Sequence record: MW883059
Reading direction: 5' to 3' (one strand)
Origin: Escherichia phage vB_EcoM_SYGD1
Length of the DNA stretch: 64,000 nt
Shown here: positions 1 through 64,000 of the stretch, one piece after another
Numbering within the stretch: position 1 is the first letter of the stretch
How the letters are laid out: every line of letters starts with the position of its first letter
Made by a program: the position numbers and the translations under genes
The notes under the pieces: generated by a model
Databases searched by the model: none
The model's input: the letters and a program-made list of their open reading frames with translations, nothing else
What the model was told of the DNA's origin: nothing

Positions 1-522
1 GACATTTTTGAAAATGGCTATGAAACCGATGACCGAACAGGCACAGGAACAATTGCTTTATTCGGTACTAAATTACGCTGGGATTTAACTAAAGGTTTTC
101 CTGCGGTAACAACTAAGAAGCTCGCCTGGAAAGCTTGCATTGCTGAGCTACTTTGGTTTTTATCAGGAAGCACAAATGTCAATGATTTACGATTAATTCA
201 GCATGATTCGTTAATCCAAGGCAAAACAGTTTGGGATGAAAATTACGAAAATCAGGCAAAAGATTTAGGATACCATAGTGGTGAACTTGGCCCAATTTAT
301 GGAAAACAGTGGCGCGATTTTGGCGGTGTAGATCAAATTGTAGAAGTTGTTAATCGTATTAAAACATTTCCCAACGATAGGCGTCAAATTGTGTCGGCAT
401 GGAATCCAGCTGAACTTAAATATATGGCATTACCACCTTGTCATATGTTCTATCAGTTTAATGTGCGTAATGGTTATCTTGATTTACAATGGTATCAACG
501 CAGTGTAGATGTTTTCTTGGGT
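1..522 (+). CDS. td: thymidylate synthase, exon 1 (5' end lies upstream of window)
   Basis: Frame 1 from base 1 reads DIFENGYETDDRTGTGT...ALPPCHMFYQFNVRNGYLDLQWYQRSVDVFLG (ThyA core); frame is broken at 522/523 by an intron. Confidence 0.95.
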
Positions 523-842
523 TAATTGAGGCCTAGGTATAAGGTGACTTATACTTGTAATCTATCTAAACGGGGGACCTCTCTAGTAGACAATCCCGTG
601 CTAAATTGTAGGACTACCCTTTAATAATTTCATCAGGATTAGTTACTTACCGTGTAAAATCTGATAAATGGAATTGGTTCTACATAAATGCCTAACGACT
701 ATCCCTTTGGGGAGTAGGGTCAAGTGACTCGAAACGATAGACAACTTGCTTTAACAAGTTGAAGATATAGTCTGATCTGCATGGTGACATGCAGCTGGAT
801 ATAATTCCGGGGTAAGATTAACGACCTTATCTGAACATAATG
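523..842 (+). ncRNA. group I self-splicing intron in td (320 nt, endonuclease ORF missing)
   Basis: Exon 1 ends ...TTCTTGGGT, insert starts TAATTGAGGCC and ends ...CTGAACATAATG; removing 523-842 joins ...VDVFLG to LPFNIASY in frame; matches my recollection of the T4 td intron core. Confidence 0.85.
624..695 (+). pseudogene. 3' stub of intron-encoded homing endonuclease (I-TevI-like), rest of ORF deleted
   Basis: In-frame ...ISSGLVTYRVKSDKWNWFYINA followed by TAA inside the intron; no start codon and no GIY-YIG domain upstream. Confidence 0.6.
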
Positions 843-1154
843 CTTCCATTTAATATTGCATCATATGCTACGTTAGTTCATATTGTAGCTAAGATGTGTA
901 ATCTTATTCCGGGAGATTTGATATTTTCCGGTGGTAATACTCATATCTATATGAATCACGTAGAACAATGTAAAGAAATTTTGCGTCGTGAACCTAAAGA
1001 GCTTTGTGAACTGGTAATAGGCGGATTGCCTTATAAATTCCGCTATCTTTCTACTAAAGAACAATTGGAATACATTCTTAAACTCAGGCCTAAAGATTTC
1101 GTTCTCAAAGATTATCAGTCCCACGGCGTCTTGAAAGGAAAAATGGCGGTGTAA
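843..1154 (+). CDS. td: thymidylate synthase, exon 2
   Basis: LPFNIASYATLVHIVAKMCNLIPGDLIFSGGNTHIYMNHVEQ... to stop at 1152-1154; contiguous with exon 1 after splicing. Confidence 0.95.
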   Translation, partial: LPFNIASYATLVHIVAKMCNLIPGDLIFSGGNTHIYMNHVEQCKEILRREPKELCELVIGGLPYKFRYLSTKEQLEYILKLRPKDFVLKDYQSHGVLKGKMAV

Positions 1155-1177
1155 TTTTAATTTAATTGTGAGGATTT

Positions 1178-1441
1178 ATGATTTTACGATTTAAAGATAC
1201 TTCTGACGTTGTTCTTTTTACACTTCCTAATCCAAGTGAGTTAGAAGTTCCAGGACCAAATCAGCCTATTATCATTTATGGCAAAAAATATTATACTCAT
1301 AAAATGACTCGTGAGTATTTTGATAATAAAATTTCTACAGTTAAAACTTCTTCTGATTGTTACTATGATATTACTGTTTTAACGGAAAAACAATATGACG
1401 AATTATCACCGCGCGGGCCGTCTATGCCAGGTAGTGAATAA
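1178..1441 (+). CDS. hypothetical protein (position of T4 nrdA.2)
   Basis: 87-codon ORF, ATG preceded by GAGGA; 3' end overlaps next ORF by 47 nt. Confidence 0.6.
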
Positions 1442-1721
1442 ATATAAATCCGACTTTGATGTTAATATTCACCGTGGTACGTTTTGGGGAAATTACGTCG
1501 GTAAAGATGCTGGCAGCCGGGAGGCTGCCATTGAATTATTCAAAAAAGATTTTATACGTCGAATTAAATCCGGAGAAATAACTAAAGCACATTTAGAGCC
1601 TTTACGTGGAATGAGGCTAGGATGCACATGTAAACCAAAGCCGTGTCATGGTGATATAATAGCTCATATAGTTAACCGATTGTTTAAAGACGATTTTCAA
1701 GTTGAGGACTTATGCAATTAA
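1395..1721 (+). CDS. DUF4326-like protein (position of T4 nrdA.1)
   Basis: 108 aa with [14 protein letters not shown] and [15 protein letters not shown] motifs, the pattern I associate with DUF4326. Confidence 0.65.
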
Positions 1722-3976
1722 TTAATGTTATCAAAAGTAGTGGTGTTTCTCAGAGCTTTGACCCGCAAAAAATTATTAAAGTTTTATCTTGGGCAGCTGA
1801 AGGAACATCAGTAGATCCTTATGAATTATATGAAAATATTAAATCTTATCTCCGTGATGGAATGACAACTGATGATATTCAGACTATTGTCATTAAGGCC
1901 GCTGCGAATTCTATTTCGGTTGAAGAGCCTGATTATCAATATGTAGCTGCACGTTGTTTAATGTTCGCTCTTCGTAAGCATGTTTATGGGCAGTATGAAC
2001 CACGTTCATTTATTGACCATATTTCTTACTGTGTAAATGAAGGTAAATATGACCCTGAATTATTGTCAAAATATTCAGCAGAAGAAATTACATTTTTAGA
2101 ATCAAAAATTAAGCACGAGCGGGATATGGAATTTACTTATTCCGGGGCGATGCAATTAAAAGAAAAATATCTAGTTAAAGATAAAACCACTGGTCAAATT
2201 TATGAAACTCCACAGTTTGCATTTATGACTATTGGAATGGCATTGCATCAAGATGAACCTGTTGATAGATTAAAACATGTTATCCGTTTTTATGAAGCGG
2301 TATCTACTCGACAGATTTCATTACCAACTCCTATTATGGCTGGTTGCCGTACTCCAACTCGGCAGTTTAGTTCATGTGTTGTTATTGAGGCAGGCGATTC
2401 ACTGAAGTCTATCAATAAGGCTTCTGCTTCAATTGTTGAATATATCTCTAAACGCGCTGGAATTGGTATTAACGTTGGTATGATTCGTGCTGAAGGTTCT
2501 AAGATTGGCATGGGTGAAGTACGCCATACTGGTGTTATTCCTTTTTGGAAACATTTTCAGACTGCTGTTAAATCATGCTCACAGGGTGGAATTCGTGGCG
2601 GCGCTGCTACTGCTTATTATCCTATTTGGCATTTGGAAGTTGAAAATCTTCTTGTTTTGAAAAATAACAAAGGCGTAGAAGAAAACCGTATCCGTCATAT
2701 GGATTATGGCGTCCAGTTGAATGATTTGATGATGGAACGTTTTGGAAAGAACGACTACATTACTTTGTTTAGTCCGCATGAAATGGGTGGCGAGCTTTAT
2801 TATTCTTATTTTAAAGACCAAGACCGTTTCCGCGAATTATACGAAGCAGCAGAAAAAGACCCTAATATTCGCAAAAAGCGTATTAAAGCCCGTGAACTAT
2901 TTGAATTACTCATGACTGAACGATCAGGAACAGCAAGGATTTATGTGCAGTTCATTGATAATACGAATAATTATACTCCGTTTATTCGTGAAAAGGCACC
3001 TATTCGTCAGAGTAACTTGTGTTGTGAAATTGCTATTCCAACAAATGATGTGAATAGTCCTGATGCTGAAATTGGATTGTGTACTCTCTCTGCATTCGTA
3101 CTAGATAATTTTGACTGGCAAGACCAAGATAAAATTAATGAATTGGCAGAAGTTCAAGTTCGTGCTCTTGATAATCTGTTGGATTACCAAGGATATCCAG
3201 TTCCTGAAGCAGAAAAAGCTAAAAAGCGTCGTAACCTCGGTGTAGGTGTTACCAACTATGCAGCTTGGCTGGCAAGTAACTTTGCTTCTTATGAAGATGC
3301 TAATGATTTAACACATGAACTATTTGAGAGATTACAGTATGGACTCATTAAAGCATCCATTAAGCTCGCAAAAGAAAAAGGACCTTGCGAATATTATTCA
3401 GACACTCGTTGGTCTCGAGGCGAATTACCTATCGACTGGTACAATAAAAAGATTGACCAAATCGCAGCTCCAAAATACGTTTGTGACTGGTCGGCGCTGC
3501 GGGAAGACCTTAAGCTCTTTGGCATCCGTAATAGCACATTATCAGCACTTATGCCATGTGAGTCATCTTCCCAAGTTTCTAACAGTACAAACGGTATCGA
3601 GCCTCCACGTGGACCAGTCTCTGTTAAAGAATCAAAAGAGGGTTCCTTTAATCAAGTCGTGCCCAATATTGAGCATAACATAGACCTATATGATTATACA
3701 TGGAAATTAGCTAAGAAAGGTAATAAACCTTATCTTACGCAGGTAGCTATTATGCTGAAATGGGTATGTCAATCAGCTTCAGCGAATACATACTATGACC
3801 CGCAGATTTTTCCAAAAGGAAAGGTTCCAATGTCAATAATGATTGATGACATGTTATACGGATGGTATTATGGCATTAAAAATTTCTATTATCATAATAC
3901 CCGTGATGGTTCTGGTACTGATGATTATGAAATAGAAACTCCTAAAGCCGACGATTGTGCAGCGTGTAAATTGTAA
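1712..3976 (+). CDS. nrdA: ribonucleoside-diphosphate reductase large subunit (class Ia)
   Basis: 754 aa; GAGGA RBS; active-site NLCCEIA; C-terminal redox Cys pair ...ADDCAACKL. Confidence 0.95.
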   Translation: MQLINVIKSSGVSQSFDPQKIIKVLSWAAEGTSVDPYELYENIKSYLRDGMTTDDIQTIVIKAAANSISVEEPDYQYVAARCLMFALRKHVYGQYEPRSFIDHISYCVNEGKYDPELLSKYSAEEITFLESKIKHERDMEFTYSGAMQLKEKYLVKDKTTGQIYETPQFAFMTIGMALHQDEPVDRLKHVIRFYEAVSTRQISLPTPIMAGCRTPTRQFSSCVVIEAGDSLKSINKASASIVEYISKRAGIGINVGMIRAEGSKIGMGEVRHTGVIPFWKHFQTAVKSCSQGGIRGGAATAYYPIWHLEVENLLVLKNNKGVEENRIRHMDYGVQLNDLMMERFGKNDYITLFSPHEMGGELYYSYFKDQDRFRELYEAAEKDPNIRKKRIKARELFELLMTERSGTARIYVQFIDNTNNYTPFIREKAPIRQSNLCCEIAIPTNDVNSPDAEIGLCTLSAFVLDNFDWQDQDKINELAEVQVRALDNLLDYQGYPVPEAEKAKKRRNLGVGVTNYAAWLASNFASYEDANDLTHELFERLQYGLIKASIKLAKEKGPCEYYSDTRWSRGELPIDWYNKKIDQIAAPKYVCDWSALREDLKLFGIRNSTLSALMPCESSSQVSNSTNGIEPPRGPVSVKESKEGSFNQVVPNIEHNIDLYDYTWKLAKKGNKPYLTQVAIMLKWVCQSASANTYYDPQIFPKGKVPMSIMIDDMLYGWYYGIKNFYYHNTRDGSGTDDYEIETPKADDCAACKL

Positions 3977-4707
3977 TGAATTATCAAAAAATCTATAATG
4001 ACCTAATTTCCCGAGCTCAGGCTCGGGAACATTTATCCGAGTATAAAGAGACACATCATATAGTCCCTAAATGCATGGGAGGTTCTGATGATAAAGAAAA
4101 TTTAGTTGAATTAACAGCTAGAGAACATTTTATAGCGCATCTATTACTATGCAAGATAAATGAAGGCCATTTTGGTCTTGCCTCTGCGTTAACGTTAATG
4201 GCAACAGATAAAGCTGGTAATAGAATTAATAACAGATTGTATAGCTTGCACAGAAAATTATTTGCTAAAGCTAATTCTGATTTCTTTAAGAAATATTGGA
4301 AAAATAATCCTCATCCTAGAGGAATGTTAGGCAAGCATCATAAAAACGAAACTAAACAACATGTATCAAACGTGAATAGGTATGCATGCCCATCTATCGA
4401 AATACATAAATTCTCATTAGATGGGGATTTCATAGAAACCTTTCACTCTATTGCCGCAGCGTCCAGGTCAGTTAATGGAAACGGGTCAAATATCAAATAT
4501 TGTGCTGAGGGTAAATTTCAATATGCCTATGGATTTCGATGGGCATATCAACTTGATGCAAAGTTTGACAAAATACAACCAAGAGATTATAAAGGAATCC
4601 GCGGTAAGAAATGGATTAATAATGGAAGTGAATGCACGCTTATAGGTAAAGATGATATTATACCGCCAGGTTGGAAACGCGGCAGAATTTTAAAGAGGAA
4701 AAATTAA
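3976..4707 (+). CDS. HNH homing endonuclease, free-standing (mobE-like, between nrdA and nrdB)
   Basis: 243 aa; start overlaps nrdA stop (TAATG); HNH motif HHIVPKCMGGSDDKENLVELTAREHFIAH. Confidence 0.8.
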   Translation: MNYQKIYNDLISRAQAREHLSEYKETHHIVPKCMGGSDDKENLVELTAREHFIAHLLLCKINEGHFGLASALTLMATDKAGNRINNRLYSLHRKLFAKANSDFFKKYWKNNPHPRGMLGKHHKNETKQHVSNVNRYACPSIEIHKFSLDGDFIETFHSIAAASRSVNGNGSNIKYCAEGKFQYAYGFRWAYQLDAKFDKIQPRDYKGIRGKKWINNGSECTLIGKDDIIPPGWKRGRILKRKN

Positions 4708-5885
4708 TGTCTACAGTTTTTAATACAAATCCAGTTGATGTTTTAAAAGAACCTATGTTTTTTGGTTCAGGTCTTGGTATTGCGCGTTATGATATTCAAC
4801 GTCATAAAGTTTTTGAAGATTTGACCGAAAAGCAATTGTCGTTTTTCTGGCGGCCTGAAGAAGTAAACTTAATGATGGATGCTGCGCAGTTTAATAAGCT
4901 TCCTCAGTATCAGCAAAATATTTTTACTAACAACCTGAAGTATCAATCACTTTTGGATAGCATTCAGGGTCGTGCGCCGTCTGCTGTACTTATGTCATTA
5001 ATTTCAGACCCAAGCCTTGATACATGGGTTGCTACATGGACTTTTAGTGAAACTATTCATAGTCGTTCATATACTCATATCATGCGAAATCTTTATACTG
5101 ATCCGTCAAAGGTATTTGATGAGATTGTATTAGATGAAGCTATTATGAAACGTGCTGAATCCATTGGACGTTATTATGATGACGTTCTGATTAAAACTCG
5201 TTATTGGGAAAACGCTAAAGCTGCTACAGCATTTAAATTTGAAATTAATGCAGACGAAGACGTTATTGAAGATGCTATTGAGCATGAAATGTATTGGAAA
5301 CGTGAACTAATGCGCTCTCTTTACCTCTGCCTGCACGTAATCAACGCATTGGAAGCTATTCGTTTTTATGTATCTTTCGCATGTACCTTTAACTTCCATA
5401 AAAACATGGAAATCATGGAAGGTAATGCCAAGATTATGAAGTTCATTGCGCGTGATGAGCAGCTTCATCTTAAAGGCACCCAATATATTATTCGTCAGCT
5501 TCAATCCGGTACTGATGGCGATGAATGGGTTAAAATTGCTCAAGAGTGTGAACAAGAAGCAGTTGATATTTTCATGGAAGTTAACCGCCAAGAAAAAGAT
5601 TGGGCAGTTCATTTATTTAAAGATGGAGATGTTCCTGGATTAAATACAAATAGCATGTGGAGCTTTATTGATTACTTAACTGTATCTCGTATGAAACAGT
5701 GTGGTCTTCCATGCCCAATTACCGATGCTCCGGTTAAACATCCATATCCTTGGATTCGTGAATACCTTAATTCTGATAATGTTCAATCCGCGCCGCAAGA
5801 AGTAGAACTGTCATCTTACCTTGTAGCACAGATTGATAATGATGTTGATGATAAAGTTATGATGAGTTTTAAAAAATATTTTTAA
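4707..5885 (+). CDS. nrdB: ribonucleotide reductase small subunit, uninterrupted (no intron)
   Basis: 392 aa from ATG 4707 (MSTVFNTNPVDVLKEPMFF...); continuous ORF typical of NrdB. Confidence 0.9.
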   Translation: MSTVFNTNPVDVLKEPMFFGSGLGIARYDIQRHKVFEDLTEKQLSFFWRPEEVNLMMDAAQFNKLPQYQQNIFTNNLKYQSLLDSIQGRAPSAVLMSLISDPSLDTWVATWTFSETIHSRSYTHIMRNLYTDPSKVFDEIVLDEAIMKRAESIGRYYDDVLIKTRYWENAKAATAFKFEINADEDVIEDAIEHEMYWKRELMRSLYLCLHVINALEAIRFYVSFACTFNFHKNMEIMEGNAKIMKFIARDEQLHLKGTQYIIRQLQSGTDGDEWVKIAQECEQEAVDIFMEVNRQEKDWAVHLFKDGDVPGLNTNSMWSFIDYLTVSRMKQCGLPCPITDAPVKHPYPWIREYLNSDNVQSAPQEVELSSYLVAQIDNDVDDKVMMSFKKYF

Positions 5886-5889
5886 GGAG

Positions 5890-5905
5890 TGGGCCGCAAG
5901 GCCCA
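5890..5905 (+). terminator. GC hairpin (TGGGCCGCAAGGCCCA) plus T-tract after nrdB; also sits between the SD and the denA start
   Basis: Perfect 5-6 bp GC stem with GCAA loop followed by TTTTATT; lies between AAGGAG (5885-5890) and ATG 5913. Confidence 0.45.
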
Positions 5906-5912
5906 TTTTATT

Positions 5913-7500
<1,588 letters not shown>

Positions 7501-7503
7501 GCT

Positions 7504-7557
7504 GTTTACAAGTCCCTCGTGTTGTGTTATAGTAGACTTACTGACATAACATGAGGA
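7504..7557 (+). promoter_or_regulatory. sigma70-type early promoter cassette, copy A (duplicated at 21105-21158)
   Basis: GTTTAC, 17-18 nt spacer, TATAGT, then leader ...CTGACATAACATGAGGA; 53/54 identical to the second copy. Confidence 0.6.
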
Positions 7558-7564
7558 CTTTATG

Positions 7565-8068
7565 ATGGATTTACAGCTTATTACTACTGAAATGGTCGTT
7601 GAAGCATACGGTGATACTACAGATGGGATTTCTGTATTTAAAGGAAATCGTCGAGTTGGATATATCACCGATCTTAAGAAAGATTTAGCTAAGCAAGTCA
7701 AGCGGAAAACGACCATCAAAGAATATCGAAATCGTCGTCTTGAGCAAGCCCGTGATATGCTTCCTGACGCAGTTGAGGAGATGAAAGTCTTTTTAGAAAA
7801 TCAGCTTGCGAAATATGATTGTGATGTGTTCATTAATCAGACTCAACCTAATGTTCATATTAACAAATGTAAATGCTACATCATCGTTAATCCTTTGACG
7901 GGAAAACATCGTCTTGGAATTAGTAATCCAAATCGTAGTGCATCAGATATGGCAGAAGATGTTGAGGCATGTTTTAAAATTTCTAAATCTCCAGCTGAAC
8001 ATCATATTTTAATTAACGGTCTTTCTCAAGACGATATTGTAGAGGTTATTAAAACTTTATGCATGTAA
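7565..8068 (+). CDS. alc: Alc, inhibitor of host transcription on cytosine-containing DNA
   Basis: About 167 aa MDLQLITTEMVVEAYGDTTDGISVFKGNRR...; start could be ATG 7562 or 7565. Confidence 0.8.
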   Translation: MDLQLITTEMVVEAYGDTTDGISVFKGNRRVGYITDLKKDLAKQVKRKTTIKEYRNRRLEQARDMLPDAVEEMKVFLENQLAKYDCDVFINQTQPNVHINKCKCYIIVNPLTGKHRLGISNPNRSASDMAEDVEACFKISKSPAEHHILINGLSQDDIVEVIKTLCM

Positions 8069-8412
8069 GTAATTTTACAGCTGGATTGCTATTACTTGTA
8101 ATAGCATTTGGCGGAACATCTATTATTTTAAAAAATAAGGTAGAAAGATTAGAAACATCGGTTACTGAAATTACAAAAACGGCCAATGAAAACGCTTTAG
8201 CATTAGATAATTTGCGAATTCAGTATAATTATATTGATGCGATGAATAATAAAAATCGTGAGGCAATTGCTGCTATTGAGCGTGAAAATGAAAAACTGCG
8301 CAAAGATGCAAAGAAGGCGGATGTGGTGGCTCATAAGCCAGGATTGGTTGAAAAACAAATCAACAACTCCTTCAACAAGTTCGCAGAAGACATCCAGGAC
8401 CTTTCTAAATGA
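8059..8412 (+). CDS. pseT.3: i-spanin (Rz-like inner-membrane lysis protein)
   Basis: 117 aa; N-terminal TM helix FTAGLLLLVIAFGGTSIIL then coiled-coil-like periplasmic region. Confidence 0.7.
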   Translation: MHVSNFTAGLLLLVIAFGGTSIILKNKVERLETSVTEITKTANENALALDNLRIQYNYIDAMNNKNREAIAAIERENEKLRKDAKKADVVAHKPGLVEKQINNSFNKFAEDIQDLSK

Positions 8413-8708
8413 TTAAACTATCAGCAGTAATATTATCTATTGGTCTTCTAGTTGGTTGTTCGACAAAGCCTCTAGAAGTAAAGAAAGAAACAGTTCATCC
8501 TAAATGGCCAGTACAAATAAAGTCATATGATGAAGCTAAACTATCCTGGCAAGTTAAAGTTATTGATGGTAAAGCTTGGGTCGGTATGCCATTTGAAGAT
8601 TCCCAGGAATTTCGTATTTGGCTTAATGATGTAAAACGATATGTACATGACCAAAAAACTATGATATGTTATTATCGTCAAGAGCTAAAAGAGGATAAAT
8701 GTAAATGA
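8409..8708 (+). CDS. pseT.2: o-spanin (Rz1-like outer-membrane lipoprotein)
   Basis: 99 aa; signal peptide with lipobox LLVGC; start overlaps i-spanin stop (ATGA). Confidence 0.7.
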   Translation: MIKLSAVILSIGLLVGCSTKPLEVKKETVHPKWPVQIKSYDEAKLSWQVKVIDGKAWVGMPFEDSQEFRIWLNDVKRYVHDQKTMICYYRQELKEDKCK

Positions 8709-8931
8709 TTTCATGGCATCAATTTGAACATCTCAAAGGATTGATTTATGAATCCGAGATGGCTGCAATGATTTATGGACGCCAGATTCAGCGGTTAGAA
8801 TCTTTACCTCCAACTAATGATGTTTTATTAGCTCAATCTCGGGCTAATCTTAAAAATGAATATCAAAATAAGTGGGGTAAAGCATCTAAAGACCTGCATG
8901 ATTATATTCAATCATTGGTTGAGAAAAATAA

Positions 8932-8935
<4 letters not shown>
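8705..8935 (+). CDS. hypothetical protein
   Basis: 76-codon ORF coupled to flanking genes by overlapping start/stop. Confidence 0.55.
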
Positions 8936-10138
<1,203 letters not shown>

Positions 10139-10139
<1 letters not shown>

Positions 10140-10336
10140 TGGCGTGGCATCATGAAACTTGGTCTATTGTTATTGTAAATAGTGGTTTAGTTGGTACTAG
10201 TAATGGGCAATTTTGTGTATTCACTAGTGAAATCAGAGCTTGGGAGGAATGCCTTAAATTAAGAGAAAAGAATCCTGATGTTGAACTAACAGTAAAGAAA
10301 ACTAAACTGCCTTTACCATGGAAAACTTATGAATAA
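10139..10336 (+). CDS. hypothetical protein (cd.5 position)
   Basis: 65 aa from ATG overlapping pseT stop (TAATG). Confidence 0.5.
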
Positions 10337-10529
10337 CACAGAAAAGATTTATCAACTTTGTGATAAAATTGAAAAAGAAAAGAAATATCTATTTTGTTTA
10401 TGGCCTATTGTTGATGGAAGAATAGACTTAGATATTCTTGATTATGAAACAGAAGACATAGTAGATGGTTCAACTTTTGATAATGCGTTGGATGTTATTA
10501 ATTGGCTTGAAGAAAATTATGTGGGGTGA
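10329..10529 (+). CDS. hypothetical protein (cd.4 position)
   Basis: 66-codon ORF. Confidence 0.5.
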   Translation: MNNTEKIYQLCDKIEKEKKYLFCLWPIVDGRIDLDILDYETEDIVDGSTFDNALDVINWLEENYVG

Positions 10530-10531
10530 AT

Positions 10532-10807
10532 ATGTTTCCGACTTATTCTAAAATCGTAGAAGTAGTGTTTAGTCAAATTATCGCTAATAATATGTTTGAA
10601 AAGATTGATAACGCAGCCGAGCTTCGAATTCATGCTCAAGTGACTCATGTATTGAACACTTTGCTTCCAGACCAGGTGGATTCTATTGCAATTACGCTGT
10701 ATCCGGGTTCCGCGCATATCATTGTCGTATTTGGTCTTGATGCTGAGCTAGTCATCAAAGGCGATATTCGCTTTGAATCACAGACATCAGAATTCAAAGC
10801 AATTTAA
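10532..10807 (+). CDS. hypothetical protein (cd.3 position)
   Basis: 91 aa from first ATG (ORF track start 10526 is a GTG). Confidence 0.5.
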   Translation: MFPTYSKIVEVVFSQIIANNMFEKIDNAAELRIHAQVTHVLNTLLPDQVDSIAITLYPGSAHIIVVFGLDAELVIKGDIRFESQTSEFKAI

Positions 10808-10809
10808 TG

Positions 10810-10849
10810 GTTTACTTTATGGTAGAGTTGTGATATTATAGCTCTACCA
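10810..10849 (+). promoter_or_regulatory. early promoter with inverted repeat around the -10 (PeSL-like)
   Basis: GTTTAC 10810-10815; 8-bp stem 10820-10827 pairs with 10842-10849; loop carries TGATATTATAG. Confidence 0.5.
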
Positions 10850-10869
10850 AAACAAATGAGGAAAACAAA

Positions 10870-11106
10870 ATGCTAAGTGAAAAACCAATTACTGTTAAAG
10901 AATTCCAAGAAAAAGTTAAACTATTTGCTCAGGAATTGGTAAATAAGGTTTCTGAACGATTTCCAGAAACATCGGTTCGTGTTATTACCGAAACTCCTCG
11001 TTCAGTATTAGTAATTGTGAATCCAGGTGATGGTGACCAAATAACACATCTCAAATTGGATTTTGATGGATTAGTTGAAGCACAAAGGGTGTATGGCGTA
11101 CTATGA
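10870..11106 (+). CDS. hypothetical protein (cd.2 position)
   Basis: 78-codon ORF with GAGGA RBS. Confidence 0.55.
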   Translation: MLSEKPITVKEFQEKVKLFAQELVNKVSERFPETSVRVITETPRSVLVIVNPGDGDQITHLKLDFDGLVEAQRVYGVL

Positions 11107-11441
11107 TGAATTTAACTGATATAATTGATAATTGTCTTGAAAATGATACTGGCGATCATAGAGCGCTTGATTCTGAAACAGCACAGTTCATTAGAATAAC
11201 TTTAATGAATGATACTCTAGTGAATAGTATTCATCCTTCTGTGTATGATGCTATTATTGTGACGAAGTATCCAGTTGAGCTTCACAAAAAGATGGCTGGC
11301 GCAATTTTTATTGATAAGAAAAACCGCTTTAAAGATGGGCAGAATATAATTAGTTCTGTTATTAAAAGTATAACTAAACTTCGTCACGAAATTTATCGTG
11401 TTGAAACTGCTAAATCTGCTTATCTGGTGATTATGAAATGA
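11103..11441 (+). CDS. hypothetical protein (cd.1 position)
   Basis: 112-codon ORF; start overlaps previous stop. Confidence 0.55.
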   Translation: MMNLTDIIDNCLENDTGDHRALDSETAQFIRITLMNDTLVNSIHPSVYDAIIVTKYPVELHKKMAGAIFIDKKNRFKDGQNIISSVIKSITKLRHEIYRVETAKSAYLVIMK

Positions 11442-12019
11442 AAGCGAGTACAGTACTTCAAATTGCATATTTAGTATCACAAGAATCAAAATGTTGCTCC
11501 TGGAAGGTAGGAGCAGTAATTGAAAAGAATGGACGTATTATTTCTACTGGATATAACGGCTCACCTGCTGGGGGTGTGAATTGCTGCGATTATGCTGCTG
11601 AGCAAGGTTGGTTGCTGAATAAGCCTAAACATACTATCATTCAAGGTCATAAGCCTGAATGTGTATCGTTTGGTTCAACTGATCGTTTTGTCTTGGCGAA
11701 AGAACACCGTAGCGCTCACTCTGAATGGTCGTCTAAAAATGAAATTCATGCTGAACTAAATGCGATTTTGTTTGCTGCACGAAACGGTTCTTCAATTGAA
11801 GGTGCTACTATGTATGTAACACTTTCTCCTTGCCCAGATTGTGCAAAAGCGATAGCTCAATCTGGTATTAAAAAGCTGGTTTATTGCGAAACATACGATA
11901 AAAATAAACCTGGCTGGGATGATATTCTGCGAAATGCAGGTATTGAAGTGTTCAATGTTCCTAAGAAAAACTTGAATAAGTTAAACTGGGAAAATATCAA
12001 CGAATTCTGTGGTGAATAA
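11438..12019 (+). CDS. cd: dCMP deaminase
   Basis: 193 aa; zinc-binding deaminase motifs HAELNAI and PCPDCAKAI. Confidence 0.9.
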   Translation: MKASTVLQIAYLVSQESKCCSWKVGAVIEKNGRIISTGYNGSPAGGVNCCDYAAEQGWLLNKPKHTIIQGHKPECVSFGSTDRFVLAKEHRSAHSEWSSKNEIHAELNAILFAARNGSSIEGATMYVTLSPCPDCAKAIAQSGIKKLVYCETYDKNKPGWDDILRNAGIEVFNVPKKNLNKLNWENINEFCGE

Positions 12020-12255
12020 TGAAATTTCGTTTGGTACAACTCACAGCAATTAGTTCTTATTCTAATGAGAACATTTCATTTGCTGTAGAGTATAAGAAAT
12101 ATTTTTTCTCTAAATGGAAACAGTATTATAAGTCAGAATGGGTTTGTATTGATAGGCCGTATAGTTGGAAATCTGATTTAGAAAAATGCCAAAAGTTGCT
12201 TTCCACTCTTAAAGAACGTGGAACAACTCATATTAAAACTGTAATAGGTAAATAA
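12019..12255 (+). CDS. hypothetical protein (31.2 position)
   Basis: 78-codon ORF; ATG overlaps cd stop. Confidence 0.5.
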   Translation: MKFRLVQLTAISSYSNENISFAVEYKKYFFSKWKQYYKSEWVCIDRPYSWKSDLEKCQKLLSTLKERGTTHIKTVIGK

Positions 12256-12564
12256 ATGAAACTGACAACTGAACAGAAAGTAGCAATTCGTGAAATTTTG
12301 AAAACTAAATTGTCCATGGGTATTTCAAACGTGGTTTTTGAAAAGTCTGATGGTACTATTCGTACTATGAAAGGCACCCGTGATGCTGACTTTATGCCAA
12401 CTATGCAAACCGGTAAATTGACTGAATCTACTCGGAAAGAATCTACTGATATGATTCCGATATTTGATGTTGAGCTTGGTGCATGGCGAGGTTTTTCTAT
12501 TGACAAATTGATTTCTGTTAATGGTATGAAAGTTGAGCATTTGCTTCAATTTATTGGTAAATAA
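12256..12564 (+). CDS. hypothetical protein (31.1 position)
   Basis: 102-codon ORF. Confidence 0.55.
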   Translation: MKLTTEQKVAIREILKTKLSMGISNVVFEKSDGTIRTMKGTRDADFMPTMQTGKLTESTRKESTDMIPIFDVELGAWRGFSIDKLISVNGMKVEHLLQFIGK

Positions 12565-12590
12565 ATGCTTTAAGAATTATTTGTTATTAT
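12564..12590 (+). promoter_or_regulatory. candidate MotA-dependent middle promoter for gene 31
   Basis: MotA-box-like AATGCTTTA, 12 nt, then TATTAT; about 30 nt upstream of gene 31 ATG. Confidence 0.45.
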
Positions 12591-12620
12591 TAATTCATCT
12601 GTTAACAAAAAGGAAAAACG

Positions 12621-12956
12621 ATGTCTGAAGTACAACAGCTACCAATTCGTGCTGTAGGTGAATATGTTATTTTAGTTTCTGAACCTGCACAAGCCGGTGA
12701 TGAAGAAGTTACAGAATCAGGACTTATTATCGGTAAACGTGTTCAAGGTGAAGTTCCTGAACTGTGTGTAATTCACTCTGTCGGTCCTGATGTTCCTGAA
12801 GGTTTTTGTGAAGTTGGTGATTTGACTTCTCTTCCAGTTGGTCAAATTCGAAACGTTCCGCATCCTTTTGTAGCTCTGGGTCTTAAGCAGCCAAAAGAAA
12901 TTAAACAAAAATTCGTTACCTGTCATTATAAAGCTATTCCGTGTCTTTATAAGTGA
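12621..12956 (+). CDS. 31: co-chaperonin for GroEL (GroES analogue needed for capsid protein folding)
   Basis: 111 aa [30 protein letters not shown]... Confidence 0.85.
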
Positions 12957-13103
12957 TATAAATAATAATATGAATTGGGTGTCGGAATAATAAGTTAACC
13001 GAACAATTCTACGTGGTAGTCTACAACTGAGAGATCTGTCGAAAGAAGATGAAATTCAGAAGAACGTGACTACCGAGTTTTAATCTCTAACGAGAATTTT
13101 TAA

Positions 13104-13352
13104 ATGATTAAACAATTACAACACGCTCTTGAACTGCAACGAAACGCATGGAATAATGGTCACGAAAACTATGGCGCATCTATTGATGTTGAAGCCGAAG
13201 CTCTTGAAATCCTGCGTTATTTCAAACATCTGAATCCTGCTCAAACTGCATTAGCTGCTGAGCTTCAGGAAAAAGATGAACTTAAATATGCTAAGCCTCT
13301 GGCTTCTGCTGCACGAAAAGCAGTTCGTCACTTTGTGGTAACACTGAAGTAA
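13104..13352 (+). CDS. rIII: rIII lysis-inhibition accessory protein
   Basis: 82 aa MIKQLQHALELQRNAWNNGHENYGASIDVEAEALEILRYF... Confidence 0.8.
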   Translation: MIKQLQHALELQRNAWNNGHENYGASIDVEAEALEILRYFKHLNPAQTALAAELQEKDELKYAKPLASAARKAVRHFVVTLK

Positions 13353-13597
13353 TTTATTGGAGATTCACTGCCTTAGTGTGAGCTAAAATCGAGGAGCCGT
13401 CGAACTGTCTGATTAATGATTTGCGAATCATTATAGTTTTAAGACCCCGGCAGTTTTACGGTGTACCTCTTGAATGTGAATGATGACGGGTTTATGGTTA
13501 TCCTGGTCGTTAAATATCAAAAAACCTATGTTCCCCTTGAGGGCTTGCGCAGGCAATGCCAATAAGTCCTGCATTTTCATTTAAAAGAGAATTTATA

Positions 13598-13774
13598 ATG
13601 GCAAAACAAGCTAAAGCAAAGAAAGCAGTTGAAAAGAAAGTTGGTGATTCTAAACGCGCTGGTTACAAGCGTGGGTCGAACTCTCGTATCAATCAAACTG
13701 TTGAGAAGATCATGCGCCGAGCACGTGCGGTTCTTCGAGATGATGCTTCTCGTTTTGGTAAGCAGAAAGCATAA
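13598..13774 (+). CDS. small basic protein (30.9 position)
   Basis: 58 aa from ATG 13598, MAKQAKAKKAVEKKVGDSKRAGYKRGSN...; ORF track start at 13556 is further upstream. Confidence 0.55.
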   Translation: MAKQAKAKKAVEKKVGDSKRAGYKRGSNSRINQTVEKIMRRARAVLRDDASRFGKQKA

Positions 13775-13779
13775 GTTGA

Positions 13780-13808
13780 GGACTCCTTCGGGAGTCCTTT
13801 TTTATTTT
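13780..13808 (+). terminator. rho-independent terminator
   Basis: GGACTCC-TTCG-GGAGTCC hairpin followed by TTTTTTATTTT. Confidence 0.65.
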
Positions 13809-13827
13809 CCAAAGATTGCACAAAGTT

Positions 13828-13857
13828 GTTTACAGTACGGTTCCTTTGTGATAGTAT
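13828..13857 (+). promoter_or_regulatory. candidate early promoter upstream of 13885 ORF
   Basis: GTTTAC 13828-13833, about 18 nt, TAGTAT; imperfect inverted repeat CCTTTG...CAAAGG nearby. Confidence 0.4.
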
Positions 13858-13884
13858 TATCTTACACAAACAAAGGAGAATAAA

Positions 13885-14217
13885 ATGAAAACGATTAATC
13901 TGAACGCTGCAGTTAAAACTAAATGCTTCAACGGTAAATATGATGAAACTATGTGGTTCTTAATGGCAGTTGAAGGTGATATTATTGAAGTAGAAACAAC
14001 AGAAGGTATGGGAACAGATTTCACCTTTACAATTCAAGTTCATAATTTCTTTACTGGTTGGATTTATGAATTGAATACAGTAATCGTTGGAAAAATTGAA
14101 CAAAATGAATTAGGCGAATGGTATTATGTTACAGCTCGCCAACGTGCCGAACACTTAATTGAGAAGATGAAAAAAGTTGGTAAACTTGACATGCAACATT
14201 GGAAAGTAGTAAAATAA
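13885..14217 (+). CDS. hypothetical protein (30.8 position)
   Basis: 110-codon ORF with AAGGAG RBS. Confidence 0.6.
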   Translation: MKTINLNAAVKTKCFNGKYDETMWFLMAVEGDIIEVETTEGMGTDFTFTIQVHNFFTGWIYELNTVIVGKIEQNELGEWYYVTARQRAEHLIEKMKKVGKLDMQHWKVVK

Positions 14218-14219
14218 TT

Positions 14220-14259
14220 GTTTACTTTGGTACAGGATATGATATTATATACCTGTACC
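14220..14259 (+). promoter_or_regulatory. early promoter with inverted repeat around the -10 (PeSL-like)
   Basis: GTTTAC 14220-14225; GGTACAGG 14229-14236 pairs with CCTGTACC 14252-14259; loop ATATGATATTATATA holds the -10. Confidence 0.5.
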
Positions 14260-14284
14260 GCAATTAAACATCTTGGAGAATAAA

Positions 14285-14650
14285 ATGAACTACATCAACT
14301 TTGAACGTAAATATGTTTCTACCGGTATTGCAGGTTCTATTGATACTATCTGCCTTTGGAAACATCAAAATGGATCAGTATGCGAAATTGAACAGTATAT
14401 GACTCCTAACTACGTTTATATGCGATTTGAAAATGGCATCACGGTTTCAATCACGAAAGAAGGTTCTTCTTTCAAAATCGCATTAGATGATGATTTCCGT
14501 CAACGTGATTTAGGGACTCATCCTTGCTGGAATGGCGTCAATCGTAAGCTTCTGGTTAAAACTTGGATTCGTCATATTCTGAGTAACAGAGCTAAACCTG
14601 AGCATCTTGAAGCAATCTTTGATGTAGTTCTTAACGAATTTGATATTTAA
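14285..14650 (+). CDS. hypothetical protein (30.7 position)
   Basis: 121 aa from ATG 14285 with GGAG RBS (ORF track start 14273 is a TTG). Confidence 0.6.
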   Translation: MNYINFERKYVSTGIAGSIDTICLWKHQNGSVCEIEQYMTPNYVYMRFENGITVSITKEGSSFKIALDDDFRQRDLGTHPCWNGVNRKLLVKTWIRHILSNRAKPEHLEAIFDVVLNEFDI

Positions 14651-14658
14651 AATAAAAC

Positions 14659-14674
14659 AGGGGCTTCGGCCCCT
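14659..14674 (+). promoter_or_regulatory. intercistronic GC hairpin with UUCG-type loop (no T-tract)
   Basis: AGGGGC-TTCG-GCCCCT between the 14285 ORF stop and the 14691 ORF RBS. Confidence 0.4.
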
Positions 14675-14690
14675 TACTGAGGAAAATACT

Positions 14691-14978
14691 ATGTTTATGA
14701 CTACTTATTTTGATACCCGCAAAAATTTCTGTGAAGTGGTTTTCTCTAAGGCGCCTAAAGACCTTCCTGCTCATTTGCAGCCTACCAGTGAATCGATTAA
14801 AAACTACGTTAATGTAGTCTGCTCTTTAGAGTTCCGTACTGTAAATGGCCGTGATACTTTAGCTATCACTAAACTCAATCGTGAAATTGACATTGACCCT
14901 TCAATTGCGAGTGAAATTAATATTTCTGACATTGGTGGTGGTAATGTTAAATCGCACGGATTTCAGATGAGGTTCTAA
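14691..14978 (+). CDS. hypothetical protein (30.6 position)
   Basis: 95 aa from ATG 14691 with GAGGA RBS (ORF track start 14640 is a TTG). Confidence 0.55.
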   Translation: MFMTTYFDTRKNFCEVVFSKAPKDLPAHLQPTSESIKNYVNVVCSLEFRTVNGRDTLAITKLNREIDIDPSIASEINISDIGGGNVKSHGFQMRF

Positions 14979-15175
14979 TGAAATTCTTTTTGGGTCAAAC
15001 TGTTGAATTAAAGGGAGTCGGTATACCTGGATTAATTTCTAAGGTTTTGCCTGCATTTAAATGGAGAGACGTTCAAATAAAAGAGGCTTATATTGTTTCC
15101 TGGGTAGATGGAAATGAAGACCTTCGTATGGATGATGAATTATCTCCTATCTATGGATTAAAGGAATTAGTATGA
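14978..15175 (+). CDS. hypothetical protein (30.5 position)
   Basis: 65-codon ORF. Confidence 0.5.
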   Translation: MKFFLGQTVELKGVGIPGLISKVLPAFKWRDVQIKEAYIVSWVDGNEDLRMDDELSPIYGLKELV

Positions 15176-15378
15176 ATATAATTAATAAGATTTTTGGAAT
15201 TCAGTACATTAAGGTCACATATAAAGTAACGTATAAAGGTCCGTATACCGATGAACATGAAGAACCACAAGTTAAGTCTATTATATTAGAAAAGGACCCT
15301 AACTGGCCAGTTGAATTTCGTCTTCCTTGCTATGGTCATTGGGCTGATGTTGAAATTATAAGTATTGAAAATGTCTGA
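15172..15378 (+). CDS. hypothetical protein (30.4 position)
   Basis: 68-codon ORF. Confidence 0.5.
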   Translation: MNIINKIFGIQYIKVTYKVTYKGPYTDEHEEPQVKSIILEKDPNWPVEFRLPCYGHWADVEIISIENV

Positions 15379-15829
15379 GCTAGAGATAAGAAGCAATTTT
15401 AGATGGCCATCATGTGCATTAAGCAATTTCGCCCAATGGCCTTTCGTTATGGATGGTATCCAATTTGGAGGTCTCGAAGGATTCCTCCAAGGGTGTAAGG
15501 TGAAAAATGTTGAACAGCAACGTCGTATATTTGGGTTATCCGGGATTGCCGCCCAACAAGCTGGACGAGCTTATGCTAGAGCTCAGGACCGTGGGACCCT
15601 CTTCTGGCTTGGAGTTCCGTTTTCAAGATACTCCCCGGCGTGGAAAGAATTATACACAAATGCATATTTTGAAGCAGCGATCCAAAACAGGGGCTTTCGT
15701 GATGCATTACAAGCCTCGAAAGGAAAAGTTTTGAAGCACAGCATAGCTAGTGGTCTAACAAAAGATGATACAATACTAACCGAAGCTGAATTTATTGATG
15801 TGTTAAACCTACTAAGAGACTCTCTATGA
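15371..15829 (+). CDS. NADAR (YbiA-like) domain protein (30.3 position)
   Basis: 152 aa from ATG 15371; LSNFAQWPFVMDGIQF resembles the YbiA/NADAR FSNFAAWP..VDG motif. Confidence 0.7.
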   Translation: MSELEIRSNFRWPSCALSNFAQWPFVMDGIQFGGLEGFLQGCKVKNVEQQRRIFGLSGIAAQQAGRAYARAQDRGTLFWLGVPFSRYSPAWKELYTNAYFEAAIQNRGFRDALQASKGKVLKHSIASGLTKDDTILTEAEFIDVLNLLRDSL

Positions 15830-16689
15830 AGCCTACTATTTTGACTGATATTGATGGAGTATGTTTAAGCTGGCAATCAGGTCTTCCTTATTTTGCTCAG
15901 AAATATAATCTTCCGTTAGAACATATTTTAAAAATGATCCAAGATGAGAAATTTATTTCTCCAGGTAAACTCTTTAATTGTGATGAAGAACTTGGCGTCA
16001 AGTTAATTGAAAAATACAATCGTTCAGATTTTATTCGTTACTTGTCTCCGTATAAAGATGCCCTGTGTGTAATTAACAAATTAAAAGAAGATTATAATTT
16101 TGTAGCTGTTACAGCATTGGGTGATTCTATTGACGCTCTGTTGAATCGTCAATTTAATTTGAATGCTCTTTTTCCTGGTGCCTTCTCAGAAGTAATGATG
16201 TGTGGTCATGATTCTTCAAAAGAAGAGTTATTCAAAAAGGCAAAAGAGAAATATAACGTAATTTGTTATATTGACGATCTCGCTCACCACTGCGACCACG
16301 CGAGTGAAATATTAAATGTTCCGGTTTATTGGATGGCTCGAGGAGAGCGTGACAATATTCCAAAAACTGCGCAGCGAGTTTATACATGGAATGATGTAGA
16401 AAATAAGCTTTTTTCGCCGAAGGAAAATAAAGAAAGTTTTGATAGTGAAAAAGCTATAAAAGATGTAATTGAGAAGATGGTTAAAAACGATTCTTTTCGT
16501 TGGAACACTACCTGGAGAACTCCTGGATTTAATCCTTATAATCCATATTATACGCATCCATATAATCCATATTATACACACCCGTATCATATGAATCCAT
16601 TCCATACGTGGAGTTATACTAAGCCTGGCGACGCAGGGTATTTTAATAGACTTACTAGTGGTGATAATATTTTCCAAGGAGCATTCTAA
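15826..16689 (+). CDS. HAD-type 5'(3')-nucleotidase-like protein with C-terminal Pro/Tyr-rich repeat (30.2 position)
   Basis: 287 aa; N-terminal ILTDIDGV and later YIDDLAHH; C-terminal NPYNPYYTHPYNPYYTHPYHMNPFH. Confidence 0.65.
   Translation: MKPTILTDIDGVCLSWQSGLPYFAQKYNLPLEHILKMIQDEKFISPGKLFNCDEELGVKLIEKYNRSDFIRYLSPYKDALCVINKLKEDYNFVAVTALGDSIDALLNRQFNLNALFPGAFSEVMMCGHDSSKEELFKKAKEKYNVICYIDDLAHHCDHASEILNVPVYWMARGERDNIPKTAQRVYTWNDVENKLFSPKENKESFDSEKAIKDVIEKMVKNDSFRWNTTWRTPGFNPYNPYYTHPYNPYYTHPYHMNPFHTWSYTKPGDAGYFNRLTSGDNIFQGAF
16537..16584 (+). repeat. 24-bp tandem duplication inside the 15826 ORF
   Basis: TATAATCCATATTATACGCATCCA followed by TATAATCCATATTATACACACCCG. Confidence 0.7.
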
Positions 16690-16958
16690 TGTTTGTTGTT
16701 CACACTATTTATGAAAATGAAGGTAATACTACACGTGATTACGGTCACGTAAATCAATTTTTTAGATGCAATCCAGAATTCCGAGCTCAAAAAGACGAAC
16801 GAATTTTTAAAAAATGTGTAGAGCAAGGTTTCATTTACGTCAAGCACTGGATGCAAGGAAATAAAGTTAGAACTACATATCATAGGTCTTTAACTGAGCT
16901 TAATGATGAATTGATTTATAATAGAGCTGTAAACCAAACCTTGAAGGATGAGCAATGA
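16689..16958 (+). CDS. hypothetical protein (30.1 position)
   Basis: 89-codon ORF; ATG overlaps previous stop. Confidence 0.55.
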   Translation: MFVVHTIYENEGNTTRDYGHVNQFFRCNPEFRAQKDERIFKKCVEQGFIYVKHWMQGNKVRTTYHRSLTELNDELIYNRAVNQTLKDEQ

Positions 16959-18415
16959 TTCTTAAAATTCTGAATGAAATAGCATCTATTGGTTCAACTA
17001 AGCAGAAGCAAGCAATTCTTGAAAAGAATAAAGATAATGAATTGCTTAAACGAGTATATCGTCTGACTTATTCTCGTGGGTTACAGTATTATATCAAGAA
17101 ATGGCCTAAACCTGGTATTGCTACCCAGAGTTTTGGAATGCTGACCATTACCGATATGCTTGACTTCATTGAATTCACGTTAGCTACTCGGAAATTGACT
17201 GGAAATGCTGCAATTGAGGAATTAACTGGATATATCACTGATGGTAAAAAGGATGATGTTGAAGTTTTGCGTCGAGTGATGATGCGAGACCTTGAATGCG
17301 GTGCTTCAGTATCTATTGCAAACAAAGTTTGGCCAGGTTTAATTCCTGAACAACCTCAAATGCTAGCAAGTTCTTATGATGAAAAAGGCATTAGTAAGAA
17401 TATCAAATTTCCAGCCTTTGCACAGTTAAAAGCAGATGGAGCTCGGTGTTTTGCTGAAGTTCGAGGTGATGAATTAGATGATGTTCGTCTTTTATCGCGA
17501 GCTGGTAATGAATATCTAGGATTAGATCTTCTTAAGGAAGAATTAATCAAAATGACTGCTGAAGCCCGCCAGATTCATCCAGAAGGCGTGTTAATTGATG
17601 GCGAATTGGTATACCATGAGCAAGTTAAAAAGGAACCAGAAGGCCTAGATTTTCTTTTTGACGCTCCTGAAAATAGTAAAGTTAAAGACTTCGCAGAAGT
17701 AGCTGAATCTCGTACTGCTTCTAATGGAATCGCTAATAAATCTTTAAAGGGAACTATTTCAGAAAAAGAAGCCAAATGCATGAAGTTTCAGGTCTGGGAT
17801 TATGTTCCGTTAGTAGAAATATACGGTCTTCCGGCGTTTCGTTTAAAATATGATGTACGTTTTTCTAAACTAGAACAAATGACATCAGGATATGATAAAG
17901 TAATTTTAATTGAAAACCAGGTAGTAAATAACCTAGATGAAGCTAAGGTAATTTATAAAAAATATATTGACCAAGGTCTTGAAGGTATTATTCTCAAAAA
18001 TACCGATGGATTGTGGGAAAATGCTCGTTCAAAAAATCTCTATAAATTTAAAGAAGTAATTGATGTTGATTTAAAAATTGTAGGAATTTATCCTCACCGT
18101 AAAGACCCTACTAAAGCGGGTGGATTTATTCTTGAATCAGAGTGTGGAAAAATTAAAGTAAATGCAGGTTCAGGCTTAAAAGATAAAGCTGGTGTAAAAT
18201 CACATGAACTTGACCGTACTCGCATTATGGAAAACCAAAATTATTATATTGGAAAAATTCTAGAGTGCGAATGCAACGGTTGGTTAAAATCTGATGGCCG
18301 CACTGATTACGTTAAATTATTTCTTCCGATTGCGATTCGTTTACGTGAAGATAAAACTAAAGCTAATACATTCGAGGATGTATTTGGTGATTTTCATGAG
18401 GTAACTGGTCTATGA
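16955..18415 (+). CDS. 30: ATP-dependent DNA ligase
   Basis: 486 aa; adenylation motif AQLKADGARCF; MILKILNEIASIGSTKQKQAILEKN... Confidence 0.95.
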   Translation: MILKILNEIASIGSTKQKQAILEKNKDNELLKRVYRLTYSRGLQYYIKKWPKPGIATQSFGMLTITDMLDFIEFTLATRKLTGNAAIEELTGYITDGKKDDVEVLRRVMMRDLECGASVSIANKVWPGLIPEQPQMLASSYDEKGISKNIKFPAFAQLKADGARCFAEVRGDELDDVRLLSRAGNEYLGLDLLKEELIKMTAEARQIHPEGVLIDGELVYHEQVKKEPEGLDFLFDAPENSKVKDFAEVAESRTASNGIANKSLKGTISEKEAKCMKFQVWDYVPLVEIYGLPAFRLKYDVRFSKLEQMTSGYDKVILIENQVVNNLDEAKVIYKKYIDQGLEGIILKNTDGLWENARSKNLYKFKEVIDVDLKIVGIYPHRKDPTKAGGFILESECGKIKVNAGSGLKDKAGVKSHELDRTRIMENQNYYIGKILECECNGWLKSDGRTDYVKLFLPIAIRLREDKTKANTFEDVFGDFHEVTGL

Positions 18416-18600
18416 AAGCTTACTTAGAAACAATTGTCGTGGCTCAAAAAGAAGGTGGAGATGTTTCTACTTCGGTATCACAAGTCATTCTCGAATTTGT
18501 AGATGCATATGCTTATAATAAATTTACAGAAACATTTGATGCCTACGAAAAAGGTCCAAAGTTTGAAATATATCGTACTCTCTTACCACTAGATTATTAA
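18412..18600 (+). CDS. hypothetical protein
   Basis: 62-codon ORF coupled to ligase stop. Confidence 0.5.
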   Translation: MKAYLETIVVAQKEGGDVSTSVSQVILEFVDAYAYNKFTETFDAYEKGPKFEIYRTLLPLDY

Positions 18601-18616
18601 AGGCCTTCGGGCCTTT
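18601..18616 (+). terminator. GC hairpin after the 18412 ORF
   Basis: AGGCC-TTCG-GGCCT followed by T/A-rich run. Confidence 0.5.
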
Positions 18617-18621
18617 AATTT

Positions 18622-18629
18622 TATAAATA
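18622..18629 (+). promoter_or_regulatory. late promoter (TATAAATA) upstream of alt
   Basis: Exact TATAAATA 21 nt upstream of alt start; Alt is a virion-packaged protein so late expression fits. Confidence 0.5.
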
Positions 18630-18649
18630 GAATAAACACTAGAGAGGAT

Positions 18650-20746
18650 ATGATGGAACTTATTACAGAATTATTTGACGAAGATACTACTCTTCCGATT
18701 ACAAACTTAAATCCAAAGAAGAAAATACCGCAAATTTTTTCAGTTCATGTTGATGACGCAATTGAACAACCAGGCTTTCGTTTATGTACCTATACATCTG
18801 GAGGTGATACTAATCGCGATTTAAAAATGGGCGATAAAATGATGCATATTGTTCCTTTTACATTAACTGCTAAAGGTTCAATTGCTAAATTAAAAGGTCT
18901 CGGTCCAAGCCCAATTAATTACATCAATTCAGTTTTTACTGTTGCAATGCAGACGATGCGTCAGTATAAAATTGATGCATGTATGCTCCGTATTCTTAAG
19001 TCTAAAACTGCTGGTCAAGCTCGACAAATTCAAGTTATTGCTGATAGACTTATCCGTAGTCGTTCAGGTGGCAGATACGTCCTTCTTAAGGAACTCTGGG
19101 ATTACGATAAAAAGTATGCATATATTCTTATACATCGCAAAAATGTATCACTAGAAGACATTCCAGGAGTTCCGGAAATTAGTACAGAGCTCTTTACTAA
19201 AGTTGAATCGAAGGTCGGCGATGTTTATATCAATAAAGATACCGGAGCTCAAGTAACTAAAAATGAGGCAATTGCAGCATCTATTGCGCAAGAAAACGAT
19301 AAACGTTCTGACCAAGCTGTAATCGTTAAAGTTAAAATTTCCCGTAGAGCAATTGCACAAAGTCAGTCATTGGAATCTTCTAGATTTGAAAGTGAATTAT
19401 TCCAAAAGTATGAATCTACCGCAGCTAATTTCAATAAACCTGCTACCGCTCCTTTAATTCCCGAAGCGGAAGAAATGAAACTTGGAATTAATTCATTAGC
19501 TTCTAAAACCAAGGCAGCAAAAATTATTGCCGAAGGAACCGCAAATGAACTTCATTATGATTATAAATTCTTTTCAAAAAGTGAGGTTGATGAAGTTTCT
19601 GAAAAGATTAAAGATGTAATTCTTAATGCGATTAAAAATGAACCAACTACTTCAATAAAATGTTTAGAGAAATACGCAGCAGCCGTTAATCAACTCTTTG
19701 AAGAATATAAAGATAATTGGCTTGATAAACATAATAAAACTCGTAAAGGGCAGTCAGATGAAGTCTGGGAAGAAATAACTAAAAATTCCTGGAACGCAGC
19801 AAAAACTAAATTCCTCAAAAGAATGATTTATAGTTTTTCTGGAATTGGTGCAGGTCCAATGATTGATATTACTATTGCCCGTGATGGTTCTAAATATACT
19901 CCATCACAAAAGCGTGGCATTAGAGAGTATTGTGGTTCAGGATATACTGACATCAATAATCTTCTTTTAGGACGCTACAATCCAGAACGATATGATGTAA
20001 TGAGTGAAAAAGAAATTGAATCTGCTATAAATAACTTAGATTCAGCTTTTGAAAATGGTGACCGTATACCAGAAGGCATTACAGTTTATCGTGCTCAAAG
20101 TATGACTGCTCCTATATACGAAGCACTAGTTAAAAATAAAGTGTTCTATTTCAGAAATTTTGTATCTACTTCTTTAACTCCTATCATTTTTGGACGTTTT
20201 GGAATTACACATGCTGGTATCGGTCTTTTAGAACCAGAAGCTCGTAATGAATTAACAGTTGATAAAAATGAAGAAGGAATAACTATTAATCCAAACGAAA
20301 TAAGAGCGTATAAAGAAAATCCTGAATACGTTAAAGTTCAAATAGGATGGGCAATTGATGGAGCTCATAAAGTTAATGTTGTATATCCAGGAAGTCTCGG
20401 AATAGCAACTGAAGCTGAAGTTATTTTACCACGCGGATTGATGGTCAAAGTTAATAAAATAACTGATGCTTCTAATAATGACGGAACAACATCTAATAAT
20501 ACAAAACTCATTCAAGCTGAAGTTATGACTACGGAAGAACTCACCGAATCAGTAATTTATGACGGTGACCGTCTAATGGAAACTGGTGAAGTAGTTGCAA
20601 TGACAGATGATATTGAAATAGAAGACAGAGTTGACTTTGCATCATTTGTTTCATCAAATGTTAAACAGAAAGCAGAATCATCTCTCGGAATTATTGCGTC
20701 TTGCATAGATATTACAAACATGCCTTACAAGTTCGTTCAAGGATAA
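18650..20746 (+). CDS. alt: Alt ADP-ribosyltransferase (virion-packaged, modifies host RNA polymerase)
   Basis: 698 aa; MELITELFD... N-terminus; C-terminal ART-like YRAQ / STS / EAE elements. Confidence 0.9.
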   Translation: MMELITELFDEDTTLPITNLNPKKKIPQIFSVHVDDAIEQPGFRLCTYTSGGDTNRDLKMGDKMMHIVPFTLTAKGSIAKLKGLGPSPINYINSVFTVAMQTMRQYKIDACMLRILKSKTAGQARQIQVIADRLIRSRSGGRYVLLKELWDYDKKYAYILIHRKNVSLEDIPGVPEISTELFTKVESKVGDVYINKDTGAQVTKNEAIAASIAQENDKRSDQAVIVKVKISRRAIAQSQSLESSRFESELFQKYESTAANFNKPATAPLIPEAEEMKLGINSLASKTKAAKIIAEGTANELHYDYKFFSKSEVDEVSEKIKDVILNAIKNEPTTSIKCLEKYAAAVNQLFEEYKDNWLDKHNKTRKGQSDEVWEEITKNSWNAAKTKFLKRMIYSFSGIGAGPMIDITIARDGSKYTPSQKRGIREYCGSGYTDINNLLLGRYNPERYDVMSEKEIESAINNLDSAFENGDRIPEGITVYRAQSMTAPIYEALVKNKVFYFRNFVSTSLTPIIFGRFGITHAGIGLLEPEARNELTVDKNEEGITINPNEIRAYKENPEYVKVQIGWAIDGAHKVNVVYPGSLGIATEAEVILPRGLMVKVNKITDASNNDGTTSNNTKLIQAEVMTTEELTESVIYDGDRLMETGEVVAMTDDIEIEDRVDFASFVSSNVKQKAESSLGIIASCIDITNMPYKFVQG

Positions 20747-20749
20747 ATC

Positions 20750-21136
20750 ATGGAACTTATTACAGAATTATTTGACGGCGCTTCGGCGCCGGTTGTTAAC
20801 TTAAATCCTAAGCATAAAATACCTCAAATTTTTGCTATTCAAGCAGGTGAAGAAAGCGTGCTTCCTGGATTTAGATTTTGTACATACACCTCTGGCGGTG
20901 ATACAAATAAAAACGTTAAGCCAGGCGATAAAATGATGCATATCGTAATGATAGGTGTTAATGAGAAACTATCATTAGTTAAACTTAAAAACTTGGGTGG
21001 AAATCCAATTGGTGTCATTAATGCGGTTTTTGATACTGCTCTTCAAACAATGAAACAGTATAAAATCGACGCATGCCTATTACGCGTACTAAAAAGTTCA
21101 AAATGTAGTTTACAAGTCCCTCGTGTTGTGTTATAG
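20750..21136 (+). CDS. truncated paralogue of the Alt N-terminal region (128 aa)
   Basis: MELITELFDGASAPVVNLNPKHKIPQIF... aligns with Alt residues 2-125; last 9 codons are read from the duplicated promoter cassette. Confidence 0.6.
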   Translation: MELITELFDGASAPVVNLNPKHKIPQIFAIQAGEESVLPGFRFCTYTSGGDTNKNVKPGDKMMHIVMIGVNEKLSLVKLKNLGGNPIGVINAVFDTALQTMKQYKIDACLLRVLKSSKCSLQVPRVVL

Positions 21137-21158
21137 TAGATTTACTGACATAACATGA
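21105..21158 (+). promoter_or_regulatory. sigma70-type early promoter cassette, copy B (duplicate of 7504-7557)
   Basis: GTTTACAAGTCCCTCGTGTTGTGTTATAGTAGATTTACTGACATAACATGAGGA; one mismatch to copy A. Confidence 0.55.
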
Positions 21159-21168
21159 GGAACATAAA

Positions 21169-21459
21169 ATGAAATCTTCTTTGCGCTTTTTAGGTCAAGA
21201 ACTCGTAGTTGAAGGCGTTATTCCTGCTGATAACGCTTTTAATGAAGCTGTTTACGATGAATTTATCAAAATTTTTGGAACAGATAAAAAGTTCGGAATT
21301 TTTCCTTCTGAAAATTTTTCAAAGCCAGAACAGACTGAAAGCATTTTCCAAGGTGTAGTAACAGGTAAATTTGAGTCAGAAGCTCCGGTAAAAATTGAAG
21401 TTTATATTGAAGACAGTTTAGTTGCTTCAGTTGCTGCTTTTATTTCATTCCGTAAATAA
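21169..21459 (+). CDS. hypothetical protein
   Basis: 96-codon ORF with GAGGA RBS; last + strand gene before the convergent terminator. Confidence 0.55.
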   Translation: MKSSLRFLGQELVVEGVIPADNAFNEAVYDEFIKIFGTDKKFGIFPSENFSKPEQTESIFQGVVTGKFESEAPVKIEVYIEDSLVASVAAFISFRK

Positions 21460-21464
21460 AAATA

Positions 21465-21484
21465 TGGGGACCTTTCGGTCCCCA
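21465..21484. terminator. bidirectional terminator between the 21169 ORF (+) and gene 54 (-)
   Basis: TGGGGACC-TTTC-GGTCCCCA with T-rich flank on + strand. Confidence 0.65.
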
Positions 21485-21487
21485 TTG

Positions 21488-22453
21488 TTATATTGCTCCT
21501 AATATTTTACTTTGCGAATTGACAATTCCTGTCATAGTATTAATGTTTGAAATGCTTCCTGCAGTTCCTCCTAATCTACTAAGTCGTGAAAGCGAATTAG
21601 ATAGTCCAGTAACACCTCCGCTATTTCCGAGAACGCTTTGAATGCCATTTATAGTAGCAGATTCAAGCCACTCAAGCGCAGCTTGTCTATCAACCGCTCC
21701 AGCCTGCATGACTCTATACGCAAAAGTAACATCAAATGTAGTTATTTGGTTATCTCCATCGTATGATAACTCAGGAGCACTCACTGACACTGGAATGCAT
21801 CCGGTGAACATCACAGCAGTATGAGGTAATCCATTACGAGCATGAAGATTAACCTGAATGTCTGCCTCGACATCTTGTGGCAAAGCGCGTAATCCAGTTA
21901 CTGGGTCTTGAACAGCGTTAACCCAGTCTTGCATTGCACGATAATTACATGCTTCTGAATCCATCCTAAATGAAATAACCAAAGGGTCTAATTCTCTCCC
22001 AGTTATACGAATATTAGGAGAATTATAGTTCCAGTCAGTTTCATAGGATAATCTATTCTCTGGCATTTTTACAGAATATATCATCAATCCAGATGAGTTA
22101 TATGCCATGTTAAAGAAGTCAATTAAATATGTACCAACTGTAAATGAGCCTAATAAACTTTGAACTGTACGCTGACTCATGGCACCAATAAGATATTTAC
22201 TAACCCCTGATTTTCTTATCAGTTTTTGTGTGCCAGCAGTAATTAGCGTAGTAATTCCCTGATTAATATCGCCTTGAGTTAATCCTAACCAATCTGAATT
22301 TAGGCCCAAGTTATTATAAGAAAAGTTGCTAATTGAACTTATCAACGAAGAGCTTTTAGTTGATGGAGTTGTCGCAAAAACGCAGCTAAACATATTATTA
22401 CGCTGGAAATCTGCGTTTATTGCTTGATTATTAAATTCCTCTAAAGAATACAT
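21488..22453 (-). CDS. 54: baseplate tail tube initiator
   Basis: 321 aa MYSLEEFNNQAINADFQRNNMF...; position and size match T4 gp54. Confidence 0.85.
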   Translation of the reverse strand: MYSLEEFNNQAINADFQRNNMFSCVFATTPSTKSSSLISSISNFSYNNLGLNSDWLGLTQGDINQGITTLITAGTQKLIRKSGVSKYLIGAMSQRTVQSLLGSFTVGTYLIDFFNMAYNSSGLMIYSVKMPENRLSYETDWNYNSPNIRITGRELDPLVISFRMDSEACNYRAMQDWVNAVQDPVTGLRALPQDVEADIQVNLHARNGLPHTAVMFTGCIPVSVSAPELSYDGDNQITTFDVTFAYRVMQAGAVDRQAALEWLESATINGIQSVLGNSGGVTGLSNSLSRLSRLGGTAGSISNINTMTGIVNSQSKILGAI

Positions 22454-23547
22454 TAAAAAGTCCCCGCATATAAAGAAGCACGGTTTAACGTGATAATTTC
22501 TCTCATAGTAATCTCGAGAGTAAATGTACTAGGGAGGTTTGGAGCAATAGCTAATCCGTTAAAGTTACCATTAGGTGTTTTATCAAATCTAATGCTCTGT
22601 ATTTGGCATGGACCAAATATTTCCGTTTTTCCATCAAACTTAGATGTTGCGCCAAAGTTTTTCACCATCCAAATTGTCGGGTTTGAAACTACTAGAACGT
22701 TAGTTAAGCTCGATGTCATTTTCTCAAATAGTGTTTTATTTTTAGCTGCGTCTTCCGGAGATAAAGGTTCAATTAACGTAGAACGATACCAATCATCTAA
22801 ATACCCCTTTATTTCAGCAGCATATTGAGATTTACCCGTTTCACCATAAGAAAAATAGTTAAAATATTGATAGATATTAATAATAGCCATTAAATCTTCT
22901 GTGGAACGTGGAGTCAAATCCCATGTAAACACTTTAGTTCTATTCTCAGCGCCACCATACATACTTCTGGCTGTCGTATAAATCTGTTCATTATTATCAG
23001 CCATTATACCTTGTGTTATACTTTCCAGTGCCCCAAATACTGCGGTTGAAGCAATATTACTTAGCACACCAGTAGCAGTACCTCCGCCTCTGCTGATAAG
23101 ACTTTCTTGAACATCATTAAATCTATGTGATGATGTATCAACATCAGATTTAGATCTTGGTAAAAGAATATTTGCAACAGGGGCTTTACTTATTGTTCCT
23201 GAATTATTATCTGATATTAATCCATTTGACAGTTTTGATACTGTATTACTGATAGTGTTTCTGGCTGTACGTAAAATACTCGAAGATGAAGAAGAGTAGT
23301 TAGATCTCATCGATCTAAGACTTCCAGAATCCCTAGATGACATATTGTATGCAGTAAATAATAATCCATTCTTATATAGATCTGTTACCTGGAAGTCCCC
23401 TGTAGTGTCATTACCACTAGCACGCCCAGTTGGAAACTGGGCAGTGTATGTTTTAGTTACTACTTCTGATTTAGTACTCTGTCCGGCTGAAATTTTCTCA
23501 CCGGACTTTTTAATTAAATCAGCAGTTATTTCTTTAACAATTGCCAT
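22453..23547 (-). CDS. 48: baseplate tail tube cap
   Basis: 364 aa; overlapping stop/start with neighbours; matches T4 gp48 size. Confidence 0.85.
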   Translation of the reverse strand: MAIVKEITADLIKKSGEKISAGQSTKSEVVTKTYTAQFPTGRASGNDTTGDFQVTDLYKNGLLFTAYNMSSRDSGSLRSMRSNYSSSSSSILRTARNTISNTVSKLSNGLISDNNSGTISKAPVANILLPRSKSDVDTSSHRFNDVQESLISRGGGTATGVLSNIASTAVFGALESITQGIMADNNEQIYTTARSMYGGAENRTKVFTWDLTPRSTEDLMAIINIYQYFNYFSYGETGKSQYAAEIKGYLDDWYRSTLIEPLSPEDAAKNKTLFEKMTSSLTNVLVVSNPTIWMVKNFGATSKFDGKTEIFGPCQIQSIRFDKTPNGNFNGLAIAPNLPSTFTLEITMREIITLNRASLYAGTF

Positions 23548-23555
23548 ATTATTCC

Positions 23556-25328
23556 TTAATTAACTCCAGTCGCATCAAATACACCAGGAGCAGTCGTGCT
23601 CGTTACGGGTGTCATATTATGAACGACAGTATTTTTCTTAACAACATTATTAGTATTATTGATCGAAGGAGATGCTTGTTGAACAGGAGCTTGCTGTGCT
23701 TTGTTCTTTTCTATTACCTGGACTTGTTTTGCTTCTGGCGATTTAGCAGAAGTTTGAGGTTTGGCATTAGGCTGATTTTTCTTGAGCTCTTGATAAGTAG
23801 CATCAATTTTAGAAAATCTAGCAGCAAGTTCTTTTTTAACTGCCGGTGAATTATTTAAATCCGGGTCATCCATCCGTTTTTTAAGGTCTTCATAGGCAGC
23901 TTCAACTGATTTAACTGTTGAGTCTTTACTCATATCAGCTGAATTAGCATATTCATCAAAACGATTCATAGCAGCACGAGCTTCATTAGCTTTCATTAAA
24001 GCAATTTTAGCTTCCTCCGGAGAAAGTTGCTTTAATTTTTCTTCTTCCTCTGCTCTCTCTTCACCAGTCGTTAGTGCTTCTTTATTATCAACACCACGAA
24101 TCCAGTTAGATGCACGAGTTTTCCAGTTCGCAATTTTGTCGAGTCCTTTTGCTATCGGACCAAGTTCTCCATTCATTCTTTTATATTGATAATTTGCAAC
24201 TTTTTCTTGGTCTTCTTTGTTAAGAGAAGCATTTGTAGTATTTTGAAAATTTTCTAGTGCTCTTCCTTCGACTTCATCAGCGGTATCCTTCATGCCAGGA
24301 ATGACTCGAAGAATTGCAGCAGATAATTTAGCCATTCCAAGTTGAATAAGTTCTCCTAAATTAAAAAGAACCTTTCCAAGCCCTTCTACAATAGCTGCTG
24401 TCAATCCGCCCCAATCTCCAGCTTCCCACAGCTTCTTAATTTTATCAATAGAACCAAAGATGCTTTGTAATAAAGGACCCCATGTTCCGGTTTCGCTAGA
24501 GAATTTAGTAAAGTCTGTACTAAACAAATCCCAAGCCTGCGAAAATTTATCTGACCAATATTTAAAGTGAACCATCAGCAGATCTATTCCAACAACAACA
24601 GCCAATATCATTGCAGTCATTTTAGCAGCTTCAATAGCAGCACTGACGGTATACTTAAATAACATGCTTGATATTTTATCAGTAATTGAAATGGATTTCT
24701 TAAATCCAAAATCAACAGTCTTTGTTAATTTATCTAAAGCTTGAGATAATTTTAAGTTAAATGCGTCTTTTTTCTGTTTTTCTTCTGGCGATTCTTGTTT
24801 GGGCTCAACTGGCTGAGGGGTAGGGAAAAAATCAGCATCAGGATCATTATTAACTGCTTCAGGAGCTGGTAATAAAGGACCCACAGATTCAGCTGTATCG
24901 TCCTCAACAACTTTAACAGGAATAGCGCTTTCAACTGTGGCTAAACTAGTTCCTGTTTGTTGAATTCCGGCTGTCTGAATTTTTTGCTCTAGTAAACTTG
25001 TTAATTTATCTAATTTGCTCCCGAGTGATTCACCGATTTCTTTATTAATATTATTGCCAATTTCAACAGTTTCAGCAATTAACTCAGAACCAGCGGTAGT
25101 ATCACTCACTGCGCTTTCTACGTTGTCAATTGCTCCAATTATTTCATTCGATTTTTCTTCGACAGTTTGAGCAATTAATTCAGAAGCAGCTTGAGCATCA
25201 TCCAATTTCGTAGATATATCGTTAAGTCCAGATAAAGTATTAGAAGCGGATTTAGCCGCTTCCTGTGTCGGTTTATTATCTGAAATAACTTTTCTACGCA
25301 TCGTTTGCATTTCTTGTGGCTTTTTCAT
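23556..25328 (-). CDS. 29: tail length tape measure / baseplate hub protein
   Basis: 590 aa, alpha-helical Ala/Glu/Lys-rich; matches T4 gp29 size. Confidence 0.85.
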   Translation of the reverse strand: MKKPQEMQTMRRKVISDNKPTQEAAKSASNTLSGLNDISTKLDDAQAASELIAQTVEEKSNEIIGAIDNVESAVSDTTAGSELIAETVEIGNNINKEIGESLGSKLDKLTSLLEQKIQTAGIQQTGTSLATVESAIPVKVVEDDTAESVGPLLPAPEAVNNDPDADFFPTPQPVEPKQESPEEKQKKDAFNLKLSQALDKLTKTVDFGFKKSISITDKISSMLFKYTVSAAIEAAKMTAMILAVVVGIDLLMVHFKYWSDKFSQAWDLFSTDFTKFSSETGTWGPLLQSIFGSIDKIKKLWEAGDWGGLTAAIVEGLGKVLFNLGELIQLGMAKLSAAILRVIPGMKDTADEVEGRALENFQNTTNASLNKEDQEKVANYQYKRMNGELGPIAKGLDKIANWKTRASNWIRGVDNKEALTTGEERAEEEEKLKQLSPEEAKIALMKANEARAAMNRFDEYANSADMSKDSTVKSVEAAYEDLKKRMDDPDLNNSPAVKKELAARFSKIDATYQELKKNQPNAKPQTSAKSPEAKQVQVIEKNKAQQAPVQQASPSINNTNNVVKKNTVVHNMTPVTSTTAPGVFDATGVN

Positions 25329-25858
25329 TCAAATAATCCAATAATATTGCCAATTCCGGTTATTGGACCATTAGGGCCAGGAATTGCTAAAGTTGTAAAA
25401 ATATCATTTGCCCATTTTAAAACGAATGCTGGCATCTCAAGAAAATTAATTTCTTTAACTTCATCATTGACCTTAAGCAAGCATTTGGATAACATATCGC
25501 TCACAGTTAAAAATTGTTCAAATTTTCCAGGCGGTCTAAAATAAAATGTATTTCCTTGGTATTGAAATTCCAATCTTTGGCATACATAAACATCATTAAT
25601 GTCATAAGTATAACCATCTATTTCTTTACGAGATTTAATCTTTCCATTAAATTCCAATAAATGAATAGAAACGAAATCAACTTCTGCCGGTGATAAATTT
25701 GGACAAATAGAATCGATCAAAAGTTTTAAATTTTCATCAGGACCTTTAACATCTTTTAAAATGTTATAATGTTTAAGACCCATTTTAGGAATAGAAACTT
25801 CTTTATTGCTTATTGGAAGAACTACTTTCTTCAGTGGTAGTATCAGATTTAAATTCAT
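25325..25858 (-). CDS. 28: baseplate hub distal subunit
   Basis: 177 aa; position between 27 and 29. Confidence 0.8.
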
Positions 25859-26978
25859 TTTTAACCTTAACTGGGTCTATTGTTTCCAGTTTCGTTGCAT
25901 TAGTGAACATATATAGATGAGTTATTGAATTATTATTGGATAATTCATGGATGACTTCATCAACGTAAAATTCTGTTTTAAATTGGTTTTTACTATCATT
26001 AAAAATAATTTTAACGCCAGGTGTCAAGTTAAAATTACCGACAGTAGAACATTTAGCATAGCCATCGTATTGCGCCATAGTTTGAAGACGAATAGCTTCT
26101 TCATATCCATTCCTATAAGTCATTTCAGAATAAGCACCTGACCTTGACACTACAATAGAGTTTTCGCCCTTTCCTGTAGTAATCATTGGCAATGAAGAAT
26201 CCAAAAACGAATGCGCATAGATAGTAGCGTTTTTCATTGGGTCACGTTTGTGAGGATTCGATTTAGTCAACCAAACGAAATCATATGCTAATGGATATTT
26301 TAATTCTTGGATGAATTGACCTATTAAAGATGGCTCACCGACAATCATTGGATATGGTTCTTGATTTATCATCATATCATAGTCCATCATGTTAACTCCC
26401 ATGATGTCTTGCCATACAAATACAAATTTGTCACTTCCTACAGCTAGAGCAACTTCTCTGACATATGACAAATAGTTTTCAAATGTACTAGTCCATGGAA
26501 TATCAGGAACATAAGCATTTATTGCATTTATTGCTGGAGTTAATAGCGTGCGGTCTTGATAAATGACACCAAGCATTTCCTTTATAGATTCACCTGCATC
26601 AGGAAAAAACGGTCTGCCAAATTTAAGATTTTCTATAGAATGAATAGTTCCCAATTCAATAGCAATGATGTTATCACCCTTTGAATCTACTGACACAGAA
26701 AAATGCTTACATCCATAAATTCTTGTTTTAACATTATTAATATCGTTTGCATTAGCTACAGAAATCTGAATTATTTCATTTCCATCCATTTTTGTATGGA
26801 TGTTTTTAGAATCATAAAACTGCAGCATTCCTTCATTTCGGCCATAAAGAGAATCCCGCATAGTTAATGTGGTAATAGTAGCAGCTAATTCAACAAATCT
26901 ATTATTACTCCAAGCGTCGTAGCTATCAAACAATTTAACGCTGAGATTTGGATATCCTGGGCGTTGCAACATACTCAT
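25803..26978 (-). CDS. 27: baseplate hub subunit
   Basis: 391 aa; 3' end overlaps the start of gene 28 by 56 nt. Confidence 0.85.
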
Positions 26979-27727
26979 TATTGTTTATCCTTCTCAATCA
27001 GTTTTAATACGAATCCGCGCTCGGCAGGAATCATTTTCATTATTGAATTTAAGCTATAATTACTTTTTACGAGTGTGTGATTAATTTGATAAAAAGTAAA
27101 TATTTCATCTGGGTTAACTAATAGCTTAAACACATCTACTATATCAGTGTATTTTTTTACATACTTATCACAGCAGGACATATGTAGCGTTAAATTAATA
27201 GGATTCATTGCATCGAGAATTTTTTCTAATGTTTCTATCTCGATGGCATCAACAAGTTCTATTTGGCTTGATTCACTAATTTCCTTCCAATCATACCATG
27301 TTTCATCTACTTGAACAGAATGAATATTTTCAGTAATCATCTTTGCTTTATTTTCATAAAACTCAGAAGGAAACTTTAATTTAATTTTAACATTAGCTAC
27401 ATCAAAAACAGGTTCCTTTAGTTCTTTTTGATATATTTCAAATGGAACTGTCTTTTCTTTTTTACATTTTGGACATACAAATGTGACCGGTACTTTAGTT
27501 TTACCTATTGACCCTACAAATACCTGTAAAAATATAAATGGTTGCCAAGTCTTCGGATAGTCTCCAAAATAATCGGCAATTAAATCAGCAATTATTTCTT
27601 TTTGTTCTTGTGGTGACCGATGTTCTATATCGTTTCGAACTAACAAAAAATCTCGATAATCTTCTACCGTAAATGGTTTAAAACGATGAACACCATCTGG
27701 TAATTTACAACGAATAATGTTTGCCAT
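26978..27727 (-). CDS. 51: baseplate hub assembly catalyst
   Basis: 249 aa with Cys cluster CPKCKKEK. Confidence 0.8.
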
Positions 27728-27744
27728 AGATGCTCCTTTTATTC

Positions 27745-27756
27745 TATTTATAAATA
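27745..27756. promoter_or_regulatory. palindromic divergent late promoter (TATTTATAAATA) for genes 51 and 26
   Basis: 12-bp perfect palindrome giving TATAAATA on both strands in the 50-bp gap between 51 (-) and 26 (+). Confidence 0.55.
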
Positions 27757-27777
27757 TGATAAATAAAGGAGCTAAAT

Positions 27778-28404
27778 ATGTATGAATACAAATTTGACGT
27801 GAGAGTTGGTTCTAAAATAATCAACTGTCGTGCATTTACTCTTAAAGAATATCTAGAACTTATTACTGCTAAAAAGAACGGTTCAGTCGAAGAAATTGTT
27901 AAAAAGCTAATTAAAGACTGTACAAACGCAAAAGATTTAAACCGCCAAGAATCAGAACTATTGTTGATTCATTTATGGGCGCATTCTCTTGGAGAAGTTA
28001 ATCATGAAAACTCCTGGAAGTGCACCTGTGGAACTGAAATACCAACCCATATAAATCTATTACATACACAAATAGATGCACCAGAAGACCTCTGGTATAC
28101 ACTGGGTGACATTAAAATTAAGTTCCATTACCCTAAAATTTTTGATGATAAAAATATAGCCCACATGATAGTATCGTGTATAGAAACGATTCATGCTAAC
28201 GGGGAAAGCATTCCAATTGAAGACTTAAATGAAAAAGAGTTGGAAGATTTATATTCTATCATCACAGAGTCAGATATTGTAGCTATAAAAGATATGCTTT
28301 TAAAGCCTACTGTTTATTTGGCTGTTCCAATTAAGTGTCCAGAGTGTGGAAAAACTCACGCTCATGTAATAAGAGGACTCAAAGAATTCTTTGAGCTATT
28401 GTAA
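27778..28404 (+). CDS. 26: baseplate hub subunit
   Basis: 208 aa; C-terminal Cys pair CPECGKTH. Confidence 0.8.
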
Positions 28405-28802
28405 TGGCAAATATTAATAAGCTTTATTCTGACATTGACCCAGAAATGAAAATGGATTGGGACAAAGATGTTTCTAGATCTCTTGGATTAAGGTCAATTA
28501 AAAATAGCCTTTTGGGAATTATCACAACCAGAAAAGGGTCGAGACCGTTTGACCCAGAATTTGGATGCGATTTATCTGATCAACTTTTTGAGAATATGAC
28601 TCCTCTTACTGCTGATACAGTTGAGCGTAACATCGAAAGCGCAGTAAGAAACTACGAGCCGCGTATTGATAAATTAGCAGTTAATGTAATACCAGTTTAT
28701 GATGATTATACTCTGATAGTAGAAATACGCTTTTCGGTCATCGATAACCCTGATGATATTGAGCAGATAAAACTGCAACTGGCTTCCAGTAATAGAGTAT
28801 AA
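28404..28802 (+). CDS. 25: baseplate wedge / sheath initiator subunit
   Basis: 132 aa [23 protein letters not shown]... Confidence 0.85.
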   Translation: MANINKLYSDIDPEMKMDWDKDVSRSLGLRSIKNSLLGIITTRKGSRPFDPEFGCDLSDQLFENMTPLTADTVERNIESAVRNYEPRIDKLAVNVIPVYDDYTLIVEIRFSVIDNPDDIEQIKLQLASSNRV

Positions 28803-28828
28803 TGCTTCACGTATAAACGTGGTATAAT
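28802..28828 (+). promoter_or_regulatory. candidate MotA-dependent middle promoter for uvsY
   Basis: ATGCTTCA (MotA-box-like), 13 nt, TATAAT; 40 nt upstream of uvsY ATG. Confidence 0.45.
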
Positions 28829-28868
28829 GGATCTAAGTCCATCCAATAACAATTGAATAGAGAACAAT

Positions 28869-29282
28869 ATGAAATTAGAAGATCTTCAAGAAGAATTGAA
28901 GAAAGATGTGTTTATAGATTCGACTAAATTACAGTATGAAGCAGCTAATAATGTGATGTTATATAGTAAATGGCTTAATAAGCATTCAAGTATTAAAAAG
29001 GAAATGCTTAGAATTGAAGCGCAGAAAAAAGTTGCTCTTAAAGCTAAATTAGACTACTACTCGGGACGAGGAGATGGTGATGAATTTAGTATGGATCGTT
29101 ATGAAAAATCAGAAATGAAGACAGTTCTATCAGCTGATAAGGACGTTTTAAAAGTTGATACTTCATTACAATATTGGGGAATTTTATTGGATTTCTGTAG
29201 CGGAGCTCTTGATGCTATTAAATCACGTGGATTTGCTATTAAGCATATTCAAGACATGCGAGCATTTGAGGCTGGAAAATAA
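28869..29282 (+). CDS. uvsY: recombination mediator protein UvsY
   Basis: 137 aa MKLEDLQEELKKDVFIDSTKLQYEAANNVMLYSKWLN... Confidence 0.9.
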   Translation: MKLEDLQEELKKDVFIDSTKLQYEAANNVMLYSKWLNKHSSIKKEMLRIEAQKKVALKAKLDYYSGRGDGDEFSMDRYEKSEMKTVLSADKDVLKVDTSLQYWGILLDFCSGALDAIKSRGFAIKHIQDMRAFEAGK

Positions 29283-29509
29283 TGAAATATAGCATTGATG
29301 ATGCTTTTAATTATGAAGAAGAATTCGAAACGGAAATTCAATTCTTAATGAAAAAGTATAATTTCAAGCGTCAGGATATTCGTATCCTGGCCGACCACCC
29401 ATGCGGTGAAGATGTACTTTATATTAAAGGAAAATTTGCCGGATATCTTGATGAATATTTTTATTCTAAAGATATGGGCATTGATATGCATATGAGAGAT
29501 ATGGGGTAA
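29282..29509 (+). CDS. hypothetical protein (uvsY.-1 position)
   Basis: 75-codon ORF overlapping uvsY stop. Confidence 0.55.
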   Translation: MKYSIDDAFNYEEEFETEIQFLMKKYNFKRQDIRILADHPCGEDVLYIKGKFAGYLDEYFYSKDMGIDMHMRDMG

Positions 29510-29599
29510 ATATGACAAATTATAAAGAAGTATTTAGACTTTTAGCAGAAATGGAAGCATGTTTAAAGCGTGTGCAAGAAATGCGCTTTAAGATGGGGT

Positions 29600-29607
29600 T
29601 ATAAATA
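29600..29607 (+). promoter_or_regulatory. late promoter motif TATAAATA
   Basis: Exact octamer 25 nt upstream of the ATG at 29633. Confidence 0.4.
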
Positions 29608-29632
29608 GTATTATATTCAAAAGGAGACAATC

Positions 29633-29800
29633 ATGTCAGATAAGATTTGTGTTGTCTGTAAAACTCCAATCGATTCTGCATTGGTTGTTGAAACAGACAA
29701 AGGTCCTGTACATCCTGGGCCTTGCTATAATTACATTAAAGAACTACCGGTTTCAGAAAGTTCGGAAGAACAATTAAATGAAACACAACTTTTGCTATAG
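29633..29800 (+). CDS. small Cys-containing protein (uvsY.-2 position)
   Basis: 55 aa MSDKICVVCKTPIDSALVVETDKGPVHPGPCYNY...; GGAGA RBS. Confidence 0.5.
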   Translation: MSDKICVVCKTPIDSALVVETDKGPVHPGPCYNYIKELPVSESSEEQLNETQLLL

Positions 29801-29823
29801 TGTGACCTTTAGTCTATAGTTTT

Positions 29824-29852
29824 GGCCCTTCCTTTTTGGTTGGGCCTTTTTT
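29824..29852 (+). terminator. rho-independent terminator ending the 25-uvsY transcription unit
   Basis: GGCCC...GGGCC stem followed by TTTTTT. Confidence 0.5.
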
Positions 29853-29855
29853 AAT

Positions 29856-30086
29856 TTAAAAGCTTTCTTCTACTTCATCGTCTGAATCTTCTAATTCAGC
29901 TCTTTTTCCTGCCAAAGCATCTCTCACGGAGATGTCATCAGTATCTTTTAATTCAGTTTCTTTAACTCTTTTCTTATAATAAGCTTCAAGTTCTTCTAGA
30001 CCTTCTAATGTTTGACAAGAGGCAATTTTACCCATAAATTCATCAATAGAAGCTTCATAAAGAAATTGTTTAAATTCTAGTAACAT
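29856..30086 (-). CDS. UvsW.1-like small acidic protein
   Basis: 76 aa from ATG 30086 with GGAG RBS (ORF track start 30098 is a TTG); acidic C-terminus. Confidence 0.6.
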   Translation of the reverse strand: MLLEFKQFLYEASIDEFMGKIASCQTLEGLEELEAYYKKRVKETELKDTDDISVRDALAGKRAELEDSDDEVEESF

Positions 30087-30097
30087 CTTTTTCTCCA

Positions 30098-30113
30098 AAG
30101 GGCCGAAGCCCTT
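30098..30113 (-). promoter_or_regulatory. GC hairpin between the HNH gene stop and the uvsW.1 RBS
   Basis: AAGGGC-CGAA-GCCCTT overlapping the HNH stop codon. Confidence 0.4.
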
Positions 30114-30804
30114 ATAAATTAACTGTTTTTCTAAGTATTCTTAGTTTGTACATTGATAATCCAGTAGCTTTAGAAGCATCTTTCATGCATTTATACTTAA
30201 CACCATTTACTTCTATAGGTTTAGCAGCTGGGTTATTAGCTCCTGAATTATCTGGCATGTTATCTTTAATTTTCTGAATAGATTTAGCGGAATGTTTCCT
30301 TCCATACATGCCATTATTTTTACCTGATTGATTGATAGAATGCAATCTTTTAGCTTCTTCAGTCCATTTTGTTGGGTTCATTCTTTTAGTTTTACTAATT
30401 TTACTTCCCCACGTAATTGGACGATTTTTCATGAGTTTTGACATATATTGTTTATGTTCTTCCGTATGGTGTTTTCCGTAAAATGGATTACCTTCACCTG
30501 ATTGAAGTTTTGCCATTTTACGACGTTCCCAGGCGTAAGATTTATTAACGTGTCTTTCATGAGTATTTGAATTCATTCCCATACATATAACGGCTTTAAT
30601 TATACCGTAATGGTTTGGATGAATTTTAGCTAAAAGTTTATGAGCTATAAAATGCTCTTCAGCTGTTAGTTCTACCAAATTACACTTATCATCTGTACCA
30701 CCCATACATCTAGGAATTATATGATGAGTTTCAGTGTATCCATTAAGGCGAGCCCGATTCTGGGCTCTATTAATTAAATTATCATATATTAATTTATAAT
30801 TCAA
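30112..30804 (-). CDS. HNH homing endonuclease, free-standing, inserted between uvsW and uvsW.1; TTG start
   Basis: 230 aa; HNH motif HHIIPRCMGGTDDKCNLVELTAEEHFIAH; TTG start 7 nt after GAGG and overlapping uvsW TGA. Confidence 0.75.
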   Translation of the reverse strand: MNYKLIYDNLINRAQNRARLNGYTETHHIIPRCMGGTDDKCNLVELTAEEHFIAHKLLAKIHPNHYGIIKAVICMGMNSNTHERHVNKSYAWERRKMAKLQSGEGNPFYGKHHTEEHKQYMSKLMKNRPITWGSKISKTKRMNPTKWTEEAKRLHSINQSGKNNGMYGRKHSAKSIQKIKDNMPDNSGANNPAAKPIEVNGVKYKCMKDASKATGLSMYKLRILRKTVNL

Positions 30805-32312
30805 AGTTTAACCTCTTTCATCACATAATTAAACTTCTCATCAGCATAACGCTGAATACGATCAAGTCCATGTTTTAAAAGATAGTTTAAATGCGAGTAT
30901 TTTTTAGAAGATGTTTTTGATTTAGAAACTACGCCCGCGTCATCTATGAGGTCCCAGACTGTTGCGATTGTTTTAGAACCATGCTTACGTAATACGCGAC
31001 CTATTGTTTGCAATACAATAATTTTAGATTTAACGCCGTGCGCTAAAACAACGTGATGCAGATTTTTAACTGAAATACCAGTAGAAAATACACCATAACT
31101 AGCTACTATAATTATTCCTTTACCGTTTTCAGCTAAGGTTTTCATTATGTTTCGAGTTTCGGTATCAACTTCCCCTGATACGTAATAAACTTTATCGTAT
31201 TCATTTTTAATTAAATCGAAAATAGCTTTACCATGTGATACATGCTTAAACATGACAAAAGCGTTTTCATCTTTTTGCGCAAGTTTAATAGCTAATTTAG
31301 CGATCCATTTATTTCTTTTACTGAGCCCAGTAATAATTTTTATTTCTTCTTGGTAAGTTTTTCCCTTTAATTTAGTAGTGAACTCATCAGGATAACGAAG
31401 AAAAATACTATTAATTTTTAACTCAGTTACTTGTCCATCTTCCATTAATTTAGAAGTCGTTACTGGCTTAAATATTTCACCAAACATTCCAACATACTGC
31501 ATGATATTAGCTTTGCCATCACGTAATGAACCTGATAGACCAAATTTGAACATGCAGTTATTTAAACCTGATATAATAGATGAAATACTTTTTCCTGTAG
31601 CAAGATGGCATTCATCATTCATCATCATTCCAAATTGTGAAAACCATTCTTTTGGTTGTTTTACTACAGTTTGCCATGTACCAACAATTACCGGTGCATC
31701 ATTTTTATATTTATCATCTTTTGATGCTCCGCCACCAATTTTCTTTATCATTGCATGACTGAATAAACGATAATCAACAAAGTCATCAGCCATCTGAGTT
31801 GTCAGAGCAGTTGTTGGAACAATGATAAGAATTTTACCTTCATAATTTTCCAAATAATAACGTGCAAGCAAAGCTTGAATTAAAGATTTACCTGCGGATG
31901 TTGGAAGATTAAGAATTCTACGACGATTAACTAATCCTTCGAACACTGCATCTTTTTGATACCAATGCGGTTCAATTCTTTTATTTCCTGAATAGATTTC
32001 TAACTTAGAAAGCCATTCATCAAAATCTTTTCTTGATAATTCTTCTTTTTCGTTAATTTGTGGGTCAATCCAGGCTTTATAGCCAAAGTTATCACAGAAC
32101 TTTTTAATTTGCCCGACTAAGCCGAACGGAAGAAGGCGATTATAATCTAAAAGACGGATTCGTCCATCCCAGTGACCATATTTGTATTTCGGATTAAAAC
32201 GATACCCATCAGCTTCAAAGCTAAAGAAATCACGGAGTTCATGAAATGTACTTTCTTCACAATCAATTCTCACGTGACTAAAATCATAAAAATGTACTTT
32301 AATGTCAGTCAT
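30801..32312 (-). CDS. uvsW: UvsW DNA/RNA helicase (SF2)
   Basis: 503 aa; MTDIKVHFYDFSHVRIDCEE...; Walker A LPTSAGKS, DExH-like NDECH. Confidence 0.9.
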   Translation of the reverse strand: MTDIKVHFYDFSHVRIDCEESTFHELRDFFSFEADGYRFNPKYKYGHWDGRIRLLDYNRLLPFGLVGQIKKFCDNFGYKAWIDPQINEKEELSRKDFDEWLSKLEIYSGNKRIEPHWYQKDAVFEGLVNRRRILNLPTSAGKSLIQALLARYYLENYEGKILIIVPTTALTTQMADDFVDYRLFSHAMIKKIGGGASKDDKYKNDAPVIVGTWQTVVKQPKEWFSQFGMMMNDECHLATGKSISSIISGLNNCMFKFGLSGSLRDGKANIMQYVGMFGEIFKPVTTSKLMEDGQVTELKINSIFLRYPDEFTTKLKGKTYQEEIKIITGLSKRNKWIAKLAIKLAQKDENAFVMFKHVSHGKAIFDLIKNEYDKVYYVSGEVDTETRNIMKTLAENGKGIIIVASYGVFSTGISVKNLHHVVLAHGVKSKIIVLQTIGRVLRKHGSKTIATVWDLIDDAGVVSKSKTSSKKYSHLNYLLKHGLDRIQRYADEKFNYVMKEVKL

Positions 32313-32341
32313 GTCTAAATACCATGTAATAAATATATCTA

Positions 32342-32349
32342 TATTTATA
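32342..32349 (-). promoter_or_regulatory. late promoter (TATAAATA on - strand) for uvsW
   Basis: TATTTATA on + strand 30 nt upstream of uvsW ATG. Confidence 0.5.
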
Positions 32350-32362
32350 CTGAGGAAATATT

Positions 32363-33043
32363 ATGATAGATAAAGATTATATTGCAGAGCTGAAGGCTCT
32401 TGATGATAATAAAGAAGCTAAAGCTAAATTAGCTGAATACGCTGAACAGTTTGGTATAAAGGTCAAAAAGAATAAATCTTTTGATAATATCGTTGCTGAT
32501 ATTGAAGAAGCCCTCCAGAAGCTCGCTAGTGAACCTATGCCAGAGACTGATGGGTTATCTATTAAAGACTTAATTGATGCTGCTGATGCCGCAGAGGGAT
32601 TAAAATATGACGATGAAGAAGTCAATCCAGAGGCAGCACTTCTGATTGATTCTCCGGTTAAATCTGACATTAAAATTGAAGTAGTAGAAAAGGATAAAAT
32701 TCCTGAAAATACCGATGTTTTGATTGAAGATACTCCTTTTGTTGAAGAAAAATTCGAACAAGCTGTAGCTGAGATTATTGAATCTGAAAAGCCGTCTGTA
32801 TTTACTCTTCCGGAAAACTTTAGTCCGAATCTTCAGCTGATTGGAAAAAATCCAGGATTCTGTACTGTTCCTTGGTGGATTTATCAATGGATTGCTGAAA
32901 CTCCGGATTGGAAATCTCACCCAACTAGTTTTGAACACGCGTCGGCACACCAAACTTTATTTAGCTTAATTTACTACATTAACCGTGACGGATCAGTTCT
33001 AATTCGTGAAACACGTAATTCTTCTTTCGTAACATTAAAATAA
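32363..33043 (+). CDS. inh: acidic protein upstream of hoc (Inh / hoc.1 position)
   Basis: 226 aa, highly acidic N-terminal two-thirds; assigned by position, not by motif. Confidence 0.55.
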   Translation: MIDKDYIAELKALDDNKEAKAKLAEYAEQFGIKVKKNKSFDNIVADIEEALQKLASEPMPETDGLSIKDLIDAADAAEGLKYDDEEVNPEAALLIDSPVKSDIKIEVVEKDKIPENTDVLIEDTPFVEEKFEQAVAEIIESEKPSVFTLPENFSPNLQLIGKNPGFCTVPWWIYQWIAETPDWKSHPTSFEHASAHQTLFSLIYYINRDGSVLIRETRNSSFVTLK

Positions 33044-33052
33044 GGATAACTT

Positions 33053-34183
33053 ATGGCTTTTACAGTTGATATAACTCCTAAAACACCTACTGGAGTTATC
33101 GATCAGACTCAGCAGTTTACTGCTACACCCAGTGGTCAAACTGGAGGTGGAACTATTACCTATGCTTGGACTGTAGACGATGTTCCACAAGATGGAACTG
33201 AAGCAACTTTTAGTTATGTACTAAAAGGACCTGCCGGTCAAAAGACTATTAAAGTAGTTGCAACAAACACAGTTCCAGAAGCTGAGGCTGAAACAGCAGA
33301 AGCTTCTACAACTATCACAGTTCAAAATAAGACACAGATAACTACCTTGGCAGTAACTCCCGATAGTCCTTCAGCTGGAGTAATTGGAACCCCAGTTCAA
33401 TTTACTGCCGCCTTAGCTTCTCAACCACCAGGCGCATCTGCTACGTATCAGTGGCATGTAAATGGTTCTCCTGTGAGCGAAGCAACTAGCGCTACATTCA
33501 ATTACACTCCTACTACAAGCGGAGTTAAAAAAATTAAATGTGTAGCTCAAGTAACCGCGACAGATTATGATGCAAAGGAAGTTACTTCTAATGAAGTATC
33601 ATTGACGGTTAATAAGAAGACAATGAATCCACAGATTGCATTGACTCCTCCTTCTATTAACGTTCAGCAAGATGCTTCGGCTACATTTACTGCTAATGTT
33701 ACTGGCGCACCTGACGCAGCACAAATTACTTACTCGTGGAAGAAAGATTCTTCTCCTGTAGAAGGGTCAACTAACGTATATACTGTCGATACCTCATCTG
33801 TTGGAAGTCAAACTATTGAAGTTACTGCTGTCGTTACTGCAACTGATTACGATAGCAAAACTATTACAGCAGAAGGTCAAGTTCAGGTAACTGATAAAGT
33901 TGCTCCAGAACCAGAAGGTGAACTACCTTATGTTCATCCTCTTCCACATCGTACTTCAGCTTATATCTGGTGCGGTTGGTGGGTTATGGATGAAATCCAA
34001 AAAATGACCGAAGAAGGTAAAGATTGGAAAACTGAAGATCCAGACAGTAAATACTACCTGCATCGTTACACTCTTCAGAAGATGATGAAAGACTATCCAG
34101 AAGTTGATGTTCAAGAATCACGCAATGGATACATCATTCATAAAACTGCTTTAGAAACTGGTATCATCTATACCTATCCATAA
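33053..34183 (+). CDS. hoc: Hoc outer capsid decoration protein (Ig-like repeats)
   Basis: 376 aa; repeated Ig-like segments (TATPSG..., QFTAALASQPPGAS..., TFTANVTGAPDAA...). Confidence 0.85.
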   Translation: MAFTVDITPKTPTGVIDQTQQFTATPSGQTGGGTITYAWTVDDVPQDGTEATFSYVLKGPAGQKTIKVVATNTVPEAEAETAEASTTITVQNKTQITTLAVTPDSPSAGVIGTPVQFTAALASQPPGASATYQWHVNGSPVSEATSATFNYTPTTSGVKKIKCVAQVTATDYDAKEVTSNEVSLTVNKKTMNPQIALTPPSINVQQDASATFTANVTGAPDAAQITYSWKKDSSPVEGSTNVYTVDTSSVGSQTIEVTAVVTATDYDSKTITAEGQVQVTDKVAPEPEGELPYVHPLPHRTSAYIWCGWWVMDEIQKMTEEGKDWKTEDPDSKYYLHRYTLQKMMKDYPEVDVQESRNGYIIHKTALETGIIYTYP

Positions 34184-34188
34184 TCATA

Positions 34189-34215
34189 AGGGGCTTCGGC
34201 CCCTTTCTTCATTTT
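34189..34215 (+). terminator. rho-independent terminator after hoc
   Basis: AGGGGC-TTCG-GCCCCT followed by TTCTTCATTTT. Confidence 0.6.
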
Positions 34216-34272
34216 GAAAGCACACAAAACACAATCAGAAAATGATGTATATAATGGCACCAACTCGATAAC

Positions 34273-34488
34273 ATGAGATTGATTATGAGAACTGAGGTTG
34301 TGGTGTTTACTCTTCATGAGTCTGGAAAGTCATTCATTGAAATTGCTCGTGAATTAAACTTACAGGCAAAAGAAGTGGCTGTACTATGGGCTCGAGCTAT
34401 GACTGCTAAAAATAAATTTGAAACTCGAGAAAAAGTCGTCTATAGAAAAAGACATATCAATAAAAAGGTGAAAAATGGAACAGTATGA
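34273..34488 (+). CDS. hypothetical protein
   Basis: 71-codon ORF; no clear SD. Confidence 0.45.
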   Translation: MRLIMRTEVVVFTLHESGKSFIEIARELNLQAKEVAVLWARAMTAKNKFETREKVVYRKRHINKKVKNGTV

Positions 34489-34753
34489 TCTTTATGAAAA
34501 TGAATCTTTTGCTAATCAATTGCGCGAAAAAGCACTTAAAAGTAAACAGTTTAAGCTAGAGTGTTTTATTAAAGATTTTTCGGAACTTGCTAATAAAGCA
34601 GCTGAACAAGGTAAAACACATTTTAGTTATTATTGTATTGCTCGTGATAAATTGATTACTGAAGAAATTGGTGATTGGCTGAGAAAAGAAGGATTCAGCT
34701 TTAAAGTCAATAGTGATCAGCGTGATGGTGATTGGTTAGAAATTACATTTTGA
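34475..34753 (+). CDS. hypothetical protein
   Basis: 92-codon ORF with AAGGTG RBS. Confidence 0.55.
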   Translation: MEQYDLYENESFANQLREKALKSKQFKLECFIKDFSELANKAAEQGKTHFSYYCIARDKLITEEIGDWLRKEGFSFKVNSDQRDGDWLEITF

Positions 34754-34762
34754 GGATTAATT

Positions 34763-35767
34763 ATGTTTAAAAAGTATAGCAGTCTTGAAAATCATTACAA
34801 CTCTAAATTTATTGAAAAACTTTATAGCTTGGGATTGACTGGTGGGGAGTGGGTAGCTCGTGAAAAGATTCACGGCACAAATTTCTCATTGATTATTGAG
34901 CGTGATAAAGTAACTTGCGCTAAACGTACTGGACCGATTCTTCCTGCTGAAGATTTCTTTGGGTATGAAATTATTCTAAAGAATTACGAAGATTCTATTA
35001 AAGCAGTACAAGATATTATGGAAACCTCAGCGGTTGTATCTTATCAAGTCTTTGGCGAATTCGCTGGACCTGGCATTCAGAAGAATGTCGATTATGGCGA
35101 TAAAGATTTTTATGTATTTGACATTATTGTTACTACAGAAAGTGGTGATGTGACTTATGTCGATGATTATATGATGGAATCATTTTGTAATACATTTAAA
35201 TTTAAAATGGCTCCACTTTTAGGTCGCGGTAAATTTGAAGAGCTTATTAAATTGCCAAATGATTTAGATTCTGTCGTCCAAGATTATAATTTTACAGTAG
35301 ACCATGCTGGATTAGTTGACGCTAACAAATGTGTTTGGAAAGCTGAAGCCAAAGGCGAAGTATTTACCGCTGAAGGATATGTATTGAAACCTTGTTATCC
35401 TTCTTGGCTTCATAATGGAAATCGTGTAGCCATCAAATGCAAGAATTCCAAATTTAGTGAAAAGAAAAAGTCTGATAAGCCTATTAAAGCTAAAGTTGAA
35501 CTATCAGAAGCTGATAACAAATTGGTGGGAATTTTAGCTTGCTATGTTACACTGAACCGAGTAAATAACGTTATTTCTAAAATTGGTGAAATTGGTCCGA
35601 AGGATTTTGGAAAGGTGATGGGACTAACTGTTCAAGATATTTTGGAAGAAACTTCTCGTGAAGGTATTACTCTAACTCAAGCAGATAATCCTTCTTTGGT
35701 TAAAAAGGAATTAGTTAAAATGGTACAAGATGTACTTCGTCCGGCTTGGAATGAATTGGTAAGTTAA
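34763..35767 (+). CDS. rnlB: RNA ligase 2
   Basis: 334 aa; nucleotidyltransferase motif EKIHGTNF; [21 protein letters not shown]... Confidence 0.9.
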
Positions 35768-35773
35768 ATAAAA

Positions 35774-35791
35774 AGGGACCGAAAGGTCCCT
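35774..35791. terminator. bidirectional terminator between rnlB (+) and gene 24 (-)
   Basis: AGGGACC-GAAA-GGTCCCT flanked by A-run and T-run. Confidence 0.65.
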
Positions 35792-35796
35792 TTGTT

Positions 35797-37080
35797 TTAT
35801 TCATCAACGATAATTTTTGGTAGCTTAACACCTAATAAAACAGACAAATCTGAACGACCCGCCATTTTATCCATGTCTCCACCATCAATTATTCTTGCTT
35901 CTTTTTCATCTTTTGCTACAGTGTAAGGATTTGCTGATAAAGCATATCTAACTAATAAACCGATAGATGGCTGCAAACTTTCTGGGTCAACTACAACTTT
36001 AAATGCACCTACATGTTCAGGGTCATCTAAGTCAAGACCTTCTGTATACGGAGCATAGAAAATTGATCCAACAATTTCTTTTTCACCGATATTTTCTACT
36101 ACACCAACGATTACATAATCTAATGGGCTGTTAGTATCGCAATAAAGCGGTAAACCATTAGCTAAGAACCCATAGGCATTTTGTGAAAGATATTTATCAT
36201 CTTCTGGTTTATGTTTTAACCAACCTGATGCAGCAAGAATCGCAGCAGCACGAGCTGAAGCAACACAGAACGTTGCTGTATAAGTTGATTCTTTTTGGAT
36301 ATGCGAAACCATTTCACATACCATTCGGTATAATGAACGACCAGCTTCAGGTGCAGATGCATAACTCAAATCAATGAATCCGGTATCAGTAATTCCTGTA
36401 ACTTTATAGCGTTTTGATACTGTAATCAAAGATTGCAGAATATCTTTATTGATTTCATCTGCCATTTCAGTTGCAAGCAAATCTTCCAAGAAATTAGGAG
36501 CATCGAATCCATTTGCTTCTAAATCTTGTGCTAATTCAACTGTGATACCAGTTTTAAGTTTACGAGATTTAACTGCGGTTTGCCATTTATTAATCTGGAA
36601 TCTAGCATCAGCAATTTCGCTATCAGAGCTTTCAAATTTGCTTGTTGATGCTGCATCAGAAAATAGACGAACCTTTAAAAGAACAATTGCAATCTGAAGA
36701 GCTAATTCTAAATCGCTTTCTTCAATGGTAGCAAATGGTGTATCTTCTAATACTTTATAAACGATATTATTATATTTGAATAAATCGCCTTTATTGAGAG
36801 TTAATTTAGACTCTTCTGTTAATTCAGTGATTTGTTCTCGGTCTACATATCCAGCTTCACCAGCGTAAGTAGCACCAGTTTTAAATGTAAATTCGTTATC
36901 TGGATTAAGGTATTTGATACCATAAAAAGCAGCAACAGGTTGATTAGTTCTTTGCGTTGCTACAATGTCAGAATATATTAATTTAGTGGTAGCGCGAGTC
37001 AAAGCAACGAGATTTGGGCGACCGATTGAGTTGCTATTCGTTGTGGTTGATTCGCGCAGAAGTTCGTTGATTTTAGCCAT
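35797..37080 (-). CDS. 24: head vertex protein
   Basis: 427 aa; capsid-fold paralogue downstream of the major capsid protein. Confidence 0.9.
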   Translation of the reverse strand: MAKINELLRESTTTNSNSIGRPNLVALTRATTKLIYSDIVATQRTNQPVAAFYGIKYLNPDNEFTFKTGATYAGEAGYVDREQITELTEESKLTLNKGDLFKYNNIVYKVLEDTPFATIEESDLELALQIAIVLLKVRLFSDAASTSKFESSDSEIADARFQINKWQTAVKSRKLKTGITVELAQDLEANGFDAPNFLEDLLATEMADEINKDILQSLITVSKRYKVTGITDTGFIDLSYASAPEAGRSLYRMVCEMVSHIQKESTYTATFCVASARAAAILAASGWLKHKPEDDKYLSQNAYGFLANGLPLYCDTNSPLDYVIVGVVENIGEKEIVGSIFYAPYTEGLDLDDPEHVGAFKVVVDPESLQPSIGLLVRYALSANPYTVAKDEKEARIIDGGDMDKMAGRSDLSVLLGVKLPKIIVDE

Positions 37081-37107
37081 TGCGCTTTCCTTTTGGTTTA
37101 TATGATT

Positions 37108-37115
37108 TATTTATA
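37108..37115 (-). promoter_or_regulatory. late promoter for gene 24
   Basis: TATTTATA on + strand (TATAAATA on - strand) 28 nt upstream of gene 24 ATG. Confidence 0.55.
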
Positions 37116-37130
37116 CCATAAAAACAACTA

Positions 37131-37148
37131 AAGGGACCCGAAGGTCCC
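37131..37148 (-). terminator. terminator after gene 23
   Basis: AGGGACC-CGAA-GGTCCCT with T-run on - strand. Confidence 0.6.
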
Positions 37149-37163
37149 TTAAATCGTCAAAGA

Positions 37164-38729
37164 TTAGATACCTTTAACATATACACGGCGGAAGTAAGCG
37201 TTTTTACCAAGGCTATTCAGAATAGAAGGCATACCGCTTTGAATGCGAGAAGCCGGAGCCTGAGCAGCGGATTCTGCAAATGGGTTGATACCGATACCGT
37301 AACGAGTTTTGAATCCCATTACTGGTTGGAAGTTCTTCGGATCGGAACCACGCAGCGGAGTCAGAGCTACATATGGAGCATAGTAAATACCAGCATCCAT
37401 TTCGTTCGGACCTTTATAACCTACGGTGAAATAATCCTGTTTAGCATACTGGTCGATATATACACGGTATTTACCACCCAGAACACCAGCAAATACTGAC
37501 TTGGTAGTATCAGTGTTAAAGCCAGTAGCCAGACCTTGTGCAGCATAAGAAATGCCGGTATCAACTGAAGCCAGAACGTTAACTACGTTACGGGAAGCGA
37601 TAATGAAGTTACCTTCACCACGACCGGTCTGACGAGCAATTTCAACTGCTTCTTTGTCAATCTGGAACAACAGAGCTTTAAAGGATTCACCTGCCCAGCG
37701 AGCACCACGAATATCGATTGGGTCCTGGAAGTCAAATACACCAGCTTTAGAACCCGGAGTCAGGGTCATACCAGATTTACCAACCTGAGCGGAGTAGTTA
37801 ATCCAATCAACAACTTCGCGGTTGATTTCCAGCATAATTTCGGTAGCCAGAATACCAGACAGTTCAGCATCAGCATCCATACCGTGAACAGCGCGAAGGT
37901 CTTGTGCTAATTCAATAGAGTAAGCAGCTTTCAGCTGACGAGATTTAGCTTCGATAACTTGCTTATCGATACGGAAGCCCATTTCATTCCATGGGTTATC
38001 GGTAGAACCGTTAAAACCTTCCTGAAGTTCAGCGATAGAAGTAGCCATACCTTCAGCGATTTCTACCAATACGCCAGCTTCCATTTGTTTCTTAATTTCA
38101 GCATCTAATTTAGCTGCGTCAGATGCGCCTGAATCAATTTGTTTAACTTCTGTAGCTTGCAGATATACTGTACCAGTTTCCTGGAAGAAGTGAGTGTAAA
38201 TAGTTCCGACTTCAAGAGTATCACTTGCTTTCAAAGCAGCGAATTTCTTAGCAGCACCCTGACCAGAGAACATTGCATCTGGACCATACATTGGGTGGAA
38301 TGCTTCTTTAGCACCGGCAGCGATTGGGTCTTTACCATATACTGCGCGCAGTGCGAATACCTGGCCAGTCGGGCTGTTCATTGGCTGAACACCACAAATA
38401 TCGAAAGCAATCAGGTTAGGAATAGCACGACGTACCATACCCATAACAGCTGGGCCAATCTGAGTTACTGCTCCAGAAGTCTGACCTGCAGCGATGTTGG
38501 TAGCATTGTAACCGTGGTCACCACCGATTTCAGCTTCTGTTAAGAAAGAACCGAATGCCTGAGCAATTTTTTCGTCTTTATATTCCGGAGCTGTCTGGAA
38601 ATCTTTTTCCTGGTTTTCAAAGATTTTAGCGATAATCGCTTGTTTGCTATTAGCAATTTCCGGTAAACCTTCACCTTCCAGTAATGGCTTCCATTTGTTC
38701 AAAAGTTCAGCTTTAGTTTTGATAGTCAT
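37164..38729 (-). CDS. 23: major capsid protein
   Basis: 521 aa MTIKTKAELLNKWKPLLEGEGLPEIANSKQAIIAKIF... Confidence 0.97.
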   Translation of the reverse strand: MTIKTKAELLNKWKPLLEGEGLPEIANSKQAIIAKIFENQEKDFQTAPEYKDEKIAQAFGSFLTEAEIGGDHGYNATNIAAGQTSGAVTQIGPAVMGMVRRAIPNLIAFDICGVQPMNSPTGQVFALRAVYGKDPIAAGAKEAFHPMYGPDAMFSGQGAAKKFAALKASDTLEVGTIYTHFFQETGTVYLQATEVKQIDSGASDAAKLDAEIKKQMEAGVLVEIAEGMATSIAELQEGFNGSTDNPWNEMGFRIDKQVIEAKSRQLKAAYSIELAQDLRAVHGMDADAELSGILATEIMLEINREVVDWINYSAQVGKSGMTLTPGSKAGVFDFQDPIDIRGARWAGESFKALLFQIDKEAVEIARQTGRGEGNFIIASRNVVNVLASVDTGISYAAQGLATGFNTDTTKSVFAGVLGGKYRVYIDQYAKQDYFTVGYKGPNEMDAGIYYAPYVALTPLRGSDPKNFQPVMGFKTRYGIGINPFAESAAQAPASRIQSGMPSILNSLGKNAYFRRVYVKGI

Positions 38730-38747
38730 TTGTGTTAACCTTTAAAA

Positions 38748-39557
38748 TTAGAAACGAGATGCGACTTTCGCATATACACTTACAATATCTTCTGCACCTT
38801 GTGCAGATTTATCTTCTACAGCTTCAGTGACGAAATTCAGTCCGGCTGCTTCAGTATCAGGAGTATTTATACTCTCAGTAATAGTGCTTTCATCTTTATT
38901 AGATTTCTTCACCATTTCTACGATTGCACTCAATTTACTTGAGAATGCATCTGAATAATCCATACCTTCGACCAGAGCAGAGACTTTTTCTTTTTGAGAC
39001 TCAGTCAGATCTTTAGTACTTTCGCTCAATGCCACTTCACGCTGCACATAATTGATATATGCGTCACGCTTATTGAGTTCTTCGAACAGACGAGCTGATT
39101 CTTCTTTATGTTCTTGCAGTTCTTCTTCCATTTCAGCTACAACATCAACTGATTCTTCTGGAACAACAACGTTGTGTTCAACGAAGAGCTCTTTCAATCC
39201 ACCAAGCATGGATTCAAACAATTCGGCTTTGATACCTTTATCTACTGCTAATTTATTTTCAGCGAGCCATTCTTTCGCAAGATGGTCGATGAATTTAGAA
39301 GCTTGCTCAGCGATTTTCTTCTCAGCTTTTTCTTCGGCTTCTTCTTTATTTTTTTCTACTTCTTCTTCTGCTTTTTCAGCAATTTTAGCGATATGAGATT
39401 CAGCTAATTTAACGGCGTGCTGCTTGACGGTAGCTTCGAATACAGTGCCGAAAGTTTCTTTTGCTTCCGGAGAAATATTAACTGATTCGAAAATACTATC
39501 AAGAGCAACGGAAGCATCAATTTTTTGCGCTTCAGCAATCAGTTGTTCTTTAAGCAT
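38748..39557 (-). CDS. 22: prohead core scaffold protein
   Basis: 269 aa, Glu/Lys-rich helical protein. Confidence 0.9.
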   Translation of the reverse strand: MLKEQLIAEAQKIDASVALDSIFESVNISPEAKETFGTVFEATVKQHAVKLAESHIAKIAEKAEEEVEKNKEEAEEKAEKKIAEQASKFIDHLAKEWLAENKLAVDKGIKAELFESMLGGLKELFVEHNVVVPEESVDVVAEMEEELQEHKEESARLFEELNKRDAYINYVQREVALSESTKDLTESQKEKVSALVEGMDYSDAFSSKLSAIVEMVKKSNKDESTITESINTPDTEAAGLNFVTEAVEDKSAQGAEDIVSVYAKVASRF

Positions 39558-39587
39558 TTTGTAGTCCTGTTGTTTAGATAATAATAT

Positions 39588-40226
39588 TTATAACGCTTTT
39601 TTCATGGCCTCTGCGAGAGCCATATAGGCGTCATCGGCACTTGTATCGGCTTCCGCCGTCTGTGATTCGGTAATTTCCTTAGGAGTTACCCATGCATCTG
39701 GAGCACTTGGACCCCATACTGCATCAACACCTACAGTTAATTTGAATCCTTCGTTTACGATACGATAACCTTTATTTGTGTCAGTCAATGAACCTAATCC
39801 ACGAGAAGAAACTCCTGGAATCCATCCGGCACGAATATTAGCTGCTAATTTATCTCCAGGACCGTGGTCACCTTCAATAACACGAGCTCGTCCGTATACG
39901 TCATTTCCTTTCCACCACATATCTTCTATAATGATAGCGGCTTGCATCGGGTCAACATTAGCGCGTGGAGGATGATTTAATTCTCCGAGAGCTTGTTTAG
40001 TTAAAACTTGCTCATTAATATAGTCTTTTACCGCTTTTTCTAATATGCGTTTTGGATAAAGACGTTTATTTCTATTGACGACTTCTGCTTGCATGAATAT
40101 TCCTTCGATGTATAAACCAGGTTTTAAACCTAAGTCTTTTCCATCGTGGGATTCGAGCATTGGCACACCATCAATAATTTCGCCAGGTTGACCCCAAGTT
40201 TCAATTAGTAATTGGGGTTCATTCAT
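39588..40226 (-). CDS. 21: prohead core protease
   Basis: 212 aa [30 protein letters not shown]... Confidence 0.9.
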   Translation of the reverse strand: MNEPQLLIETWGQPGEIIDGVPMLESHDGKDLGLKPGLYIEGIFMQAEVVNRNKRLYPKRILEKAVKDYINEQVLTKQALGELNHPPRANVDPMQAAIIIEDMWWKGNDVYGRARVIEGDHGPGDKLAANIRAGWIPGVSSRGLGSLTDTNKGYRIVNEGFKLTVGVDAVWGPSAPDAWVTPKEITESQTAEADTSADDAYMALAEAMKKAL

Positions 40227-40651
40227 TAGCTTAATCCTAATGCTTTACGGCGTTTAAGAGCTTTTTTACGCTTACGCTGAGCACGAGATTGACCTGCTGG
40301 ATTGGCAATCTTCGTTTTGGTAGCTTTGCGAGCAATTTGTCTACGTTTTGCTTTAGACAGCCCAGTGGTTTGAAATGCATTACGTTCGCGTGTTTTGCGA
40401 TCTTTAGTACGTGTAATTTCACCACGAGCTGAAACGTGCTTAACAATGAATTCATTTAACGGCATGTTTTCATTAATAGAAGCTAATGCAACTGCTAAAT
40501 CAGTTTCATCATCAAGCATATTCTCGACAATTGTATTTATATCGTCTTTATTTAAAGCAGAAGACAATTCGTCAAAGCGACCCTGTGCTTCAGGAATAAG
40601 TGCTTCGACATTCTCGAGAACTAATTCATGAGTTTCAGGGATCAGAAGCAT
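40226..40651 (-). CDS. 68: prohead core protein
   Basis: 141 aa; basic C-terminus. Confidence 0.8.
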
Positions 40652-40892
40652 TATTCATCATCCTCGTCTTCGTCATCTTCGTCAGAGTCTTTGTCTTTTT
40701 TGTCGTCTTTATCATCACCGTCTTCGTCATCATCCTCGTCTTTAGGTTCTTCACCTTCGATTAAGAAATTACGAGCGATAGCGATTTTTTCTTCTTTAAT
40801 TAAATCAATCGTTCTTGCAGCCATGGCTTCAGCAAATAATTTACGAGCGGCTACGAGGTCGTTTGATTTAATAGCTTCAATTAAACCTTCCA

Positions 40893-40893
<1 letters not shown>
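40651..40893 (-). CDS. 67: prohead core protein (acidic)
   Basis: 80 aa with poly-acidic C-terminal tract [13 protein letters not shown]... Confidence 0.8.
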
Positions 40894-42518
<1,625 letters not shown>

Positions 42519-42529
42519 TTAAGCAGGAT

Positions 42530-42543
42530 GGGGATTTCTCCCC
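42530..42543 (-). terminator. hairpin after gene 19
   Basis: GGGGA-TTTC-TCCCC just downstream of gene 19 stop. Confidence 0.45.
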
Positions 42544-42550
42544 ATTCATT

Positions 42551-43042
42551 TTATTCCCAATAATCGAGAGCGAGAGTTACTTCAAATGTTTGGATTTCAT
42601 TGTTTGAATCCCAATCTAACTGAAGTTCACCCACGTTAGTAGGCCACAGGCCTTTAATTTCGACTTCTTTTGTTACAGTTTTAGCGTCACGAGCATATTG
42701 GCGTACAATAGCGCTCTTTTTATACTCTGCTGGTTTTCCACCAGTAATTTCGTTTCCTTGCCCAGCAGCAATGCTTTGCCAGTCAACAAACTTCTGGCGT
42801 GCATCATGCGCCTCATCATTCATTACTGTAATAGTCCAGTCATCGAATGTACGATCGCCTGCTACGTTAATTTTACGGTTCATAAATCCGACTGGAATTT
42901 TTTCTACAATACCAGCTGGTAAAGCAGTGGCTTTACATTGAAACGTAAAATTTTGTCCAAGATAAGAAATTTCTACTTGGAATAAGTTAGGTCGAGCAAA
43001 ATCACCAGATTCAAACGCTCGTGTTACATCATCTACAAACAT
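42551..43042 (-). CDS. 19: tail tube protein
   Basis: 163 aa MFVDDVTRAFESGDFARPNLFQVEISYLGQNF... Confidence 0.92.
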   Translation of the reverse strand: MFVDDVTRAFESGDFARPNLFQVEISYLGQNFTFQCKATALPAGIVEKIPVGFMNRKINVAGDRTFDDWTITVMNDEAHDARQKFVDWQSIAAGQGNEITGGKPAEYKKSAIVRQYARDAKTVTKEVEIKGLWPTNVGELQLDWDSNNEIQTFEVTLALDYWE

Positions 43043-43055
43043 ATTAGCCTCTGTA

Positions 43056-43063
43056 GTATTTAT
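43056..43063 (-). promoter_or_regulatory. late promoter for gene 19 (proximal copy)
   Basis: TATTTATA on + strand 14 nt upstream of gene 19 ATG. Confidence 0.5.
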
Positions 43064-43115
43064 ATCCCTATGTTTAACCTAGGGCATATAGAATTAAAGA
43101 ATTAAGGATATAGTG

Positions 43116-43123
43116 TATTTATA
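43116..43123 (-). promoter_or_regulatory. second late-promoter octamer (distal copy, next to the HNH insert)
   Basis: TATTTATA on + strand with flank similar to the proximal copy. Confidence 0.45.
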
Positions 43124-43124
43124 T

Positions 43125-43142
43125 GGCCTGCCGAAACAGGCC
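43125..43142 (-). terminator. hairpin after the HNH gene
   Basis: GGCCTG-CCGAAA-CAGGCC 8 nt downstream of the HNH stop. Confidence 0.5.
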
Positions 43143-43149
43143 TTTAGAA

Positions 43150-43755
43150 TCATTCTAGTAAATCCCAAAGATCTACGCTATTTCTTTTTGACTTTTCTCG
43201 GTTAGATTCCCAAGTGATTATTTCTAAATTTTTTACGCTTGCTATAATTTCCGGCGGAATTAAATTATCAAATCCATATTTGATAGATACTTTATGATCG
43301 AGTTGGTAAGCACCTTCTACACCGCACACTCCTATTTTATCAGCATTCGGCCATTTTGACCAAATTTTTCTTATTTTAGCTGACTTAGTTATAGAATGAA
43401 CTCTACTAGCATATAATGCAAACTCTTTTCTTTTACCAGTCCATCGAGGATGTTTATCGCCTCTTTGCCATGGTCTGCTTATTCCGGATTGAACTTCCGA
43501 ATTTTTAATAGCAACTTGTTTAATGCTGCATTTTCTACACGCATGTGTGGGTGTTCTATTTAAAAGCTGAATGCTTCTACTAAATTTAATACCGCACAAA
43601 TCACATTTAGCGTCAACTATTTTATTACTATTCTTTGGCATTAATTCTATTGGAACAGATACTGTATCATGATATGATACTTCATATCCTAGAATTGCCG
43701 ACCACATTTTTGAATGATTTCTTGGTTTTATTGTAACAAACTTAGAAATAATCAC
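43150..43755 (-). CDS. HNH endonuclease, free-standing, inserted between genes 18 and 19
   Basis: About 201 aa from GTG 43755 (GAGGA 5 nt upstream; first ATG at 43707); Cys pairs CDLCG...HACRKCS; HNH core QLDHKVSIKYG...NLEIITWESNREKSKRN. Confidence 0.75.
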   Translation of the reverse strand: MIISKFVTIKPRNHSKMWSAILGYEVSYHDTVSVPIELMPKNSNKIVDAKCDLCGIKFSRSIQLLNRTPTHACRKCSIKQVAIKNSEVQSGISRPWQRGDKHPRWTGKRKEFALYASRVHSITKSAKIRKIWSKWPNADKIGVCGVEGAYQLDHKVSIKYGFDNLIPPEIIASVKNLEIITWESNREKSKRNSVDLWDLLE

Positions 43756-43772
43756 TTGTTTCCTCGAGAATA

Positions 43773-43786
43773 GGGGCCGAAGCCCC
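43773..43786 (-). terminator. hairpin immediately after the gene 18 stop
   Basis: GGGGC-CGAA-GCCCC 9 nt downstream of the tail sheath stop codon. Confidence 0.5.
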
Positions 43787-43794
43787 ACAATCAA

Positions 43795-45774
43795 TTAACC
43801 TGCAAGACCAGTTAACTCATCGAAATCTGCACCAGTAGCAGTTGCGACGAAATTAAGTTGGATATAATTTATACTACGAGCCGGTTGGATGTAGAATGTT
43901 GCAACAAACTCATTTCTATCAATTACTGACGGAGTGTTATTTGTTGTATCGCAAACTACACGATATTCATAAATTCCACCGAGAGCTTTAATTCCCTGTA
44001 AGTATTGGGCAGTTTCTGTGCGGAATGATGAACGAGTAAACGCGTTGTTTAATTCGAACAAACGATATTTTGAACTACGTCCGATATTCGTTTTCAACAT
44101 ATTAAACAGACGACGAACGTTAATACGATCAAATGGAGAAGGAACAGAAGTAGCTGTTTTATCACCATACAATACGTAACCATCACCACCTGTACCAGTT
44201 ACTGGGTTGATAGCTTCTTGATATAAACGGTCGCGCTGAGCTTGGCGAGTTTCAATAGCAAGTTTAATAACGTTAAGAATCTGGCCGCGATTATAACCAG
44301 CTGGAGACATCCAAGTCTGAGAAACGTTATCGGTTCTTGCACATAAACCGGCAATATCAGCTGCTAATGGAACCCAGCGATTGACATCATTATATTTGTC
44401 ATACTGATATTTGTAGTTACCATCAATTGCTGCGTAGGTTGAACTGATATTAAAGTTATTATCAGTGTATGAACCTGTTGCGGTTCTCCAATTGACTAAG
44501 TTATCAACAGCGCGAGTTACAGGAATTCCAACTACAGTTTCGCGCGGTGGTGAGCACAATACTAAGCAATCCTGGCGAGCATCCCCAATTGAAACGACGT
44601 GTTTTTGGACAGTAGATGCTGTTTCTAAAGATTCGCCGGCACAAGAACCCGCAATAAACAACTGAACGTCAACAGATTCGCGGTCAGCAAAGAAGTCCCA
44701 AGCTTCCATCAAATCTCCTGCTGTTACTTCAGCATTTGATGATAATCCACCAGACAGAGTTAAAATTCCAGAGAATCCTTCTGGCCAATTTTGTGCAGTT
44801 GCAAAAATATATTCTGAACCGCCTTTTGCGAAAAAGTCATCAATATAGATGTTACTGTCATAAATGTCTTTTTCACCATGCTTTGTTGAAAGAACAATAC
44901 TTTGAACAATAGCATCATTACGGCGAACTATAATAGCGTATTGTGAATCAGTTTGTGGTCCATATCCAAACACTGCCTTAGCAGTAGATGCGCGTGTTCC
45001 GCCACCTGGATAAATTGGGAGTAATGCAGAAGCACCTTTTGCGTAGTCAGCTTTAGATACGATTTCAATTTCGATTTTATCGCCCAACTCGCCTGGATAA
45101 AGAGCTACTACTCCTGGAATTCCATATTTTTCGAGATTTGCTTGAAATTCAACCGCTGTCATAGCAGCTTCGGCATTTTCAATCTCAGCTAATAAAATAC
45201 CGGAATCAGTAATGATTTTTCCAAGAGTTATTACTGCAGCTAAACCAGATGAAGACGAAGAAATTTCCGCGGTCCAATTAGAACCTAACGCTGGATACTC
45301 ACCGACTTCTTTCGCTTTAGCGATAATTTTTGCAGTAGGAATATTAATTTTCTTAATTTTTCCATCAGCATCTACTTCGGTAATTTTACCTTCCGTTTCA
45401 ATGTCTTCTGAAACATACTTAACTGTGATTTTATCTCCAACCGCGTAGTTACTACCTGGGGTAGAAATAGTGTATTCAATATTACCAGCAATCGGAGATG
45501 AGTTTTTAGCGGTATCTCTATCGACAGCACGCACAACTCGCAAATCATTTCCGTATTGTAAGAAATTCATTGCAGACATAAAATAGTCAGCAGTTTCAGC
45601 TGTAGGTTGACCAAAAGTATTAACTAAATCTACTTCATTTGTAACCTGTTTGATCTGAAAAGCAGGACCCCACTGGAATTTACCGGCCAAAGCTGCTGTA
45701 CCAGTAGAGTTATTAACCACGGTGCTTTGAACCGTAGTTTCTTTGAGCTCAATGCCCGGAGATAATAAAGTCAT
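43795..45774 (-). CDS. 18: tail sheath protein
   Basis: 659 aa MTLLSPGIELKETTVQSTVVNNSTGTAALAGKFQWGP... Confidence 0.95.
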   Translation of the reverse strand: MTLLSPGIELKETTVQSTVVNNSTGTAALAGKFQWGPAFQIKQVTNEVDLVNTFGQPTAETADYFMSAMNFLQYGNDLRVVRAVDRDTAKNSSPIAGNIEYTISTPGSNYAVGDKITVKYVSEDIETEGKITEVDADGKIKKINIPTAKIIAKAKEVGEYPALGSNWTAEISSSSSGLAAVITLGKIITDSGILLAEIENAEAAMTAVEFQANLEKYGIPGVVALYPGELGDKIEIEIVSKADYAKGASALLPIYPGGGTRASTAKAVFGYGPQTDSQYAIIVRRNDAIVQSIVLSTKHGEKDIYDSNIYIDDFFAKGGSEYIFATAQNWPEGFSGILTLSGGLSSNAEVTAGDLMEAWDFFADRESVDVQLFIAGSCAGESLETASTVQKHVVSIGDARQDCLVLCSPPRETVVGIPVTRAVDNLVNWRTATGSYTDNNFNISSTYAAIDGNYKYQYDKYNDVNRWVPLAADIAGLCARTDNVSQTWMSPAGYNRGQILNVIKLAIETRQAQRDRLYQEAINPVTGTGGDGYVLYGDKTATSVPSPFDRINVRRLFNMLKTNIGRSSKYRLFELNNAFTRSSFRTETAQYLQGIKALGGIYEYRVVCDTTNNTPSVIDRNEFVATFYIQPARSINYIQLNFVATATGADFDELTGLAG

Positions 45775-45802
45775 TTTTAATCCTCTTTAATATGCTTTAA
45801 TA

Positions 45803-48943
<3,141 letters not shown>

Positions 48944-48984
48944 GATTTCTCCTAATCTGGGCTTTAATTAGTTTATAATATTTA

Positions 48985-50686
<1,702 letters not shown>

Positions 50687-50697
50687 TTAAAATCCTT

Positions 50698-50715
50698 TGG
50701 GGCCTTGCGGCCCCA
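50698..50715 (-). terminator. hairpin after wac
   Basis: TGGGGCC-TTGC-GGCCCCA between the wac stop and gene 13 start. Confidence 0.5.
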
Positions 50716-50717
50716 TG

Positions 50718-52175
50718 TTATGCTGGTGATAAAAAGGTAGAAAGTAGTACCCATTCGCCGTCTTTACGAACGTAAGCTTGGCCATCTTTTGGAGCTTCAG
50801 GGATATAACCTGCTTCTTGTAGAGCTTGAACATCCCCCTGTAATGAAGATACATTACTTTTAATACTACGCATTTCTTGATTAATAGAAGAAATGTTAGT
50901 TTCATTAGCTTTTATTGAATTAGTTAATCCGCGCTCTTCTACTGTTGAACCATTTGGATTTGTGCCGCTTACTAGTTTATTTAGTGCAACAACTTGGCCT
51001 TTAATTCCAGTAGTGTTATTACCAATTTCAACTTGTAAGTTTTGAACATCATTGTTCAGTCTATTAACTGAAGTTTCAACAGTTGAAACCCTATTTAAAA
51101 GAGACCCAGGAGGAGAAGGCTGACCTCCACTAGAATCAGTTCCAACGATTTGGTTTAGCCATGAAACGTTTGCTCGTAGTCCAGATGAAGTGTTTTCACC
51201 AACAATTCCATTTAAAAACTCAATTGATGTGGTATTATCTTTAATTTGACCTTTAATACTAGAAGGAATATCATCTGAGCCAATTGACGTTTCAATGACA
51301 GTCAATCGTTGTTTAATACCTCCGCTTTTATTTAGTTCATCATTTAAAGCTGAAATTTCTTGTGTATTAGTGTTAACATCTGTGATTATTGAAGTATTTC
51401 CTGGATATCCAATAGAAGTTTTGATAGATTTAATTTCGGAACTAAGATTAATCTGCGATTGATCTAAATTATGAACACGTGAATATATGCTTTCACTGAA
51501 TGAAGATGGTCTTTGTCCAAGTTCTTGTCTAAGATTTCCGACTTCAATTGTCAGTGAACCTACATCAGATTCAATAAATTTTTCTTCCAAATCACTTAGA
51601 CGTATTCCTTGGGAAGTTATAGCATCTGTATTATTAATGATGCGGTGCTTCATACCCGTGCTGCTATTTCCTACAACAGGAAGACCATTAATGTCTTGCC
51701 CAGCATATTGTCCTAATTCCCTTTTAATCCATAACAAATCATTTCTAATCGTTCTATAAACTGAATTTGCTTGCGAATTAAATGGACCAATATCAGAAAG
51801 AATATTATCAACCGTAGTATTTGTACCATTTAATATATCAGTATGTTCATTCGTGAGTGTCTTTAAATTTGATATATCATTTTTATTAACACTGATCTGT
51901 GATAGCGCTTCTATATCTCCTGATACATCTAAAATGCCTTGAATGGTTTTAATATCTTCCTGAGATGTTTCAATGGCAGTTTTAAGAATTCCTACATTTT
52001 CGTCGAGAACCTCGACATTTTTAAACACAGAAACAGTTGGTCTATTCATTGACCCATCGTTTCCATACTTAGTACTAGCTCCTAATATTTCTTCACCATT
52101 TTTAATCCATGAAATACGTTCCTGACCTTCGCCAGGAACGCTATCAACAAAAGGTAACTCTTTTAATTCAATCAT
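50718..52175 (-). CDS. wac: fibritin (whisker/collar) with C-terminal foldon
   Basis: 485 aa; heptad-repeat coiled coil; C-terminal [30 protein letters not shown]. Confidence 0.93.
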
Positions 52176-52184
52176 TTGTAATCC

Positions 52185-53741
52185 TTAGTAATGAATTTTA
52201 ATAATATAGTTTAATGATATATTCCATGGTCTAGTTTCATATCCGATAAGTCCTTCACGGTTTAACGTGCCAAACGAGTCACGAGCACCACCCATTTCAA
52301 ATCCGTCGTTAGTAAAGAACAAATGGTTGTCCCAGTCGGCGCTTTTACCATTGCCTAAATATCCATTGCCATTAGATGCGCCAAACGGTGCATAACCTCT
52401 GTTATTTCCATTTTCCCCCCAGGCACCAGCATGTTTATGGTATGACATTTGTTGTGCCTGAACACCGCCAACATGCATTCCGTCACATCCTACACCAAGT
52501 CTATCCTTCCCGTAGCCATCTTGTCCTCGTTGATTTAAAATATGACTGCCGGTACCAGCTCCTCTAACAAAAAGACCTCGCATATCAGGAATACCAGGAT
52601 TATTCCAATCACCGCCAAATCTTGTTCCAACCACATTTCGATAGTCCGGAAATTGGTCTCCAGAAATGGTCCCACCATGACATAAAACCCAACCTGGAGG
52701 AGCGCTATCACCTGCGAACATTTGAATTGTTCCAACAGGAACACGTTCAGATGCATATCTCTCTGTTGCAACTGGCTGGTCACCGTTTTTCCACATTCCG
52801 CCGCGCGACCAAATTCCGTTTGCTGTAAGATGGTCTAAATTTAAAGAACCATTAATAGTTTGTCCACCACGAGTATTAATTACATCTGCGTTCCATGCTA
52901 ATGCACCAGAGCTATCACCTTCAGGGGCAATACCGGCTTGCGTCGTTAATTTTACCACCCCACGCATAGAACCAGTAGCTCCTCGACCATTTAGTGTTTC
53001 ACCTGTTACTGCAACATCTCCTAAATTACTGTTAATTTCCGATTGTGTCCCTAAACGTATAACACCCTTATATTCTTGTGTTGCAACAGAATTCATAAAG
53101 GTATACGGAGAAATTGCATATCCTTCGCGGAGAGTTCCTTGACGAATTTGTGCAACAGTAGATAATTGAACTACTCCTCTCACCGATTCTGTTGCAGTGT
53201 CTTCTGAAGGAGCTATTTGCGAAATTAATTTTATTGCAAGTTTTTGGGTTTTTAGCGGAGTCATCGCAGTAGTATCATCAACTCCAGCCAAAGCTGCAGG
53301 TGTAGATGATATTTTAATAACCCCGTTTGATGACTCAGACGAATATCTATTTTTGAACACATCGTCAGTGTGGTATTTCAGTTTTTGTGGTGTTATTGAT
53401 GAATTATTATCTGAGCCTTTTAATGTTTCTTCATTTGTTGAATAACGCGTTAAACCATATTTAGTTTCAGTAGCATTTGGATACAATAATCTTGTTGCTA
53501 ATGTAGCTGGTGTAACGATTTTAGAATTATTAGTTCCATCTAAAACCTCTTGCTCTGACGCAATCATTGCTATTCCTTTAACTTCCATAGTTGCGTCAGG
53601 AATACCATTTACGCCGATATTACTTATTTTTGATAATGCAGACTGTACTGTCGTAACAGTGCCAGGAAAATTCGATCCAGTAGGATCGAATTTAACATAT
53701 TTTGATTCATTTGATACGTGCTGATATGTATTGTTACTCAT
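52185..53741 (-). CDS. 12: short tail fibre protein
   Basis: 518 aa [27 protein letters not shown]...; C-terminal tip region rich in G/N/W. Confidence 0.9.
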
Positions 53742-54397
53742 GCTACTCTCTCAAAATAATAAAATACTGTAGGTTGTGTGTGACTATCTAGCGTAACAGT
53801 TTGCGCACCTAATAATTGCCAAGTTCCATACCCAGGTTTAGAAGGAGAAATTATTTCCTGTTTGAAAGTAATTCCTTTATCAGAGTATTGTTCTAAGATA
53901 TGTTCTTGGTTATCTAAATACTTAACTTGTATTTTATTTCCTATGGTAGGATGGTCTTCAAATGAATCAATTGCAATAAATTTTACAACCATTTCCTGTA
54001 GAGCTATTCTAACGGCACTAGTAAATTCAATTGAAGTCATTCCATTAGTAGCTTTAACTGGAATGCCAAACATGTTAACAATAACTGGGTCACCCGGTTT
54101 AGCTGAAGTATCAGTAACAGTTCCGTCAAATGACCAATAGTCTGTTTGCTGCACGCCAGTAGGAGATACGCCGCTTATATTAACTAATACAGCTCCAACT
54201 TGTTGCTCTGCCATATTTCTAACATCATTGATAGCAGATTCTACATTTGGGTCATAAAAACCTTTTGCTATTTGTGAAATTGTTACAGCGCCTACTGGCT
54301 GATTATTCATAACCGAAATATCATTTTTCTTAGTTCTAAAACCAAGAAAATCTGCTAAGCGGGAAATAACTCCCGCTTTATTATTAAGTAAACTCAT
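53738..54397 (-). CDS. 11: baseplate wedge / short tail fibre attachment protein
   Basis: 219 aa from ATG 54397 ([19 protein letters not shown]...); ORF track start 54415 overlaps gene 10. Confidence 0.88.
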
Positions 54398-56202
54398 TAT
54401 GCAATCCTTATCCAACGGTATACAGTAATAGACGGTTGAATATTACTAATATTAGCAGGAGGAGTATGTGAAGAGTTTGTTGTTGCGTAATCTTCACGAT
54501 ATTTTGTATATATAGGACCAGTTTCATCTGGGTCATATTGGCAACCTCCAATAATAACCGATCCATTTTCGTCTTCAATTAAAACTCTTTCGTCGGTTTT
54601 AGTTGCAGGAAGATTTGCGTTTTCAAGCGTTACTGATGTTGTTCCAACTGTTCCACCGGCAGTATGTGAAGGATTTCCGCTAGAATCTAAATCATTGTTG
54701 TTTAAAGCAAAGTTTGGATCTGTAACATCATCATTCCATCCTACTAAAACTTGTCCTTTACCAAATAATTTCCACGAACCAAACCCCATATAAGTCACCG
54801 GATTATTTGGGTTTATAGCATTTTCATAAATTGAACCTACGGGATAAATGCTATCGAAAATAGATGATATTGAATTATACGTTCTAGTATAAGAATCAAC
54901 TTTTTCAACATTTGGCCAACCGATTTTATCAAAATCTGTTAAGGCTACATCCCCAGTAACTTCAGTAGATGATCCTTTACTAACATAACGGTCATCAGTT
55001 AATTCAATAATGTCATCTTTTTCTAAAAGAGTTCCTAAATCATTATTAAACCATGTTATAACGATTATATCACCTGATTCAAATTTTCTATCAAATAAAA
55101 GACTGACAGGTTTTCCATCTTCATATTCTATAGAATAATCTGTGTTAGATTCTTTCCATTCACCACCAAGAGATATACATCCTGCTTGCGTATCTGAGTT
55201 AGCACCTTCACACAAAAACAGAGGATATCCTGCTGTTCCAGCCTGTTGTTGTAAAATTCCATTAAAACGAACTTCAAGAGAATTAGGATTAATAGGTTCT
55301 CCAGGAATTAATCCAAATGCAGAGAATGGAATTGATTTCATTGTTGATAAATCAGTAACGTAAATACTTCCTTCTAAAGAAGTTTTTGACGTTAATTTTG
55401 AATCTAATACTTTTATTTGGCGTCTTGTATATGAACTTCTCCATTGTGATATACCATCCATAAATGTTTCAATTTGAACAGTGTCACCAATATTACAAGG
55501 CTGTCTTAACCTAATATTAAATCCATCAAGAGGAATCAATTCTCCTTCATTTTCCCCAGGAGAGCCAAAGTCACTGTTTTCACTAAATACATCGCCGTAA
55601 TATAATTCATTACCACGGTGTTTTACTCGGATGTTATTAACATTATAGCTAGTTCCGCGGAAAACATCTAAAAAGTCTGTTTGTCCTTGAACTTCGACTA
55701 AAAATTCTTTACGTGCTACATTACTAATATCTGAACTAATAATTTTGTCAATTTGTTTGTTTTTGACATATTCCCAACGTCCTGGAGCACAATAAACGAG
55801 CTCTAAATCACTAAATTGAATATTAATTTCAACTGACGATGACGACCCTTTAATTGTATCCCCAGAAGCAGCTACTAAAGTAACTGGATTAATGTTCCAT
55901 GTTGCAAATACATCCCTAGCTCTAATTACTTTATTATAATCATTAACAGTTCCTTTAGGAAGTTGTAAAGTTACTCTTCCAGAAGAGGTATTAATAGCGT
56001 ATGATTTTCCCCACTTAGCTTTTAATGTTTGACCGGATGAAGCATTATAAGTTTTCCAGGCACCGGCTGAATATGGAACATCTCCATCGCCAAGTTCATA
56101 ATAAAGTTCATCAAAGTTTTCATTTATTTTTATACCACCTTTACGCAGGTAGTCACCGGTACCATCATCAACAACATTACCGATATTAATATTTTGTTTC
56201 AT
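54397..56202 (-). CDS. 10: baseplate wedge protein
   Basis: 601 aa [40 protein letters not shown]... Confidence 0.92.
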
Positions 56203-57068
56203 TATTGAGCCACCCCGATTTTCTGCGTAGCGATAACTTTAACTGCTGCTCTCATACCGACAGTTGAAGAACTTATAGTCGCCGTTACATAATTTTCTTT
56301 AATACTAAATGCAATATTAGCGATTTCGTCTTCTTCGGTTTCATTCCCAACCCGCATGACAGCATATTCAGAAGAAATGACCGTTGAATTAACAGTATCT
56401 ACAAGAATATTTATTTCTGCCGTTTTAATTTTTCTTCCATCTACCGATTGACACGTAACTAGTAATTTAGCCATATTGTATTCAGTACGATGAAATAATG
56501 GAATGTCAACTGATCCGGATGTAGAAATATTCCATGTACCTTCAGCCGGTGATTCCTTTTGGCCAAACATACTTTCAATAGAATAATTCCAAACTGACGT
56601 AGAATTATCAGATGAAATACAACGTAAAGTAACTTTACTATATGGGCTAGTTACTACCAAATTACCTGAAACACCTTTAATTGAATCAATCGCTTGAATC
56701 GTTAAAGGATTGGTAACTGATATAGATCCATTTGAGTTAATAAATTCAACGCAATCACCAAGTTCGCCTCTTTCAATGATAACTTTAACACCTACAGCAG
56801 AGGTATCAATATCGTGTCTAGTACCAACTTTCACCGGAGTTGCGTACTCTGTGATAGAATGCTTTTGATAATATCCAGTAGCATGGATAATTTGGCCGTC
56901 AGCACCAGTACCATTTGCTACTGCCATTTTACGCTGATCGCCAAACGCGTTATAAATTGCATTAAAATCACTATTAATTTTATTACCACCGTCGAATAAG
57001 ATATCACCAGTAGAAGCGTTACCAATTTCGCCGGTATCAATCAATTTCTTTGGTTCTTGAATGAACAT
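56202..57068 (-). CDS. 9: baseplate wedge protein / long tail fibre socket
   Basis: 288 aa MFIQEPKKLIDTGEIGNASTGDILFDGGNKINSDFNAIYNAFG... Confidence 0.92.
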   Translation of the reverse strand: MFIQEPKKLIDTGEIGNASTGDILFDGGNKINSDFNAIYNAFGDQRKMAVANGTGADGQIIHATGYYQKHSITEYATPVKVGTRHDIDTSAVGVKVIIERGELGDCVEFINSNGSISVTNPLTIQAIDSIKGVSGNLVVTSPYSKVTLRCISSDNSTSVWNYSIESMFGQKESPAEGTWNISTSGSVDIPLFHRTEYNMAKLLVTCQSVDGRKIKTAEINILVDTVNSTVISSEYAVMRVGNETEEDEIANIAFSIKENYVTATISSSTVGMRAAVKVIATQKIGVAQ

Positions 57069-57093
57069 AGCGGTTTCCTTATGAGTTTATAGT

Positions 57094-57101
57094 ATTTATA
57101 A
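57094..57101 (-). promoter_or_regulatory. late promoter for gene 9
   Basis: TATTTATA on + strand 26 nt upstream of gene 9 ATG. Confidence 0.5.
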
Positions 57102-57108
57102 AGAAAAA

Positions 57109-57126
57109 GGGAGCCCATGGGCTCCC
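57109..57126 (-). terminator. hairpin after gene 8
   Basis: GGGAGCC-CATG-GGCTCCC immediately after the gene 8 stop. Confidence 0.55.
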
Positions 57127-57131
57127 TTAAT

Positions 57132-58136
57132 TTAAAATGTAAACAGAATATTGATTTCTTCTGTCTGATCCATTGCCATGATAATAGGTGGCCTATTTTC
57201 CATATAAATCATTTCGCCCGAATGCCTCATTAAATCTTCTGGATCATAATAATCCTTTTCAGCTTTAACATTTGGGTCATTTGGATGAGCTTTAGCTTCA
57301 AGAGGATTTGTGATTATTGATATTTGTCTAAATCCTTTATTTCCTGGCAATGCAGCATCAGGAAAGTAAACTGAATCTAAATATGCTTTAAAACGGATAG
57401 TATTTGCCTTAACCCGGTAAATTAATCCAAAATCATCTTGTTGCCAAGTGAGATTATCTTCATACCCCCATCTAGTTGGATCTTCTTTTAATTCCTCAGG
57501 CCAAGGAACTACGATATATTCATTTGTGCATCTATTTATAGATACATCGGGCGGAATCTCAAAAAGATATTCCCAAACATATCCGTCTCCAGGTTCGATT
57601 GTTCCTTCCACATCTCCTCGACCTTCAGGAGGAGTCATTGACCTAACAGAAGGAGTCCATTTTCCGCCTAATTTGAGGCATTCATCCTTATTAGTTAAAG
57701 ATGCTATTGAACACATTCCGGTATCAGGAACATCTAAACAACGATATACTAACCAGCCTGCGCCTGATTCAGTAGCGTTGTAAGGAGCTGAGTTACACAC
57801 TACAATATCGTTAATTCTAAATGTGTATGGATCCGGATATCTAGTATCTCCCCAATCTCTGCGAGGAATAACAGCGTCAAGCATTGATGGAAGAACTTTT
57901 ACTGTTCCCATCATATGCGTCCACATGTCAGTTACGCCTAATACAGAATCGGTTGGATAAGGTGGGGCAAAGCCCACCTCATTTTCATTTGATGACCACG
58001 GTTCTGATCTTCCAAATGTGATAAAGATAGTGTTTTTATCCGGACCACTCCCAATTGAATTATAAAAATTCAACATTTTTTCTGTTCTAAATTTTGAAGT
58101 AACTATCGCACGATAGATAACACTTGAATCATTCAT
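57132..58136 (-). CDS. 8: baseplate wedge protein
   Basis: 334 aa MNDSSVIYRAIVTSKFRTEKMLNFYNSIGSG... Confidence 0.92.
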   Translation of the reverse strand: MNDSSVIYRAIVTSKFRTEKMLNFYNSIGSGPDKNTIFITFGRSEPWSSNENEVGFAPPYPTDSVLGVTDMWTHMMGTVKVLPSMLDAVIPRRDWGDTRYPDPYTFRINDIVVCNSAPYNATESGAGWLVYRCLDVPDTGMCSIASLTNKDECLKLGGKWTPSVRSMTPPEGRGDVEGTIEPGDGYVWEYLFEIPPDVSINRCTNEYIVVPWPEELKEDPTRWGYEDNLTWQQDDFGLIYRVKANTIRFKAYLDSVYFPDAALPGNKGFRQISIITNPLEAKAHPNDPNVKAEKDYYDPEDLMRHSGEMIYMENRPPIIMAMDQTEEINILFTF

Positions 58137-61100
58137 CTATTTTAACCTGTGTTGGATTTTCAGGGTCTCTTGGATTTCCTATATTATCTTTTAGACGTTT
58201 ATTAACTAAATCCCTAAACTGTGCAAATGTTGTTCCAGATGCGTCAAATAGAGGACTCATTAACTTGCGTCGTTCAGAAGGCAATTGACCTTGAAATATT
58301 GAATTATTATTTTCAGCATTATAGTCATCAGGAAGAGGATATTCTACACCAGCCATTGGGCCAGGTTCATAAATTGCTTCGCCTGTTACTGAGTCATGCT
58401 CAATTTCACCGGTTGGAGTTAATTTAGCTACTCTATCAGCATATTCAGTAGGCAATCCAGAATCCCATTTATAGTTTTTGTATTTATTAATTATAGTCTC
58501 TGTATGTTTAAGAGTTAAACCAACATTAATAAACATTGTTAAAAGGGTAATTGCTATAAATCCAAATCCTACTGGATGAACAAAACGAATAACGTCAGAT
58601 TTCCAGCGGGAAGAAGGTAAATTGGATTTAATTTTCATTACATAATATGATCTACTTCTATTAATATAGTCTATATTATTTTGAAGCAAATCCTTTCCTT
58701 TAACCCCGCGAATAATTTCGCCTTCGAAACTAGGGAGTCTTTCTGCTTTAACTTCTTGACCGGCAATTAATCTTCCCAAAAGATTATGAATAGTTACGGT
58801 CCATTGCAATTTGCCATTGGAATAGCTTCTTTCTATATAAGTAACATTACATCTTCCTGTAGCAGTATAAATCGTTTGTCCTACTAAATCTTCAGTCAAA
58901 GAATCAGATTGAACGATTATATCATATTCAGTACCAGCCCCAGATTCAATTTCAATTTCAACTTCTTCATTATAAAGAACTTTAAAAAGAAATTTGTATG
59001 ATGCTTCAATTCCTTTAGTAGAATAAAAATCATAGCTACGTGATTCAAAAAATCTTGCAACAGCATCACGTTTGTCAGCATTTAAATAAATGTTTCTTTT
59101 ATATATCTCTGACCACAAATATTCCCACGCATGCTCTTCTCGCGGATATTGGTTACGAATTAAATTTCGTAAATTATTATACTGAGTTCCATATCCATCA
59201 GAAAGATACTGAATATATGCTTCGCAGAATGCCTCAAAATTAGAATCCTGTAGCAAATAAGAATCAGGCATCATTGTGCCAATCAATGGTCTTAAATCAG
59301 GATCAGCTAATCCATGCTCTTCTTCCGGGGACCAAGGAGTTTCACGCTCTTGGTTTTGTAAAAATGCTTTTAAAAATATTCCAGTTGGCTTCCAAATTAT
59401 TTCAACCGTGTCTCTCACTCGATAGTTAAAATCATAGTAAGAAATTATTTCACCAGAAGATTTATAAAAAAGCATCCCAGACGCGTATTTTTTAAATCCC
59501 GTGAATTTAACATTTGGCATTACTATCGTACAATCACCATCATCCCAATATTCATGAACTAATCTATCTGGCGATGTTTCCGGAATATTTTCTATAACTT
59601 TAGTGTATTTTAAATCAGCATAAACTACTACAGCTCTATCAGAGTTGTTTATCCAACAGCGTGTGTTAGATTTTTTAGACCAGTTAAAGAATGGTTCTGC
59701 ATAGTATTTCATCGGCTGAGGTGTAAAAGTTTCCCAATCAGATTTTTCATCTGCTATAAATGCCATCATATGATAATGCTTATCAGCTAGCCATTCACGA
59801 GGAAATTCATATTTAACAGCACCGATTAACTGATATTTCGCTGCAGTTTCAGGGTCATTAACAATGTTATCACTTAAAAATTTAAAATTACTCGAAGACA
59901 GAGAAACTAATTTACCATCAGTTGACATATTCGCATATCCAGGTTGAATACGTCTTCTTTCTTCTTCAGTGTTGCCAAAAACTCTTTTCCATGTTTTTTC
60001 GTCATGATTTAAAACATATATTCCTTTATCGGCAGAATCAATTATTTTTGATGTTCTAGGATTAGCATTTAATGTTTCAACTTCACCAATAATAAGAGCA
60101 AAAACTTTATCACCGACAGAATCCATTTTATAGCATACTGCTTTAGGATTTCCAGTTATAGTCATCGTATCAGGTTCAAATAGCCTTTCCGAATATGTTG
60201 GAGATAATGGGTCAGAATCTATAGGTGCATTACTCGTTTTTATGTATCTAACTTTGTCTCTGGCGACAACGTAAATGTAATCATCGGTGCAAGTAATAGC
60301 TTCTGCAATGCGGTATACATTAGCTGGCAAAGTCGCGTAAGTGGCAAAAATTTCTACATCAAATCCTAGATGTAATTGGTCGCCAAGTTTAGCAAATGTT
60401 ATATCCTGCGAACTAAATCTGACATCATCAGCTGACCATCTAACATCAGTAGATTTGCGGCCATAGAAAATCTTGTCGTATCCTAGAACGTATGTTGTGT
60501 TTGCAGATTGGTAATATACTGTCTTAGATAAAGGATATCCTACGCGGTCATTGAAGAGTTTTACAGCTTTCCAAGTTTGTCCTTTATCATTAGATACTTT
60601 AACTACAGGTTGATAACGCTCAAAAAGATATAGAATCCCTTCTGATTCCATCAAATAAACTCGGTTAATATCCTTACATACTTGCTGAATAGAACCTTGT
60701 ATTTCATGATACTCATTTTCACCAATAATAAAATTACTTATTGATGAAACATCAACATATGATGGGCTGAATTGAAACGATTCGTTCATCAATGCAGCCA
60801 TTATAGTGTCATTGTTAAAATTGACATAGTCAGAATTATTAAGAGTAAATTTTTCCTGAATGAATTTATTAGCTAATTGCATTTCAATCATGTTTTGAAA
60901 TATATAAGCGTTTGTAGCAAAAGTTTCAAACTCTTCAGTATAAATCCAATCAGACTGCTCAAAATCCTGCGCAGCTGTAGCTACTCTAATAATGTACGAT
61001 GTCAATGGATTAGCGTTATCAAAAAAGAAGCTGTTATTTGCAGTATATCCTAAGTTAATCCATCTGTATTGATTACTCGGGAGATTTTCCCCCGAGTTTG

Positions 61101-61227
61101 TTTTTGTCTCAGCGATTTCTACAAAATAGTAGAAATTAGCACCAACGTCATCCCAGCGTACTTGCACCTGATTTGCGGATAACTTGGAAATTCTGAGACT
61201 AGTGACTGAAGGTGCTTTTACTGTCAT
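58129..61227 (-). CDS. 7: baseplate wedge initiator
   Basis: 1032 aa; start overlaps gene 6 stop. Confidence 0.93.
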   Translation of the reverse strand: MTVKAPSVTSLRISKLSANQVQVRWDDVGANFYYFVEIAETKTNSGENLPSNQYRWINLGYTANNSFFFDNANPLTSYIIRVATAAQDFEQSDWIYTEEFETFATNAYIFQNMIEMQLANKFIQEKFTLNNSDYVNFNNDTIMAALMNESFQFSPSYVDVSSISNFIIGENEYHEIQGSIQQVCKDINRVYLMESEGILYLFERYQPVVKVSNDKGQTWKAVKLFNDRVGYPLSKTVYYQSANTTYVLGYDKIFYGRKSTDVRWSADDVRFSSQDITFAKLGDQLHLGFDVEIFATYATLPANVYRIAEAITCTDDYIYVVARDKVRYIKTSNAPIDSDPLSPTYSERLFEPDTMTITGNPKAVCYKMDSVGDKVFALIIGEVETLNANPRTSKIIDSADKGIYVLNHDEKTWKRVFGNTEEERRRIQPGYANMSTDGKLVSLSSSNFKFLSDNIVNDPETAAKYQLIGAVKYEFPREWLADKHYHMMAFIADEKSDWETFTPQPMKYYAEPFFNWSKKSNTRCWINNSDRAVVVYADLKYTKVIENIPETSPDRLVHEYWDDGDCTIVMPNVKFTGFKKYASGMLFYKSSGEIISYYDFNYRVRDTVEIIWKPTGIFLKAFLQNQERETPWSPEEEHGLADPDLRPLIGTMMPDSYLLQDSNFEAFCEAYIQYLSDGYGTQYNNLRNLIRNQYPREEHAWEYLWSEIYKRNIYLNADKRDAVARFFESRSYDFYSTKGIEASYKFLFKVLYNEEVEIEIESGAGTEYDIIVQSDSLTEDLVGQTIYTATGRCNVTYIERSYSNGKLQWTVTIHNLLGRLIAGQEVKAERLPSFEGEIIRGVKGKDLLQNNIDYINRSRSYYVMKIKSNLPSSRWKSDVIRFVHPVGFGFIAITLLTMFINVGLTLKHTETIINKYKNYKWDSGLPTEYADRVAKLTPTGEIEHDSVTGEAIYEPGPMAGVEYPLPDDYNAENNNSIFQGQLPSERRKLMSPLFDASGTTFAQFRDLVNKRLKDNIGNPRDPENPTQVKIDE

Positions 61228-63206
61228 TGTGATATAGGCTCCAAATCGATAGTTAAGTATTGTGGACGTAAATCATTTTCAAATACAATCAGTGAACCAT
61301 CGCGTGTGAAAATAACATCGTCTATTGGATCAGAATATAGCTCAATAGTCTGAACCTCAAATTTATCGGATGTTAAATTAATTTTAGCGATATTCCAATA
61401 AATCACATCAGCTGGATAATTTATTTCACCGATAACATAGTATTTGTCGCGTCCATCAGAATTTGCTAATTTGTTAAAATCGTTGCCTGTATATGGCTGA
61501 ATGTTTTCATTTTCTGTAACATCGCCAGAAGCAAATGGACCAATAATAACTTTACCAATTCCTTTAGAATCTCGGTCTGTTGATACTATGCGAACGTCAT
61601 ATAATACATCTTCTTCTAAACCAGTATCAGGATTTACAACCTTTCGTCCAGAATTAAATGAAAACGTATTAGATTCCATAGAACGATCTTTTATTTGATT
61701 ATTGTATTTAATACCTGCTTCAGGCGTTTTATAGAAGTTTTGTACTTCACGAACAATTTGAATTGTCGCTGATGAGCCAATGATAGAATGATCTGCATCA
61801 TCTACATATGTCAACATCTTAGATTTAGCGAAAGATGAATTAAAAATTTCTACATCTTCGGTATAATAACGATCAATTTTATCAATTATTTGACCTTCAA
61901 GCCACTGTTCGGATTCTTGCAGCTTATTTAAAGCATATGTGACTTTTAAATTAGTCTTAATAAAAAGATAATTAGGAGAAATAATTGATGGCGTAATAGG
62001 AGCTAAATTATAGTCTTTGAGATAATTTTTAATATCTTCACGCTGTACAGTAGTTAAATACAGACCTGATTTAGGTTTAGCAGCAATAAATGCATAACCA
62101 GGTTTAGTAGAATCAGTGAAAGTCTGAACTGCTTGAATAATAGAACCAAATCTCTCTGAAACGAATGTATCATAGTCAGTCGCAGTTACGCAGCGTTGCT
62201 GGGTTTCGCGTTTAATAGTACCCAATTCGCGGATACGCTCAATATCTTCTGGATCACCGCCGCCATCTGCCCCAACAAAATCTGGGTCATCGTTTGGATT
62301 TTCATTAATATTGATGACAGTTATATTTGTTAATGTATCTGCGTATGAAAATCCGACTGCTCCGTTCGCGTCAGCACCATTAGTACTGATGTACTCAATA
62401 ACAATCGTAGAGTTCTGAGTAGGTTTAAGACCTCCGATATAATTAGCGGTCAAAGCTCCTTCAGAAGCATTAACAGAAATTTCACCTTCACCAAAATAGA
62501 ATTCAGTATTTCCATCAATAGTTTCACGCATGTAGTAAATTGTCGATGTAGAACCAGCATGAACCATTGACTTTCTTGTCCAGTTAATCCATTCTGCTCC
62601 ATCAACGTATAATTTAACCTGGTTTCTATCAATATTTTTATCATAAATGATAATAGGTGTTAATTTATCATAAATGATTTCAGTTCTTACTATACGTCCC
62701 TGGGCCAATTTTAAACGCGGAAAATATTGGTTATTTTTATCACGAATAGCAATAACGTCTTCGGTAGAAACGAAGTTATATGGATTAACAGAAGTATCTT
62801 TTGCATATGCTAAAAAGCGAGTTCCGCGAGGAATAGTAATGTAATTCCTATTCAATGCGTCGGTGCATGTTAACATAATTTCGGTCTGCGCAGCGGATTT
62901 TGAAGTAGGTAAATATCCGTTATCTTGTGCAGCTTGAACAACTGAACTTCGTAAGTTAGCAGTACGCATAAAGCTTTCATACACAGCAGCATTACCAAAC
63001 TGTTGAATGTACAATGTATTATAAGCTAAAAGGTCACACAGAACGTTTAATCTTGAGCCTTCAAAATCATAATCCAAAAATTCATTTTGGCCATTAAGCC
63101 GTTCAATGAGGTTTTGTTTTATTTCAGCAAACGTACCCCCGACGAATATCTCGGGAATAGCATTTGCTGTTCTTGTTAATTGATAATTTACAGGGGTATT
63201 TGCCAT
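61224..63206 (-). CDS. 6: baseplate wedge protein
   Basis: 660 aa MANTPVNYQLTRTANAIPEIFVGGTFAEIKQNLIERL... Confidence 0.93.
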   Translation of the reverse strand: MANTPVNYQLTRTANAIPEIFVGGTFAEIKQNLIERLNGQNEFLDYDFEGSRLNVLCDLLAYNTLYIQQFGNAAVYESFMRTANLRSSVVQAAQDNGYLPTSKSAAQTEIMLTCTDALNRNYITIPRGTRFLAYAKDTSVNPYNFVSTEDVIAIRDKNNQYFPRLKLAQGRIVRTEIIYDKLTPIIIYDKNIDRNQVKLYVDGAEWINWTRKSMVHAGSTSTIYYMRETIDGNTEFYFGEGEISVNASEGALTANYIGGLKPTQNSTIVIEYISTNGADANGAVGFSYADTLTNITVININENPNDDPDFVGADGGGDPEDIERIRELGTIKRETQQRCVTATDYDTFVSERFGSIIQAVQTFTDSTKPGYAFIAAKPKSGLYLTTVQREDIKNYLKDYNLAPITPSIISPNYLFIKTNLKVTYALNKLQESEQWLEGQIIDKIDRYYTEDVEIFNSSFAKSKMLTYVDDADHSIIGSSATIQIVREVQNFYKTPEAGIKYNNQIKDRSMESNTFSFNSGRKVVNPDTGLEEDVLYDVRIVSTDRDSKGIGKVIIGPFASGDVTENENIQPYTGNDFNKLANSDGRDKYYVIGEINYPADVIYWNIAKINLTSDKFEVQTIELYSDPIDDVIFTRDGSLIVFENDLRPQYLTIDLEPISQ

Positions 63207-63214
63207 TTTAAATC

Positions 63215-63508
63215 CTATTTAATGAATACTTTAGATGATGCCTGAGCCACAGTATCACCGCATGATATTGGATCAGCCATTTGAACAGCTTTCTTTCCAG
63301 TGACATATACCTTAGAAGTTCTGGGTTGTGTCACTCCGCCATGTGTTTCATATGGCTTTTTAATTTCTGTATGTTCTGTAATTGGATCACCTGCTACGAG
63401 AACAGCAATTCCTCCAGTGAATACTTTACTTTGTGTAGCATTCACAACTGTTGGAGGCCATGCTTCATGACCAGCAGTAACACATTTATCATAACTTAAT
63501 CCTGACAT
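63215..63508 (-). CDS. 5.4: PAAR-like spike tip protein
   Basis: 97 aa [26 protein letters not shown]...; size and position match T4 gp5.4. Confidence 0.8.
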
Positions 63509-64000
63509 CTATGACCTCTCATACACATAGCTTCTTAATTTATTAGCCCAACGACTCCAATTTCCAACTATAGTTTTAGTATAATTTTTAACGAGAGTTT
63601 TTCTTACTGGAGCAGGAGGATCTGTCGGTTCAGTAGTATCAGAAGATGACCTAGAATTACTGCCAGAACCTCCAGATTCACTTTGTTCTTGGTAGTCATA
63701 TATTAATGTTACTTCGTAAGTGAATGTCTTCTGGAGGTTTTGAGGAGCTTTCCATAAATACAACTGAGTATCAGAATCAGTAGGAAGTTCTTCCCATGAA
63801 GCAGCAGTTTTAAATTCATCGCCTAAACGATATTTCAACGCGTCATTTCCAAATCCAAACACAGATTCATATGTTCCGTATAAGCGATTTTCTTCTACTA
63901 AAACCCCAGGAGTTTCTTCGTAACTAGTTATATTTATAGATACTAACGTTTCACCTGTTTCTAATTGAGCGGTAAAGGTGACGTCGATAGAAGAACCTTC
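63509..64000 (-). CDS. hypothetical protein between gene 5 and 5.4, 5' end beyond window
   Basis: Frame is open from the window edge down to the stop at 63509-63511; ORF track start at 63862 is a GTG, so the true start is probably upstream; Ser/Thr/Pro-rich C-terminal tail. Confidence 0.5.

Follow-up and report, generated by a model that had tools for sequence, protein, structure and literature searches.

The td locus of vB_EcoM_SYGD1

We analyzed a 64,000-nt window of Escherichia phage vB_EcoM_SYGD1 (MW883059), to which all coordinates refer, on the plus strand unless stated otherwise. The window is T4-like phage (Tequatrovirus) DNA: its bases 1-1200 share 98.9% identity with phages U115, ESh30 and L14 and 95.9% with T4 isolate T4_ev151, and the best database match to the first 25 kb reaches ∼96.5% identity, with none higher. 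The plus strand carries, in order, td, two small genes (Pfam DUF5496 and DUF4326), nrdA, an HNH endonuclease gene, nrdB and denA. The HNH gene (3976-4707) encodes a free-standing homing endonuclease of 243 aa with Pfam HNH and NUMOD1 domains (PHROG 655, E 2e-57) and lies between nrdA and nrdB, the position of mobE in T4; nrdB itself (∼4707-5885) is uninterrupted and thus vB_EcoM_SYGD1 has no nrdB intron. In several relatives with a short td intron, an extra hypothetical gene of ∼115 aa lies between frd and td (U115 at 559-906, MLP2 at 259-606 and N2 at 256-606); it is missing in T4 and would fall upstream of the window start. Phage N2 also has a minus-strand gene, annotated as an I-TevI-like endonuclease, between td and nrdA (2024-2654), an arrangement that resembles collaborative homing.

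The td frame, which codes for thymidylate synthase, is open from base 1, nine N-terminal codons being lost to the window start. It closes at 522 (...GTTTTCTTGGGT) and reopens at 843 (CTTCCATTTAAT...), giving exon 1 at 1-522 and exon 2 at 843-1154 with the stop codon at 1152-1154. The intervening 320 nt (523-842) begin with TAATTGAGGCC and end with GAACATAATG; a TAA at 523-525 stops the exon-1 frame and a guanosine forms the 3' terminus at 842. Rfam family RF00028 (group I intron) matches 513-794 over its full model (1-253) with 70.3 bits against a gathering score of 50 (E 8e-16), the only Rfam match in the whole 64 kb, and the insert aligns with the T4 td intron in two blocks, which bears out an earlier note on this DNA that had read the frame break at 522/843 as a td group I intron. 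Like the T4 td intron (1016 nt, subgroup IA2), the insert interrupts td at ...VFLG|LPFN..., has helices P1-P9.2, opens with an in-frame TAA and ends in G. The exon junction (GGT|CTN) is the same as in T4 td, and this shared insertion site is informative because the related intron of Aeromonas phage Aes508 sits 21 nt upstream. That td intron (∼1960-3010), homologous to the T4 td intron and with a GIY-YIG ORF inside, is inserted after ...SQR and before SVDV..., which is the I-TevI cut position in the T4-type site.

Excision of 523-842 restores the td reading frame. The joined exons encode 277 aa, of which 263/278 are identical to T4 Td, and give a single uninterrupted match to Pfam Thymidylat_synt (profile positions 9-266 of 266, E 1.5e-90), so that both exons are intact, as had been claimed. 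The last three intron bases (840-842, in AUAAUG) form an ATG, with which gene callers begin a false 'thymidylate synthase' CDS of 104 aa (840-1154); consequently, relatives such as U115, HP3 and MLP2, among others, have td annotated as two genes and the intron left unannotated. Two-gene td annotations whose second start is the intron-end ATG need correction. The small ORFs within the intron (526-624 and minus-strand ORFs) are mechanical and without support.

Ribozyme core and splicing

We wrote a helix model by hand (P1, P2, P3, P4, P5, P6, P6a, P7 in a pseudoknot with P3, P7.1, P7.2, P8, P9, P9.1 and P9.2) and set it against an alignment of 11 td introns trimmed of their ORF region (the window, T4, G28, PD112, N2, CJY920, EI, MLP2, 235Ecol030PP, STP4-a and Aes508). 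In the window each of the 76 pairs that make up P1-P9.2 is either Watson-Crick or G.U. Across the 11 sequences 98.6% of cells are paired, compared with 28-44% when the partners are slid by 1-3 columns, and 23 pairs are changed on both sides; none of 500 shuffles attained the observed values. P7 is invariant in 11/11 sequences, and compensatory changes occur in P3, P4, P7.2, P8, P9 and P9.2. P1 comprises seven pairs between exon 1 (516-522) and the internal guide sequence, its 3' strand (531-537), with a U522.G531 wobble at the 5' splice site and 96% of cells paired across the 11 sequences. The 3' strands of P6a (675-684) and P6 (690-691) lie inside the former ORF end. They are followed by the 3' ribozyme domain (697-831), defined by the helix model and covariation, with the 5' strand of P7 at 697-701, the 3' strand of P3 at 736-741, P8 at 743-760, the 3' strand of P7 at 768-772, P9 at 777-794 and P9.1 with P9.2 at 795-831; P7.1 and P7.2 also lie within this domain. 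The P3/P7 pseudoknot, which forms the guanosine-binding site, and the core helices P3-P8 have standard pairs throughout.

A plain minimum-free-energy fold of the intron finds P2-P6a, P7.1, P7.2, P8, P9 and P9.1 (z = -2.46). P1 and the P7 pseudoknot are absent from it, which for the pseudoknot is expected, so these helices rest on the handwritten model and covariation. With every pair standard and covariation in support, the T4 td ribozyme core proposed in the earlier note is intact, all helices from P1 to P9 are paired in the model, and the P3/P7 core pairings are retained.

Identity to the T4 td intron is 96.3% over the first 81 nt and 98.7% over the 3' core. Ten base substitutions separate the two introns, three in the remnant of the I-TevI gene described below and seven in the ribozyme; the latter include intron positions 13, 14, 54 and 94 in the 5' part and 240 and 253 in the 3' core. 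At positions 13-14 GA has become AG; these bases of the guide sequence face two exon U's, so that a U.G and a U-A pair trade places and both bases remain paired. G94A converts a G.U pair of P6a into an A-U pair, and A240 (G240A relative to T4) is the Rfam consensus base in J8/7. A54G lies in J4/5 beside P4 and is common to U115, HP3 and other phages, all of them viable; judged from the sequence, it is the one change that may or may not bear on catalysis.

The td pre-mRNA would fold into P1-P9.2, exogenous guanosine would attack after the U.G wobble 522/531, and the terminal G at 842 would direct exon ligation to yield an intact thymidylate synthase mRNA. Between the window and two phages with the same deletion junction, MLP2 and PYps55T, the exons have a dN/dS of 0.09-0.10 and no in-frame stops. 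This low value among carriers of one junction indicates that td has been under purifying selection since the deletion, which requires splicing. Taken together, the 76 intact pairs in the helix model, the complete spliced Td and the dN/dS of ∼0.1 suggest that the 320-nt intron almost certainly still self-splices.

Laboratory td constructs, which do splice, resemble the window intron in retaining P6a and the core after excision or opening of the L6a/ORF region. They include the P6-L6a deletions of Galloway Salvo et al. 1990, who mapped the tolerance of this region to deletion (as cited in PMC2729099), shortened-P6a constructs (PMC2729099) and P6a-permuted introns, the td intron being active when circularly permuted in the P6a ORF region (PMC8554844). 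Such constructs show that the L6a/ORF region is dispensable. Unlike them, the window intron is natural, has a junction of its own and keeps 48 nt of non-core ORF sequence together with an operator-like site.

The I-TevI remnant and other short td introns

With the 1016-nt T4 td intron (T4 locus positions 707-1722) as reference, global alignment resolved the insert into T4 intron positions 1-103 joined to 800-1016, separated by one 696-nt gap that is also single relative to T6, RB3 and other full-length introns. The junction lies at 625-628 (CCCTTTAAT|AA|TTTC), where a 2-nt AA microhomology can be assigned to either flank of the T4 alignment and makes the breakpoint ambiguous by 2 nt. The I-TevI ORF occupies T4 intron positions 132-869 (245 codons). 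The deleted segment (104-799) starts 28 nt before the ATG and includes, besides the late promoter and the RBS hairpin region, the start codon and codons 1-223; the deletion thus begins upstream of the ORF and is not internal to it, as the earlier note had supposed. Each I-TevI expression signal (late promoter, RBS, start codon) is either contained in this segment or interrupted by its edge, and the late-promoter-like AATAAATA matches TATAAATA at 7/8 positions in T4 and at 5/8 in the window. A single microhomology-mediated deletion of 696 nt would account for the removal of the expression signals and codons 1-223 together. In contrast to the T4 td intron, the window intron is without the late promoter, RBS, start codon, GIY-YIG domain, linker and zinc finger.

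What is left of the gene is its 3' end, codons 224-245 plus stop, at 627-695 (stop 693-695) in a frame open from 612 only. Bases 627-692 encode ISSGLVTYRVKSDKWNWFYINA, identical at 22/22 positions to I-TevI residues 224-245 (tblastn E 1.9e-9). These residues are the only part of T4 I-TevI that tblastn matches in the intron, and the remnant frame has no ATG, GTG or TTG start codon. The proposal that I-TevI was lost through a deletion sparing its extreme C-terminus therefore holds, as does the homology of the stub to I-TevI; its span was placed at 624-695, which adds one junction codon (ATA) to the true extent. Pfam domains of T4 I-TevI are GIY-YIG at residues 3-90, a zinc finger at 149-179, NUMOD3 at 179-201 and a DNA-binding domain at 192-242. 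The remnant is the tail of the last of these and thus cannot be a functional protein. The C-terminal motif YRVKS.K.NW.Y also ends the intact td-intron endonucleases of Salmonella phage STP4-a and Aeromonas phage Aes508, which indicates that the remnant derives from the gene and not the reverse.

The three substitutions between the stub and T4 are all synonymous in the old I-TevI frame. We considered this as a sign that the deletion arose in a diverged, still-selected I-TevI allele and rejected it, because at one of these sites MLP2 and PYps55T, which have the same junction, still carry the T4 base; at least one change thus postdates the deletion. The stub is a leftover of the ORF in part only: ∼21 of its 69 nt (675-695) are the 3' strands of P6a and P6, obligatory ribozyme sequence, whereas the truly vestigial part is ∼48 nt (627-674). 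According to Edgell et al. 2011 (PMC3073962), P6a, P6 and P7 draw on the final 20 nt of the I-TevI ORF. Position C865, which forms the G78-C865 pair in the T4 td intron (Vicens et al. 2009, PMC2729099), corresponds to C169 of the 320-nt intron, in agreement with the helix model.

The exact junction occurs in 16 phage records, representing 13 distinct phages once four HP3 and HP3-derived records are collapsed, and in two short metagenome contigs; it is thus neither chance nor an assembly artefact. A search of IMG/VR viral contigs for the exact junction gave 0 matches. The carriers were isolated on E. coli, Shigella and Yersinia and form two intron haplotypes that differ at five sites. Their exons differ at up to 40/519 positions (7.7%) in exon 1 and 83/312 (27%) in exon 2, and phages 235Ecol030PP and MLP2 are identical from -48 to +140 around the intron, with identity breaking at about -49 and +141. 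A shared junction in such diverged td backgrounds implies that the allele is old, with time enough for recombination to carry it into several of them.

Shortened td introns of other relatives sit at the same insertion site with a ribozyme that is ∼95-99% identical, and have at least four other independent I-TevI deletion junctions, or at least five losses in total. The earlier note saw degeneration caught in a natural genome; with one junction in 13 phages with diverged exons and at least four others beside it, the window has a circulating allele and not a unique or fresh event. In the G28 class (445 nt; T4 intron 1-221 plus 792-1016), an in-frame deletion between a pair of CATTTTAAA repeats, each coding for RHFK, leaves a mini I-TevI of 55 codons (G28 locus 1331-1498) that has kept its promoter, RBS and start codon. 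Klebsiella phage EI (315 nt; 1-139 plus 843-1016) has a GGAAT microhomology and keeps the ATG, and in the PD112 class (262 nt; 1-93 plus 848-1016) the deletion extends up to the 3' strand of P6a. The N2/CJY920 class (254 nt, at 1201-1454 of each compared locus) is no simple deletion, its P6a being rebuilt as a perfect GTTC-TTTT-GAAC hairpin; every other short form maps as T4 sequence minus one segment. The G28, EI, PD112 and N2/CJY920 forms thus share the loss of I-TevI with the window and each differs in its junction. A G28-like form is a possible direct parent of the window allele, since the right edges coincide within repeat ambiguity, both with TTTAATAAT, although G28 carries the T4 stub sequence and two stub positions set the window class apart from it. 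Between the window and EI, the ribozyme core is ∼96% identical and the exons 65-70%. Conservation that is so much higher in the ribozyme than in the exons agrees with the intron having spread horizontally and then lost its ORF on separate occasions; the same endonuclease gene has disappeared several times independently among related phages. By row count alone, ∼35 of 291 intron-bearing records are without the full ORF.

According to reviews up to 2010, each of the three T-even introns carries an endonuclease gene of its own (PMC2993671), and we found no published natural td intron without I-TevI in the literature searched. The GenBank records of a 2004 survey that we inspected have full-length introns in T6, LZ2, RB3 and TuIa. 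Phage TuIa (AY262157), whose record is 1517 nt long compared with 1877 nt, was considered as an earlier shortened td intron and rejected; its exon 1 is partial and its intron 1016 nt.

Homing site, mobility and rival readings

The primary binding region of I-TevI spans 20 bp with the insertion site at its centre, and cleavage falls 23/25 nt upstream of that site (Edgell et al. 2010, PMC2988022), at the motif CNNNG (PMC5009752, PMC2988022). Once an intron interrupts the homing site, the allele is immune to the endonuclease of that intron (Hausner et al. 2014, PMC3984707). In the window the intron splits the binding region, leaving 11/20 matches across the exon 1-intron boundary and 12/20 across the intron-exon 2 boundary, compared with 20/20 in the intact site. 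The intron also separates the cleavage motif CAACG (496-500; positions -27 to -23 relative to the insertion site) from the exon-2 half of that region. With its site split in this way, the td allele is expected to resist any I-TevI that a co-infecting phage brings in. The earlier note had seen in it a potential recipient for I-TevI homing, which is not supported given the split site and the immunity principle. An intron without its nuclease cannot home alone. The ORF would be regained either by homologous recombination in the 103-nt and 217-nt ribozyme arms, a process undriven and symmetrical with ORF loss, or after a prior precise loss of the intron; the site restored by such a hypothetical loss would be 41/46 identical to T4, with CAACG intact. 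Synonymous sites around the intron (501-503 and 845-860) differ from T4 within the I-TevI target and vary among relatives: the Ser codon after CAACGC is AGT in the window and TCA in T4, and exon 2 reads CTT CCA ... GCA in the window compared with CTA CCG ... GCG in T4.

I-TevI also binds an operator that is 15/20 identical to the homing site and overlaps the late promoter just 5' of the ORF; it does so as tightly as the homing site, and cuts there ∼100-fold less well (PMC2988022). The best match to the binding region within the window intron is TTGTAGGACTACCCTTTAAT at 606-625 (intron positions 84-103), with 15/20 identities in the window and 14/20 in T4. It overlaps the 5' strand of P6a (607-616) and ends at the junction, and from this we infer a putative retained I-TevI operator, probably kept because its left half is the P6a strand. 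Immunity may for this reason not be absolute, as the operator-like site could still bind I-TevI and be cut weakly.

Taken together, these results make it highly probable that the insert is a T4-type td intron from which I-TevI was removed by one microhomology-mediated deletion of 696 nt, with the ribozyme untouched, and that it still splices, resists I-TevI and represents an old allele. It is textbook knowledge that homing endonuclease genes decay within introns that persist, and as a single observation the loss of I-TevI is an expected stage of this process, with modest surprise value.

A stronger claim, compatible with this explanation, is that selection favours deletion of I-TevI, which would end the conflict between ORF translation and ribozyme folding, the retained ribozyme acting as a gene-drive resistance allele. 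The number of independent junctions, at least five, and the share of intron-bearing records without the full ORF point in this direction, as does the presence of the 320-nt allele in several exon backgrounds in phages of three host genera; de-regulated I-TevI translation is reported to lower td splicing and to cause thymidine dependence (Gibb and Edgell 2010, as cited in PMC2988022). Neutral decay after target saturation, however, predicts recurrent deletion too, the majority of intron-bearing records apparently keep the ORF, and wild-type regulation already restricts I-TevI translation to late times, so that we regard selection for the loss as a tentative reading with the odds against it. It is tempting to speculate that endonuclease-less td introns in general are recurrently selected gene-drive resistance alleles, in which the ribozyme plug splits the I-TevI target, nuclease and splicing interference are shed, and spread occurs by recombination or trans-homing. 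This broader proposition is somewhat less likely still; if true, its five or more independent origins would make the life cycle of homing endonucleases measurable in phages.

Less probable again is mobility of the endonuclease-less intron in trans, either through the free-standing HNH enzyme or through co-infecting I-TevI acting on a third, intronless genome. Homing in trans is documented, MobE mobilizing the defunct T4 nrdB intron (PMC2790892), and the HNH-NUMOD1 gene lies 3.1 kb downstream at the T4 mobE position. If this enzyme nicks nrdB like MobE, however, the td intron is ∼4 kb off, far for a co-conversion tract. The same junction in mosaic td genes with short identical flanks, as in 235Ecol030PP and MLP2, would fit such mobility but is equally explained by ordinary homologous recombination.

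Phage T4 can dispense with td in thyA+ hosts. A dead, split td pseudogene whose intron no longer splices is nevertheless very improbable, as exon dN/dS lies between 0.07 and 0.25 in every comparison, the exons are free of stops and frameshifts, each ribozyme pair is preserved, and the catalytic core (P7 and J8/7) agrees with the Rfam consensus. Finally, an ancestral ORF-less intron into which I-TevI was inserted later in T4, a notion to which the supposed ORF-less origin of group I introns (PMC3073962) and the clean P6a hairpin of the 254-nt N2/CJY920 intron lend some appeal, is effectively refuted for the window allele, which retains 48 nt outside the core that specify precisely I-TevI residues 224-239, a segment whose protein sequence is conserved in distant ORF-bearing introns and which is part of the Pfam I-TevI DNA-binding domain, and whose junction lies next to the operator and interrupts the late promoter, while the other short forms, N2/CJY920 excepted, are T4 minus one segment.

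The nearest precedent for the deletion reading is the T4 nrdB intron with its deletion-inactivated I-TevIII (Eddy and Gold 1991, as cited in PMC2993671 and PMC2790892). Both are natural T-even group I introns in which a deletion inactivated the endonuclease and splicing was kept, as we infer for the window, and for both a full-length version is known in relatives. They differ in gene, intron and endonuclease family (HNH for I-TevIII); the I-TevIII remnant is a larger truncated ORF whereas the window keeps 22 codons without a start, and trans-mobilization has been demonstrated for the nrdB intron and would be conjectural for the window.

Work on intron homing in bacteria and phages has td/I-TevI as its reference system. 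The window allele and the four other deletion types provide this system with a natural series, from the full ORF through an in-frame mini-ORF and a 3' stub to no ORF, which is usable for rates of endonuclease loss, for the resistance of nuclease-free alleles to I-TevI and for any gain in splicing after ORF loss. The natural junctions also delimit the dispensable L6a region.

A second HNH endonuclease gene (30112-30804, minus strand; 230 aa) is found elsewhere in the window, directly downstream of a UvsW-like helicase gene (30801-32312, minus strand). The N-terminus of its product is 47% identical to the first HNH protein, and the C-terminal part is 32% identical to I-TevI residues 169-234, the NUMOD3/DNA-binding region.

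What the first reader, a model, noticed from the sequence alone, without database searches (positions are those of the whole stretch)
1178..1721. DUF4326-like protein between td and nrdA, overlapping the preceding ORF by 47 nt
The 1395-1721 product contains [14 protein letters not shown] and [15 protein letters not shown], the signature I associate with DUF4326 proteins (function unknown; I believe, but am not sure, that they share a fold with NADAR). The 47-nt out-of-frame overlap between 1178-1441 and 1395-1721 is unusually long for T4 gene coupling, which normally uses 1-4 nt. It could reflect a programmed or mutational frameshift joining two halves of one protein.
Basis: partly seen in the sequence, partly recalled or inferred. 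Interest (0 to 1): 0.5.

Follow-up and report, generated by a model that had tools for sequence, protein, structure and literature searches.

The report
T4 nrdA.2/nrdA.1: two overlapping genes
The two overlapping reading frames are the long-annotated phage T4 genes nrdA.2 and nrdA.1, two separate proteins and not a frameshifted single one; nrdA.1 is a genuine DUF4326 protein whose biochemical function has never been tested.

Summary
ORF 1178-1441 (87 aa, Pfam DUF5496, E 1.9e-58) and ORF 1395-1721 (108 aa, Pfam DUF4326, E 1.3e-21) lie between td and nrdA and overlap by 47 nt, in different frames. They are T4 genes nrdA.2 and nrdA.1. T4, AR1 and RB3 annotate the same lengths and the same overlap, and about 500 sequenced relatives carry this DNA.

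The frameshift-fusion idea is refuted:
- In Mosigvirus moha the two genes abut by 1 nt (TAATG).
- In Gaprivervirus VR26 their order is inverted, with a 59-nt gap.
- Most of the relatives fetched carry nrdA.1 alone, and JM10 carries nrdA.2 alone.
- No fused protein turned up in a 5.8-billion-protein collection.
- Published T4 proteomics detects both proteins, in different temporal classes.

The overlap is real and specific to Tequatrovirus. ATG1395 is the only in-frame start upstream of an invariant Cys. It is conserved, without indels, in the window and 14 related T4-type sequences. The overlap looks like the product of a small junction rearrangement.

Identity and arrangement are already known. 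The function is still only a prediction: a Cys-loop enzyme acting on nucleotide or ADP-ribose sugar-phosphates.

The parts
1178..1441 (+). nrdA.2, 87 aa, Pfam DUF5496 / PHROG 2458. Function unknown. Strong Shine-Dalgarno GAGGA at 1170-1174.
   Evidence: Annotated as nrdA.2 in AR1 and RB3 with the same length. SD duplex -6.0 kcal/mol. Found in 672 phage records, nearly all infecting enterobacteria (chiefly Escherichia and Shigella); the loci examined belong to Tequatrovirus, Mosigvirus and Gaprivervirus.
1395..1721 (+). nrdA.1, 108 aa, a stand-alone DUF4326 domain (PHROG 464).
   Evidence: Annotated as nrdA.1 in AR1 and RB3. tblastn finds relatives in 1966 phage records. The family has 5044 cluster representatives at E<=1e-3. 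AF2 model pLDDT 91.2.
1395..1441 (+). The 47-nt dual-coding overlap. It encodes the NrdA.2 tail ([15 protein letters not shown]) and the NrdA.1 head ([16 protein letters not shown]), with nrdA.1 in the +1 frame.
   Evidence: Read directly from the sequence. The length is identical in the window and 14 related T4-type sequences, with no indel. The 5' half varies in both proteins and the 3' half is fixed.
1395..1397 (+). Start codon of nrdA.1. It lies across the Tyr-Asp codons (TAT GAC) of nrdA.2 and has only a weak SD (GGA at 1384-1386).
   Evidence: It is the only ATG/GTG/TTG between the in-frame stop TAA 1380-1382 and the invariant Cys11 codon at 1425-1427. It is conserved in all T4-type sequences. 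SD duplex is -3.5 kcal/mol, and 29% of all ATG triplets in the first 20 kb do as well.
1395..1424 (+). Lineage-specific N-terminal extension of NrdA.1 (residues 1-10). Predicted disordered, and variable in sequence.
   Evidence: Mean pLDDT of residues 1-10 is 63, against 91-98 for residues 11-100 and 78 for the C-terminal tail 101-108. Variants seen: [40 protein letters not shown]. Most relatives start 'MK.C', 3 codons before the Cys.
1473..1493 (+). Conserved RGTFWGN loop (R27...G32 N33). R27, G32 and N33 are invariant in the 144-sequence alignment (A6); N33 is invariant in every alignment made, and R27 and G32 are nearly so in the broader A5 set.
   Evidence: Alignments A1, A5, A6.
1620..1655 (+). 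G76-C77-T-C79-K-P81-K-P-C84-H85-G86-D87: strand end, then a 7-residue Cys-rich loop, then a helix start. This is the putative active-site or metal-binding loop.
   Evidence: C77 and C84 are invariant in every alignment; C79 is invariant in A1, A4 and A5 and at least 90% conserved in A6. P81, H85, G86 and D87 are invariant or nearly so. The AF2 model has strand 74-77 and helix 85-96. RapZ has the same layout, GC-TGGKHRS-helix.
1712..1721 (+). 10-nt overlap between the end of nrdA.1 and the start of nrdA (SD GAGGA just upstream).
   Evidence: The same overlap is annotated in AR1.

Best explanation
These are two independent, separately translated early genes of a T4-type (Tequatrovirus) phage: nrdA.2 (DUF5496) and nrdA.1 (DUF4326).

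Origin of the overlap (inferred). In the ancestral arrangement, still seen in most relatives, nrdA.1 starts 'MK.C' three codons before a conserved Cys and is coupled to the upstream gene by a 1- or 4-nt overlap. In the Tequatrovirus lineage a small rearrangement of the junction (net -7 nt relative to Mosigvirus moha) removed the TAATG stop/start and its GAGGA Shine-Dalgarno. nrdA.2 now reads on to a TAA lying inside the conserved V-N-K codons of nrdA.1. nrdA.1 now starts at a new ATG 30 nt upstream of the Cys codon, formed across the Tyr-Asp codons of nrdA.2. The 47-nt overlap therefore encodes two unconstrained tails, a disordered NrdA.1 head and the NrdA.2 tail, plus the first conserved residues of NrdA.1.

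Initiation at ATG1395 (inferred). It probably relies on a weak SD in an unstructured stretch, or on ribosomes that have just translated nrdA.2.

Function (inferred, not shown). NrdA.1 is a minimal strand / Cys-loop / helix domain whose nearest solved fold is RapZ-C. It most likely binds or processes a phosphorylated ribose moiety of a nucleotide, an RNA end or an ADP-ribose derivative. C77 would be the nucleophile, or C77/C79/C84/H85 a metal site. It would act as an accessory to phage nucleotide metabolism or counter-defence.
For: Identity:
- Pfam and PHROG hits.
- Identical gene models in AR1 and RB3 and in T4 itself (nrdA.1 142671..142997, nrdA.2 142951..143214; supplement of PMC9697503).
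- 513 phage records match the DNA, 499 of them at 95% identity or more.

Independence of the two genes:
- moha: 1-nt overlap.
- VR26: inverted order with a 59-nt gap.
- JM10: nrdA.2 only.
- Entb_45, MY02, ZZ1 and about 35 IMG/VR loci: nrdA.1 only.
- nrdA.1 is found in 1966 phage records, nrdA.2 in 672.
- All nrdA.1 homologues are 125 aa or shorter with PF14216 only. All nrdA.2 homologues are 91 aa or shorter with PF17600 only.
- T4 proteomics classes NrdA.2 as a 'middle' protein and NrdA.1 as a 'late' protein, both from early RNA.

Start codon:
- C11 is invariant in 37 of 37 subfamily members.
- ATG1395 is the only possible in-frame start upstream of it.
- It is conserved, with no indel, in the window and 14 related T4-type sequences.

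Origin of the overlap: DNA alignment against moha and the junction survey.

Disordered head: pLDDT 63 for residues 1-10 and variable sequence.

Little RNA structure over the overlap: z = +1.24.

Function:
- Invariant N33/C77/C84, and invariant or near-invariant R27/C79/H85/D87.
- Fusions to mSLOG, YAcAr, NADAR, DprA and TIR domains.
- Gene neighbours: class Ia and class III ribonucleotide reductase, thioredoxin-like, dNMP kinase, dCMP deaminase, Macro, Thg1, SLOG.
- Published predictions for DUF4326 (PMC9503650, PMC7824862).
Against: - No direct mapping of the NrdA.1 N-terminus was available, and the proteomics tables do not give peptides.
- The SD of ATG1395 is no better than that of 29% of random ATGs.
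- The direction of the junction change (T4-type derived) is inferred from outgroup majority, not proven.
- Gene contexts are heterogeneous, and some phages lack or disrupt the gene (JM10; HY03 allele P0050).
- No biochemical or genetic experiment on NrdA.1 turned up in the literature searches made.
Confidence: 0.82

Rival explanations
1. A programmed or mutational +1 frameshift in the overlap fuses NrdA.2 and NrdA.1 into one protein, so the two ORFs are halves of one gene.
For: There is a 47-nt out-of-frame overlap with open reading in both frames between 1383 and 1438. The SD in front of ATG1395 is weak.
Against: - The two families occur alone, in inverted order with a gap, or abutting by 1 nt.
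- There is no fused homologue in either protein search or among the 150 best family representatives. The 40 longest of these were scanned against Pfam and carry other partners, never DUF5496.
- The window and 14 related T4-type sequences keep the ATG and both frames with no indel, and about 500 genomes share the arrangement, so it is not a sequencing error.
- My reading of the nrdA.2-frame codons 1382-1441 finds no X XXY YYZ slippery heptamer, and a -1 slip would not reach the nrdA.1 frame in any case.
- No stimulatory RNA structure is predicted.
- T4 proteomics gives the two proteins different temporal classes.
Confidence: 0.02
2. The 47-nt overlap is an annotation artefact. NrdA.1 really starts at GTG1434 (V14), which would give an ordinary 8-nt overlap.
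For: GTG1434 is in frame and conserved. An AGG lies just upstream, with a duplex of -3.9 kcal/mol. The Pfam domain match begins at residue 12.
Against: - C11 and V14 are invariant, and V13 nearly so, across 37 subfamily members that span 53-96% identity. In relatives with no overlap these residues lie inside the ORF.
- T4-type sequences keep GRLC[QR]VV while the neighbouring residues 2-8 drift. That implies selection in the nrdA.1 frame upstream of 1434.
- The AGG sits only 2 nt from the GTG and is lost in L010 (CCAAGTAGTG).
- A GTG start would remove half of strand 12-15 of the model.
Confidence: 0.08
3. NrdA.1 is not an enzyme. It is a small zinc-binding (C77/C79/C84/H85) adaptor or regulator that binds ribonucleotide reductase or another component of the T4 dNTP-synthesising complex.
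For: - Three Cys and a His lie within nine residues, and the phosphatase Arg is absent.
- The gene repeatedly sits next to reductase genes of different classes and at different positions: before nrdA in T4-type phages, after nrdB in Roth90, between nrdD and nrdG in UB and RaK2, and after reductase plus a thioredoxin-like gene in LAh_9.
- The closest fold, RapZ-C, is a ligand-sensing adaptor domain (its role is from my own knowledge).
Against: - Recurrent fusion to enzymatic nucleotide or ADP-ribose-processing domains (SLOG, NADAR, TIR) suggests a catalytic or substrate-binding role in a pathway.
- R27, N33 and D87, invariant or nearly so, look like an active site.
- Many homologues are not near reductase genes.
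- I could not inspect model coordinates to test the metal-site geometry.
Confidence: 0.2

Closest known systems
Bacteriophage T4 genes nrdA.1 (UniProt P32279) and nrdA.2 (P32280)
   Same: Same position between td and nrdA, same lengths (327 and 264 nt) and the same 47-nt overlap (T4 coordinates in the supplement of PMC9697503; AR1 and RB3). The proteins are 95-100% identical to many Tequatrovirus entries.
   Different: Only point substitutions, for example Q12 here where most have R12, and D10 in NrdA.2 where most have G10. The window's td carries an ORF-less intron, unlike RB3 (intron with I-TevI) or AR1 (no intron).
Pfam DUF4326 (PF14216)
   Same: Full-length domain match, 77.5 bits. The invariant N of the GNP motif and the C..CHGD motif are both present.
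   Different: The T4-type subfamily has WGNY instead of WGNP, a subfamily-invariant Cys11, and an extra disordered N-terminal extension of seven residues relative to the common MK.C start. It is stand-alone, whereas many members are fused to SLOG or NADAR domains.
RapZ C-terminal domain (PDB 5o5q/5o5s). [quoted passage not shown] That paper was not held and could not be read.
NADAR domain (PF08719; PDB 8bau, 2b3w, 8bat)
   Different: It is a separate domain fused to DUF4326, not the same one (P0207: DUF4326 at 7-85 plus NADAR at 109-243). No Pfam NADAR hit at E<=1. Profile-profile probability 0.1%.
Other long same-strand gene overlaps in T4-type genomes (for example 33/dsbA 23 nt, cd.5/pseT 31 nt)
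   Same: Out-of-frame overlap of tens of nucleotides between co-transcribed early genes.
   Different: At 47 nt this is the second longest of 35 overlaps in the 50 kb examined. It is shown here to be lineage-specific, with relatives having 1-4 nt junctions at the same place.

Membership tests
Pfam DUF4326 (PF14216) | Profile HMM score above the gathering threshold over the whole domain | tested here: met
   77.5 bits against a cut-off of 25, E 1.3e-21, residues 12-90 on profile positions 2-81 of 82.
Pfam DUF4326 (PF14216) | Conserved GNP-type motif and C..CHGD motif | tested here: met
   N33, C77 and C84 are invariant in every alignment made; C79 is invariant in A1, A4 and A5 and at least 90% conserved in A6; H85, G86 and D87 are invariant or nearly so. 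The window has WGN-Y (Pro replaced by Tyr, as in the whole T4-type subfamily) and CKPKPCHGD.
Pfam DUF5496 (PF17600), for ORF 1178-1441 | Profile HMM score above the gathering threshold | tested here: met
   195 bits against a cut-off of 27, residues 1-87 on profile positions 1-87 of 87.
NADAR (PF08719) | Sequence or profile similarity to NADAR domains | tested here: not met
   No Pfam hit at E<=1. hhalign of 199 DUF4326 domains against 4 NADAR domains gives probability 0.1%. The small NADAR alignment limits the power of this test.
NADAR (PF08719) | Same fold as solved NADAR structures | tested here: inconclusive
Rhodanese / Cys-phosphatase superfamily | Strand, then Cys-containing loop, then helix at the active site | tested here: met
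   The AF2 model (pLDDT 91) has strand 74-77 ending in C77, loop 78-84 and helix 85-96.
Rhodanese / Cys-phosphatase superfamily | CX5R signature (Arg six residues after the Cys) | tested here: not met
   C77+6 is P83 and C79+6 is H85. There is no conserved Arg in the loop.
Rhodanese / Cys-phosphatase superfamily | Significant structural match to solved members | tested here: inconclusive
RapZ-C / DUF488 / DUF4326 clade (as published; recalled from memory) | RapZ-C as nearest structural relative | tested here: inconclusive
Programmed ribosomal frameshift gene | Slippery site and stimulator in the overlap, plus fused or unshifted orthologues elsewhere | tested here: not met
   No slippery heptamer in the nrdA.2 frame (my reading). 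RNA fold z = +1.24. No fused orthologue. Gene order is inverted in VR26.
Enzymatic activity of DUF4326 (phosphate or ribose processing) | Demonstrated catalysis | not testable with these tools
   Only published predictions exist (PMC9503650, PMC7824862).

The most novel reading that the evidence does not exclude
NrdA.1 is an active Cys-loop enzyme of the RapZ-C/DUF4326 type. It would remove or transfer a phosphate on a ribose of a nucleotide, an RNA end or an ADP-ribose-derived molecule. In T4-type phages it would either tune the deoxynucleotide pathway, hence its recurrent place beside class Ia and class III ribonucleotide reductase genes, or destroy an NAD-derived immune signal. The T4-specific 47-nt overlap would set its level through reinitiation by ribosomes finishing nrdA.2.
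Probability: 0.25. Interest if true: 0.55.

Novelty: already known. Interest (0 to 1): 0.15.

Why it matters
As a genome feature it is ordinary. The gene pair, its overlap and the DUF4326 assignment are all in public annotation, and the frameshift idea can be retired.

What remains of value is a well-posed open question. DUF4326 is a very large family (over 5000 clusters at 50% identity) found in phages, giant viruses and bacteria, and its function has never been tested. T4 carries a minimal stand-alone copy in the most tractable phage system, next to the ribonucleotide reductase genes. A single synonymous change in nrdA.2 (T1396C) would knock out its start codon cleanly.

Tried and rejected
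- Frameshift signals. I read the nrdA.2-frame codons 1382-1441 for slippery heptamers and +1-prone sites and found none. Folding 1370-1460 as RNA gave less structure than shuffles (z = +1.24).
- Promoter and terminator scan of 800-2000: only weak consensus matches and no terminator.
- PDB by sequence profile: nothing below E 0.18.
- Foldseek against PDB: nothing significant.
- The afdb50 library was not available.
- hhalign of DUF4326 against NADAR domains cut from fusion proteins gave probability 0.1%. Against a single RapZ-C sequence it also gave 0.1%, and the only aligned stretch was [12 protein letters not shown] / FDVRFLPNPHWD.
- NCBIfam and PADLOC: no hits for either protein.
- A second IMG/VR scan, using NrdA.2, returned the same five T4-type contigs.
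- The one metagenome scan gave seven more junctions, all of the T4 type.
- The key paper on the family (Burroughs & Aravind 2023, lqad029 / PMC10034599) is not held. What I say about its RapZ-C/DUF488/DUF4326 clade is from memory.
- Model coordinates are not exposed, so I could not test whether C77/C79/C84/H85 have metal-site geometry.
- GTG1434 as the true start was considered and rejected as the main start (see rivals).

Full report
**What is there**

The window opens in the td gene of a T4-type phage.
- td exon 1 ends near 520. A group I intron follows (Rfam RF00028, 513-794, 70.3 bits). Exon 2 runs 840-1154.
- Next come ORF 1178-1441 (87 aa), ORF 1395-1721 (108 aa), nrdA (1712-3976), an HNH/NUMOD1 endonuclease ORF (3976-4707) and nrdB.
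- The two small ORFs overlap by 47 nt (1395-1441). The second lies in the +1 frame relative to the first.
- Pfam assigns the first ORF to DUF5496 (195 bits) and the second to DUF4326 (77.5 bits). PHROGs agrees: families 2458 and 464, both of unknown function.

**It is the known T4 pair nrdA.2 / nrdA.1**

- Megablast of 1100-1800 finds 513 phage records. Of these, 489 cover at least 80% of the query and 499 are at least 95% identical.
- AR1 and RB3 annotate nrdA.2 (264 nt) and nrdA.1 (327 nt) with exactly this overlap.
- T4 itself has nrdA.1 at 142671..142997 and nrdA.2 at 142951..143214, again 47 nt (supplement of PMC9697503).
- The overlap is therefore not a sequencing error in this window.

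**Are they halves of one gene? No**

- In Mosigvirus moha the same two genes abut by 1 nt (TAATG), with a GAGGA Shine-Dalgarno.
- In Gaprivervirus VR26 the order is inverted: nrdA.1, a 59-nt gap, then nrdA.2.
- JM10 has nrdA.2 but no nrdA.1.
- Entb_45, MY02, ZZ1 and about 35 IMG/VR loci have nrdA.1 without nrdA.2.
- tblastn finds nrdA.1 relatives in 1966 phage records but nrdA.2 relatives in only 672.
- In the 5.8-billion-protein collection every NrdA.1 relative is 125 aa or shorter and carries PF14216 only. Every NrdA.2 relative is 91 aa or shorter and carries PF17600 only.
- Among the 150 best representatives of the whole DUF4326 family, the 40 long ones scanned against Pfam carry other partner domains, never DUF5496.
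- The overlap has no slippery heptamer. A -1 slip would not reach the nrdA.1 frame. The RNA is less structured than shuffled controls.
- T4 time-resolved proteomics lists both proteins. NrdA.2 is a 'middle' protein and NrdA.1 a 'late' protein, both from early RNA. One fused polypeptide would not behave that way.

**Is the 47-nt overlap real, or is the start mis-called?**

- In an alignment of 37 subfamily members (53-96% identity to the window protein), C11 and V14 are invariant and V13 nearly so.
- In the window, the nrdA.1 frame has a stop at 1380-1382. Its only start codon before the C11 codon (1425-1427) is ATG1395.
- The window and 14 related T4-type sequences (AR1, RB3, five IMG/VR contigs and seven metagenome contigs) all keep that ATG, the same spacing and the same nrdA.2 stop, with no indel. 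The junction was read directly in 13 of the 14 and from the junction survey in all of the non-metagenome loci.
- Residues 2-8 of NrdA.1 drift ([40 protein letters not shown]) and so does the NrdA.2 tail, but GRLC[QR]VVNKY stays fixed.
- The codons upstream of GTG1434 are thus under selection in the nrdA.1 frame, so ATG1395 is the start.
- Its SD is weak: -3.5 kcal/mol, against -6.0 for nrdA.2 and -5.9 for nrdA, and 29% of all ATG triplets do as well.
- Several relatives with 1-4 nt junctions also have weak SDs. This gene seems generally to depend on upstream translation.

**How the overlap arose (inference)**

- Most relatives start NrdA.1 as 'MK.C', three codons before the Cys, with a 1- or 4-nt overlap to whatever gene lies upstream.
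- Aligned to moha, the T4-type junction lacks the ATGAAAATG/TAATG segment and the GAGGA (net -7 nt).
- The new ATG is formed by TAT GAC (Tyr-Asp) in nrdA.2, where moha has TAC GAA.
- nrdA.2 now terminates at a TAA embedded in the invariant GTG AAT AAA (V-N-K) codons of nrdA.1.
- NrdA.2 of the T4 type accordingly has a longer, non-conserved tail than the moha protein.
- The new NrdA.1 head is predicted to be disordered: pLDDT 63 for residues 1-10, against 91-98 for residues 11-100.

**How unusual is 47 nt?**

In 50 kb of the AR1 annotation I count 35 same-strand overlaps. Twenty-three are 1 or 4 nt. The rest are 8, 8, 10, 10, 10, 14, 23, 28, 31, 35, 47 and 95 nt. So 47 nt is in the upper tail but is not unique.

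**What NrdA.1 is**

*Size and conservation.*
- The family is very large: 5044 cluster representatives at E<=1e-3.
- Across all the alignments made, N33, C77 and C84 are invariant.
- C79 is invariant in three of the four and at least 90% conserved in the fourth.
- V14, N15, D22, I25, R27, G32, P81, H85, G86 and D87 are invariant or nearly so.

*Fusion partners.* Among 40 longer members the partner domains are:
- mSLOG (8);
- YAcAr-SLOG (6);
- NADAR (5);
- DprA-type SLOG (2);
- TIR (1);
- DarT1-associated NADAR (1);
- RNA polymerase (1).

This reproduces the published observation. That work predicts a domain of the rhodanese-phosphatase superfamily that processes phosphates on ribose in ADP-ribose derivatives (PMC9503650, PMC7824862).

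*Fold.*
- A first AF2 model from 37 sequences was mediocre (pLDDT 83). A second, from 144 sequences, is confident (pLDDT 91.2, pTM 0.85).
- Elements of the second model: strand 12-15, short strands around 23-29, helices 42-59 and 64-70, strand 74-77, a 7-residue loop, helix 85-96 and helix 103-106.
- RapZ has the layout ...IGC-TGGKHRS-helix, a CX5RS signature. NrdA.1 has ...[10 protein letters not shown]-helix, with the same loop length but no Arg.
- Sequence-level links could not be shown: hhalign gives 0.1% to NADAR domains and 0.1% to a single RapZ-C sequence.
- My reading is that the NADAR 'same fold' idea comes from the frequent fusion of the two domains and is not supported. The RapZ-C/phosphatase-like assignment is plausible but is not proven here.

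**Gene context**

- DUF4326 genes lie before nrdA in T4-type phages, directly after nrdB in Roth90, and between nrdD and nrdG in the jumbo phages UB and RaK2.
- In LAh_9 the gene follows reductase genes and a thioredoxin-like gene, and precedes a nucleoside deoxyribosyltransferase.
- In EK010 a dNMP kinase gene lies one gene downstream; in KLEB27-3 the gene lies beside a DprA-like SLOG gene.
- In uncultured phage contigs the gene lies near dCMP deaminase and Macro, next to Thg1, and within 2.4 kb of an Acb2/Tad1-like gene.
- Other contexts are uninformative.
- Reductase genes lie within 3 kb in four of the nine distant annotated phage loci examined, more than I would expect by chance. Nucleotide-metabolism genes cluster in phages anyway, and the lineages are not independent, so this is only suggestive.

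**Verdict**

The DUF4326 call is right, the NADAR-fold remark is not supported, and the frameshift hypothesis is refuted. The feature is the known T4 nrdA.2/nrdA.1 pair.

The small additions made here are:
- the demonstration that ATG1395 is forced by conservation;
- the finding that the 47-nt overlap is a Tequatrovirus-specific derived junction;
- the finding that the overlap encodes a disordered, drifting head and tail.

The biochemical role of NrdA.1 remains a prediction.

Noticed in passing
window 513-839: The td gene is interrupted by a group I intron (Rfam RF00028, 513-794, 70.3 bits) of only about 320 nt. It has no I-TevI reading frame. RB3 has the intron with I-TevI, and AR1 has an intronless td.
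   Followed up: partly
window 3976-4707: A 243-aa ORF with HNH and NUMOD1 matches lies between nrdA and nrdB, in the position of a mobE-like free-standing homing endonuclease. Its ATG shares one base with the nrdA stop codon, and its SD is weak (-2.5 kcal/mol). The nrdB start listed as TTG 4671 overlaps it, and a later ATG is probably the real start.
   Followed up: partly
window 1456-1581 (alternative frame inside nrdA.1); proteins P0027, P0041, P0050: Some database proteins are frameshifted nrdA.1 alleles that begin or end in this alternative frame, for example the 61-aa product of phage HY03. These are either real disruptions of nrdA.1 or assembly errors. None joins nrdA.2 to nrdA.1.
   Followed up: partly
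window 1409-1416: A GC-rich palindrome, CCGCGCGG, sits in the variable half of the overlap, in an AT-rich genome. It is not conserved among T4-type relatives (CCACGCGG, CCAGCGTGG, CCAACCGG), so it is probably without function.
   Followed up: yes
L052 2992-3029; L053 3287-3315; L054 3287-3309; L056 3305-3366; L055 3308-3333: As annotated, DUF4326 genes of other phages also overlap a neighbour by tens of nucleotides: 38 nt with nrdB in Roth90, 29 and 23 nt with nrdG in UB and RaK2, 62 nt in LAh_9 and 26 nt in PMBT18. The start codons in these annotations were not checked.
   Followed up: no
L075 6656-6886; L076 4977-5429; L077 3249-3986: In uncultured phage contigs of about 90-105 kb, the DUF4326 gene lies near an Acb2/Tad1-hairpin gene (an anti-CBASS/anti-Thoeris sponge family) or a Macro-domain gene, or directly after a Thg1-like gene. 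These are hints of counter-defence or RNA-repair contexts.
   Followed up: no
L005 1501-1843 (phage JM10): This Mosigvirus keeps nrdA.2 but has lost nrdA.1, leaving an 87-nt gap before nrdA. Its td carries an intron with a homing endonuclease. nrdA.1 is therefore dispensable in at least some relatives.
   Followed up: partly

Follow-up and report, generated by a model that had tools for sequence, protein, structure and literature searches.

The window, by which we mean the whole 64,000-nucleotide stretch of DNA analysed here, comes from Escherichia phage vB_EcoM_SYGD1 (MW883059), a T4-like phage of the genus Tequatrovirus, and it contains two open reading frames for HNH homing endonucleases of the Mob family, both standing where an earlier note on the same DNA had placed them. 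Gene A (3976-4707, + strand) encodes a protein of 243 amino acids and is located between nrdA and nrdB, and gene B (30112-30804, - strand) encodes one of 230 amino acids and is located between uvsW and uvsW.1. The ATG of A overlaps the stop codon of nrdA by 1 nt (TAATG), and the TTG start of B overlaps the stop codon of uvsW (CTTTGA). With such a start codon B could be weakly expressed or decaying, yet its reading frame is intact and conserved. Both proteins match PHROG 655, 'homing endonuclease' (E=2.4e-57 for A and 4e-61 for B), and their relatives, annotated as mobE or homing endonuclease, were seen; more than 1000 phage records contain relatives. Shigella phage ESh29 has the A protein with 100% identity, and RB10, in which the gene is annotated as mobE, has it with 99.2%; A is the allele of the RB10 type at the nrdA/nrdB position of mobE. 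The B protein is 99.6% identical in phage W143, in which it is named 'putative mobile endonuclease E', and is annotated as "homing endonuclease" in dozens of phages.

Catalytic cores, hairpins and DNA-binding tails

Each of the two is a free-standing open reading frame between conserved phage genes; the flanking host genes are intact on both sides, and neither frame lies within an intron or an intein. Each protein starts with an HNH domain of the ββα-metal type having the conserved His/Asn/His residues, and residues 24-61 form its core in both cases (4045-4158, + strand, in A; 30622-30735, - strand, in B), with the H27/H28 pair, N42, H51 and H55. The catalytic H28, N42, H51 and H55 are found in both proteins and are invariant in both subfamilies (57- and 60-sequence alignments); the residues listed as invariant in the A subfamily alignment are G36, N42, E50, H51 and H55, and those in the B subfamily alignment are H28, N42, E50, H51 and H55. 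Scores with Pfam HNH are just under the gathering threshold (GA) of 21.4 bits for both, 20.4 for A and 16.7 for B, and the homologues P0018 and P0036 exceed this threshold. In AlphaFold models of the whole proteins (pLDDT 89.5 for A and 85.6 for B), the core of A consists of strands 25-28 and 43-46 and helix 48-61, with a pLDDT of about 95, and that of B of strands 24-28 and 43-47 and helix 48-61.

A GC-rich hairpin is found in the 5′ end of each coding region. In A, it has a UCCCGAGCU-CAGG-CUCGGGA-type stem (4008-4029, + strand; MFE -16.7 kcal/mol, z=-2.34), its position is that of the published intragenic terminator of mobE, for which about 30% termination has been reported in T4 (PMC2988022), and its sequence is the same as in T4 mobE. 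A simple consensus terminator scan did not call this hairpin because its U-tract is weak. The hairpin in B, GAGCCC/GGGCUC (30750-30767, - strand; MFE -15.6 kcal/mol for a 75-nt fragment, z=-2.42), occupies the same codons, those for RAQxR, and is also detected by the terminator scan, on the opposite strand.

Behind the HNH domain each protein has its own C-terminal region presumed to bind DNA. In A, this begins with a NUMOD3-like helix, GKHHKNETKQHVSNV (residues ~119-137; 4330-4386, + strand), which was found by BLASTP and hhalign, is modelled as a helix at 124-137 and is the final segment aligning with B; in the homologue P0018, the corresponding segment attains the gathering score of NUMOD3. 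A ββ-helix-turn-helix module of the NUMOD1 family follows (residues ~143-190; 4402-4545, + strand), with a Pfam score of 25.9 bits (E=1.1e-5), above the GA of 22.8, and with strands 143-146 and 152-156, helices 159-165 and 170-177, and strand 187-190 in the model (pLDDT ~96). The protein ends with an extension (4546-4704, + strand) composed of a linker, a β-hairpin (GKKWINNG...IPPGWKRGR; strands 211-215 and 220-224 in the model) and a basic tail, which is kept across the A subfamily and has no counterpart in B; the last ~55 residues of A matched no Pfam family. The tail of B carries two NUMOD3 motifs, one at residues ~104-126 (30427-30495, - strand; Pfam NUMOD3 in two stretches, E=1.3e-13; model helix 115-126), which aligns with the NUMOD3 of A in BLASTP and hhalign, and the other at residues ~160-182 (30259-30327, - strand; Pfam NUMOD3, again in two stretches; model helix 173-182). 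An I-TevI-like ββ-helix-turn-helix occupies residues ~195-227 (30124-30222, - strand; Pfam I-TevI_DNA-bd E=0.03, below GA), with strands 197-199 and 202-204 and helices 207-214 and 218-227 in the model.

Alleles, junctions and empty sites

How does A compare with the well-known resident of the same locus, MobE of T4? Both genes sit at the same position between nrdA and nrdB with the same 1-nt overlap with nrdA, the 5′ hairpin or terminator sequence is common to them, and their first ~57 residues are 91% identical, the first 170 nt being 97% identical in DNA. When the window was compared with T4 and slur04 by blastn, a mosaic breakpoint zone appeared at 4145-4163 (+ strand): upstream of it, the 3′ end of nrdA and the first 170-188 nt of the gene show 94-97% DNA identity to T4 and slur04, whereas downstream of it no DNA similarity was detected before nrdB. 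At the protein level, the BLASTP match between A and T4 MobE is limited to residues 1-104/1-105 with 62% identity, and residues 58-110 are only about 20% identical, DNA similarity being absent after codon ~57. T4 MobE has 141 amino acids; its intact relatives have 213, carry NUMOD3 twice and end in a Cys-rich stretch, in contrast to the 243 amino acids of A with its NUMOD1 and β-hairpin extension. In T4, the gene at this locus is split into mobE and nrdB.1, and there is evidence that these two are a split form of the 213-amino-acid protein. A thus shares with T4 MobE the position, and not homology over the whole protein including the tail; as judged from these alignments, it is a positional allele of T4 mobE with a different tail. 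The junction at codons 57-63 between the window gene and that of T4 and slur04 looks like a natural in-situ tail swap, which would retarget the nuclease, and the clearest tail swap here is the one between alleles at nrdA/nrdB, not that between A and B. It is conceivable, though we regard it as rather doubtful, that the 5′ ~170 nt encoding the HNH core, including the hairpin, serves as a homology arm for tail exchange among mob genes of Tequatrovirus.

The neighbouring host genes carry traces as well. The last 33 nt of nrdA (3944-3976, + strand) are shared with the mobE-positive alleles of T4 and slur04, and 8 of the 15 differences from a HEG-less allele in the final 577 nt of nrdA cluster in them. 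On the other side, nrdB in the window has a sequence of the HEG-less type at the region nicked by T4 MobE, without T4-type polymorphisms. The known target of T4 MobE, nt 114-131 of nrdB, was considered as the target of A and rejected, given that the tails differ and nrdB in the window is HEG-less-like there; it is not transferable to A because A shares just its first ~57-105 residues with T4 MobE.

At the other locus, the last 18 nt of B, AAAACAGTTAATTTATAA (30112-30129, - strand), are identical to the final 18 nt of uvsW in phages without B, and this identity, in a comparison with T4 and Nami by which the junction was defined, marks the insertion point of B inside the last codons of uvsW. UvsW ends with ...MKTVNL* in T4 and Roth16 versus ...MKEVKL* in the window, and the insert supplies a surrogate end of uvsW. 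The 3′ end of uvsW beside B (30801-31000, - strand) is locally diverged from the HEG-less alleles: uvsW is mostly 95-99% identical to T4 and Nami, but over the final ~200 nt identity falls to 84/76/57% and 82/76/67%, respectively. This segment is a candidate for either the target or a co-conversion tract. We also considered B as the cause of the uvsW/uvsW.1 split. This was rejected, since T4 and the five further T4-like genomes compared all have the split, with or without an endonuclease gene (PMC1524935), as the Nami and T4 loci also show.

Both genes are present or absent among relatives more than 95% identical, and the empty sites are precisely defined. At the A locus, a 3400-5300 query was covered to 80% or more by 57 of 826 records; A is absent from most Tequatroviruses, and empty sites have a 51-nt intergenic spacer in place of the gene. 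At the B locus, coverage of the query reached 80% or more in 113 of 898 records, and T4, Nami and most relatives are without B. Such presence and absence among close relatives is as expected of homing endonuclease genes, and flanking host-gene divergence adjoins each insertion, at the 3′ ends of nrdA and uvsW. Full-length relatives of A adjoin nrdA in phages of Escherichia, Shigella and Salmonella, with one record under the label Pseudomonas, those of B adjoin the UvsW helicase gene in phages of Escherichia, Salmonella and Klebsiella, and matches to the N-terminal part alone adjoin many other genes. This fidelity of full-length relatives to their loci supports targeting specified by the tail.

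Relationship between the two genes

The earlier note had described two enzymes with a near-identical N-terminal module, about 70% identical over the first 60 residues and then diverging completely into unrelated C-terminal halves. The figure of 70% is right: 43 of the first 61 residues are identical (70.5%). "Near-identical" is too strong, however, since the DNA is 71.5% identical (nt 2-165), only 33 of 57 third codon positions agree, and no 30-nt window of the alignment exceeds 80% identity. Nor do the proteins diverge completely after residue 60. In BLASTP, residues 1-133 of A pair with residues 1-124 of B over 134 columns, 48% of them identical (E=1e-35, far beyond chance), and the part beyond residue 60 contributes 22 identities in 74 columns, including the GKHHxxExK NUMOD3 motif common to both; profile-profile alignment extends over 1-140/1-131 (E=2e-48). 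The part common to A and B is therefore ~130 N-terminal residues long: an HNH domain, with ~70% identity over residues 1-61, and after it a helical region and the first NUMOD3, with ~30% identity. The boundary proposed at residue 60 has to be moved accordingly. The ~70% identity over the HNH residues is held by catalytic constraint. A tblastn search of the window with the module detected no third copy.

As to the tails, the view that they are unrelated is borne out in that the last ~100 residues show no significant direct similarity between the subfamily profiles (hhalign, E=0.24), and fails in that the module types are the same. The NUMOD3 plus helix-turn-helix unit of A (114-170) is colinear with the second such unit of B (163-218) with an E-value of 1.3e-6 and a probability of 91% (hhalign), a match that is seen only when these two units are paired, comes mostly from the short NUMOD3 motif and aligns the helix-turn-helix part at low confidence. 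Each tail also matches TIGR01453 in its DNA-binding part, with a score under the cut-off, and both AlphaFold models contain a ββ-helix-turn-helix unit. The two tails thus assemble the same NUMOD3/HTH modules in different ways: A has NUMOD3 followed by a NUMOD1 helix-turn-helix and a β-hairpin with basic extension, a layout like that of I-HmuI, and B has two NUMOD3 motifs with an I-TevI-like helix-turn-helix. A varied number and order of NUMOD modules behind one nuclease domain was reportedly described by Sitbon and Pietrokovski in 2003. Of the NUMOD families, A reaches the threshold of NUMOD1 (PF07453) and B that of NUMOD3 (PF07460), with two copies, and nothing essential differs from the description of these families. 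The general idea of the earlier note, one cleavage module with different DNA-binding tails, is correct, and so, as far as sequence comparison can indicate, is its corollary that the tails would direct each enzyme to its own locus.

I-HmuI (PDB 1u3e) is the top fold match of whole A (Foldseek probability 0.99, 185 columns, E=2.8e-3) and likewise has an N-terminal HNH domain, helices and a C-terminal helix-turn-helix; with 12% identity and low TM-scores (0.26/0.33), the resemblance seen is one of architecture. I-HmuI is intron-encoded, in Bacillus phage SPO1, while A is free-standing and has the extra β-hairpin extension. By phmmer against PDB sequences, A had just one weak match, to the HNH of a maturase from a group II intron (E=0.13); I-HmuI was recognized through the fold search alone. 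For B, the DNA-binding domain of I-TevI (PDB 1i3j) is the top Foldseek match of the tail (probability 1.00, 73 columns, 27% identity, rmsd 3.7), and phmmer places B 157-216 on 1i3j from residue 39 (E=0.0058); both have a minor-groove helix of the NUMOD3 type and, after it, a helix-turn-helix. I-TevI, an intron endonuclease of T4, has a GIY-YIG catalytic domain whereas B has an HNH domain, no Cys cluster or zinc finger like that of I-TevI was detected in the B tail, and the score of B with I-TevI_DNA-bd (PF20987), 14.7 bits, is below the cut-off of 27.

We favour, at a probability of about 0.85, the reading that A and B belong to the T4 Mob family as free-standing homing endonuclease genes and are old paralogues, not recent copies of each other. 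Could the drop in identity at residue ~60, from 70% to 30%, have instead arisen by recent copying, in which the 5′ HNH segment was duplicated or gene-converted between the genes at nrdA/nrdB and uvsW? The first 57 residues of B are indeed slightly closer to N-termini of the mobE type from Tequatrovirus (0.72) than to its own orthologues elsewhere (0.64), and RAQxR with the hairpin is found in both subfamilies among their Tequatrovirus members, RRKASP or RKAS being the sequence in most orthologues elsewhere. Yet a bootstrap of this affinity gave a difference of 0.087 with 4.8% of replicates at or below zero and an interval including zero, and N-terminal identities of 0.52-0.72 are general among Mob-family members, within as well as between subfamilies, so that the step is expected from catalytic constraint alone. 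As the DNA of A and B is no more than 71.5% identical without any near-identical patch, recent conversion between them was rejected as unsupported, and we consider copying of this kind very improbable; that DNA identity, together with N-terminal identity within the family background, speaks for old paralogy. The RAQxR/hairpin signature is a weaker signal that the core could evolve in concert between loci. A related sequence, KAQxR, is present in some distant relatives, P0015 and P0018.

Old paralogy also has to be weighed against truly independent C-terminal halves, joined to one nuclease domain at residue ~60 by domain shuffling. Such shuffling is documented in other families of phage homing endonucleases (PMC10448857), a real junction exists at codons 57-63 between the allelic genes at nrdA/nrdB, the Pfam families of the tails differ (NUMOD1 vs NUMOD3 and I-TevI_DNA-bd), and their last ~100 residues give no significant profile match. 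However, the alignment of A with B past residue 60 through a common NUMOD3, the colinearity of A's NUMOD3/HTH unit with the second one of B, the matches to the same TIGR01453 region and the same ββ-helix-turn-helix in both models make it unlikely. We think equally little of the idea that A or B, or both, have become immobile, either as remnants or as genes kept for exclusion of competitor markers or regulation of neighbouring genes. Decay does occur at the A locus, as the mobE/nrdB.1 split of T4 shows, B has its TTG start, and the tight nesting of each gene in an operon of essential genes would suit domestication; against this, neither frame is shortened, the catalytic residues and tail modules are all intact in both, each gene is 95-100% identical across ~50 phage genomes, and even the truncated MobE of T4 still promotes homing (PMC2790892).

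Proposed mobility and meaning for the Mob family

In the Mob proteins of T4, a conserved HNH domain is combined with a C-terminal DNA-binding domain specific to each protein. T4 MobE is a homing enzyme that nicks nrdB (PMC2790892; PMC2988022); in mixed infections, mobE shows super-Mendelian inheritance, for which the HNH motif is required (PMC2790892). From work on T4 MobE, I-HmuI and I-TevI, the following steps may be proposed for A and B. In a mixed infection, the extended tail would bind a long site near the position of its own gene in a relative without that gene, and the HNH domain would then nick or cut DNA nearby. Repair by recombination, with the gene-bearing genome as template, would transfer the gene and the markers flanking it to the recipient. 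Low expression is probably maintained through translational coupling to the gene upstream, by way of TAATG at nrdA/A and the weak TTG in CTTTGA at uvsW/B, and through the hairpin in the 5′ coding region.

A and B are ordinary selfish nuclease genes that have been annotated before, and the way they are built, with a NUMOD/HTH tail particular to each gene behind a conserved HNH head, is already known from the published description of the Mob family. Beyond the correct annotation of two intact Mob-family genes in the window, the significance is thus small. By-products of the analysis are the sharp natural junction at codons 57-63 between allelic endonuclease genes with different tails at nrdA/nrdB, the mapped insertion of B within the last codons of uvsW, and the split of T4 mobE/nrdB.1. 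None of the three alters the current understanding of these genes; they may be of some interest for the evolution and engineering of endonucleases.

Extent of the sequence shared by two HNH endonuclease genes

Gene A (3976-4707, + strand) encodes 243 aa and is flanked by nrdA (1712-3976) and nrdB (ATG at 4707), with an overlap of 1 nt on either side. Gene B (30112-30804, - strand) encodes 230 aa; it stands between uvsW (30801-32312) and uvsW.1, and the TTG with which it starts (30802-30804, - strand) overlaps the uvsW stop codon (CTTTGA). The same TTG start over the uvsW stop (CTTTGA) is found for gene B in phage F26 (L007 2501). Around both genes the DNA is 95-98% identical to that of hundreds of Tequatrovirus (T4-like) phage genomes. 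Shigella phage ESh29 has a protein 100% identical to the A protein, and the product of an RB10 gene annotated mobE is 99.2% identical to it; the B protein, annotated as "homing endonuclease" in other phages, is 99.6% identical to one that phage W143 lists as "putative mobile endonuclease E". Both fall in PHROG 655 ("homing endonuclease"; E=2.4e-57 for A and 4e-61 for B) and have the HNH residues H28, N42, H51 and H55, which do not vary in alignments comprising 57 and 60 relatives. The general Pfam HNH model scores both slightly below its threshold, which is passed by the homologues P0018 and P0036. AlphaFold models (pLDDT 89.5 for A and 85.6 for B) predict the same N-terminal elements: helix 3-16, strands at ~25-28 and ~43-46 that with helix 48-61 make up a beta-beta-alpha-metal core, helix 66-75, a long helix at ~90-105 and, after a linker that is poorly ordered, a NUMOD3 helix (A 124-137; B 115-126).

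How far does the likeness between A and B extend? The earlier note, which had the coordinates and sequences of both genes right, described near-identical N-terminal catalytic modules of roughly 70% identity that diverge completely after residue 60 into unrelated C-terminal halves. The percentage stands, as 43 of residues 1-61 are identical (70.5%) and the overall match is far above chance (BLASTP E=1e-35). "Near-identical" is overstated: over nt 2-165 the DNA identity is 71.5%, every 30-nt window is at or below 80%, and 33 of 57 third codon positions agree. These figures also speak against recent copying of the HNH module between A and B within the genome, of which the comparison of N-terminal identities across subfamilies (relatives of A and relatives of B) gives a weak hint. 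Since N-terminal identity in the Mob family of free-standing HNH homing endonucleases runs from 0.52 to 0.72 both within and between subfamilies, the A-B value lies at the upper end of an ordinary background set by catalytic constraint. A third copy of the module is absent from the window.

Nor is divergence complete after residue 60. By BLASTP, A 1-133 aligns with B 1-124 at 48% identity (22 of 74 columns past residue 60), ending in a GKHHxxExK motif common to both, and profile-profile comparison of the subfamilies aligns A 1-140 with B 1-131 (E=2e-48). Beyond this, A has a NUMOD1 beta-beta-helix-turn-helix (residues 143-190; Pfam E=1.1e-5, above threshold) and ends in an extension of ~55 residues with a conserved beta-hairpin (GKKWINNG...IPPGWKRGR), for which no Pfam family was matched; its best solved-structure match is the whole of I-HmuI (probability 0.99, 185 columns). 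In B, short helices after the first NUMOD3 lead to a second NUMOD3 (helix 173-182), and then comes a beta-beta-helix-turn-helix (197-227) that matches the DNA-binding domain of I-TevI (Foldseek probability 1.00, 27% identity; phmmer E=0.0058). When the last ~100 residues of A and B are compared directly by profile, the match is not significant (E=0.24); the NUMOD3-helix-turn-helix unit of A (114-170) is colinear with the second unit of B (163-218; E=1.3e-6, probability 91%), and both tails score below cut-off against TIGR01453 ("group I intron endonuclease"), within its C-terminal, DNA-binding part. Truly unrelated tails are contradicted by these alignments, and "unrelated" was the wrong word. 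It is to be noted that the unit alignment draws mostly on the short NUMOD3 motif, and we therefore do not claim homology of the helix-turn-helices as proven. The tails are the same module types differently arranged, with one extra NUMOD3 segment in B and the C-terminal extension in A.

Probable tail exchange between alleles at nrdA/nrdB

From the nrdA 3' end into the endonuclease gene, the DNA of the window is 97% identical to T4 (through nt 170 of the gene) and 94% identical to slur04 (through nt 188); similarity to both ends abruptly at 4145-4163 inside A and resumes only at nrdB. Likewise, protein identity between A and T4 MobE drops from 91% (residues 1-57) to ~20% (residues 58-110). The allelic endonuclease genes thus have one HNH-core 5' segment joined to different tails, with a recombination junction at codons 57-63. 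This junction is the clearest support for the idea in the earlier note of one cleavage module on different tails, but it concerns nrdA/nrdB alleles of different phages and not the A/B pair itself. Because the tails differ beyond codons 57-63, the T4 MobE target in nrdB (nt 114-131) cannot be assumed for A; at 4820-4840 (nrdB nt 114-135, the T4 MobE nick region) the window has the sequence type of phages without the endonuclease gene, not that of T4 or slur04.

Elsewhere in nrdB (4707-5885), which has neither the group I intron nor I-TevIII, both present in T4, a small replaced patch at 5224-5240 (nt 518-534) shows 10 mismatches in 17 nt to UPWr_E4 and slur04, turning ADIEYQK of NrdB into AATAFKF. 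As for T4 itself, mobE (141 aa) and downstream nrdB.1 (83 aa) together (NC_000866 139716-140416; compared with L005 677-1318) correspond to one intact 213-aa protein of slur04, HY03 and many other phages, with two NUMOD3 motifs and a Cys-rich end. As NrdB.1 is its C-terminal 83 residues, the reference T4 mobE appears to be a split version of this gene.

Insertion polymorphism and expression

The nrdA/nrdB locus has three states, namely the A type (query coverage of at least 80% in 57 of 826 records), the T4/slur04 type and an empty site with a 51-nt spacer. Compared with an empty-site allele, the last 577 nt of nrdA show 15 differences, 8 of them in the final 33 nt. Full-length relatives of A adjoin nrdA in several phage genera; those matching its N-terminal part alone lie beside many different genes.

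Gene B is absent from T4 and phage Nami, and of 898 phage records that match its locus only 113 reach 80% or more coverage of the query. In phages without B, uvsW ends in ...ATGAAAACAGTTAATTTATAA, and the hairpin GGGCTTCGGCCC comes next. The 18 nt that end uvsW in these phages form the end of B in the window (30112-30129), and uvsW of the window (30801-30821) ends in a diverged substitute (...KEVKL* vs ...KTVNL*). By this exact junction, B lies within the last uvsW codons and brings a replacement end. Identity of uvsW to T4 and Nami, 95-99% over most of the gene, is 57-84% in the 3' ~200 nt beside the insertion (30801-31000), as would be expected close to a homing target or a tract of co-conversion. 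Klebsiella phage Roth16 has a 69%-identical orthologue at the same junction with the usual ATGA start/stop overlap. B as creator of the uvsW/uvsW.1 split was rejected, as the split is conserved regardless, in T4 and five other T4-like genomes compared (PMC1524935). Between uvsW and inh (32313-32362) the window has no segE-like GIY-YIG gene, one of which stands there in the T4 record.

Thus, A and B show the signs of mobile genes: their HNH residues are intact, their tails are of the NUMOD/helix-turn-helix kind, their insertion is polymorphic among relatives, and the junctions are precise and the flanks diverged. Decay or domestication of either was considered, but both reading frames are intact and conserved.

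In T4, nrdA and mobE overlap by start and stop, suggesting translational coupling, and the mobE 5' end contains an intragenic terminator hairpin (Edgell, Gibb & Belfort 2010, PMC2988022). This GC-rich hairpin is unchanged in A (4008-4029, + strand; -16.7 kcal/mol, z=-2.3). B, too, has a GC-rich hairpin, which differs in its stem sequences but lies at the same codons (RAQxR; 30750-30767, - strand). RAQxR occurs in Tequatrovirus members of both subfamilies, and RRKASP stands there in most orthologues from other phages; the likeness could come from selection for the hairpin or from exchange between paralogues.

By analogy with T4 MobE, I-HmuI and I-TevI, the extended tail would, in a mixed infection, bind a long site near the insertion point of a genome without the gene, the HNH domain would nick or cut nearby, and recombinational repair would transfer the endonuclease gene with adjacent markers into the recipient. 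Expression kept low by coupling to the gene upstream, and in B also by the TTG start, may limit damage to the carrier genome. Mob proteins are described as a conserved HNH domain with a protein-specific C-terminal DNA-binding domain (PMC2790892; PMC2988022), and domain exchange is known for another phage homing endonuclease family (PMC10448857). The observation in the earlier note is thus confirmed in part, and its interpretation, supported in part and correct in outline, was already known; what A and B display is a textbook property of an already annotated gene family.

Follow-up and report, generated by a model that had tools for sequence, protein, structure and literature searches.

An RB3-type mobE allele at the nrdA/nrdB junction of a T4-like phage with an intronless nrdB

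The gene that separates nrdA from nrdB in Escherichia phage vB_EcoM_SYGD1 is, as judged from its sequence, an mobE allele of the RB3 type, a putative free-standing and modular HNH homing endonuclease gene that resembles I-HmuI. Its position beside an intronless nrdB is an ordinary and already known arrangement, shared with T6 and with dozens of T4-like phages whose genomes have been sequenced. As an overall explanation we favour, with moderate confidence, an RB3-type mobE allele that homes into empty junctions, together with a separate nrdB intron that is absent from this lineage. A single point is mildly new: one should not assume that the target of the T4 enzyme is also that of the RB3-type allele.

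The nrdA-mobE-nrdB locus and its HNH gene

The window, by which we mean the whole 64,000-nucleotide stretch of DNA that we analysed (sequence record MW883059), represents the early region of a T4-like phage (Tequatrovirus); the closest genomes in the database match it at ~97% identity over 20 kb. Genes follow each other in the order td, nrdA.2, nrdA.1, nrdA, a 243-codon open reading frame (ORF), nrdB, denA and rnlA. nrdA (1712-3976, + strand) ends with the stop codon TAA at 3974-3976. The 243-codon ORF (3976-4707, + strand; 243 aa), which we assign to the RB3-type mobE allele, starts with ATG at 3976 and stops with TAA at 4705-4707, and nrdB (4707-5885, + strand) starts with ATG at 4707 and runs uninterrupted for 392 codons. 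Both the nrdA/mobE and the mobE/nrdB junction consist of a 1-nt overlap with the sequence TAATG. We verified all coordinates of this HNH gene, and its TAATG overlaps at both ends, as an earlier note made from the letters of this DNA had them. That note had also described nrdB as one continuous 392-codon ORF, which was borne out by the ORF at 4707-5885, by a match of NrdB to the Pfam family Ribonuc_red_sm (E = 8.8e-37) and by an alignment in which the window nrdB was codon-for-codon colinear with the intronless nrdB of T2 and KIT03.

The ORF has the layout of the MobE class: it lies between nrdA and nrdB, its start overlaps the nrdA stop as UAAUG, and it appears to be promoterless. Sequence inspection found no Shine-Dalgarno sequence upstream of the ATG at 3976; the Shine-Dalgarno sequence of nrdB (AGAGGA) is inside the 3' end of mobE. 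A scan for promoters and terminators returned no candidate above the shuffle expectation. A possible MotA box within the allele (cacGCTTat, ~4633-4641, with TATTAT 12 nt downstream) was a weak match by eye, and we do not claim it as a middle promoter of nrdB. The rule used in the terminator scan missed the known mobE hairpin because its U-tract is short. This hairpin (4008-4029, + strand) has a 9-bp stem and a 4-nt loop (TTCCCGAGC-TCAG-GCTCGGGAA), folds at -16.7 kcal/mol and is identical to the internal hairpin of T4 mobE that was mapped as a terminator (PMC2790892); it may also act as a terminator in the window phage. The roles of the UAAUG overlap and of the hairpin have been described in T4 (PMC2790892, PMC2988022), and we infer a similar mode of expression here. 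mobE, with neither a promoter nor a ribosome-binding site of its own, would rely for its expression on termination-reinitiation at UAAUG within the nrdA message, and the internal terminator would probably damp that expression, as in T4.

The earlier note had called the gene mobE-like, and comparison with T4 agrees, as the first 165-170 nt, the TAATG junction with nrdA and the internal hairpin are ~96% identical to T4 mobE. The 243-aa protein matched PHROG 655 (E = 2.4e-57). Pfam placed NUMOD1 at residues 147-177, above the cut-off (E = 1.1e-5), and HNH at residues 18-44, below it (20.4 bits against a curated cut-off of 21.4). The HNH catalytic motif (residues 24-55, KETHHIVPKCMGGSDDKENLVELTAREHFIAH; 4045-4140, + strand) aligned with that of T4 MobE with two conservative changes only (V30I and K32R), and it also aligned with the solved HNH of a group II intron maturase. 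Residues H27, H28, N42, H51 and H55 were invariant in 38 homologues, and all of them are present in the window protein. The codon of His55 (4138-4140) is the end of the part that is common with T4 mobE. From there, 4141-4704 (+ strand) encodes a putative allele-specific DNA-binding part made up of linker helices, a NUMOD1-type domain (4414-4506) and a C-terminal W..NG..IP.GW..GR module, and the DNA of this region is unrelated to T4 and T6 mobE. Because a sequence search of the PDB gave a marginal HNH match alone, we used structure prediction. The best structural match of the predicted window protein was I-HmuI (PDB 1U3E), an intron-encoded HNH nicking endonuclease of the Bacillus phage SPO1, and the model suggests that both share a plan in which an N-terminal HNH precedes a series of small DNA-binding modules, of the kind of NUMOD-type helices or a helix-turn-helix-like module.

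Alleles of mobE and their distribution

Three mobE alleles (T4, T6/LZ7 and RB3/window) occupy the same spot, and in a protein alignment they are nearly identical through His55 and then divergent. When the window was compared with T4 by blastn, identity was 96% from td to the first ~170 nt of mobE (620-4145), and no similarity was found thereafter until nrdB. Homology to T4 MobE does not extend over the whole length: codons 1-55 are common, and the other 188 codons are without DNA similarity and differ in domain content. By these comparisons the window gene counts as one of the alleles of the mobE locus, but its DNA-binding part is not orthologous to that of T4.

T4 MobE (PMC2790892) and the window gene are alike in locus, nrdA 3'-end haplotype, UAAUG coupling, internal hairpin and codons 1-55 (~96% DNA identity), but they differ after His55, where T4 MobE (232 aa in re-sequenced T4) has NUMOD3 repeats and a CPHC motif and the window protein (243 aa) has NUMOD1 and the C-terminal module. 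The T6/LZ7-type gene shares the locus, HNH core and left flank with the window gene, but has 213 aa, a third middle segment, a T4-type C-terminus and a T4-like nrdB 5' block; in the alignment, NUMOD3-like repeats and the CPHC motif were found in both the T4 and the T6 alleles. By contrast, the mobE genes of RB3, RB5, RB6, RB7, RB9 and RB10 (KM606994-KM606999, NC_025419) are like that of the window in length (243 aa), protein sequence (99% identity), position and TAATG overlaps at both ends. What sets these phages apart from the window is a 1091-nt nrdB intron with an intact I-TevIII and an nrdB that is strongly different from the window nrdB in nt 481-660.

The T4 reference (NC_000866; locus L001, 6717-7417) splits mobE into 'mobE' of 141 aa and 'nrdB.1' of 83 aa, and both pieces match consecutive parts of PHROG 655. 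Re-sequenced T4 (MT984581; locus L054, 1300-1998), T4T, RB55 and RB59 show a 2-nt difference and have one 699-nt mobE of 232 aa. This single ORF in the re-sequenced records rules out the 141-aa 'mobE' with nrdB.1 as a shorter form of the enzyme. Among genes annotated as mobE there are no fewer than three alleles, which differ in their DNA-binding domains, and the target mapped for T4 should not be carried over to the RB3-type allele.

Aeh1 MobE and Hef (phage U5) are, like the window mobE, products of endonuclease genes that invaded the nrdA/nrdB neighbourhood of T4-like phages. Unlike the window gene, Aeh1 mobE lies inside nrdA, which it splits, and Hef is set apart from mobE by its description as unrelated. 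We also noted two related contigs from IMG/VR (L034 and L025) with ~1.6 kb between nrdA and nrdB that lacks similarity to the window HNH protein and may hold another endonuclease cassette, for instance hef. nrdB of L034 is also interrupted, and it probably carries the intron.

The segment specific to the RB3-type allele was present in 57 phage records, 53 of them at 92.7-97.3% DNA identity and four, which are Mosigvirus-like, at ~75%. In 42 of the 57 rows the arrangement was that of the window, with the gene in one piece and an intronless nrdB. A further 11 rows had the same allele together with the 1091-nt nrdB intron and full-length I-TevIII (RB3, RB5, RB6, RB7, RB9, RB10, vb_GEC_SH_GT, G2540-3 and pSe_SNUABM_01, plus RefSeq copies). 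The gene is annotated as mobE in RB3 and RB5-RB10, and pairwise codon comparison found zero DNA differences between the window mobE and the gene of Shigella phage ESh29. Full-length homologues at 47-96% identity occur in phages of Yersinia, Citrobacter, Salmonella and Vibrio, the more distant ones at 47-77%. Where the context was visible, homologues at 57-67% identity were found at the same junction and with the same 1-nt overlap, in phages with an NrdB that is merely 78-81% identical. A scan of IMG/VR with NrdB, which we used for cross-genus context only, yielded 34 loci, mostly from other genera and with one close carrier (L006).

The empty junction, in which nrdA and nrdB are separated by a 51-nt spacer, is the majority state: it was found in ~24 of 40 rows sampled at even spacing from 605 related records, which corresponds to ~360 of ~605 (~60%). 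Presence of the gene is polymorphic, with ~360 empty sites and 53 sites with the allele, and a block of flanking sequence is linked to it.

The nrdB intron

T4 has mobE between nrdA and nrdB and an nrdB intron that bears I-TevIII, as the earlier note stated and as we saw in the T4 reference. The window nrdB has no group I intron after the T of the Cys codon at nrdB nt 676; the exon junctions of T4 and RB3 map to T5382/G5383 (+ strand), where the insertion site is unoccupied. A search with Rfam over the 64-kb window found a single group I intron, in td, and no match in nrdB. Aligning nrdB around the intron site, a check that the earlier note had suggested, gave a continuous sequence colinear with T2 and no intron-like discontinuity. 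The flank of the insertion site differs silently from T4 at two positions, -5 and -2. The positions cleaved by I-TevIII, -14 and -16 (PMC1865063), are unchanged in the window nrdB. On this reading, the intron is a mobile element in its own right, and nrdB is without it because the window lineage does not carry that element.

Across the related records, the nrdB intron was found in 129, of which 85 had full-length I-TevIII. Its frequency was 21% among carriers of the RB3-type allele (11 of 53) and ~21% among related records (~129 of ~605), a comparison that is rough, since the raw record counts contain near-identical isolates as well as GenBank/RefSeq duplicates. RB3-type mobE and the nrdB intron look independent, with no visible association between them. 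An empty junction together with the intron also exists (AV120, vB_EcoM_F1 and phiD1), and all four combinations of junction and intron state occur naturally, so that the absence of the intron beside the presence of the endonuclease, which the earlier note had taken as a telling combination, is not diagnostic.

The same note had proposed that the HNH enzyme can mobilize itself or a neighbouring intron. For the T4 allele this is known biology, as homing by MobE and its mobilization of the nrdB intron in trans were published in 2009 (PMC2790892). T4 mobE was inherited at about twice its input frequency in crosses of T4 and T2 (PMC2790892, Wilson & Edgell 2009), and the defunct T4 nrdB intron was co-inherited only with intact mobE; progeny of T4 and T2 with mobE but without I-TevIII were also recovered (PMC2790892). 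For the RB3-type allele we found no hint that gene and intron travel together. The introns beside this allele carry full-length I-TevIII, which is active in RB3 and homes on its own (PMC1865063).

Exon 1 of nrdB is 84% identical to T4. This was considered as an intron-linked boundary and ruled out, since the value comes from T4's own block at nt 61-180 and a hypervariable segment at nt 481-660. We observed within that segment a hypervariable cassette (window 5187-5321, nrdB nt 481-615, NrdB residues ~161-205) of which there are at least six unrelated versions with length differences of 9-12 nt, shared among phages irrespective of their mobE or intron state. The version in the window (AKAATAFKFEINADEDVIEDAIEHEMYW) matched 0 of 21 other aligned nrdB sequences.

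td of the window is interrupted by a 320-nt group I intron (523-842, with exons at ~391-522 and 843-1154; Rfam RF00028 match at 513-794, 70.3 bits, E = 8e-16). It has no endonuclease ORF, whereas the T4 td intron is 1016 nt long and encodes I-TevI; the I-TevI segment of ~690 nt is absent from the window. The phage combines an endonuclease-less td intron with an intronless nrdB.

Linkage block, likely target and selection

We compared 10 carriers with 12 empty-site phages, which are not phylogenetically independent, and found that the 3' end of nrdA (3850-3976, + strand) travels with mobE as a haplotype block. At positions -27, -17, -14, -12, -3 and -1 from the nrdA stop, one base was present in 10/10 carriers and absent from 12/12 empties; at -24, carriers had C or T and 12/12 empties had A; and a looser block from -125 to -99 was different in 10 of the 12 empties. 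Over the final 180 nt of nrdA, net divergence between carriers and empties was 0.045-0.118; further upstream it was ~0. The carrier bases are common to T4 and T6 mobE carriers. They include non-synonymous changes in the redox-active tail of NrdA (3950-3976), whose sequence is DDCAACKL in every mobE carrier, whichever of the three alleles it has, and EDCSSCKL in 12/12 empties; these tail differences may hitch-hike with the mobE insertion or protect it. Beyond nrdA, the 51-nt spacer is replaced in carriers, and codon 2 of nrdB differs between the groups (TCT versus AGC) in 9 of 10 carriers. The exception, Aplg8, is a carrier with the empty-type codon, so this difference is not required. Between nt 7 and 480 of nrdB, no carrier-specific base was found among the 10 carriers and 12 empties. 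Other nrdB positions that passed the threshold (nt 799, 800, 804 and 834) were weak and far downstream, and were given no weight.

The earlier note had the enzyme target nrdB-proximal sequence. Such a target is mapped for the T4 allele only, with MobE nicks at nrdB nt 122-126 on the non-coding strand (PMC2790892); carriers of the RB3-type allele have an unrelated DNA-binding region and keep a T2-type nick site, and the claim is not supported for them. The equivalent positions in the window (4828-4832, - strand) are of the T2 type (E41 GAA and K42 AAG, 4827-4832). Around the nick site (nrdB nt 96-140), the window differs from T2 at 4 positions in ~45 nt, compared with more than 13 for T4, and over nrdB nt 100-160 the sequence of the carrier Sf23 shows no difference from T2. 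An enzyme that cut T2-type sequence would cut its own genome, so the T4 nick site is unlikely to be the target of the RB3-type enzyme. As the HNH core and left flank are common to the T4 and T6 alleles but the DNA-binding region is different, the recognition site is expected to differ from that of T4 MobE. The asymmetric nrdA block and the unrelated DNA-binding domain point to the nrdA end, the spacer or the nrdB start. The target of the RB3-type enzyme is probably at the junction, most likely in the nrdA end or the spacer, and not at the T4 site inside nrdB. The nrdA block may itself be a relic of the original insertion instead of a pointer to the target, because the T4 and T6 alleles share it and yet the T4 enzyme nicks in nrdB.

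Homing of the RB3-type allele would proceed as follows. In a mixed infection with a relative that has the empty 51-nt junction, the enzyme would nick or cut the relative near the junction, and recombinational repair from the carrier genome would bring in mobE and, with it, the terminal ~30-125 nt of nrdA and the initial nrdB codons. We more tentatively entertain a wider scheme, which is possible although we would not rely on it: the T4, T6 and RB3/window alleles would be a series formed by swaps of DNA-binding modules behind a fixed HNH cassette and left flank, the RB3-type enzyme would recognize the nrdA 3' end or spacer, and a T4-type phage could nick the window nrdB, which keeps the T2-type site for T4 MobE, and replace the allele. 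If different targets at one locus were true, the junction would be a convenient natural system for specificity change by module exchange; if a T4-type allele could replace an RB3-type one, endonuclease alleles would compete for one locus.

We consider it unlikely that the RB3-type enzyme also nicks nrdB at ~nt 122-126 and that carriers escape self-cutting because of a few silent changes or because their mobE is expressed late and at a low level. Such a shared target would fit the catalytic domain and left flank held in common with T4 mobE, as well as the FFWRPEE-coding block, which was proposed as the binding site (PMC2790892) and is conserved in all phages compared. RB3 was, moreover, pooled with other mobE-positive phages, some of which keep AAG at codon 42 (PMC2790892). 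However, the DNA-binding part is unrelated to that of T4, Sf23 carries the T2 sequence across the site, the four silent differences of the window also vary among empties, and nrdB nt 7-480 holds zero carrier-specific bases. We note that in some RB3-type carriers (Aplg8, locus L041, 631-1377; IME537, locus L045) nrdB nt 1-150 contains patches that resemble T6 or PST, and that the empty-site phage PST carries a T6-like patch at the T4 MobE nick region; these patches indicate that the nrdB 5' end is a mosaic independent of the junction state.

Selection on mobE was estimated from nine carriers of two sub-lineages. dN/dS was 0.07-0.12, at dS up to 0.19, in both the HNH and the DNA-binding parts. 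Nine of the 10 carriers compared had a full-length ORF, and in Aplg8 a 1-nt deletion yields 248 aa and an overlap with nrdB. HNH catalytic residues, for which the earlier note had asked whether any were mutated, are all intact (H27, H28, N42, H51 and H55). With these residues in place and dN/dS at ~0.1, the window mobE looks functional. Cleavage by T4 MobE was never shown in vitro (PMC2790892); from the intact sequence we infer that the RB3-type allele encodes an active enzyme.

Purifying selection is not decisive, because a co-opted phage function would show the same. The gene could be domesticated or have a dual role, being kept because it benefits the phage by excluding the markers of competitors or by tuning the nrdA/nrdB ratio through terminator and coupling. 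A dN/dS of ~0.1 over the whole ORF would suit this, as would the persistence of homologues at the same junction in several genera, the embedding of the nrdB ribosome-binding site and a conserved hairpin in mobE, and the established exclusion of markers by T-even homing endonucleases. Yet ~60% of close relatives have no gene at the site and grow normally, three interchangeable alleles at one site and their sporadic distribution are what a mobile element produces, and an actively homing endonuclease is also expected to be under purifying selection; a role of this kind is therefore doubtful. That the gene is an inactive remnant like I-TevIII of T4, its ORF intact by chance or through recent arrival, is very improbable, for although the Pfam HNH score is just below the curated cut-off and MobE activity has proved difficult to show in vitro, none of the invariant HNH residues is missing, the single exception to a full-length ORF is a deletion that lengthens it, and the alleles have diverged (dS up to 0.19) under a dN/dS of ~0.1.

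The window holds a second free-standing mob-type HNH gene (30112-30804, - strand), with a TTG start, 230 aa and NUMOD3-like repeats. It abuts the 3' end of a uvsW-like helicase gene (30801-32312, - strand), and across the first 133 residues its protein shares 47% identity with the HNH protein encoded between nrdA and nrdB.

Follow-up and report, generated by a model that had tools for sequence, protein, structure and literature searches.

The unrelated early genes alc and alt.-3 of Tequatrovirus phages are preceded by two nearly identical copies of a 54-bp cassette that combines a predicted immediate-early promoter, a predicted hairpin and the SD sequence of the gene downstream. On balance we favour an explanation in which this composite promoter–hairpin–SD cassette insulates its gene from upstream transcription, was duplicated by gene conversion in the ancestor of the genus and has probably been exchanged between the two sites since. 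The analysis started from a 64,000-nucleotide stretch of Escherichia phage vB_EcoM_SYGD1 (sequence record MW883059), referred to here as the window, which derives from a Tequatrovirus and whose orientation is the reverse complement of the T4 map.

The 54-mer GTTTACAAGTCCCTCGTGTTGTGTTATAGTAGA(C/T)TTACTGACATAACATGAGGA lies on the + strand of the 64-kb window at 7504–7557 (copy A) and 21108–21161 (copy B), a spacing of 13,604 bp. The first-pass annotation of this DNA had reported a single mismatch between the copies, and recounting upheld it: they are identical at 53 of 54 positions, with nt 34 being C or T. Copy A was also where that annotation had put it, whereas its coordinates for copy B (21105–21158) were 3 nt too low. 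When further copies were sought, matches to the 54-mer with no more than three mismatches numbered exactly two in the window and none in 100 dinucleotide-preserving shuffles, and a repeat search of the whole window recovered only the 54-mer and the start of the Alt paralogue as long near-identical dispersed repeats. The edges of the cassette are sharp. Upstream, the sequence reads ...taagct at A and ...aatgta at B; downstream, identity is lost at once, with ctttatgatgg at A and acataaaatg at B. Other T4-type early promoter and leader stretches, taken from the window and from outgroups, were just 54–75% identical to the cassette (32/59 to 42/56 aligned positions), and the other early promoters inside the window were 54–67% like it. 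By this sequence comparison, the identity of the two copies across promoter and untranslated leader is far above promoter consensus, as had been proposed. The two copies and their neighbours are arranged as follows, in window coordinates.

6340–7500, + strand, rnlA (RNA ligase 1), which reads into copy A
7504–7557, + strand, copy A of the cassette, flanked by the rnlA stop (7500) and the alc start
7505–7510, 7525–7526 and 7528–7533, + strand, −35 TTTACA, TG and −10 TATAGT of copy A
7515–7556, + strand, predicted hairpin of copy A (18 bp, 2-nt bulge, loop GACU)
7540 and 7553–7557, + strand, predicted start A and SD GAGGA of copy A
7565–8068, + strand, alc (host transcription inhibitor), served by copy A
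18650–20746, + strand, alt (ADP-ribosyltransferase, 698 aa)
20750–21136, + strand, truncated Alt paralogue of 128 aa, equivalent to T4 alt.-1 plus alt.-2
21089–21097, + strand, CTAAAAAGT, junction of a 1,699-bp deletion, 10 nt upstream of copy B
21108–21161, + strand, copy B of the cassette, flanked by the truncated Alt paralogue and alt.-3
21109–21114, 21132–21137, 21144 and 21157–21161, + strand, −35, −10, predicted start and SD of copy B
21119–21160, + strand, predicted hairpin of copy B (stem as in copy A, loop GAUU)
21169–21459, + strand, alt.-3 (96 aa, dispensable), the gene served by copy B

The start codon of alc is the ATG at 7562 or 7565 and that of alt.-3 the ATG at 21169, which leaves 4 or 7 nt between SD and ATG for alc and 7 nt for alt.-3. 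T4 itself carries the two copies at 136283–136336 and 123040–123093 of NC_000866.4. The alt.-3 protein is uncharacterised and dispensable, and C-terminal extensions of Alt.-3 escape the CmdTAC defence system (PMC11618068). The gap between alt.-3 and late gene 54, which converge, holds a G/C-rich hairpin with a perfect 9-bp stem (ATGGGGACC-TTTC-GGTCCCCAT, 21464–21485) that scanned as terminator-like on both strands. Elsewhere in the window, an ORF resembling gene 30.2 holds a tandem 24-nt duplication, ATCCTTATAATCCATATTATACGC / ATCCATATAATCCATATTATACAC, at 16532–16579.

Each copy appears to be a strong sigma-70 immediate-early promoter. The early-type −35/−10 pair and the complete leader with SD that had been described in the repeat were both found: a −35 TTTACA (nt 2–7), a 17-nt spacer with TG at nt 22–23, a −10 TATAGT (nt 25–30), and a predicted start at A37, from which a leader of 18 nt runs to the end of the SD GAGGA (nt 50–54). 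In independent annotations, fPS-90 has a predicted early promoter at A and Lutter a promoter at B. We found no T4 start-site map covering either cassette in the searchable literature, so the start is predicted, not measured. Time-resolved omics of T4 class alc and alt.-3 as early RNA and early protein, and alt, alt.-1 and alt.-2, which lie directly upstream of copy B, as middle RNA (PMC9697503 supplements), a contrast that fits a separate early promoter at B. The cassette resembles the T4 early promoters of the UP/−35/TGn/−10 class (Hinton 2010, PMC2988021) in its GTTTAC-type −35, TGn and near-consensus −10, in the A/T-rich region upstream and in the early expression of the genes served. It differs from that class in that the repeat excludes the site-specific UP region, yet spans the whole leader.

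The most striking feature of the cassette, absent from the first-pass annotation, is its stem-loop. Nucleotides 12–53 form an interrupted inverted repeat, for which an 18-bp hairpin is predicted, with a bulge of 2 nt and a loop of 4 nt. The predicted stability was −22 kcal/mol (z = −5.0 at A and −5.4 at B), and none of 200 shuffles was as stable. The 5′ arm of the hairpin consists of the promoter spacer and the −10, and the 3′ arm is the leader including GAGG of the SD; CCUC in the promoter spacer (nt 12–15) pairs with this GAGG (nt 50–53). By its geometry, the predicted start A37 falls just 3′ of the loop and inside the helix, so that the cassette's own transcript would lack the 5′ arm. Partition-function calculations gave an SD unpaired probability of about 0 at both sites for read-through RNA. 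For the cassette's own transcript (start at nt 37–41), the corresponding values were 0.65–0.99 at site A and 0.05–0.4 at site B, where the SD was mostly paired, held by a weak alternative fold of −5.8 kcal/mol.

Natural variation was largely compatible with the predicted stem. Across 21 distinct alleles, 97.6% of pair cells remained standard pairs; ten pairs were invariant and six changed on one side yet remained paired, for example from G·U to A–U, from G·U to G–C or from G–C to G·U. Most variation lay in the loop (nt 32–34) and the bulge (nt 27). The few pair-breaking variants were G29A, G40T, G16T and C12A, and G29A breaks the small upper stem but turns the −10 into a perfect TATAAT. Double compensatory changes in the stem were absent from the 21 alleles, and the covariation score equalled that of the shuffled control. 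The alc promoter of Dhakavirus follows the same anti-SD/SD hairpin design. The predicted hairpin is thus backed by thermodynamics, by patterns of tolerance and by the Dhakavirus parallel, and not by covariation.

These folds suggest that the hairpin gates the SDs of alc and alt.-3. RNA entering from rnlA, or from alt and the Alt paralogue, would fold the 18-bp hairpin and hide the SD, and transcripts from the cassette's own promoter, which would start inside the hairpin and lack its 5′ arm, would leave the SD free. Each cassette would insulate its gene: translation of alc and alt.-3 would draw on the early transcripts of the two genes themselves and not on read-through RNA. The same arrangement is documented for the T4 genes e, soc, 49 and I-TevI, in which a promoter inside an SD-sequestering helix yields the only translatable transcript (PMC3014915). 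As in those genes, a helix in the upstream RNA would sequester the SD and an embedded promoter would produce a shorter transcript lacking the 5′ arm. However, in e, soc, 49 and I-TevI the promoter is a late one and serves to delay expression, whereas the cassettes embed a predicted immediate-early promoter, and the effect of the cassette would be insulation from early, middle or late read-through from upstream. The hairpin was not flagged as a terminator by a consensus terminator scan and is not followed by a U tract; the depositors of SA20RB nevertheless annotate the cassette-B hairpin as a rho-independent terminator (WebGeSTer; locus L015, 702–751) despite the missing U tract. Rfam covariance models gave no match at either cassette, even at E values up to 1.

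Three more GTTTAC-type early promoters in the window carry strong inverted repeats across the −10, at 10810–10863, 13828–13881 and 14220–14273 (z = −4.3, −2.4 and −6.1, respectively). At the 13828 promoter, UCCUUUGU pairs with ACAAAGGA, so that the SD is predicted to be sequestered there too. Such folding suggests that promoters with an anti-SD hairpin may be a recurrent design in the window. A weak Rfam match to Atu_C8 nearby (13730–13813; 31.4 bits against a gathering score of 50, E = 0.0055) overlaps a terminator-like hairpin at 13778–13799 and is most likely a chance match to that hairpin.

The cassette occupies the same two positions throughout the phages sampled. Megablast with the 54-mer returned 628 places in 411 phage records, with at most two per record among the matches listed (60 records). 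Genomes that seemed to carry a single copy in this survey proved to be an artefact of word size, as every such genome that we fetched has both copies. Copies were extracted from 17 phage genomes and, by means of a degenerate pattern, from contigs of IMG/VR and metagenomes; divergence partly guided the choice of genomes, which are not independent of one another phylogenetically. Both copies were present in 25 of 25 sampled genomes or contig sets that had both sites. All 55 extracted copies (27 at A and 28 at B) sat in the same two contexts; a third context was not found among them, and the 54-mer did not behave as a universal leader of unrelated early genes. The flanking genes were the same in all 25 Tequatrovirus genomes and in three other genera, and the 54 bp of the cassette have no coding capacity.

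Among the four genera compared, the near-identity of the two promoters is confined to Tequatrovirus. We compared syntenic positions, as had been recommended, in three other genera, represented by Gaprivervirus VR20, Dhakavirus IME341 and Mosigvirus JS09. Gene order was the same and an early promoter was present at both positions, whereas the 54-mer identity was absent: within each of these phages, the A and B promoters were only 64–76% alike, the background level, which places the origin of the identity in the Tequatrovirus ancestor. In IME341 and JS09, the gene upstream of site B ends in a TAG that shares the G of GTTTAC; in VR20 this stop lies a few nt upstream of the promoter. Because promoters already stood at both syntenic sites in the outgroups, the event was a replacement of a promoter core, not the insertion of a gene-carrying cassette. 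One early promoter-leader core would have been copied over the other by short-patch homologous recombination, that is, gene conversion, with the shared −35 (GTTTACAA) and SD (ACATGAGGA) consensus sequences serving as homology anchors. These anchors are plausible, as the edges of the repeat coincide with the two motifs, which are common to the ancestral promoters. Identity leaves the donor as a tie (42/56 positions of the cassette agree with the Dhakavirus A promoter and 41/57 with its B counterpart); we tentatively take the alc copy as the donor, because only the alc promoter of Dhakavirus has the anti-SD/SD hairpin design. VR20 further carries, between rnlA and alc, an extra 77-aa ORF annotated as similar to Alc (locus L016, 14623–14856), which is preceded by a G/C-rich terminator-like hairpin overlapping the −35 of its promoter.

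Copy B had been said to coincide with the truncation point of the Alt paralogue. This holds approximately for position, in that the junction (21089–21097) lies 10 nt before the cassette, and does not hold as a causal link. The 128-aa ORF is 62% identical to Alt residues 2–118, with homology to Alt ending at codon 116. The paralogue retains its full length of 2,058 nt in RB32 and most relatives, where its TAG stop shares one base with the cassette, namely the first G. From the form seen in T4 and the window, 1,699 bp are missing between two direct repeats of 9 bp, CTAAAAAGT, located at 15283 and 16982 of the RB32 locus (L008), and the deletion shifts the frame such that the ORF tail enters copy B and stops at a TAG inside the −10. 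As read from these alignments, the alt.-1/alt.-2 remnant of T4 is the product of a microhomology deletion unrelated to the cassette. The cassette as the cause of the truncation was ruled out, given that the junction falls at the 9-bp repeats and outside the 54-bp repeat.

Sequence variation suggests that conversion between A and B has continued since the ancestral copying. The copies comprise 21 distinct alleles, and statistics were computed on 24 genomes. No fixed difference separated the two sites (per 54 nt, d_AB was 2.31, a value between pi_A at 1.78 and pi_B at 2.48). Four alleles were found at both, and six variant states (15T, 16A, 29A, 32A, 33A and 34T) of the 10 at A and 11 at B were common to them, an overlap with a hypergeometric P of 4e-6 over all 162 states and of 0.017 if only the observed polymorphic positions vary. 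Six of the 24 genomes, with four different alleles, had identical A and B copies (permutation P = 0.003, or 0.022 on unique genotype pairs). By eye, the association of A and B states within genomes looked weak at individual positions. Between genomes, the cassette copies were 3.3% and 4.6% diverse, compared with 2.7–3.8% for flanking coding sequence, and this diversity, no lower than that of the flanks, means that strong purifying selection alone does not explain the identity of A and B. The best single candidate for a recent A-to-B transfer is BF15, whose copy B carries an allele that is rare at B and equal to BF15's own A, whereas its nearest relatives in the B flank carry another allele.

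The window itself is a mosaic. Its rnlA–alc region (6500–8500) is 99.8% identical to phage BF15, and its alt.-3 region (20100–22100) is closest to phage N2 (97.8%) and carries the T4-type deletion; the paralogue of BF15 is full length. With this BF15-like/N2-like ancestry, the near-identity of the window's own two copies need not reflect conversion within this genome, and we rejected intragenomic conversion as an unnecessary source of their shared A33. Among 53 copies, four-gamete incompatibilities were many within a single site, even between positions 2–3 nt apart (29/32, 32/34 and 33/34). These must reflect either heteroduplex repair in very short patches or repeated mutation of the few positions free to vary, and such recurrent mutation (at 16, 29 and 32–34) could yield part of the shared polymorphism.

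According to Singer et al. 1982, as cited in PMC2839356, T4 recombination can work with homology patches shorter than 50 bp. If the direct repeats crossed over, a 13.6-kb segment would be lost or duplicated, and with it gene 31, which is annotated as essential, and the DNA ligase gene, so that presumably only non-crossover products persist. The pattern resembles concerted evolution through ectopic gene conversion between dispersed repeats, such as the bacterial rRNA operons (PMC8022953), in the lack of fixed differences and the alleles held in common. Compared with the rRNA operons, however, the cassette tract measures just 54 bp, which is the lower limit for homologous recombination in T4, and the evidence is statistical and modest. 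Our literature search returned nothing relevant on gene conversion in T4-like promoters.

A rival history would have one ancient copying just before the Tequatrovirus radiation, followed by independent evolution, with allele sharing produced by recurrent mutation. We regard this as unlikely. In its favour, both copies occur in all sampled genomes and the identity is absent in the outgroups, the commonest allele is the same at both sites, the within-site incompatibilities show homoplasy or very short repair patches, and mosaic ancestry accounts for the A33 shared by the window's copies. What it handles poorly is the recurrence at both sites of multi-site derived haplotypes (29A with 32A, 32A alone on the common 33T background, and 33A), the excess of identical within-genome pairs (P 0.003 to 0.022), the inclusion of a transversion among the six shared states, and the BF15 B allele. 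Convergence, in which two independent promoters were selected to the same sequence for promoter strength, hairpin and SD, would draw on the fact that 46 of the 54 positions belong to a recognisable element (−35, TGn, −10, stem or SD). Yet in three other genera the promoters with this task at these two sites are just 64–76% alike, the other early promoters of the window are 54–67% like the cassette, and many sequences can build such stems while the identity here also spans loop and bulge; we consider convergence extremely improbable.

The first-pass annotation had likened the repeat to the PeSL (promoter-early stem-loop) elements of T4-type phages (Arbiol et al. 2010, PMC2839356; Comeau et al. 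2014, PMC4122927), and the likeness survives for architecture (promoter, stem-loop and SD) but not for mobility or the shuffling of gene modules, given that 55 copies occupy two contexts. Like a PeSL, the cassette joins a sigma-70-like early promoter to a stem-loop and an SD/start; its stem-loop overlaps the −10, as in one of the five described PeSL subclasses; its promoter fits the PST/T4 PeSL consensus TTTACW-N17-TAYWAT; and it may, as PeSL do, serve as a substrate for recombination between short homologous regulatory sequences. A mobile PeSL-type element, moving by recombination or as mini-circles and shuffling gene modules, would further be in keeping with the PeSL–PeSL crossovers between −10 and SD demonstrated in RB49 and phi1 and with the varying length of the gene adjoining copy B. 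That length variation, however, is the work of the 9-bp-repeat deletion, which ends 10 nt short of the cassette; synteny of the flanking genes extends over four genera, with a promoter already at each site; and excision between the copies would yield a 13.6-kb circle containing essential gene 31 and the DNA ligase gene. We found neither mobility genes nor contexts beyond the two. PeSL flank ORFans in hyperplastic regions, whereas the cassettes stand 13.6 kb apart in conserved synteny, and no insertion or deletion is attributable to them. Their stem is rich in A/U and G·U and lacks the G-run/C-run and AGNA/TCNT motifs of PeSL as well as a U tract, and PST/T4 PeSL stem-loops, unlike that of the cassette, are described just upstream of the promoter. 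With respect to PeSL-type recombination, alleles common to both sites could reflect non-crossover exchange or homoplasy. The two PeSL papers (PMC2839356, PMC4122927) mention neither an SD-sequestering role nor gene conversion, alc, alt or rnlA. The cassette thus fits the structural definition of PeSL and does not show their contextual and behavioural features (hyperplastic regions, ORFans, indels and mini-circles), and we hold movement as a mobile element to be very improbable.

From the outgroup comparison we conclude that at least one conversion occurred in the ancestor of the genus, and later exchange, in which the copies probably swapped sequence again, is likely. More tentatively, and with somewhat less confidence than we place in the composite explanation, we consider a joint reading in which the two copies are kept interchangeable by ongoing ectopic conversion across 13.6 kb and in which early-promoter anti-SD hairpins, with the 13828 promoter as a second example, are a general means of insulation in T-even phages.

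T4 is the reference phage, and we found no paper in the searchable literature that reports the identity of its alc and alt.-3 promoter-leaders (the classic compilations of T4 promoters were outside the scope of this search). For annotators and phage engineers, the cassettes are a warning that the alc and alt.-3 loci can recombine. If exchange between the sites is ongoing, the pair would be a compact natural system in which to measure ectopic gene conversion at minimal homology length in T4-type phages, and would provide direct population-level evidence of recombination between PeSL-like cassettes. Should the joint reading hold, homologous exchange over 54 bp in T4 could be quantified with the pair as a natural reporter. 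If SD gating is borne out, the device of a late promoter inside an SD-sequestering hairpin would extend to immediate-early genes, and PeSL stem-loops would have a second role besides termination.

Follow-up and report, generated by a model that had tools for sequence, protein, structure and literature searches.

Inverted repeats around the -10 element of T4-type early promoters and a possible hairpin confined to read-through RNA

The early promoters of cd.2 and 30.7

The window analyzed in this study is a 64,000-nt stretch of the genome of Escherichia phage vB_EcoM_SYGD1 (record MW883059), and all positions given below are counted from its first letter. A megablast search with positions 9500-15500 returned 903 phage records, all of them T4-like phages of Escherichia and Shigella, at a best identity of about 97%, and judged by its sequence the window is that of a Tequatrovirus. 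The gene order is common with T4 (AF158101, minus strand), namely pseT, cd.5, cd.4, cd.3, cd.2, cd.1, and cd, followed by 31.2, 31.1, 31, rIII, 30.9, 30.8, and 30.7. A sequence-only reading had pointed to two related promoters in this array, each with an inverted repeat enclosing its -10 element: copy 1 (10810-10849) is located between cd.3 and cd.2, and copy 2 (14220-14259) between 30.8 and 30.7. A third site (13828-13877) lies between 30.9 and 30.8. All three promoter sequences are also present in T4, and the segments carrying the cd.2 and 30.7 promoters matched 462 and 617 phage records, respectively, relative to the 903 records matching the wider region. The features of both copies are as follows.

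Copy 1, cd.2 early promoter (T4 Pe133295)
10805-10807, + strand: stop codon TAA of cd.3, just upstream of the -35 element
10810-10815, + strand: -35 element GTTTAC, assigned from its sequence and its T4 counterpart
10820-10827, + strand: left arm TGGTAGAG, within the -35/-10 spacer
10828-10841, + strand: 14-nt loop with the extended -10 element (TG 10831-10832, TATTAT 10834-10839)
10842-10849, + strand: right arm CTCTACCA
10858-11106, + strand: Shine-Dalgarno sequence GAGGA (10858-10862) and cd.2 ORF (ATG 10870, 78 aa)

Copy 2, 30.7 early promoter
14215-14217, + strand: stop codon TAA of 30.8, upstream of the -35 element
14220-14225, + strand: -35 element GTTTAC
14229-14236, + strand: left arm GGTACAGG, in the spacer
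14237-14251, + strand: 15-nt loop with TG (14240-14241) and -10 element TATTAT (14243-14248)
14252-14259, + strand: right arm CCTGTACC
14275-14650, + strand: Shine-Dalgarno sequence GGAG (14275-14278) and 30.7 ORF (ATG 14285, 121 aa)

The sequences and architecture of both copies proved to be exactly as that reading had described them, with perfect 8-bp arms around the extended -10 element, and the small ORFs that it placed after each promoter, at 10870 and 14285, are cd.2 and 30.7. Its early-promoter call was borne out as well. T4-type early promoters (Pe) are recognized by a GTTTAC-type -35 element, a spacer of 16-18 nt, a TGn-extended -10, and a TAnnnT -10 element; both copies carry GTTTAC and TG-a-TATTAT, with spacers of 17 nt (copy 1) and 16 nt (copy 2). 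On these sequence features, both sites are taken to be genuine sigma-70-dependent early promoters of the T4 type that are already known in T4. The T4 cassette at 30.7 is identical to copy 2, whereas the cd.2 cassette of T4 differs from copy 1 by a single T-to-C change in the outermost pair of the arms, so that the T4 repeat is 7 bp long. In all, Pe133295 and the 30.7 promoter of T4 share with the window copies the same -35, TGn, and -10 elements, repeats, genes, and gene order, and no substantive difference was found; the inverted repeat is not annotated as a feature in the T4 record.

The text of the T4 GenBank record places "the early promoter Pe133295 between cd.2 and cd.3". T4 coordinate 133295 corresponds to the bracketed A of CTCT[A]CC, that is, window position 10846, so that the promoter name used for T4 puts the putative transcription start of copy 1 at this A, inside the right arm. 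For copy 2, a start at about 14254-14256, 6-8 nt past the -10 element, is predicted. The left arm of copy 1 is hence not contained in the transcript of its own promoter. Given the T4-named start within the right arm, the stem is possible only in read-through RNA or in extruded DNA, in line with what had been proposed from the letters.

At 133300-133313 the same T4 record is annotated as "inverted complement of previously reported sequence", and these 14 bases are the loop of copy 1. Queries with flipped loops, which represent an invertible promoter switch, gave no full match in the 462 and 617 phage records or in IMG/VR, and this candidate was rejected; the old T4 report of an inverted loop was concluded to be an error or a cloning artefact.

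Association of the repeat with T4-like early promoters

With a stem of at least 8 bp and a loop of 3-20 nt, 55 inverted repeats were counted in the window as compared with 26.4 in dinucleotide shuffles. A single 8-bp inverted repeat in this window is thus unremarkable, and it is the placement at a promoter that counts. The shuffle rate corresponds to 2.7e-3 repeats per promoter with a given hexamer in the loop, or 0.014 over the five GTTTAC promoters on the + strand of the window, all of which carry the TG extension; three such repeats were observed among these five. The objection that repeats of this kind might arise by chance at this base composition, which the sequence-only reading had itself raised, was therefore answered by the shuffle control. 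A generic sigma-70 scan was non-discriminating, with 50 sites in comparison with 56 in shuffles, and the informative promoter class is the GTTTAC-plus-TGn class only.

The third perfect repeat belongs to the 30.8 promoter. This site had been regarded as a weaker example, a view that its perfect 8-bp arms refute. Further promoters of the window in which the right arm involves the Shine-Dalgarno sequence, together with the terminators called in the region, are listed below.

13828-13877, + strand: 30.8 early promoter of the Shine-Dalgarno-sequestering type (GTTTAC 13828-13833, -10 element TAGTAT 13852-13857), with the arms TCCTTTGT (13842-13849) and ACAAAGGA (13870-13877) forming a perfect 8-bp repeat that encloses the -10 element
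7504-7570, + strand: alc early promoter (alc ORF 7562-8068)
21108-21178, + strand: near-identical copy of the 7504 cassette, upstream of an alt.-3 homologue
13778-13799, + strand: canonical intrinsic terminator (CUUCGG-type tetraloop, then a T-run) a short distance before the 30.8 promoter
21464-21485: second canonical terminator called by the scan

The right arm of the 30.8 promoter overlaps the Shine-Dalgarno sequence of the 30.8 ORF (ATG 13885). At the alc promoter, GTCCCTCGTGTTGTGTTAT of the spacer forms a predicted helix (-24.4 kcal/mol) with ATAACATGAGGAC, a stretch that contains the Shine-Dalgarno sequence GAGGA, and the cassette at 21108 has a Shine-Dalgarno-sequestering helix like that at 7504 (-23.0 kcal/mol); these two promoters have longer, imperfect helices.

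The T4 set comprised the 41-42 GTTTAC-N16-18-TAnnnT sites on the early strand of the assembled T4 genome. When the 17-nt spacer was tested for duplex formation with the 45 nt after the -10 element, 14 of 41 cognate T4 promoters reached an energy of -12 kcal/mol or lower, as compared with 4.7% of non-cognate promoter pairs. In a strand-symmetric permutation test, perfect Watson-Crick matches of at least 7 bp were counted and the promoter halves were permuted, with the results given below; many of the promoters are paralogous copies, so that these counts are not fully independent.

T4: 14/42 observed, 1.6 expected, p<2e-4
Edwardsiella phage PEi20: 10/22 observed, 2.35 expected, p<2e-4
Erwinia phage Gravdalen: 5/17 observed, 1.48 expected, p=0.008

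The repeat is thus common to about a third of T4-like early promoters, and about half of all promoters are without any such repeat. Two sub-types were distinguished. In one, the right arm abuts the -10 element (cd.2, 30.7, ipIII with 14 bp, the T4 57990 promoter with 14 bp, and gene 41), and in the other the right arm is the Shine-Dalgarno sequence (30.8, alc, alt.-3, ipII, and regB). A CTACACCAAC-like right-arm sequence is kept even where a promoter has no matching left arm, implying that the right arm is under a constraint of its own. No RNA family of Rfam matched either flagged site. The literature that we searched contained nothing on repeats around the -10 element of T-even early promoters, or on T4 transcript maps, beyond the PeSL papers and T4 reviews discussed below.

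Conservation of the 30.7 helix and likeness to known systems

The 30.7 promoter was compared among orthologues from GenBank phage records, and IMG/VR protein queries (Cd.2, gp30.7, and ligase) gave 5 to 14 loci. Among the 30.7 homologues the position of the helix is constant, beginning 3 nt past GTTTAC and finishing right after the -10 element, while the arms themselves vary as follows (left arm / right arm).

Tequatrovirus: GGTACAGG / CCTGTACC
Loci L022 and L026 and Mosigvirus O157tp3: TTGGTACAGGT / ACCTGTACCAA
Winklervirus: GGTGAGAGTCT / AGACTCTCACC
Marfavirus: GGTGTAGGAGTA / TACTCTTACACC
Kanagawavirus: GCTGATTGAGTGT / ACACTCAATCAGC
Jiaodavirus KP1: TGGGTGGT / ACCACCCA
Karamvirus: CTCCGTTGTA / TACAACGGAG, the right arm being the Shine-Dalgarno sequence

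In an alignment of nine sequences, with Kanagawavirus excluded from the pair count because its helix lies in a different register, 96.1% of the cells were paired, and both sides had changed in 6 of the 12 pairs. None of 500 shuffles reached the observed level, and slid controls were 30-47% paired. As for one-sided changes, five cells keep a standard pair as G.U on the sense strand and two are C.A mismatches. Judged from this alignment, the predicted 30.7 helix was shown to be conserved through compensatory change at orthologous promoters in five genera. The arms of the motB promoter, GGGACCA/TGGTCCC in T4 versus GGGAGCA/TGCTCCC in locus L045, differ in a likewise compensatory manner. Meanwhile, Klebsiella phage KLB8 (Jiaodavirus) has the 30.7 promoter and lacks the repeat, indicating that the hairpin is dispensable for the existence of the promoter.

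The flagged architecture had been said to match the promoter-early stem-loop (PeSL) cassettes of T4-type phages. Arbiol et al. (2010) describe PeSLs as early promoters joined to stem-loops that lie mostly between the promoter boxes or overlap the -10 element (PMC2839356), and Comeau et al. (2014) place the PST/T4 PeSL stem-loop "just upstream" of the promoter (PMC4122927). The systems compared here were RB49/phi1, PST/T4, and nt-1/KVP40 (PMC2839356, PMC4122927); cd.2 and 30.7 are named in the text of neither paper. In a broad sense the likeness held. Each copy, like a PeSL by definition, combines a strong early promoter with a stable predicted stem-loop in a short intergenic space followed by a Shine-Dalgarno sequence, a start codon, and a small non-essential ORF. 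The region is plastic, the stem-loop is built from promoter-internal sequence, and an ORF insertion adjoins it in relatives: in four IMG/VR relatives (L011-L014) the cd.2 cassette is retained from promoter through hairpin to Shine-Dalgarno sequence, and it drives an extra 522-nt ORF between window positions 10864 and 10866, exactly between the Shine-Dalgarno sequence of the cassette and the ATG of cd.2. PEi20 is without the cd.2 promoter.

The geometry, however, differs from the RB49/phi1 type. The RB49 promoters examined read TTGACA-GGGGATC-n3-4-GATCCCC-TATACT, with G4/C4 stems, a loop of 3-4 nt, and the hairpin wholly within the 17-nt spacer, whereas in the flagged copies the arms straddle the -10 element, the right arm is transcribed, and no T-run follows. 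The PST/T4 layout is matched in the window by the terminator at 13778-13799 together with the 30.8 promoter, not by the flagged repeats. The T-even design, whose arms lie on either side of the -10 element, may accordingly be seen, on sequence grounds, as an element of the PeSL kind with a different geometry, and the fit is loose; of the match claimed at the outset, the RB49 geometry did not hold and the terminator role was unsupported.

Phage N4 early promoters contain hairpins with a 5-7 bp stem and a 3-nt loop that are extruded from the DNA and read by the virion RNA polymerase. The cd.2 and 30.7 promoters resemble them in that the inverted repeat is integral to an early phage promoter, and differ in being standard sigma-70 promoters with the -10 element in a loop of 14-15 nt.

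An equivalent logic is established for the T4 genes e, soc, 49, and I-TevI, whose promoters lie inside an inhibitory hairpin (reviewed in PMC3014915). As there, the promoter is located in or after the 5' strand of the helix, so that only the longer upstream transcripts fold and the local mRNA remains open, and in the sister promoters at 13828, 7504, and 21108 the Shine-Dalgarno sequence is likewise taken up in the helix. In contrast, those four genes have late promoters and their Shine-Dalgarno sequence or AUG is always masked, whereas the ribosome-binding site of copy 2 is left free. The T4 reviews give this promoter-in-hairpin logic for a few late genes only (PMC3014915, PMC2988021).

The folding molecule and the proposed role of the hairpin

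In predicted folds of sense RNA, copy 1 reached -17.2 kcal/mol (z -5.9) and copy 2 -16.1 kcal/mol (z -5.3), and none of 200 shuffles was as good. The loop of copy 1 adds five pairs in the sense RNA (three of them G.U), extending the stem to 13 bp with an AUAU loop remaining; the same hairpin was calculated at -10.0 kcal/mol in antisense RNA and -6.4 kcal/mol in DNA. The hairpins end 21 nt (copy 1) and 26 nt (copy 2) upstream of the AUG. The promoters' own transcripts are free of the hairpin: that of copy 1 (10846-10900) folds at -2.0 kcal/mol, no better than shuffles, and that of copy 2 (14254-14315) at -0.4 kcal/mol (z +2.1), with 198 of 200 shuffles folding at least as well. With the start inside the right arm, the promoter's own mRNA would be without the left arm and its leader open.

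The predicted effect on the ribosome-binding site differs among the promoters. For copy 1, the unpaired probability from the Shine-Dalgarno sequence through the AUG decreased from 0.89 in the own transcript to 0.23 in read-through RNA, a drop that comes about via a weak predicted helix of the -35 element with the Shine-Dalgarno sequence. At the 30.8 promoter the predicted accessibility fell from 0.83 to 0.47, as translational gating would have it, whereas for copy 2 it was 0.76 in the own transcript versus 0.81 in read-through RNA. This unchanged accessibility indicates that translational gating is not the general role of the sub-type whose right arm abuts the -10 element.

Based on these observations, we propose the following mechanism. 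The otherwise free -35/-10 spacer of each promoter is complementary to the first bases past its -10 element. Polymerase recruited to the promoter would begin inside the right arm (10846 in copy 1, about 14255 in copy 2) and produce an open, A/C-rich leader, while RNA from upstream promoters would carry both arms, and the intergenic promoter sequence in it would fold as a stable hairpin placed after the stop codon of the preceding gene and ahead of the next ribosome-binding site. Such a hairpin would distinguish read-through transcripts from locally started ones. Where the Shine-Dalgarno sequence itself serves as the right arm, as at the sister promoters of 30.8, alc, and alt.-3, the read-through RNA would go untranslated; at the flagged copies, with a ribosome-binding site that is free (copy 2) or weakly masked (copy 1), the hairpin would act as an intercistronic insulator. 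It may do so by blocking re-initiation or ribosome sliding, by shielding the AU-rich promoter RNA from RNases, or by forming a cap at the 3' end that cleavage leaves on the upstream message. An insulating role, with no specific step named, appears the most likely one for the flagged sub-type. That early promoters with arms straddling the -10 element place a hairpin in read-through RNA only, as an insulator between cistrons, is our main reading, and we give it a probability of roughly 55%.

Among the other explanations considered, the one closest to the original proposal is that the repeats are PeSL cassettes in the sense of Arbiol and Comeau, in which the stem-loop terminates or attenuates upstream transcription and doubles as a homology patch for the shuffling of adjacent small ORFs. 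One phi1 stem-loop was described as equal to rrnB T1 in lowering the expression of a lacZ gene placed after it, and recombination between PeSLs is reported as well (PMC2839356). The 522-nt ORF after the cd.2 cassette and the PEi20 genome, where cd.3 and cd.2 abut without the cd.2 promoter, agree with shuffling. As for termination, the terminator scan of the region called 13778-13799 and 21464-21485 and neither flagged promoter hairpin. Directly 3' of the hairpins stand AAAACAAA (copy 1) and GCAATTAAAC (copy 2), with no T-run in either, and the flagged hairpins thus lack the features of an intrinsic (Rho-independent) terminator. A hairpin abutting the -10 element was present in 0 of 9 promoters with a canonical terminator upstream and in 19 of 72 others, a suggestive difference that is not significant (p ~0.08). 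A structural role rather than a mere homology patch is indicated by the compensatory changes, which occur across genera at the same orthologous positions, and the RB49 stem-loops have both arms within the spacer. We consider this explanation unlikely. An action at the DNA level, whereby a cruciform or altered melting under negative supercoiling tunes or shuts off the early promoter, would make use of the fact that the arms flank an AT-rich center which is exactly the region melted by RNA polymerase; hairpins are predicted on both DNA strands (-6 to -8 kcal/mol, z about -4 to -5), and how early promoters are shut off is described as not known (PMC2988021, PMC3014915). Cruciform extrusion is disfavored, however, by the length of the loops (14-15 nt, and at least 20 nt in the sister promoters), and substitutions of the G.U type are tolerated. 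The flagged promoters also form a continuum with those whose right arm is the Shine-Dalgarno sequence, for which a rationale in DNA is lacking, and a repeat present in about a third of early promoters leaves a general shut-off unexplained. On balance, a DNA-level element seems distinctly improbable.

The repeats might also be a mutational by-product with no selected function, in which template switching at quasi-palindromes homogenizes repeats that arose by chance. Template switching at short inverted repeats is described as homogenizing their arms, with a spacer that can invert (PMC8604942), a behavior that the single T4 report of an inverted copy 1 loop and the roughly twofold excess of 8-bp repeats over shuffles across the window would fit. 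Against this, no loop-inverted variant was present among the 462 and 617 matching phage records, the excess is confined to one promoter position (spacer versus downstream) in three genera, and the arm sequences differ wholly from genus to genus with no change in where the helix lies or in its pairing; we therefore hold such an origin to be very improbable, slightly more so than a role in DNA. The read-through-specific RNA structure is favored by the unstructured own transcripts, the stability of the sense hairpins, and the existence of the Shine-Dalgarno-sequestering sub-type. In particular, sister-promoter loops of at least 20 nt with Shine-Dalgarno right arms fit an RNA structure and not a cruciform, and we infer that the structure acts, and has its effect, in RNA. 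Bridged mismatches (7 G:T versus 4 A:C) were too few to separate RNA from DNA. The greater stability of sense than antisense hairpins (16 versus 5, p=0.011) had been considered as evidence for RNA and was dropped, because the TGTG...TATA consensus alone gives sense-strand G.U pairs and the bias is hence unusable.

For the window itself these results add little, as its promoters are those of T4. Of more use is the wider pattern, namely that pairing between the spacer and the promoter's own leader occurs in a third to half of the early promoters of three genera. The pairing, kept by compensation, offers a testable account of how densely packed, multiply promoted early genes could be kept apart from transcription arriving from upstream. 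Such pairing may also explain how promoter-plus-ORF cassettes can move without disturbing their neighbors, and it provides natural designs for synthetic promoters with a built-in read-through insulator. More tentatively, it is conceivable, though we would not expect it, that throughout the Tevenvirinae the sequence-free spacer of sigma-70 early promoters has been co-opted to form an RNA helix with the gene's own leader, by which the cassette would be insulated from read-through and active from no promoter but its own; if true, early gene cassettes would as a general rule owe their context independence, and with it their capacity to be shuffled, to this helix. The leader strand in such a helix would be either the 5' end or the Shine-Dalgarno sequence of the gene.

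A separate 9-bp inverted repeat with a 13-nt loop, GCTTTGAAT/ATTCAAAGC (10770-10800, + strand), was also observed at the 3' end of cd.3, ending 10 nt upstream of the -35 element of copy 1.

Loop orientation and right-arm conservation

According to the phage T4 record AF158101, positions 133300-133313 were previously reported as the inverted complement. These 14 bases correspond to window 10828-10841, which is exactly the loop between the arms of the inverted repeat surrounding the -10 element of the cd.2 promoter. Since the inverted orientation of this loop was absent from all natural genomes searched (matching phage records and IMG/VR), the earlier T4 report probably reflects an artefact that the inverted repeat caused during sequencing or cloning.

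In the early promoters of Edwardsiella phage PEi20 (L047 and L048) and Erwinia phage Gravdalen (L049 and L050), the first transcribed bases follow a common conserved motif, approximately CTACACCAAC. This motif was retained even where the spacer carried no complementarity to it, and thus the right arm, located downstream of the -10 element, is under a separate constraint of its own.

Elements adjoining the cd.2 and 30.7 promoters

Window 10770-10800, + strand: 9-bp inverted repeat (13-nt loop), GCTTTGAAT/ATTCAAAGC
Window 14186-14215, + strand: TTGACA-N18-TAAAAT site, matching the consensus at 11/12 positions
L011-L014, about 975-1496: extra 522-nt segment, falling between window 10864 and 10866

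The 9-bp repeat lies within the final codons of cd.3, with 10 nt separating it from the cd.2 -35 element downstream, and read-through RNA entering from upstream promoters would therefore bear two adjacent hairpins; folding of window 10765-10853 as RNA gave -26.1 kcal/mol. The additional segment was found 3' of the cd.2 promoter cassette in four IMG/VR Tequatrovirus contigs (L011-L014). It starts with ATG, its opening residues reading MSEWFEEDKV..., and cd.2 would then be translationally coupled to it in these contigs. The TTGACA-N18-TAAAAT site, at the end of 30.8, precedes the 30.7 promoter by 35 nt. It also occurs in T4 (at 129952), and may be either a second promoter in tandem or a match that arose by chance.

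Repeated cassettes and other elements of the window

Window 7504-7570, + strand: promoter-leader cassette of ~55 nt upstream of alc
Window 21108-21178, + strand: promoter-leader cassette of ~55 nt upstream of the alt.-3 homologue
Window 21464-21485, both strands: hairpin ATGGGGACC-tttc-GGTCCCCAT, called terminator-like on each strand
Window 513-794, + strand: group I catalytic intron, matched by Rfam family RF00028 at 70.3 bits

The alc and alt.-3 cassettes are near-identical and form a direct repeat 13.6 kb apart, which could be a substrate for recombination. In read-through RNA, each was predicted to form a long helix burying the Shine-Dalgarno sequence GAGGA. The 21464-21485 hairpin appears to be a bidirectional terminator where the early and late regions meet. 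Judging by gene order, the RF00028 intron presumably corresponds to the one that T-even phages carry in nrdB.
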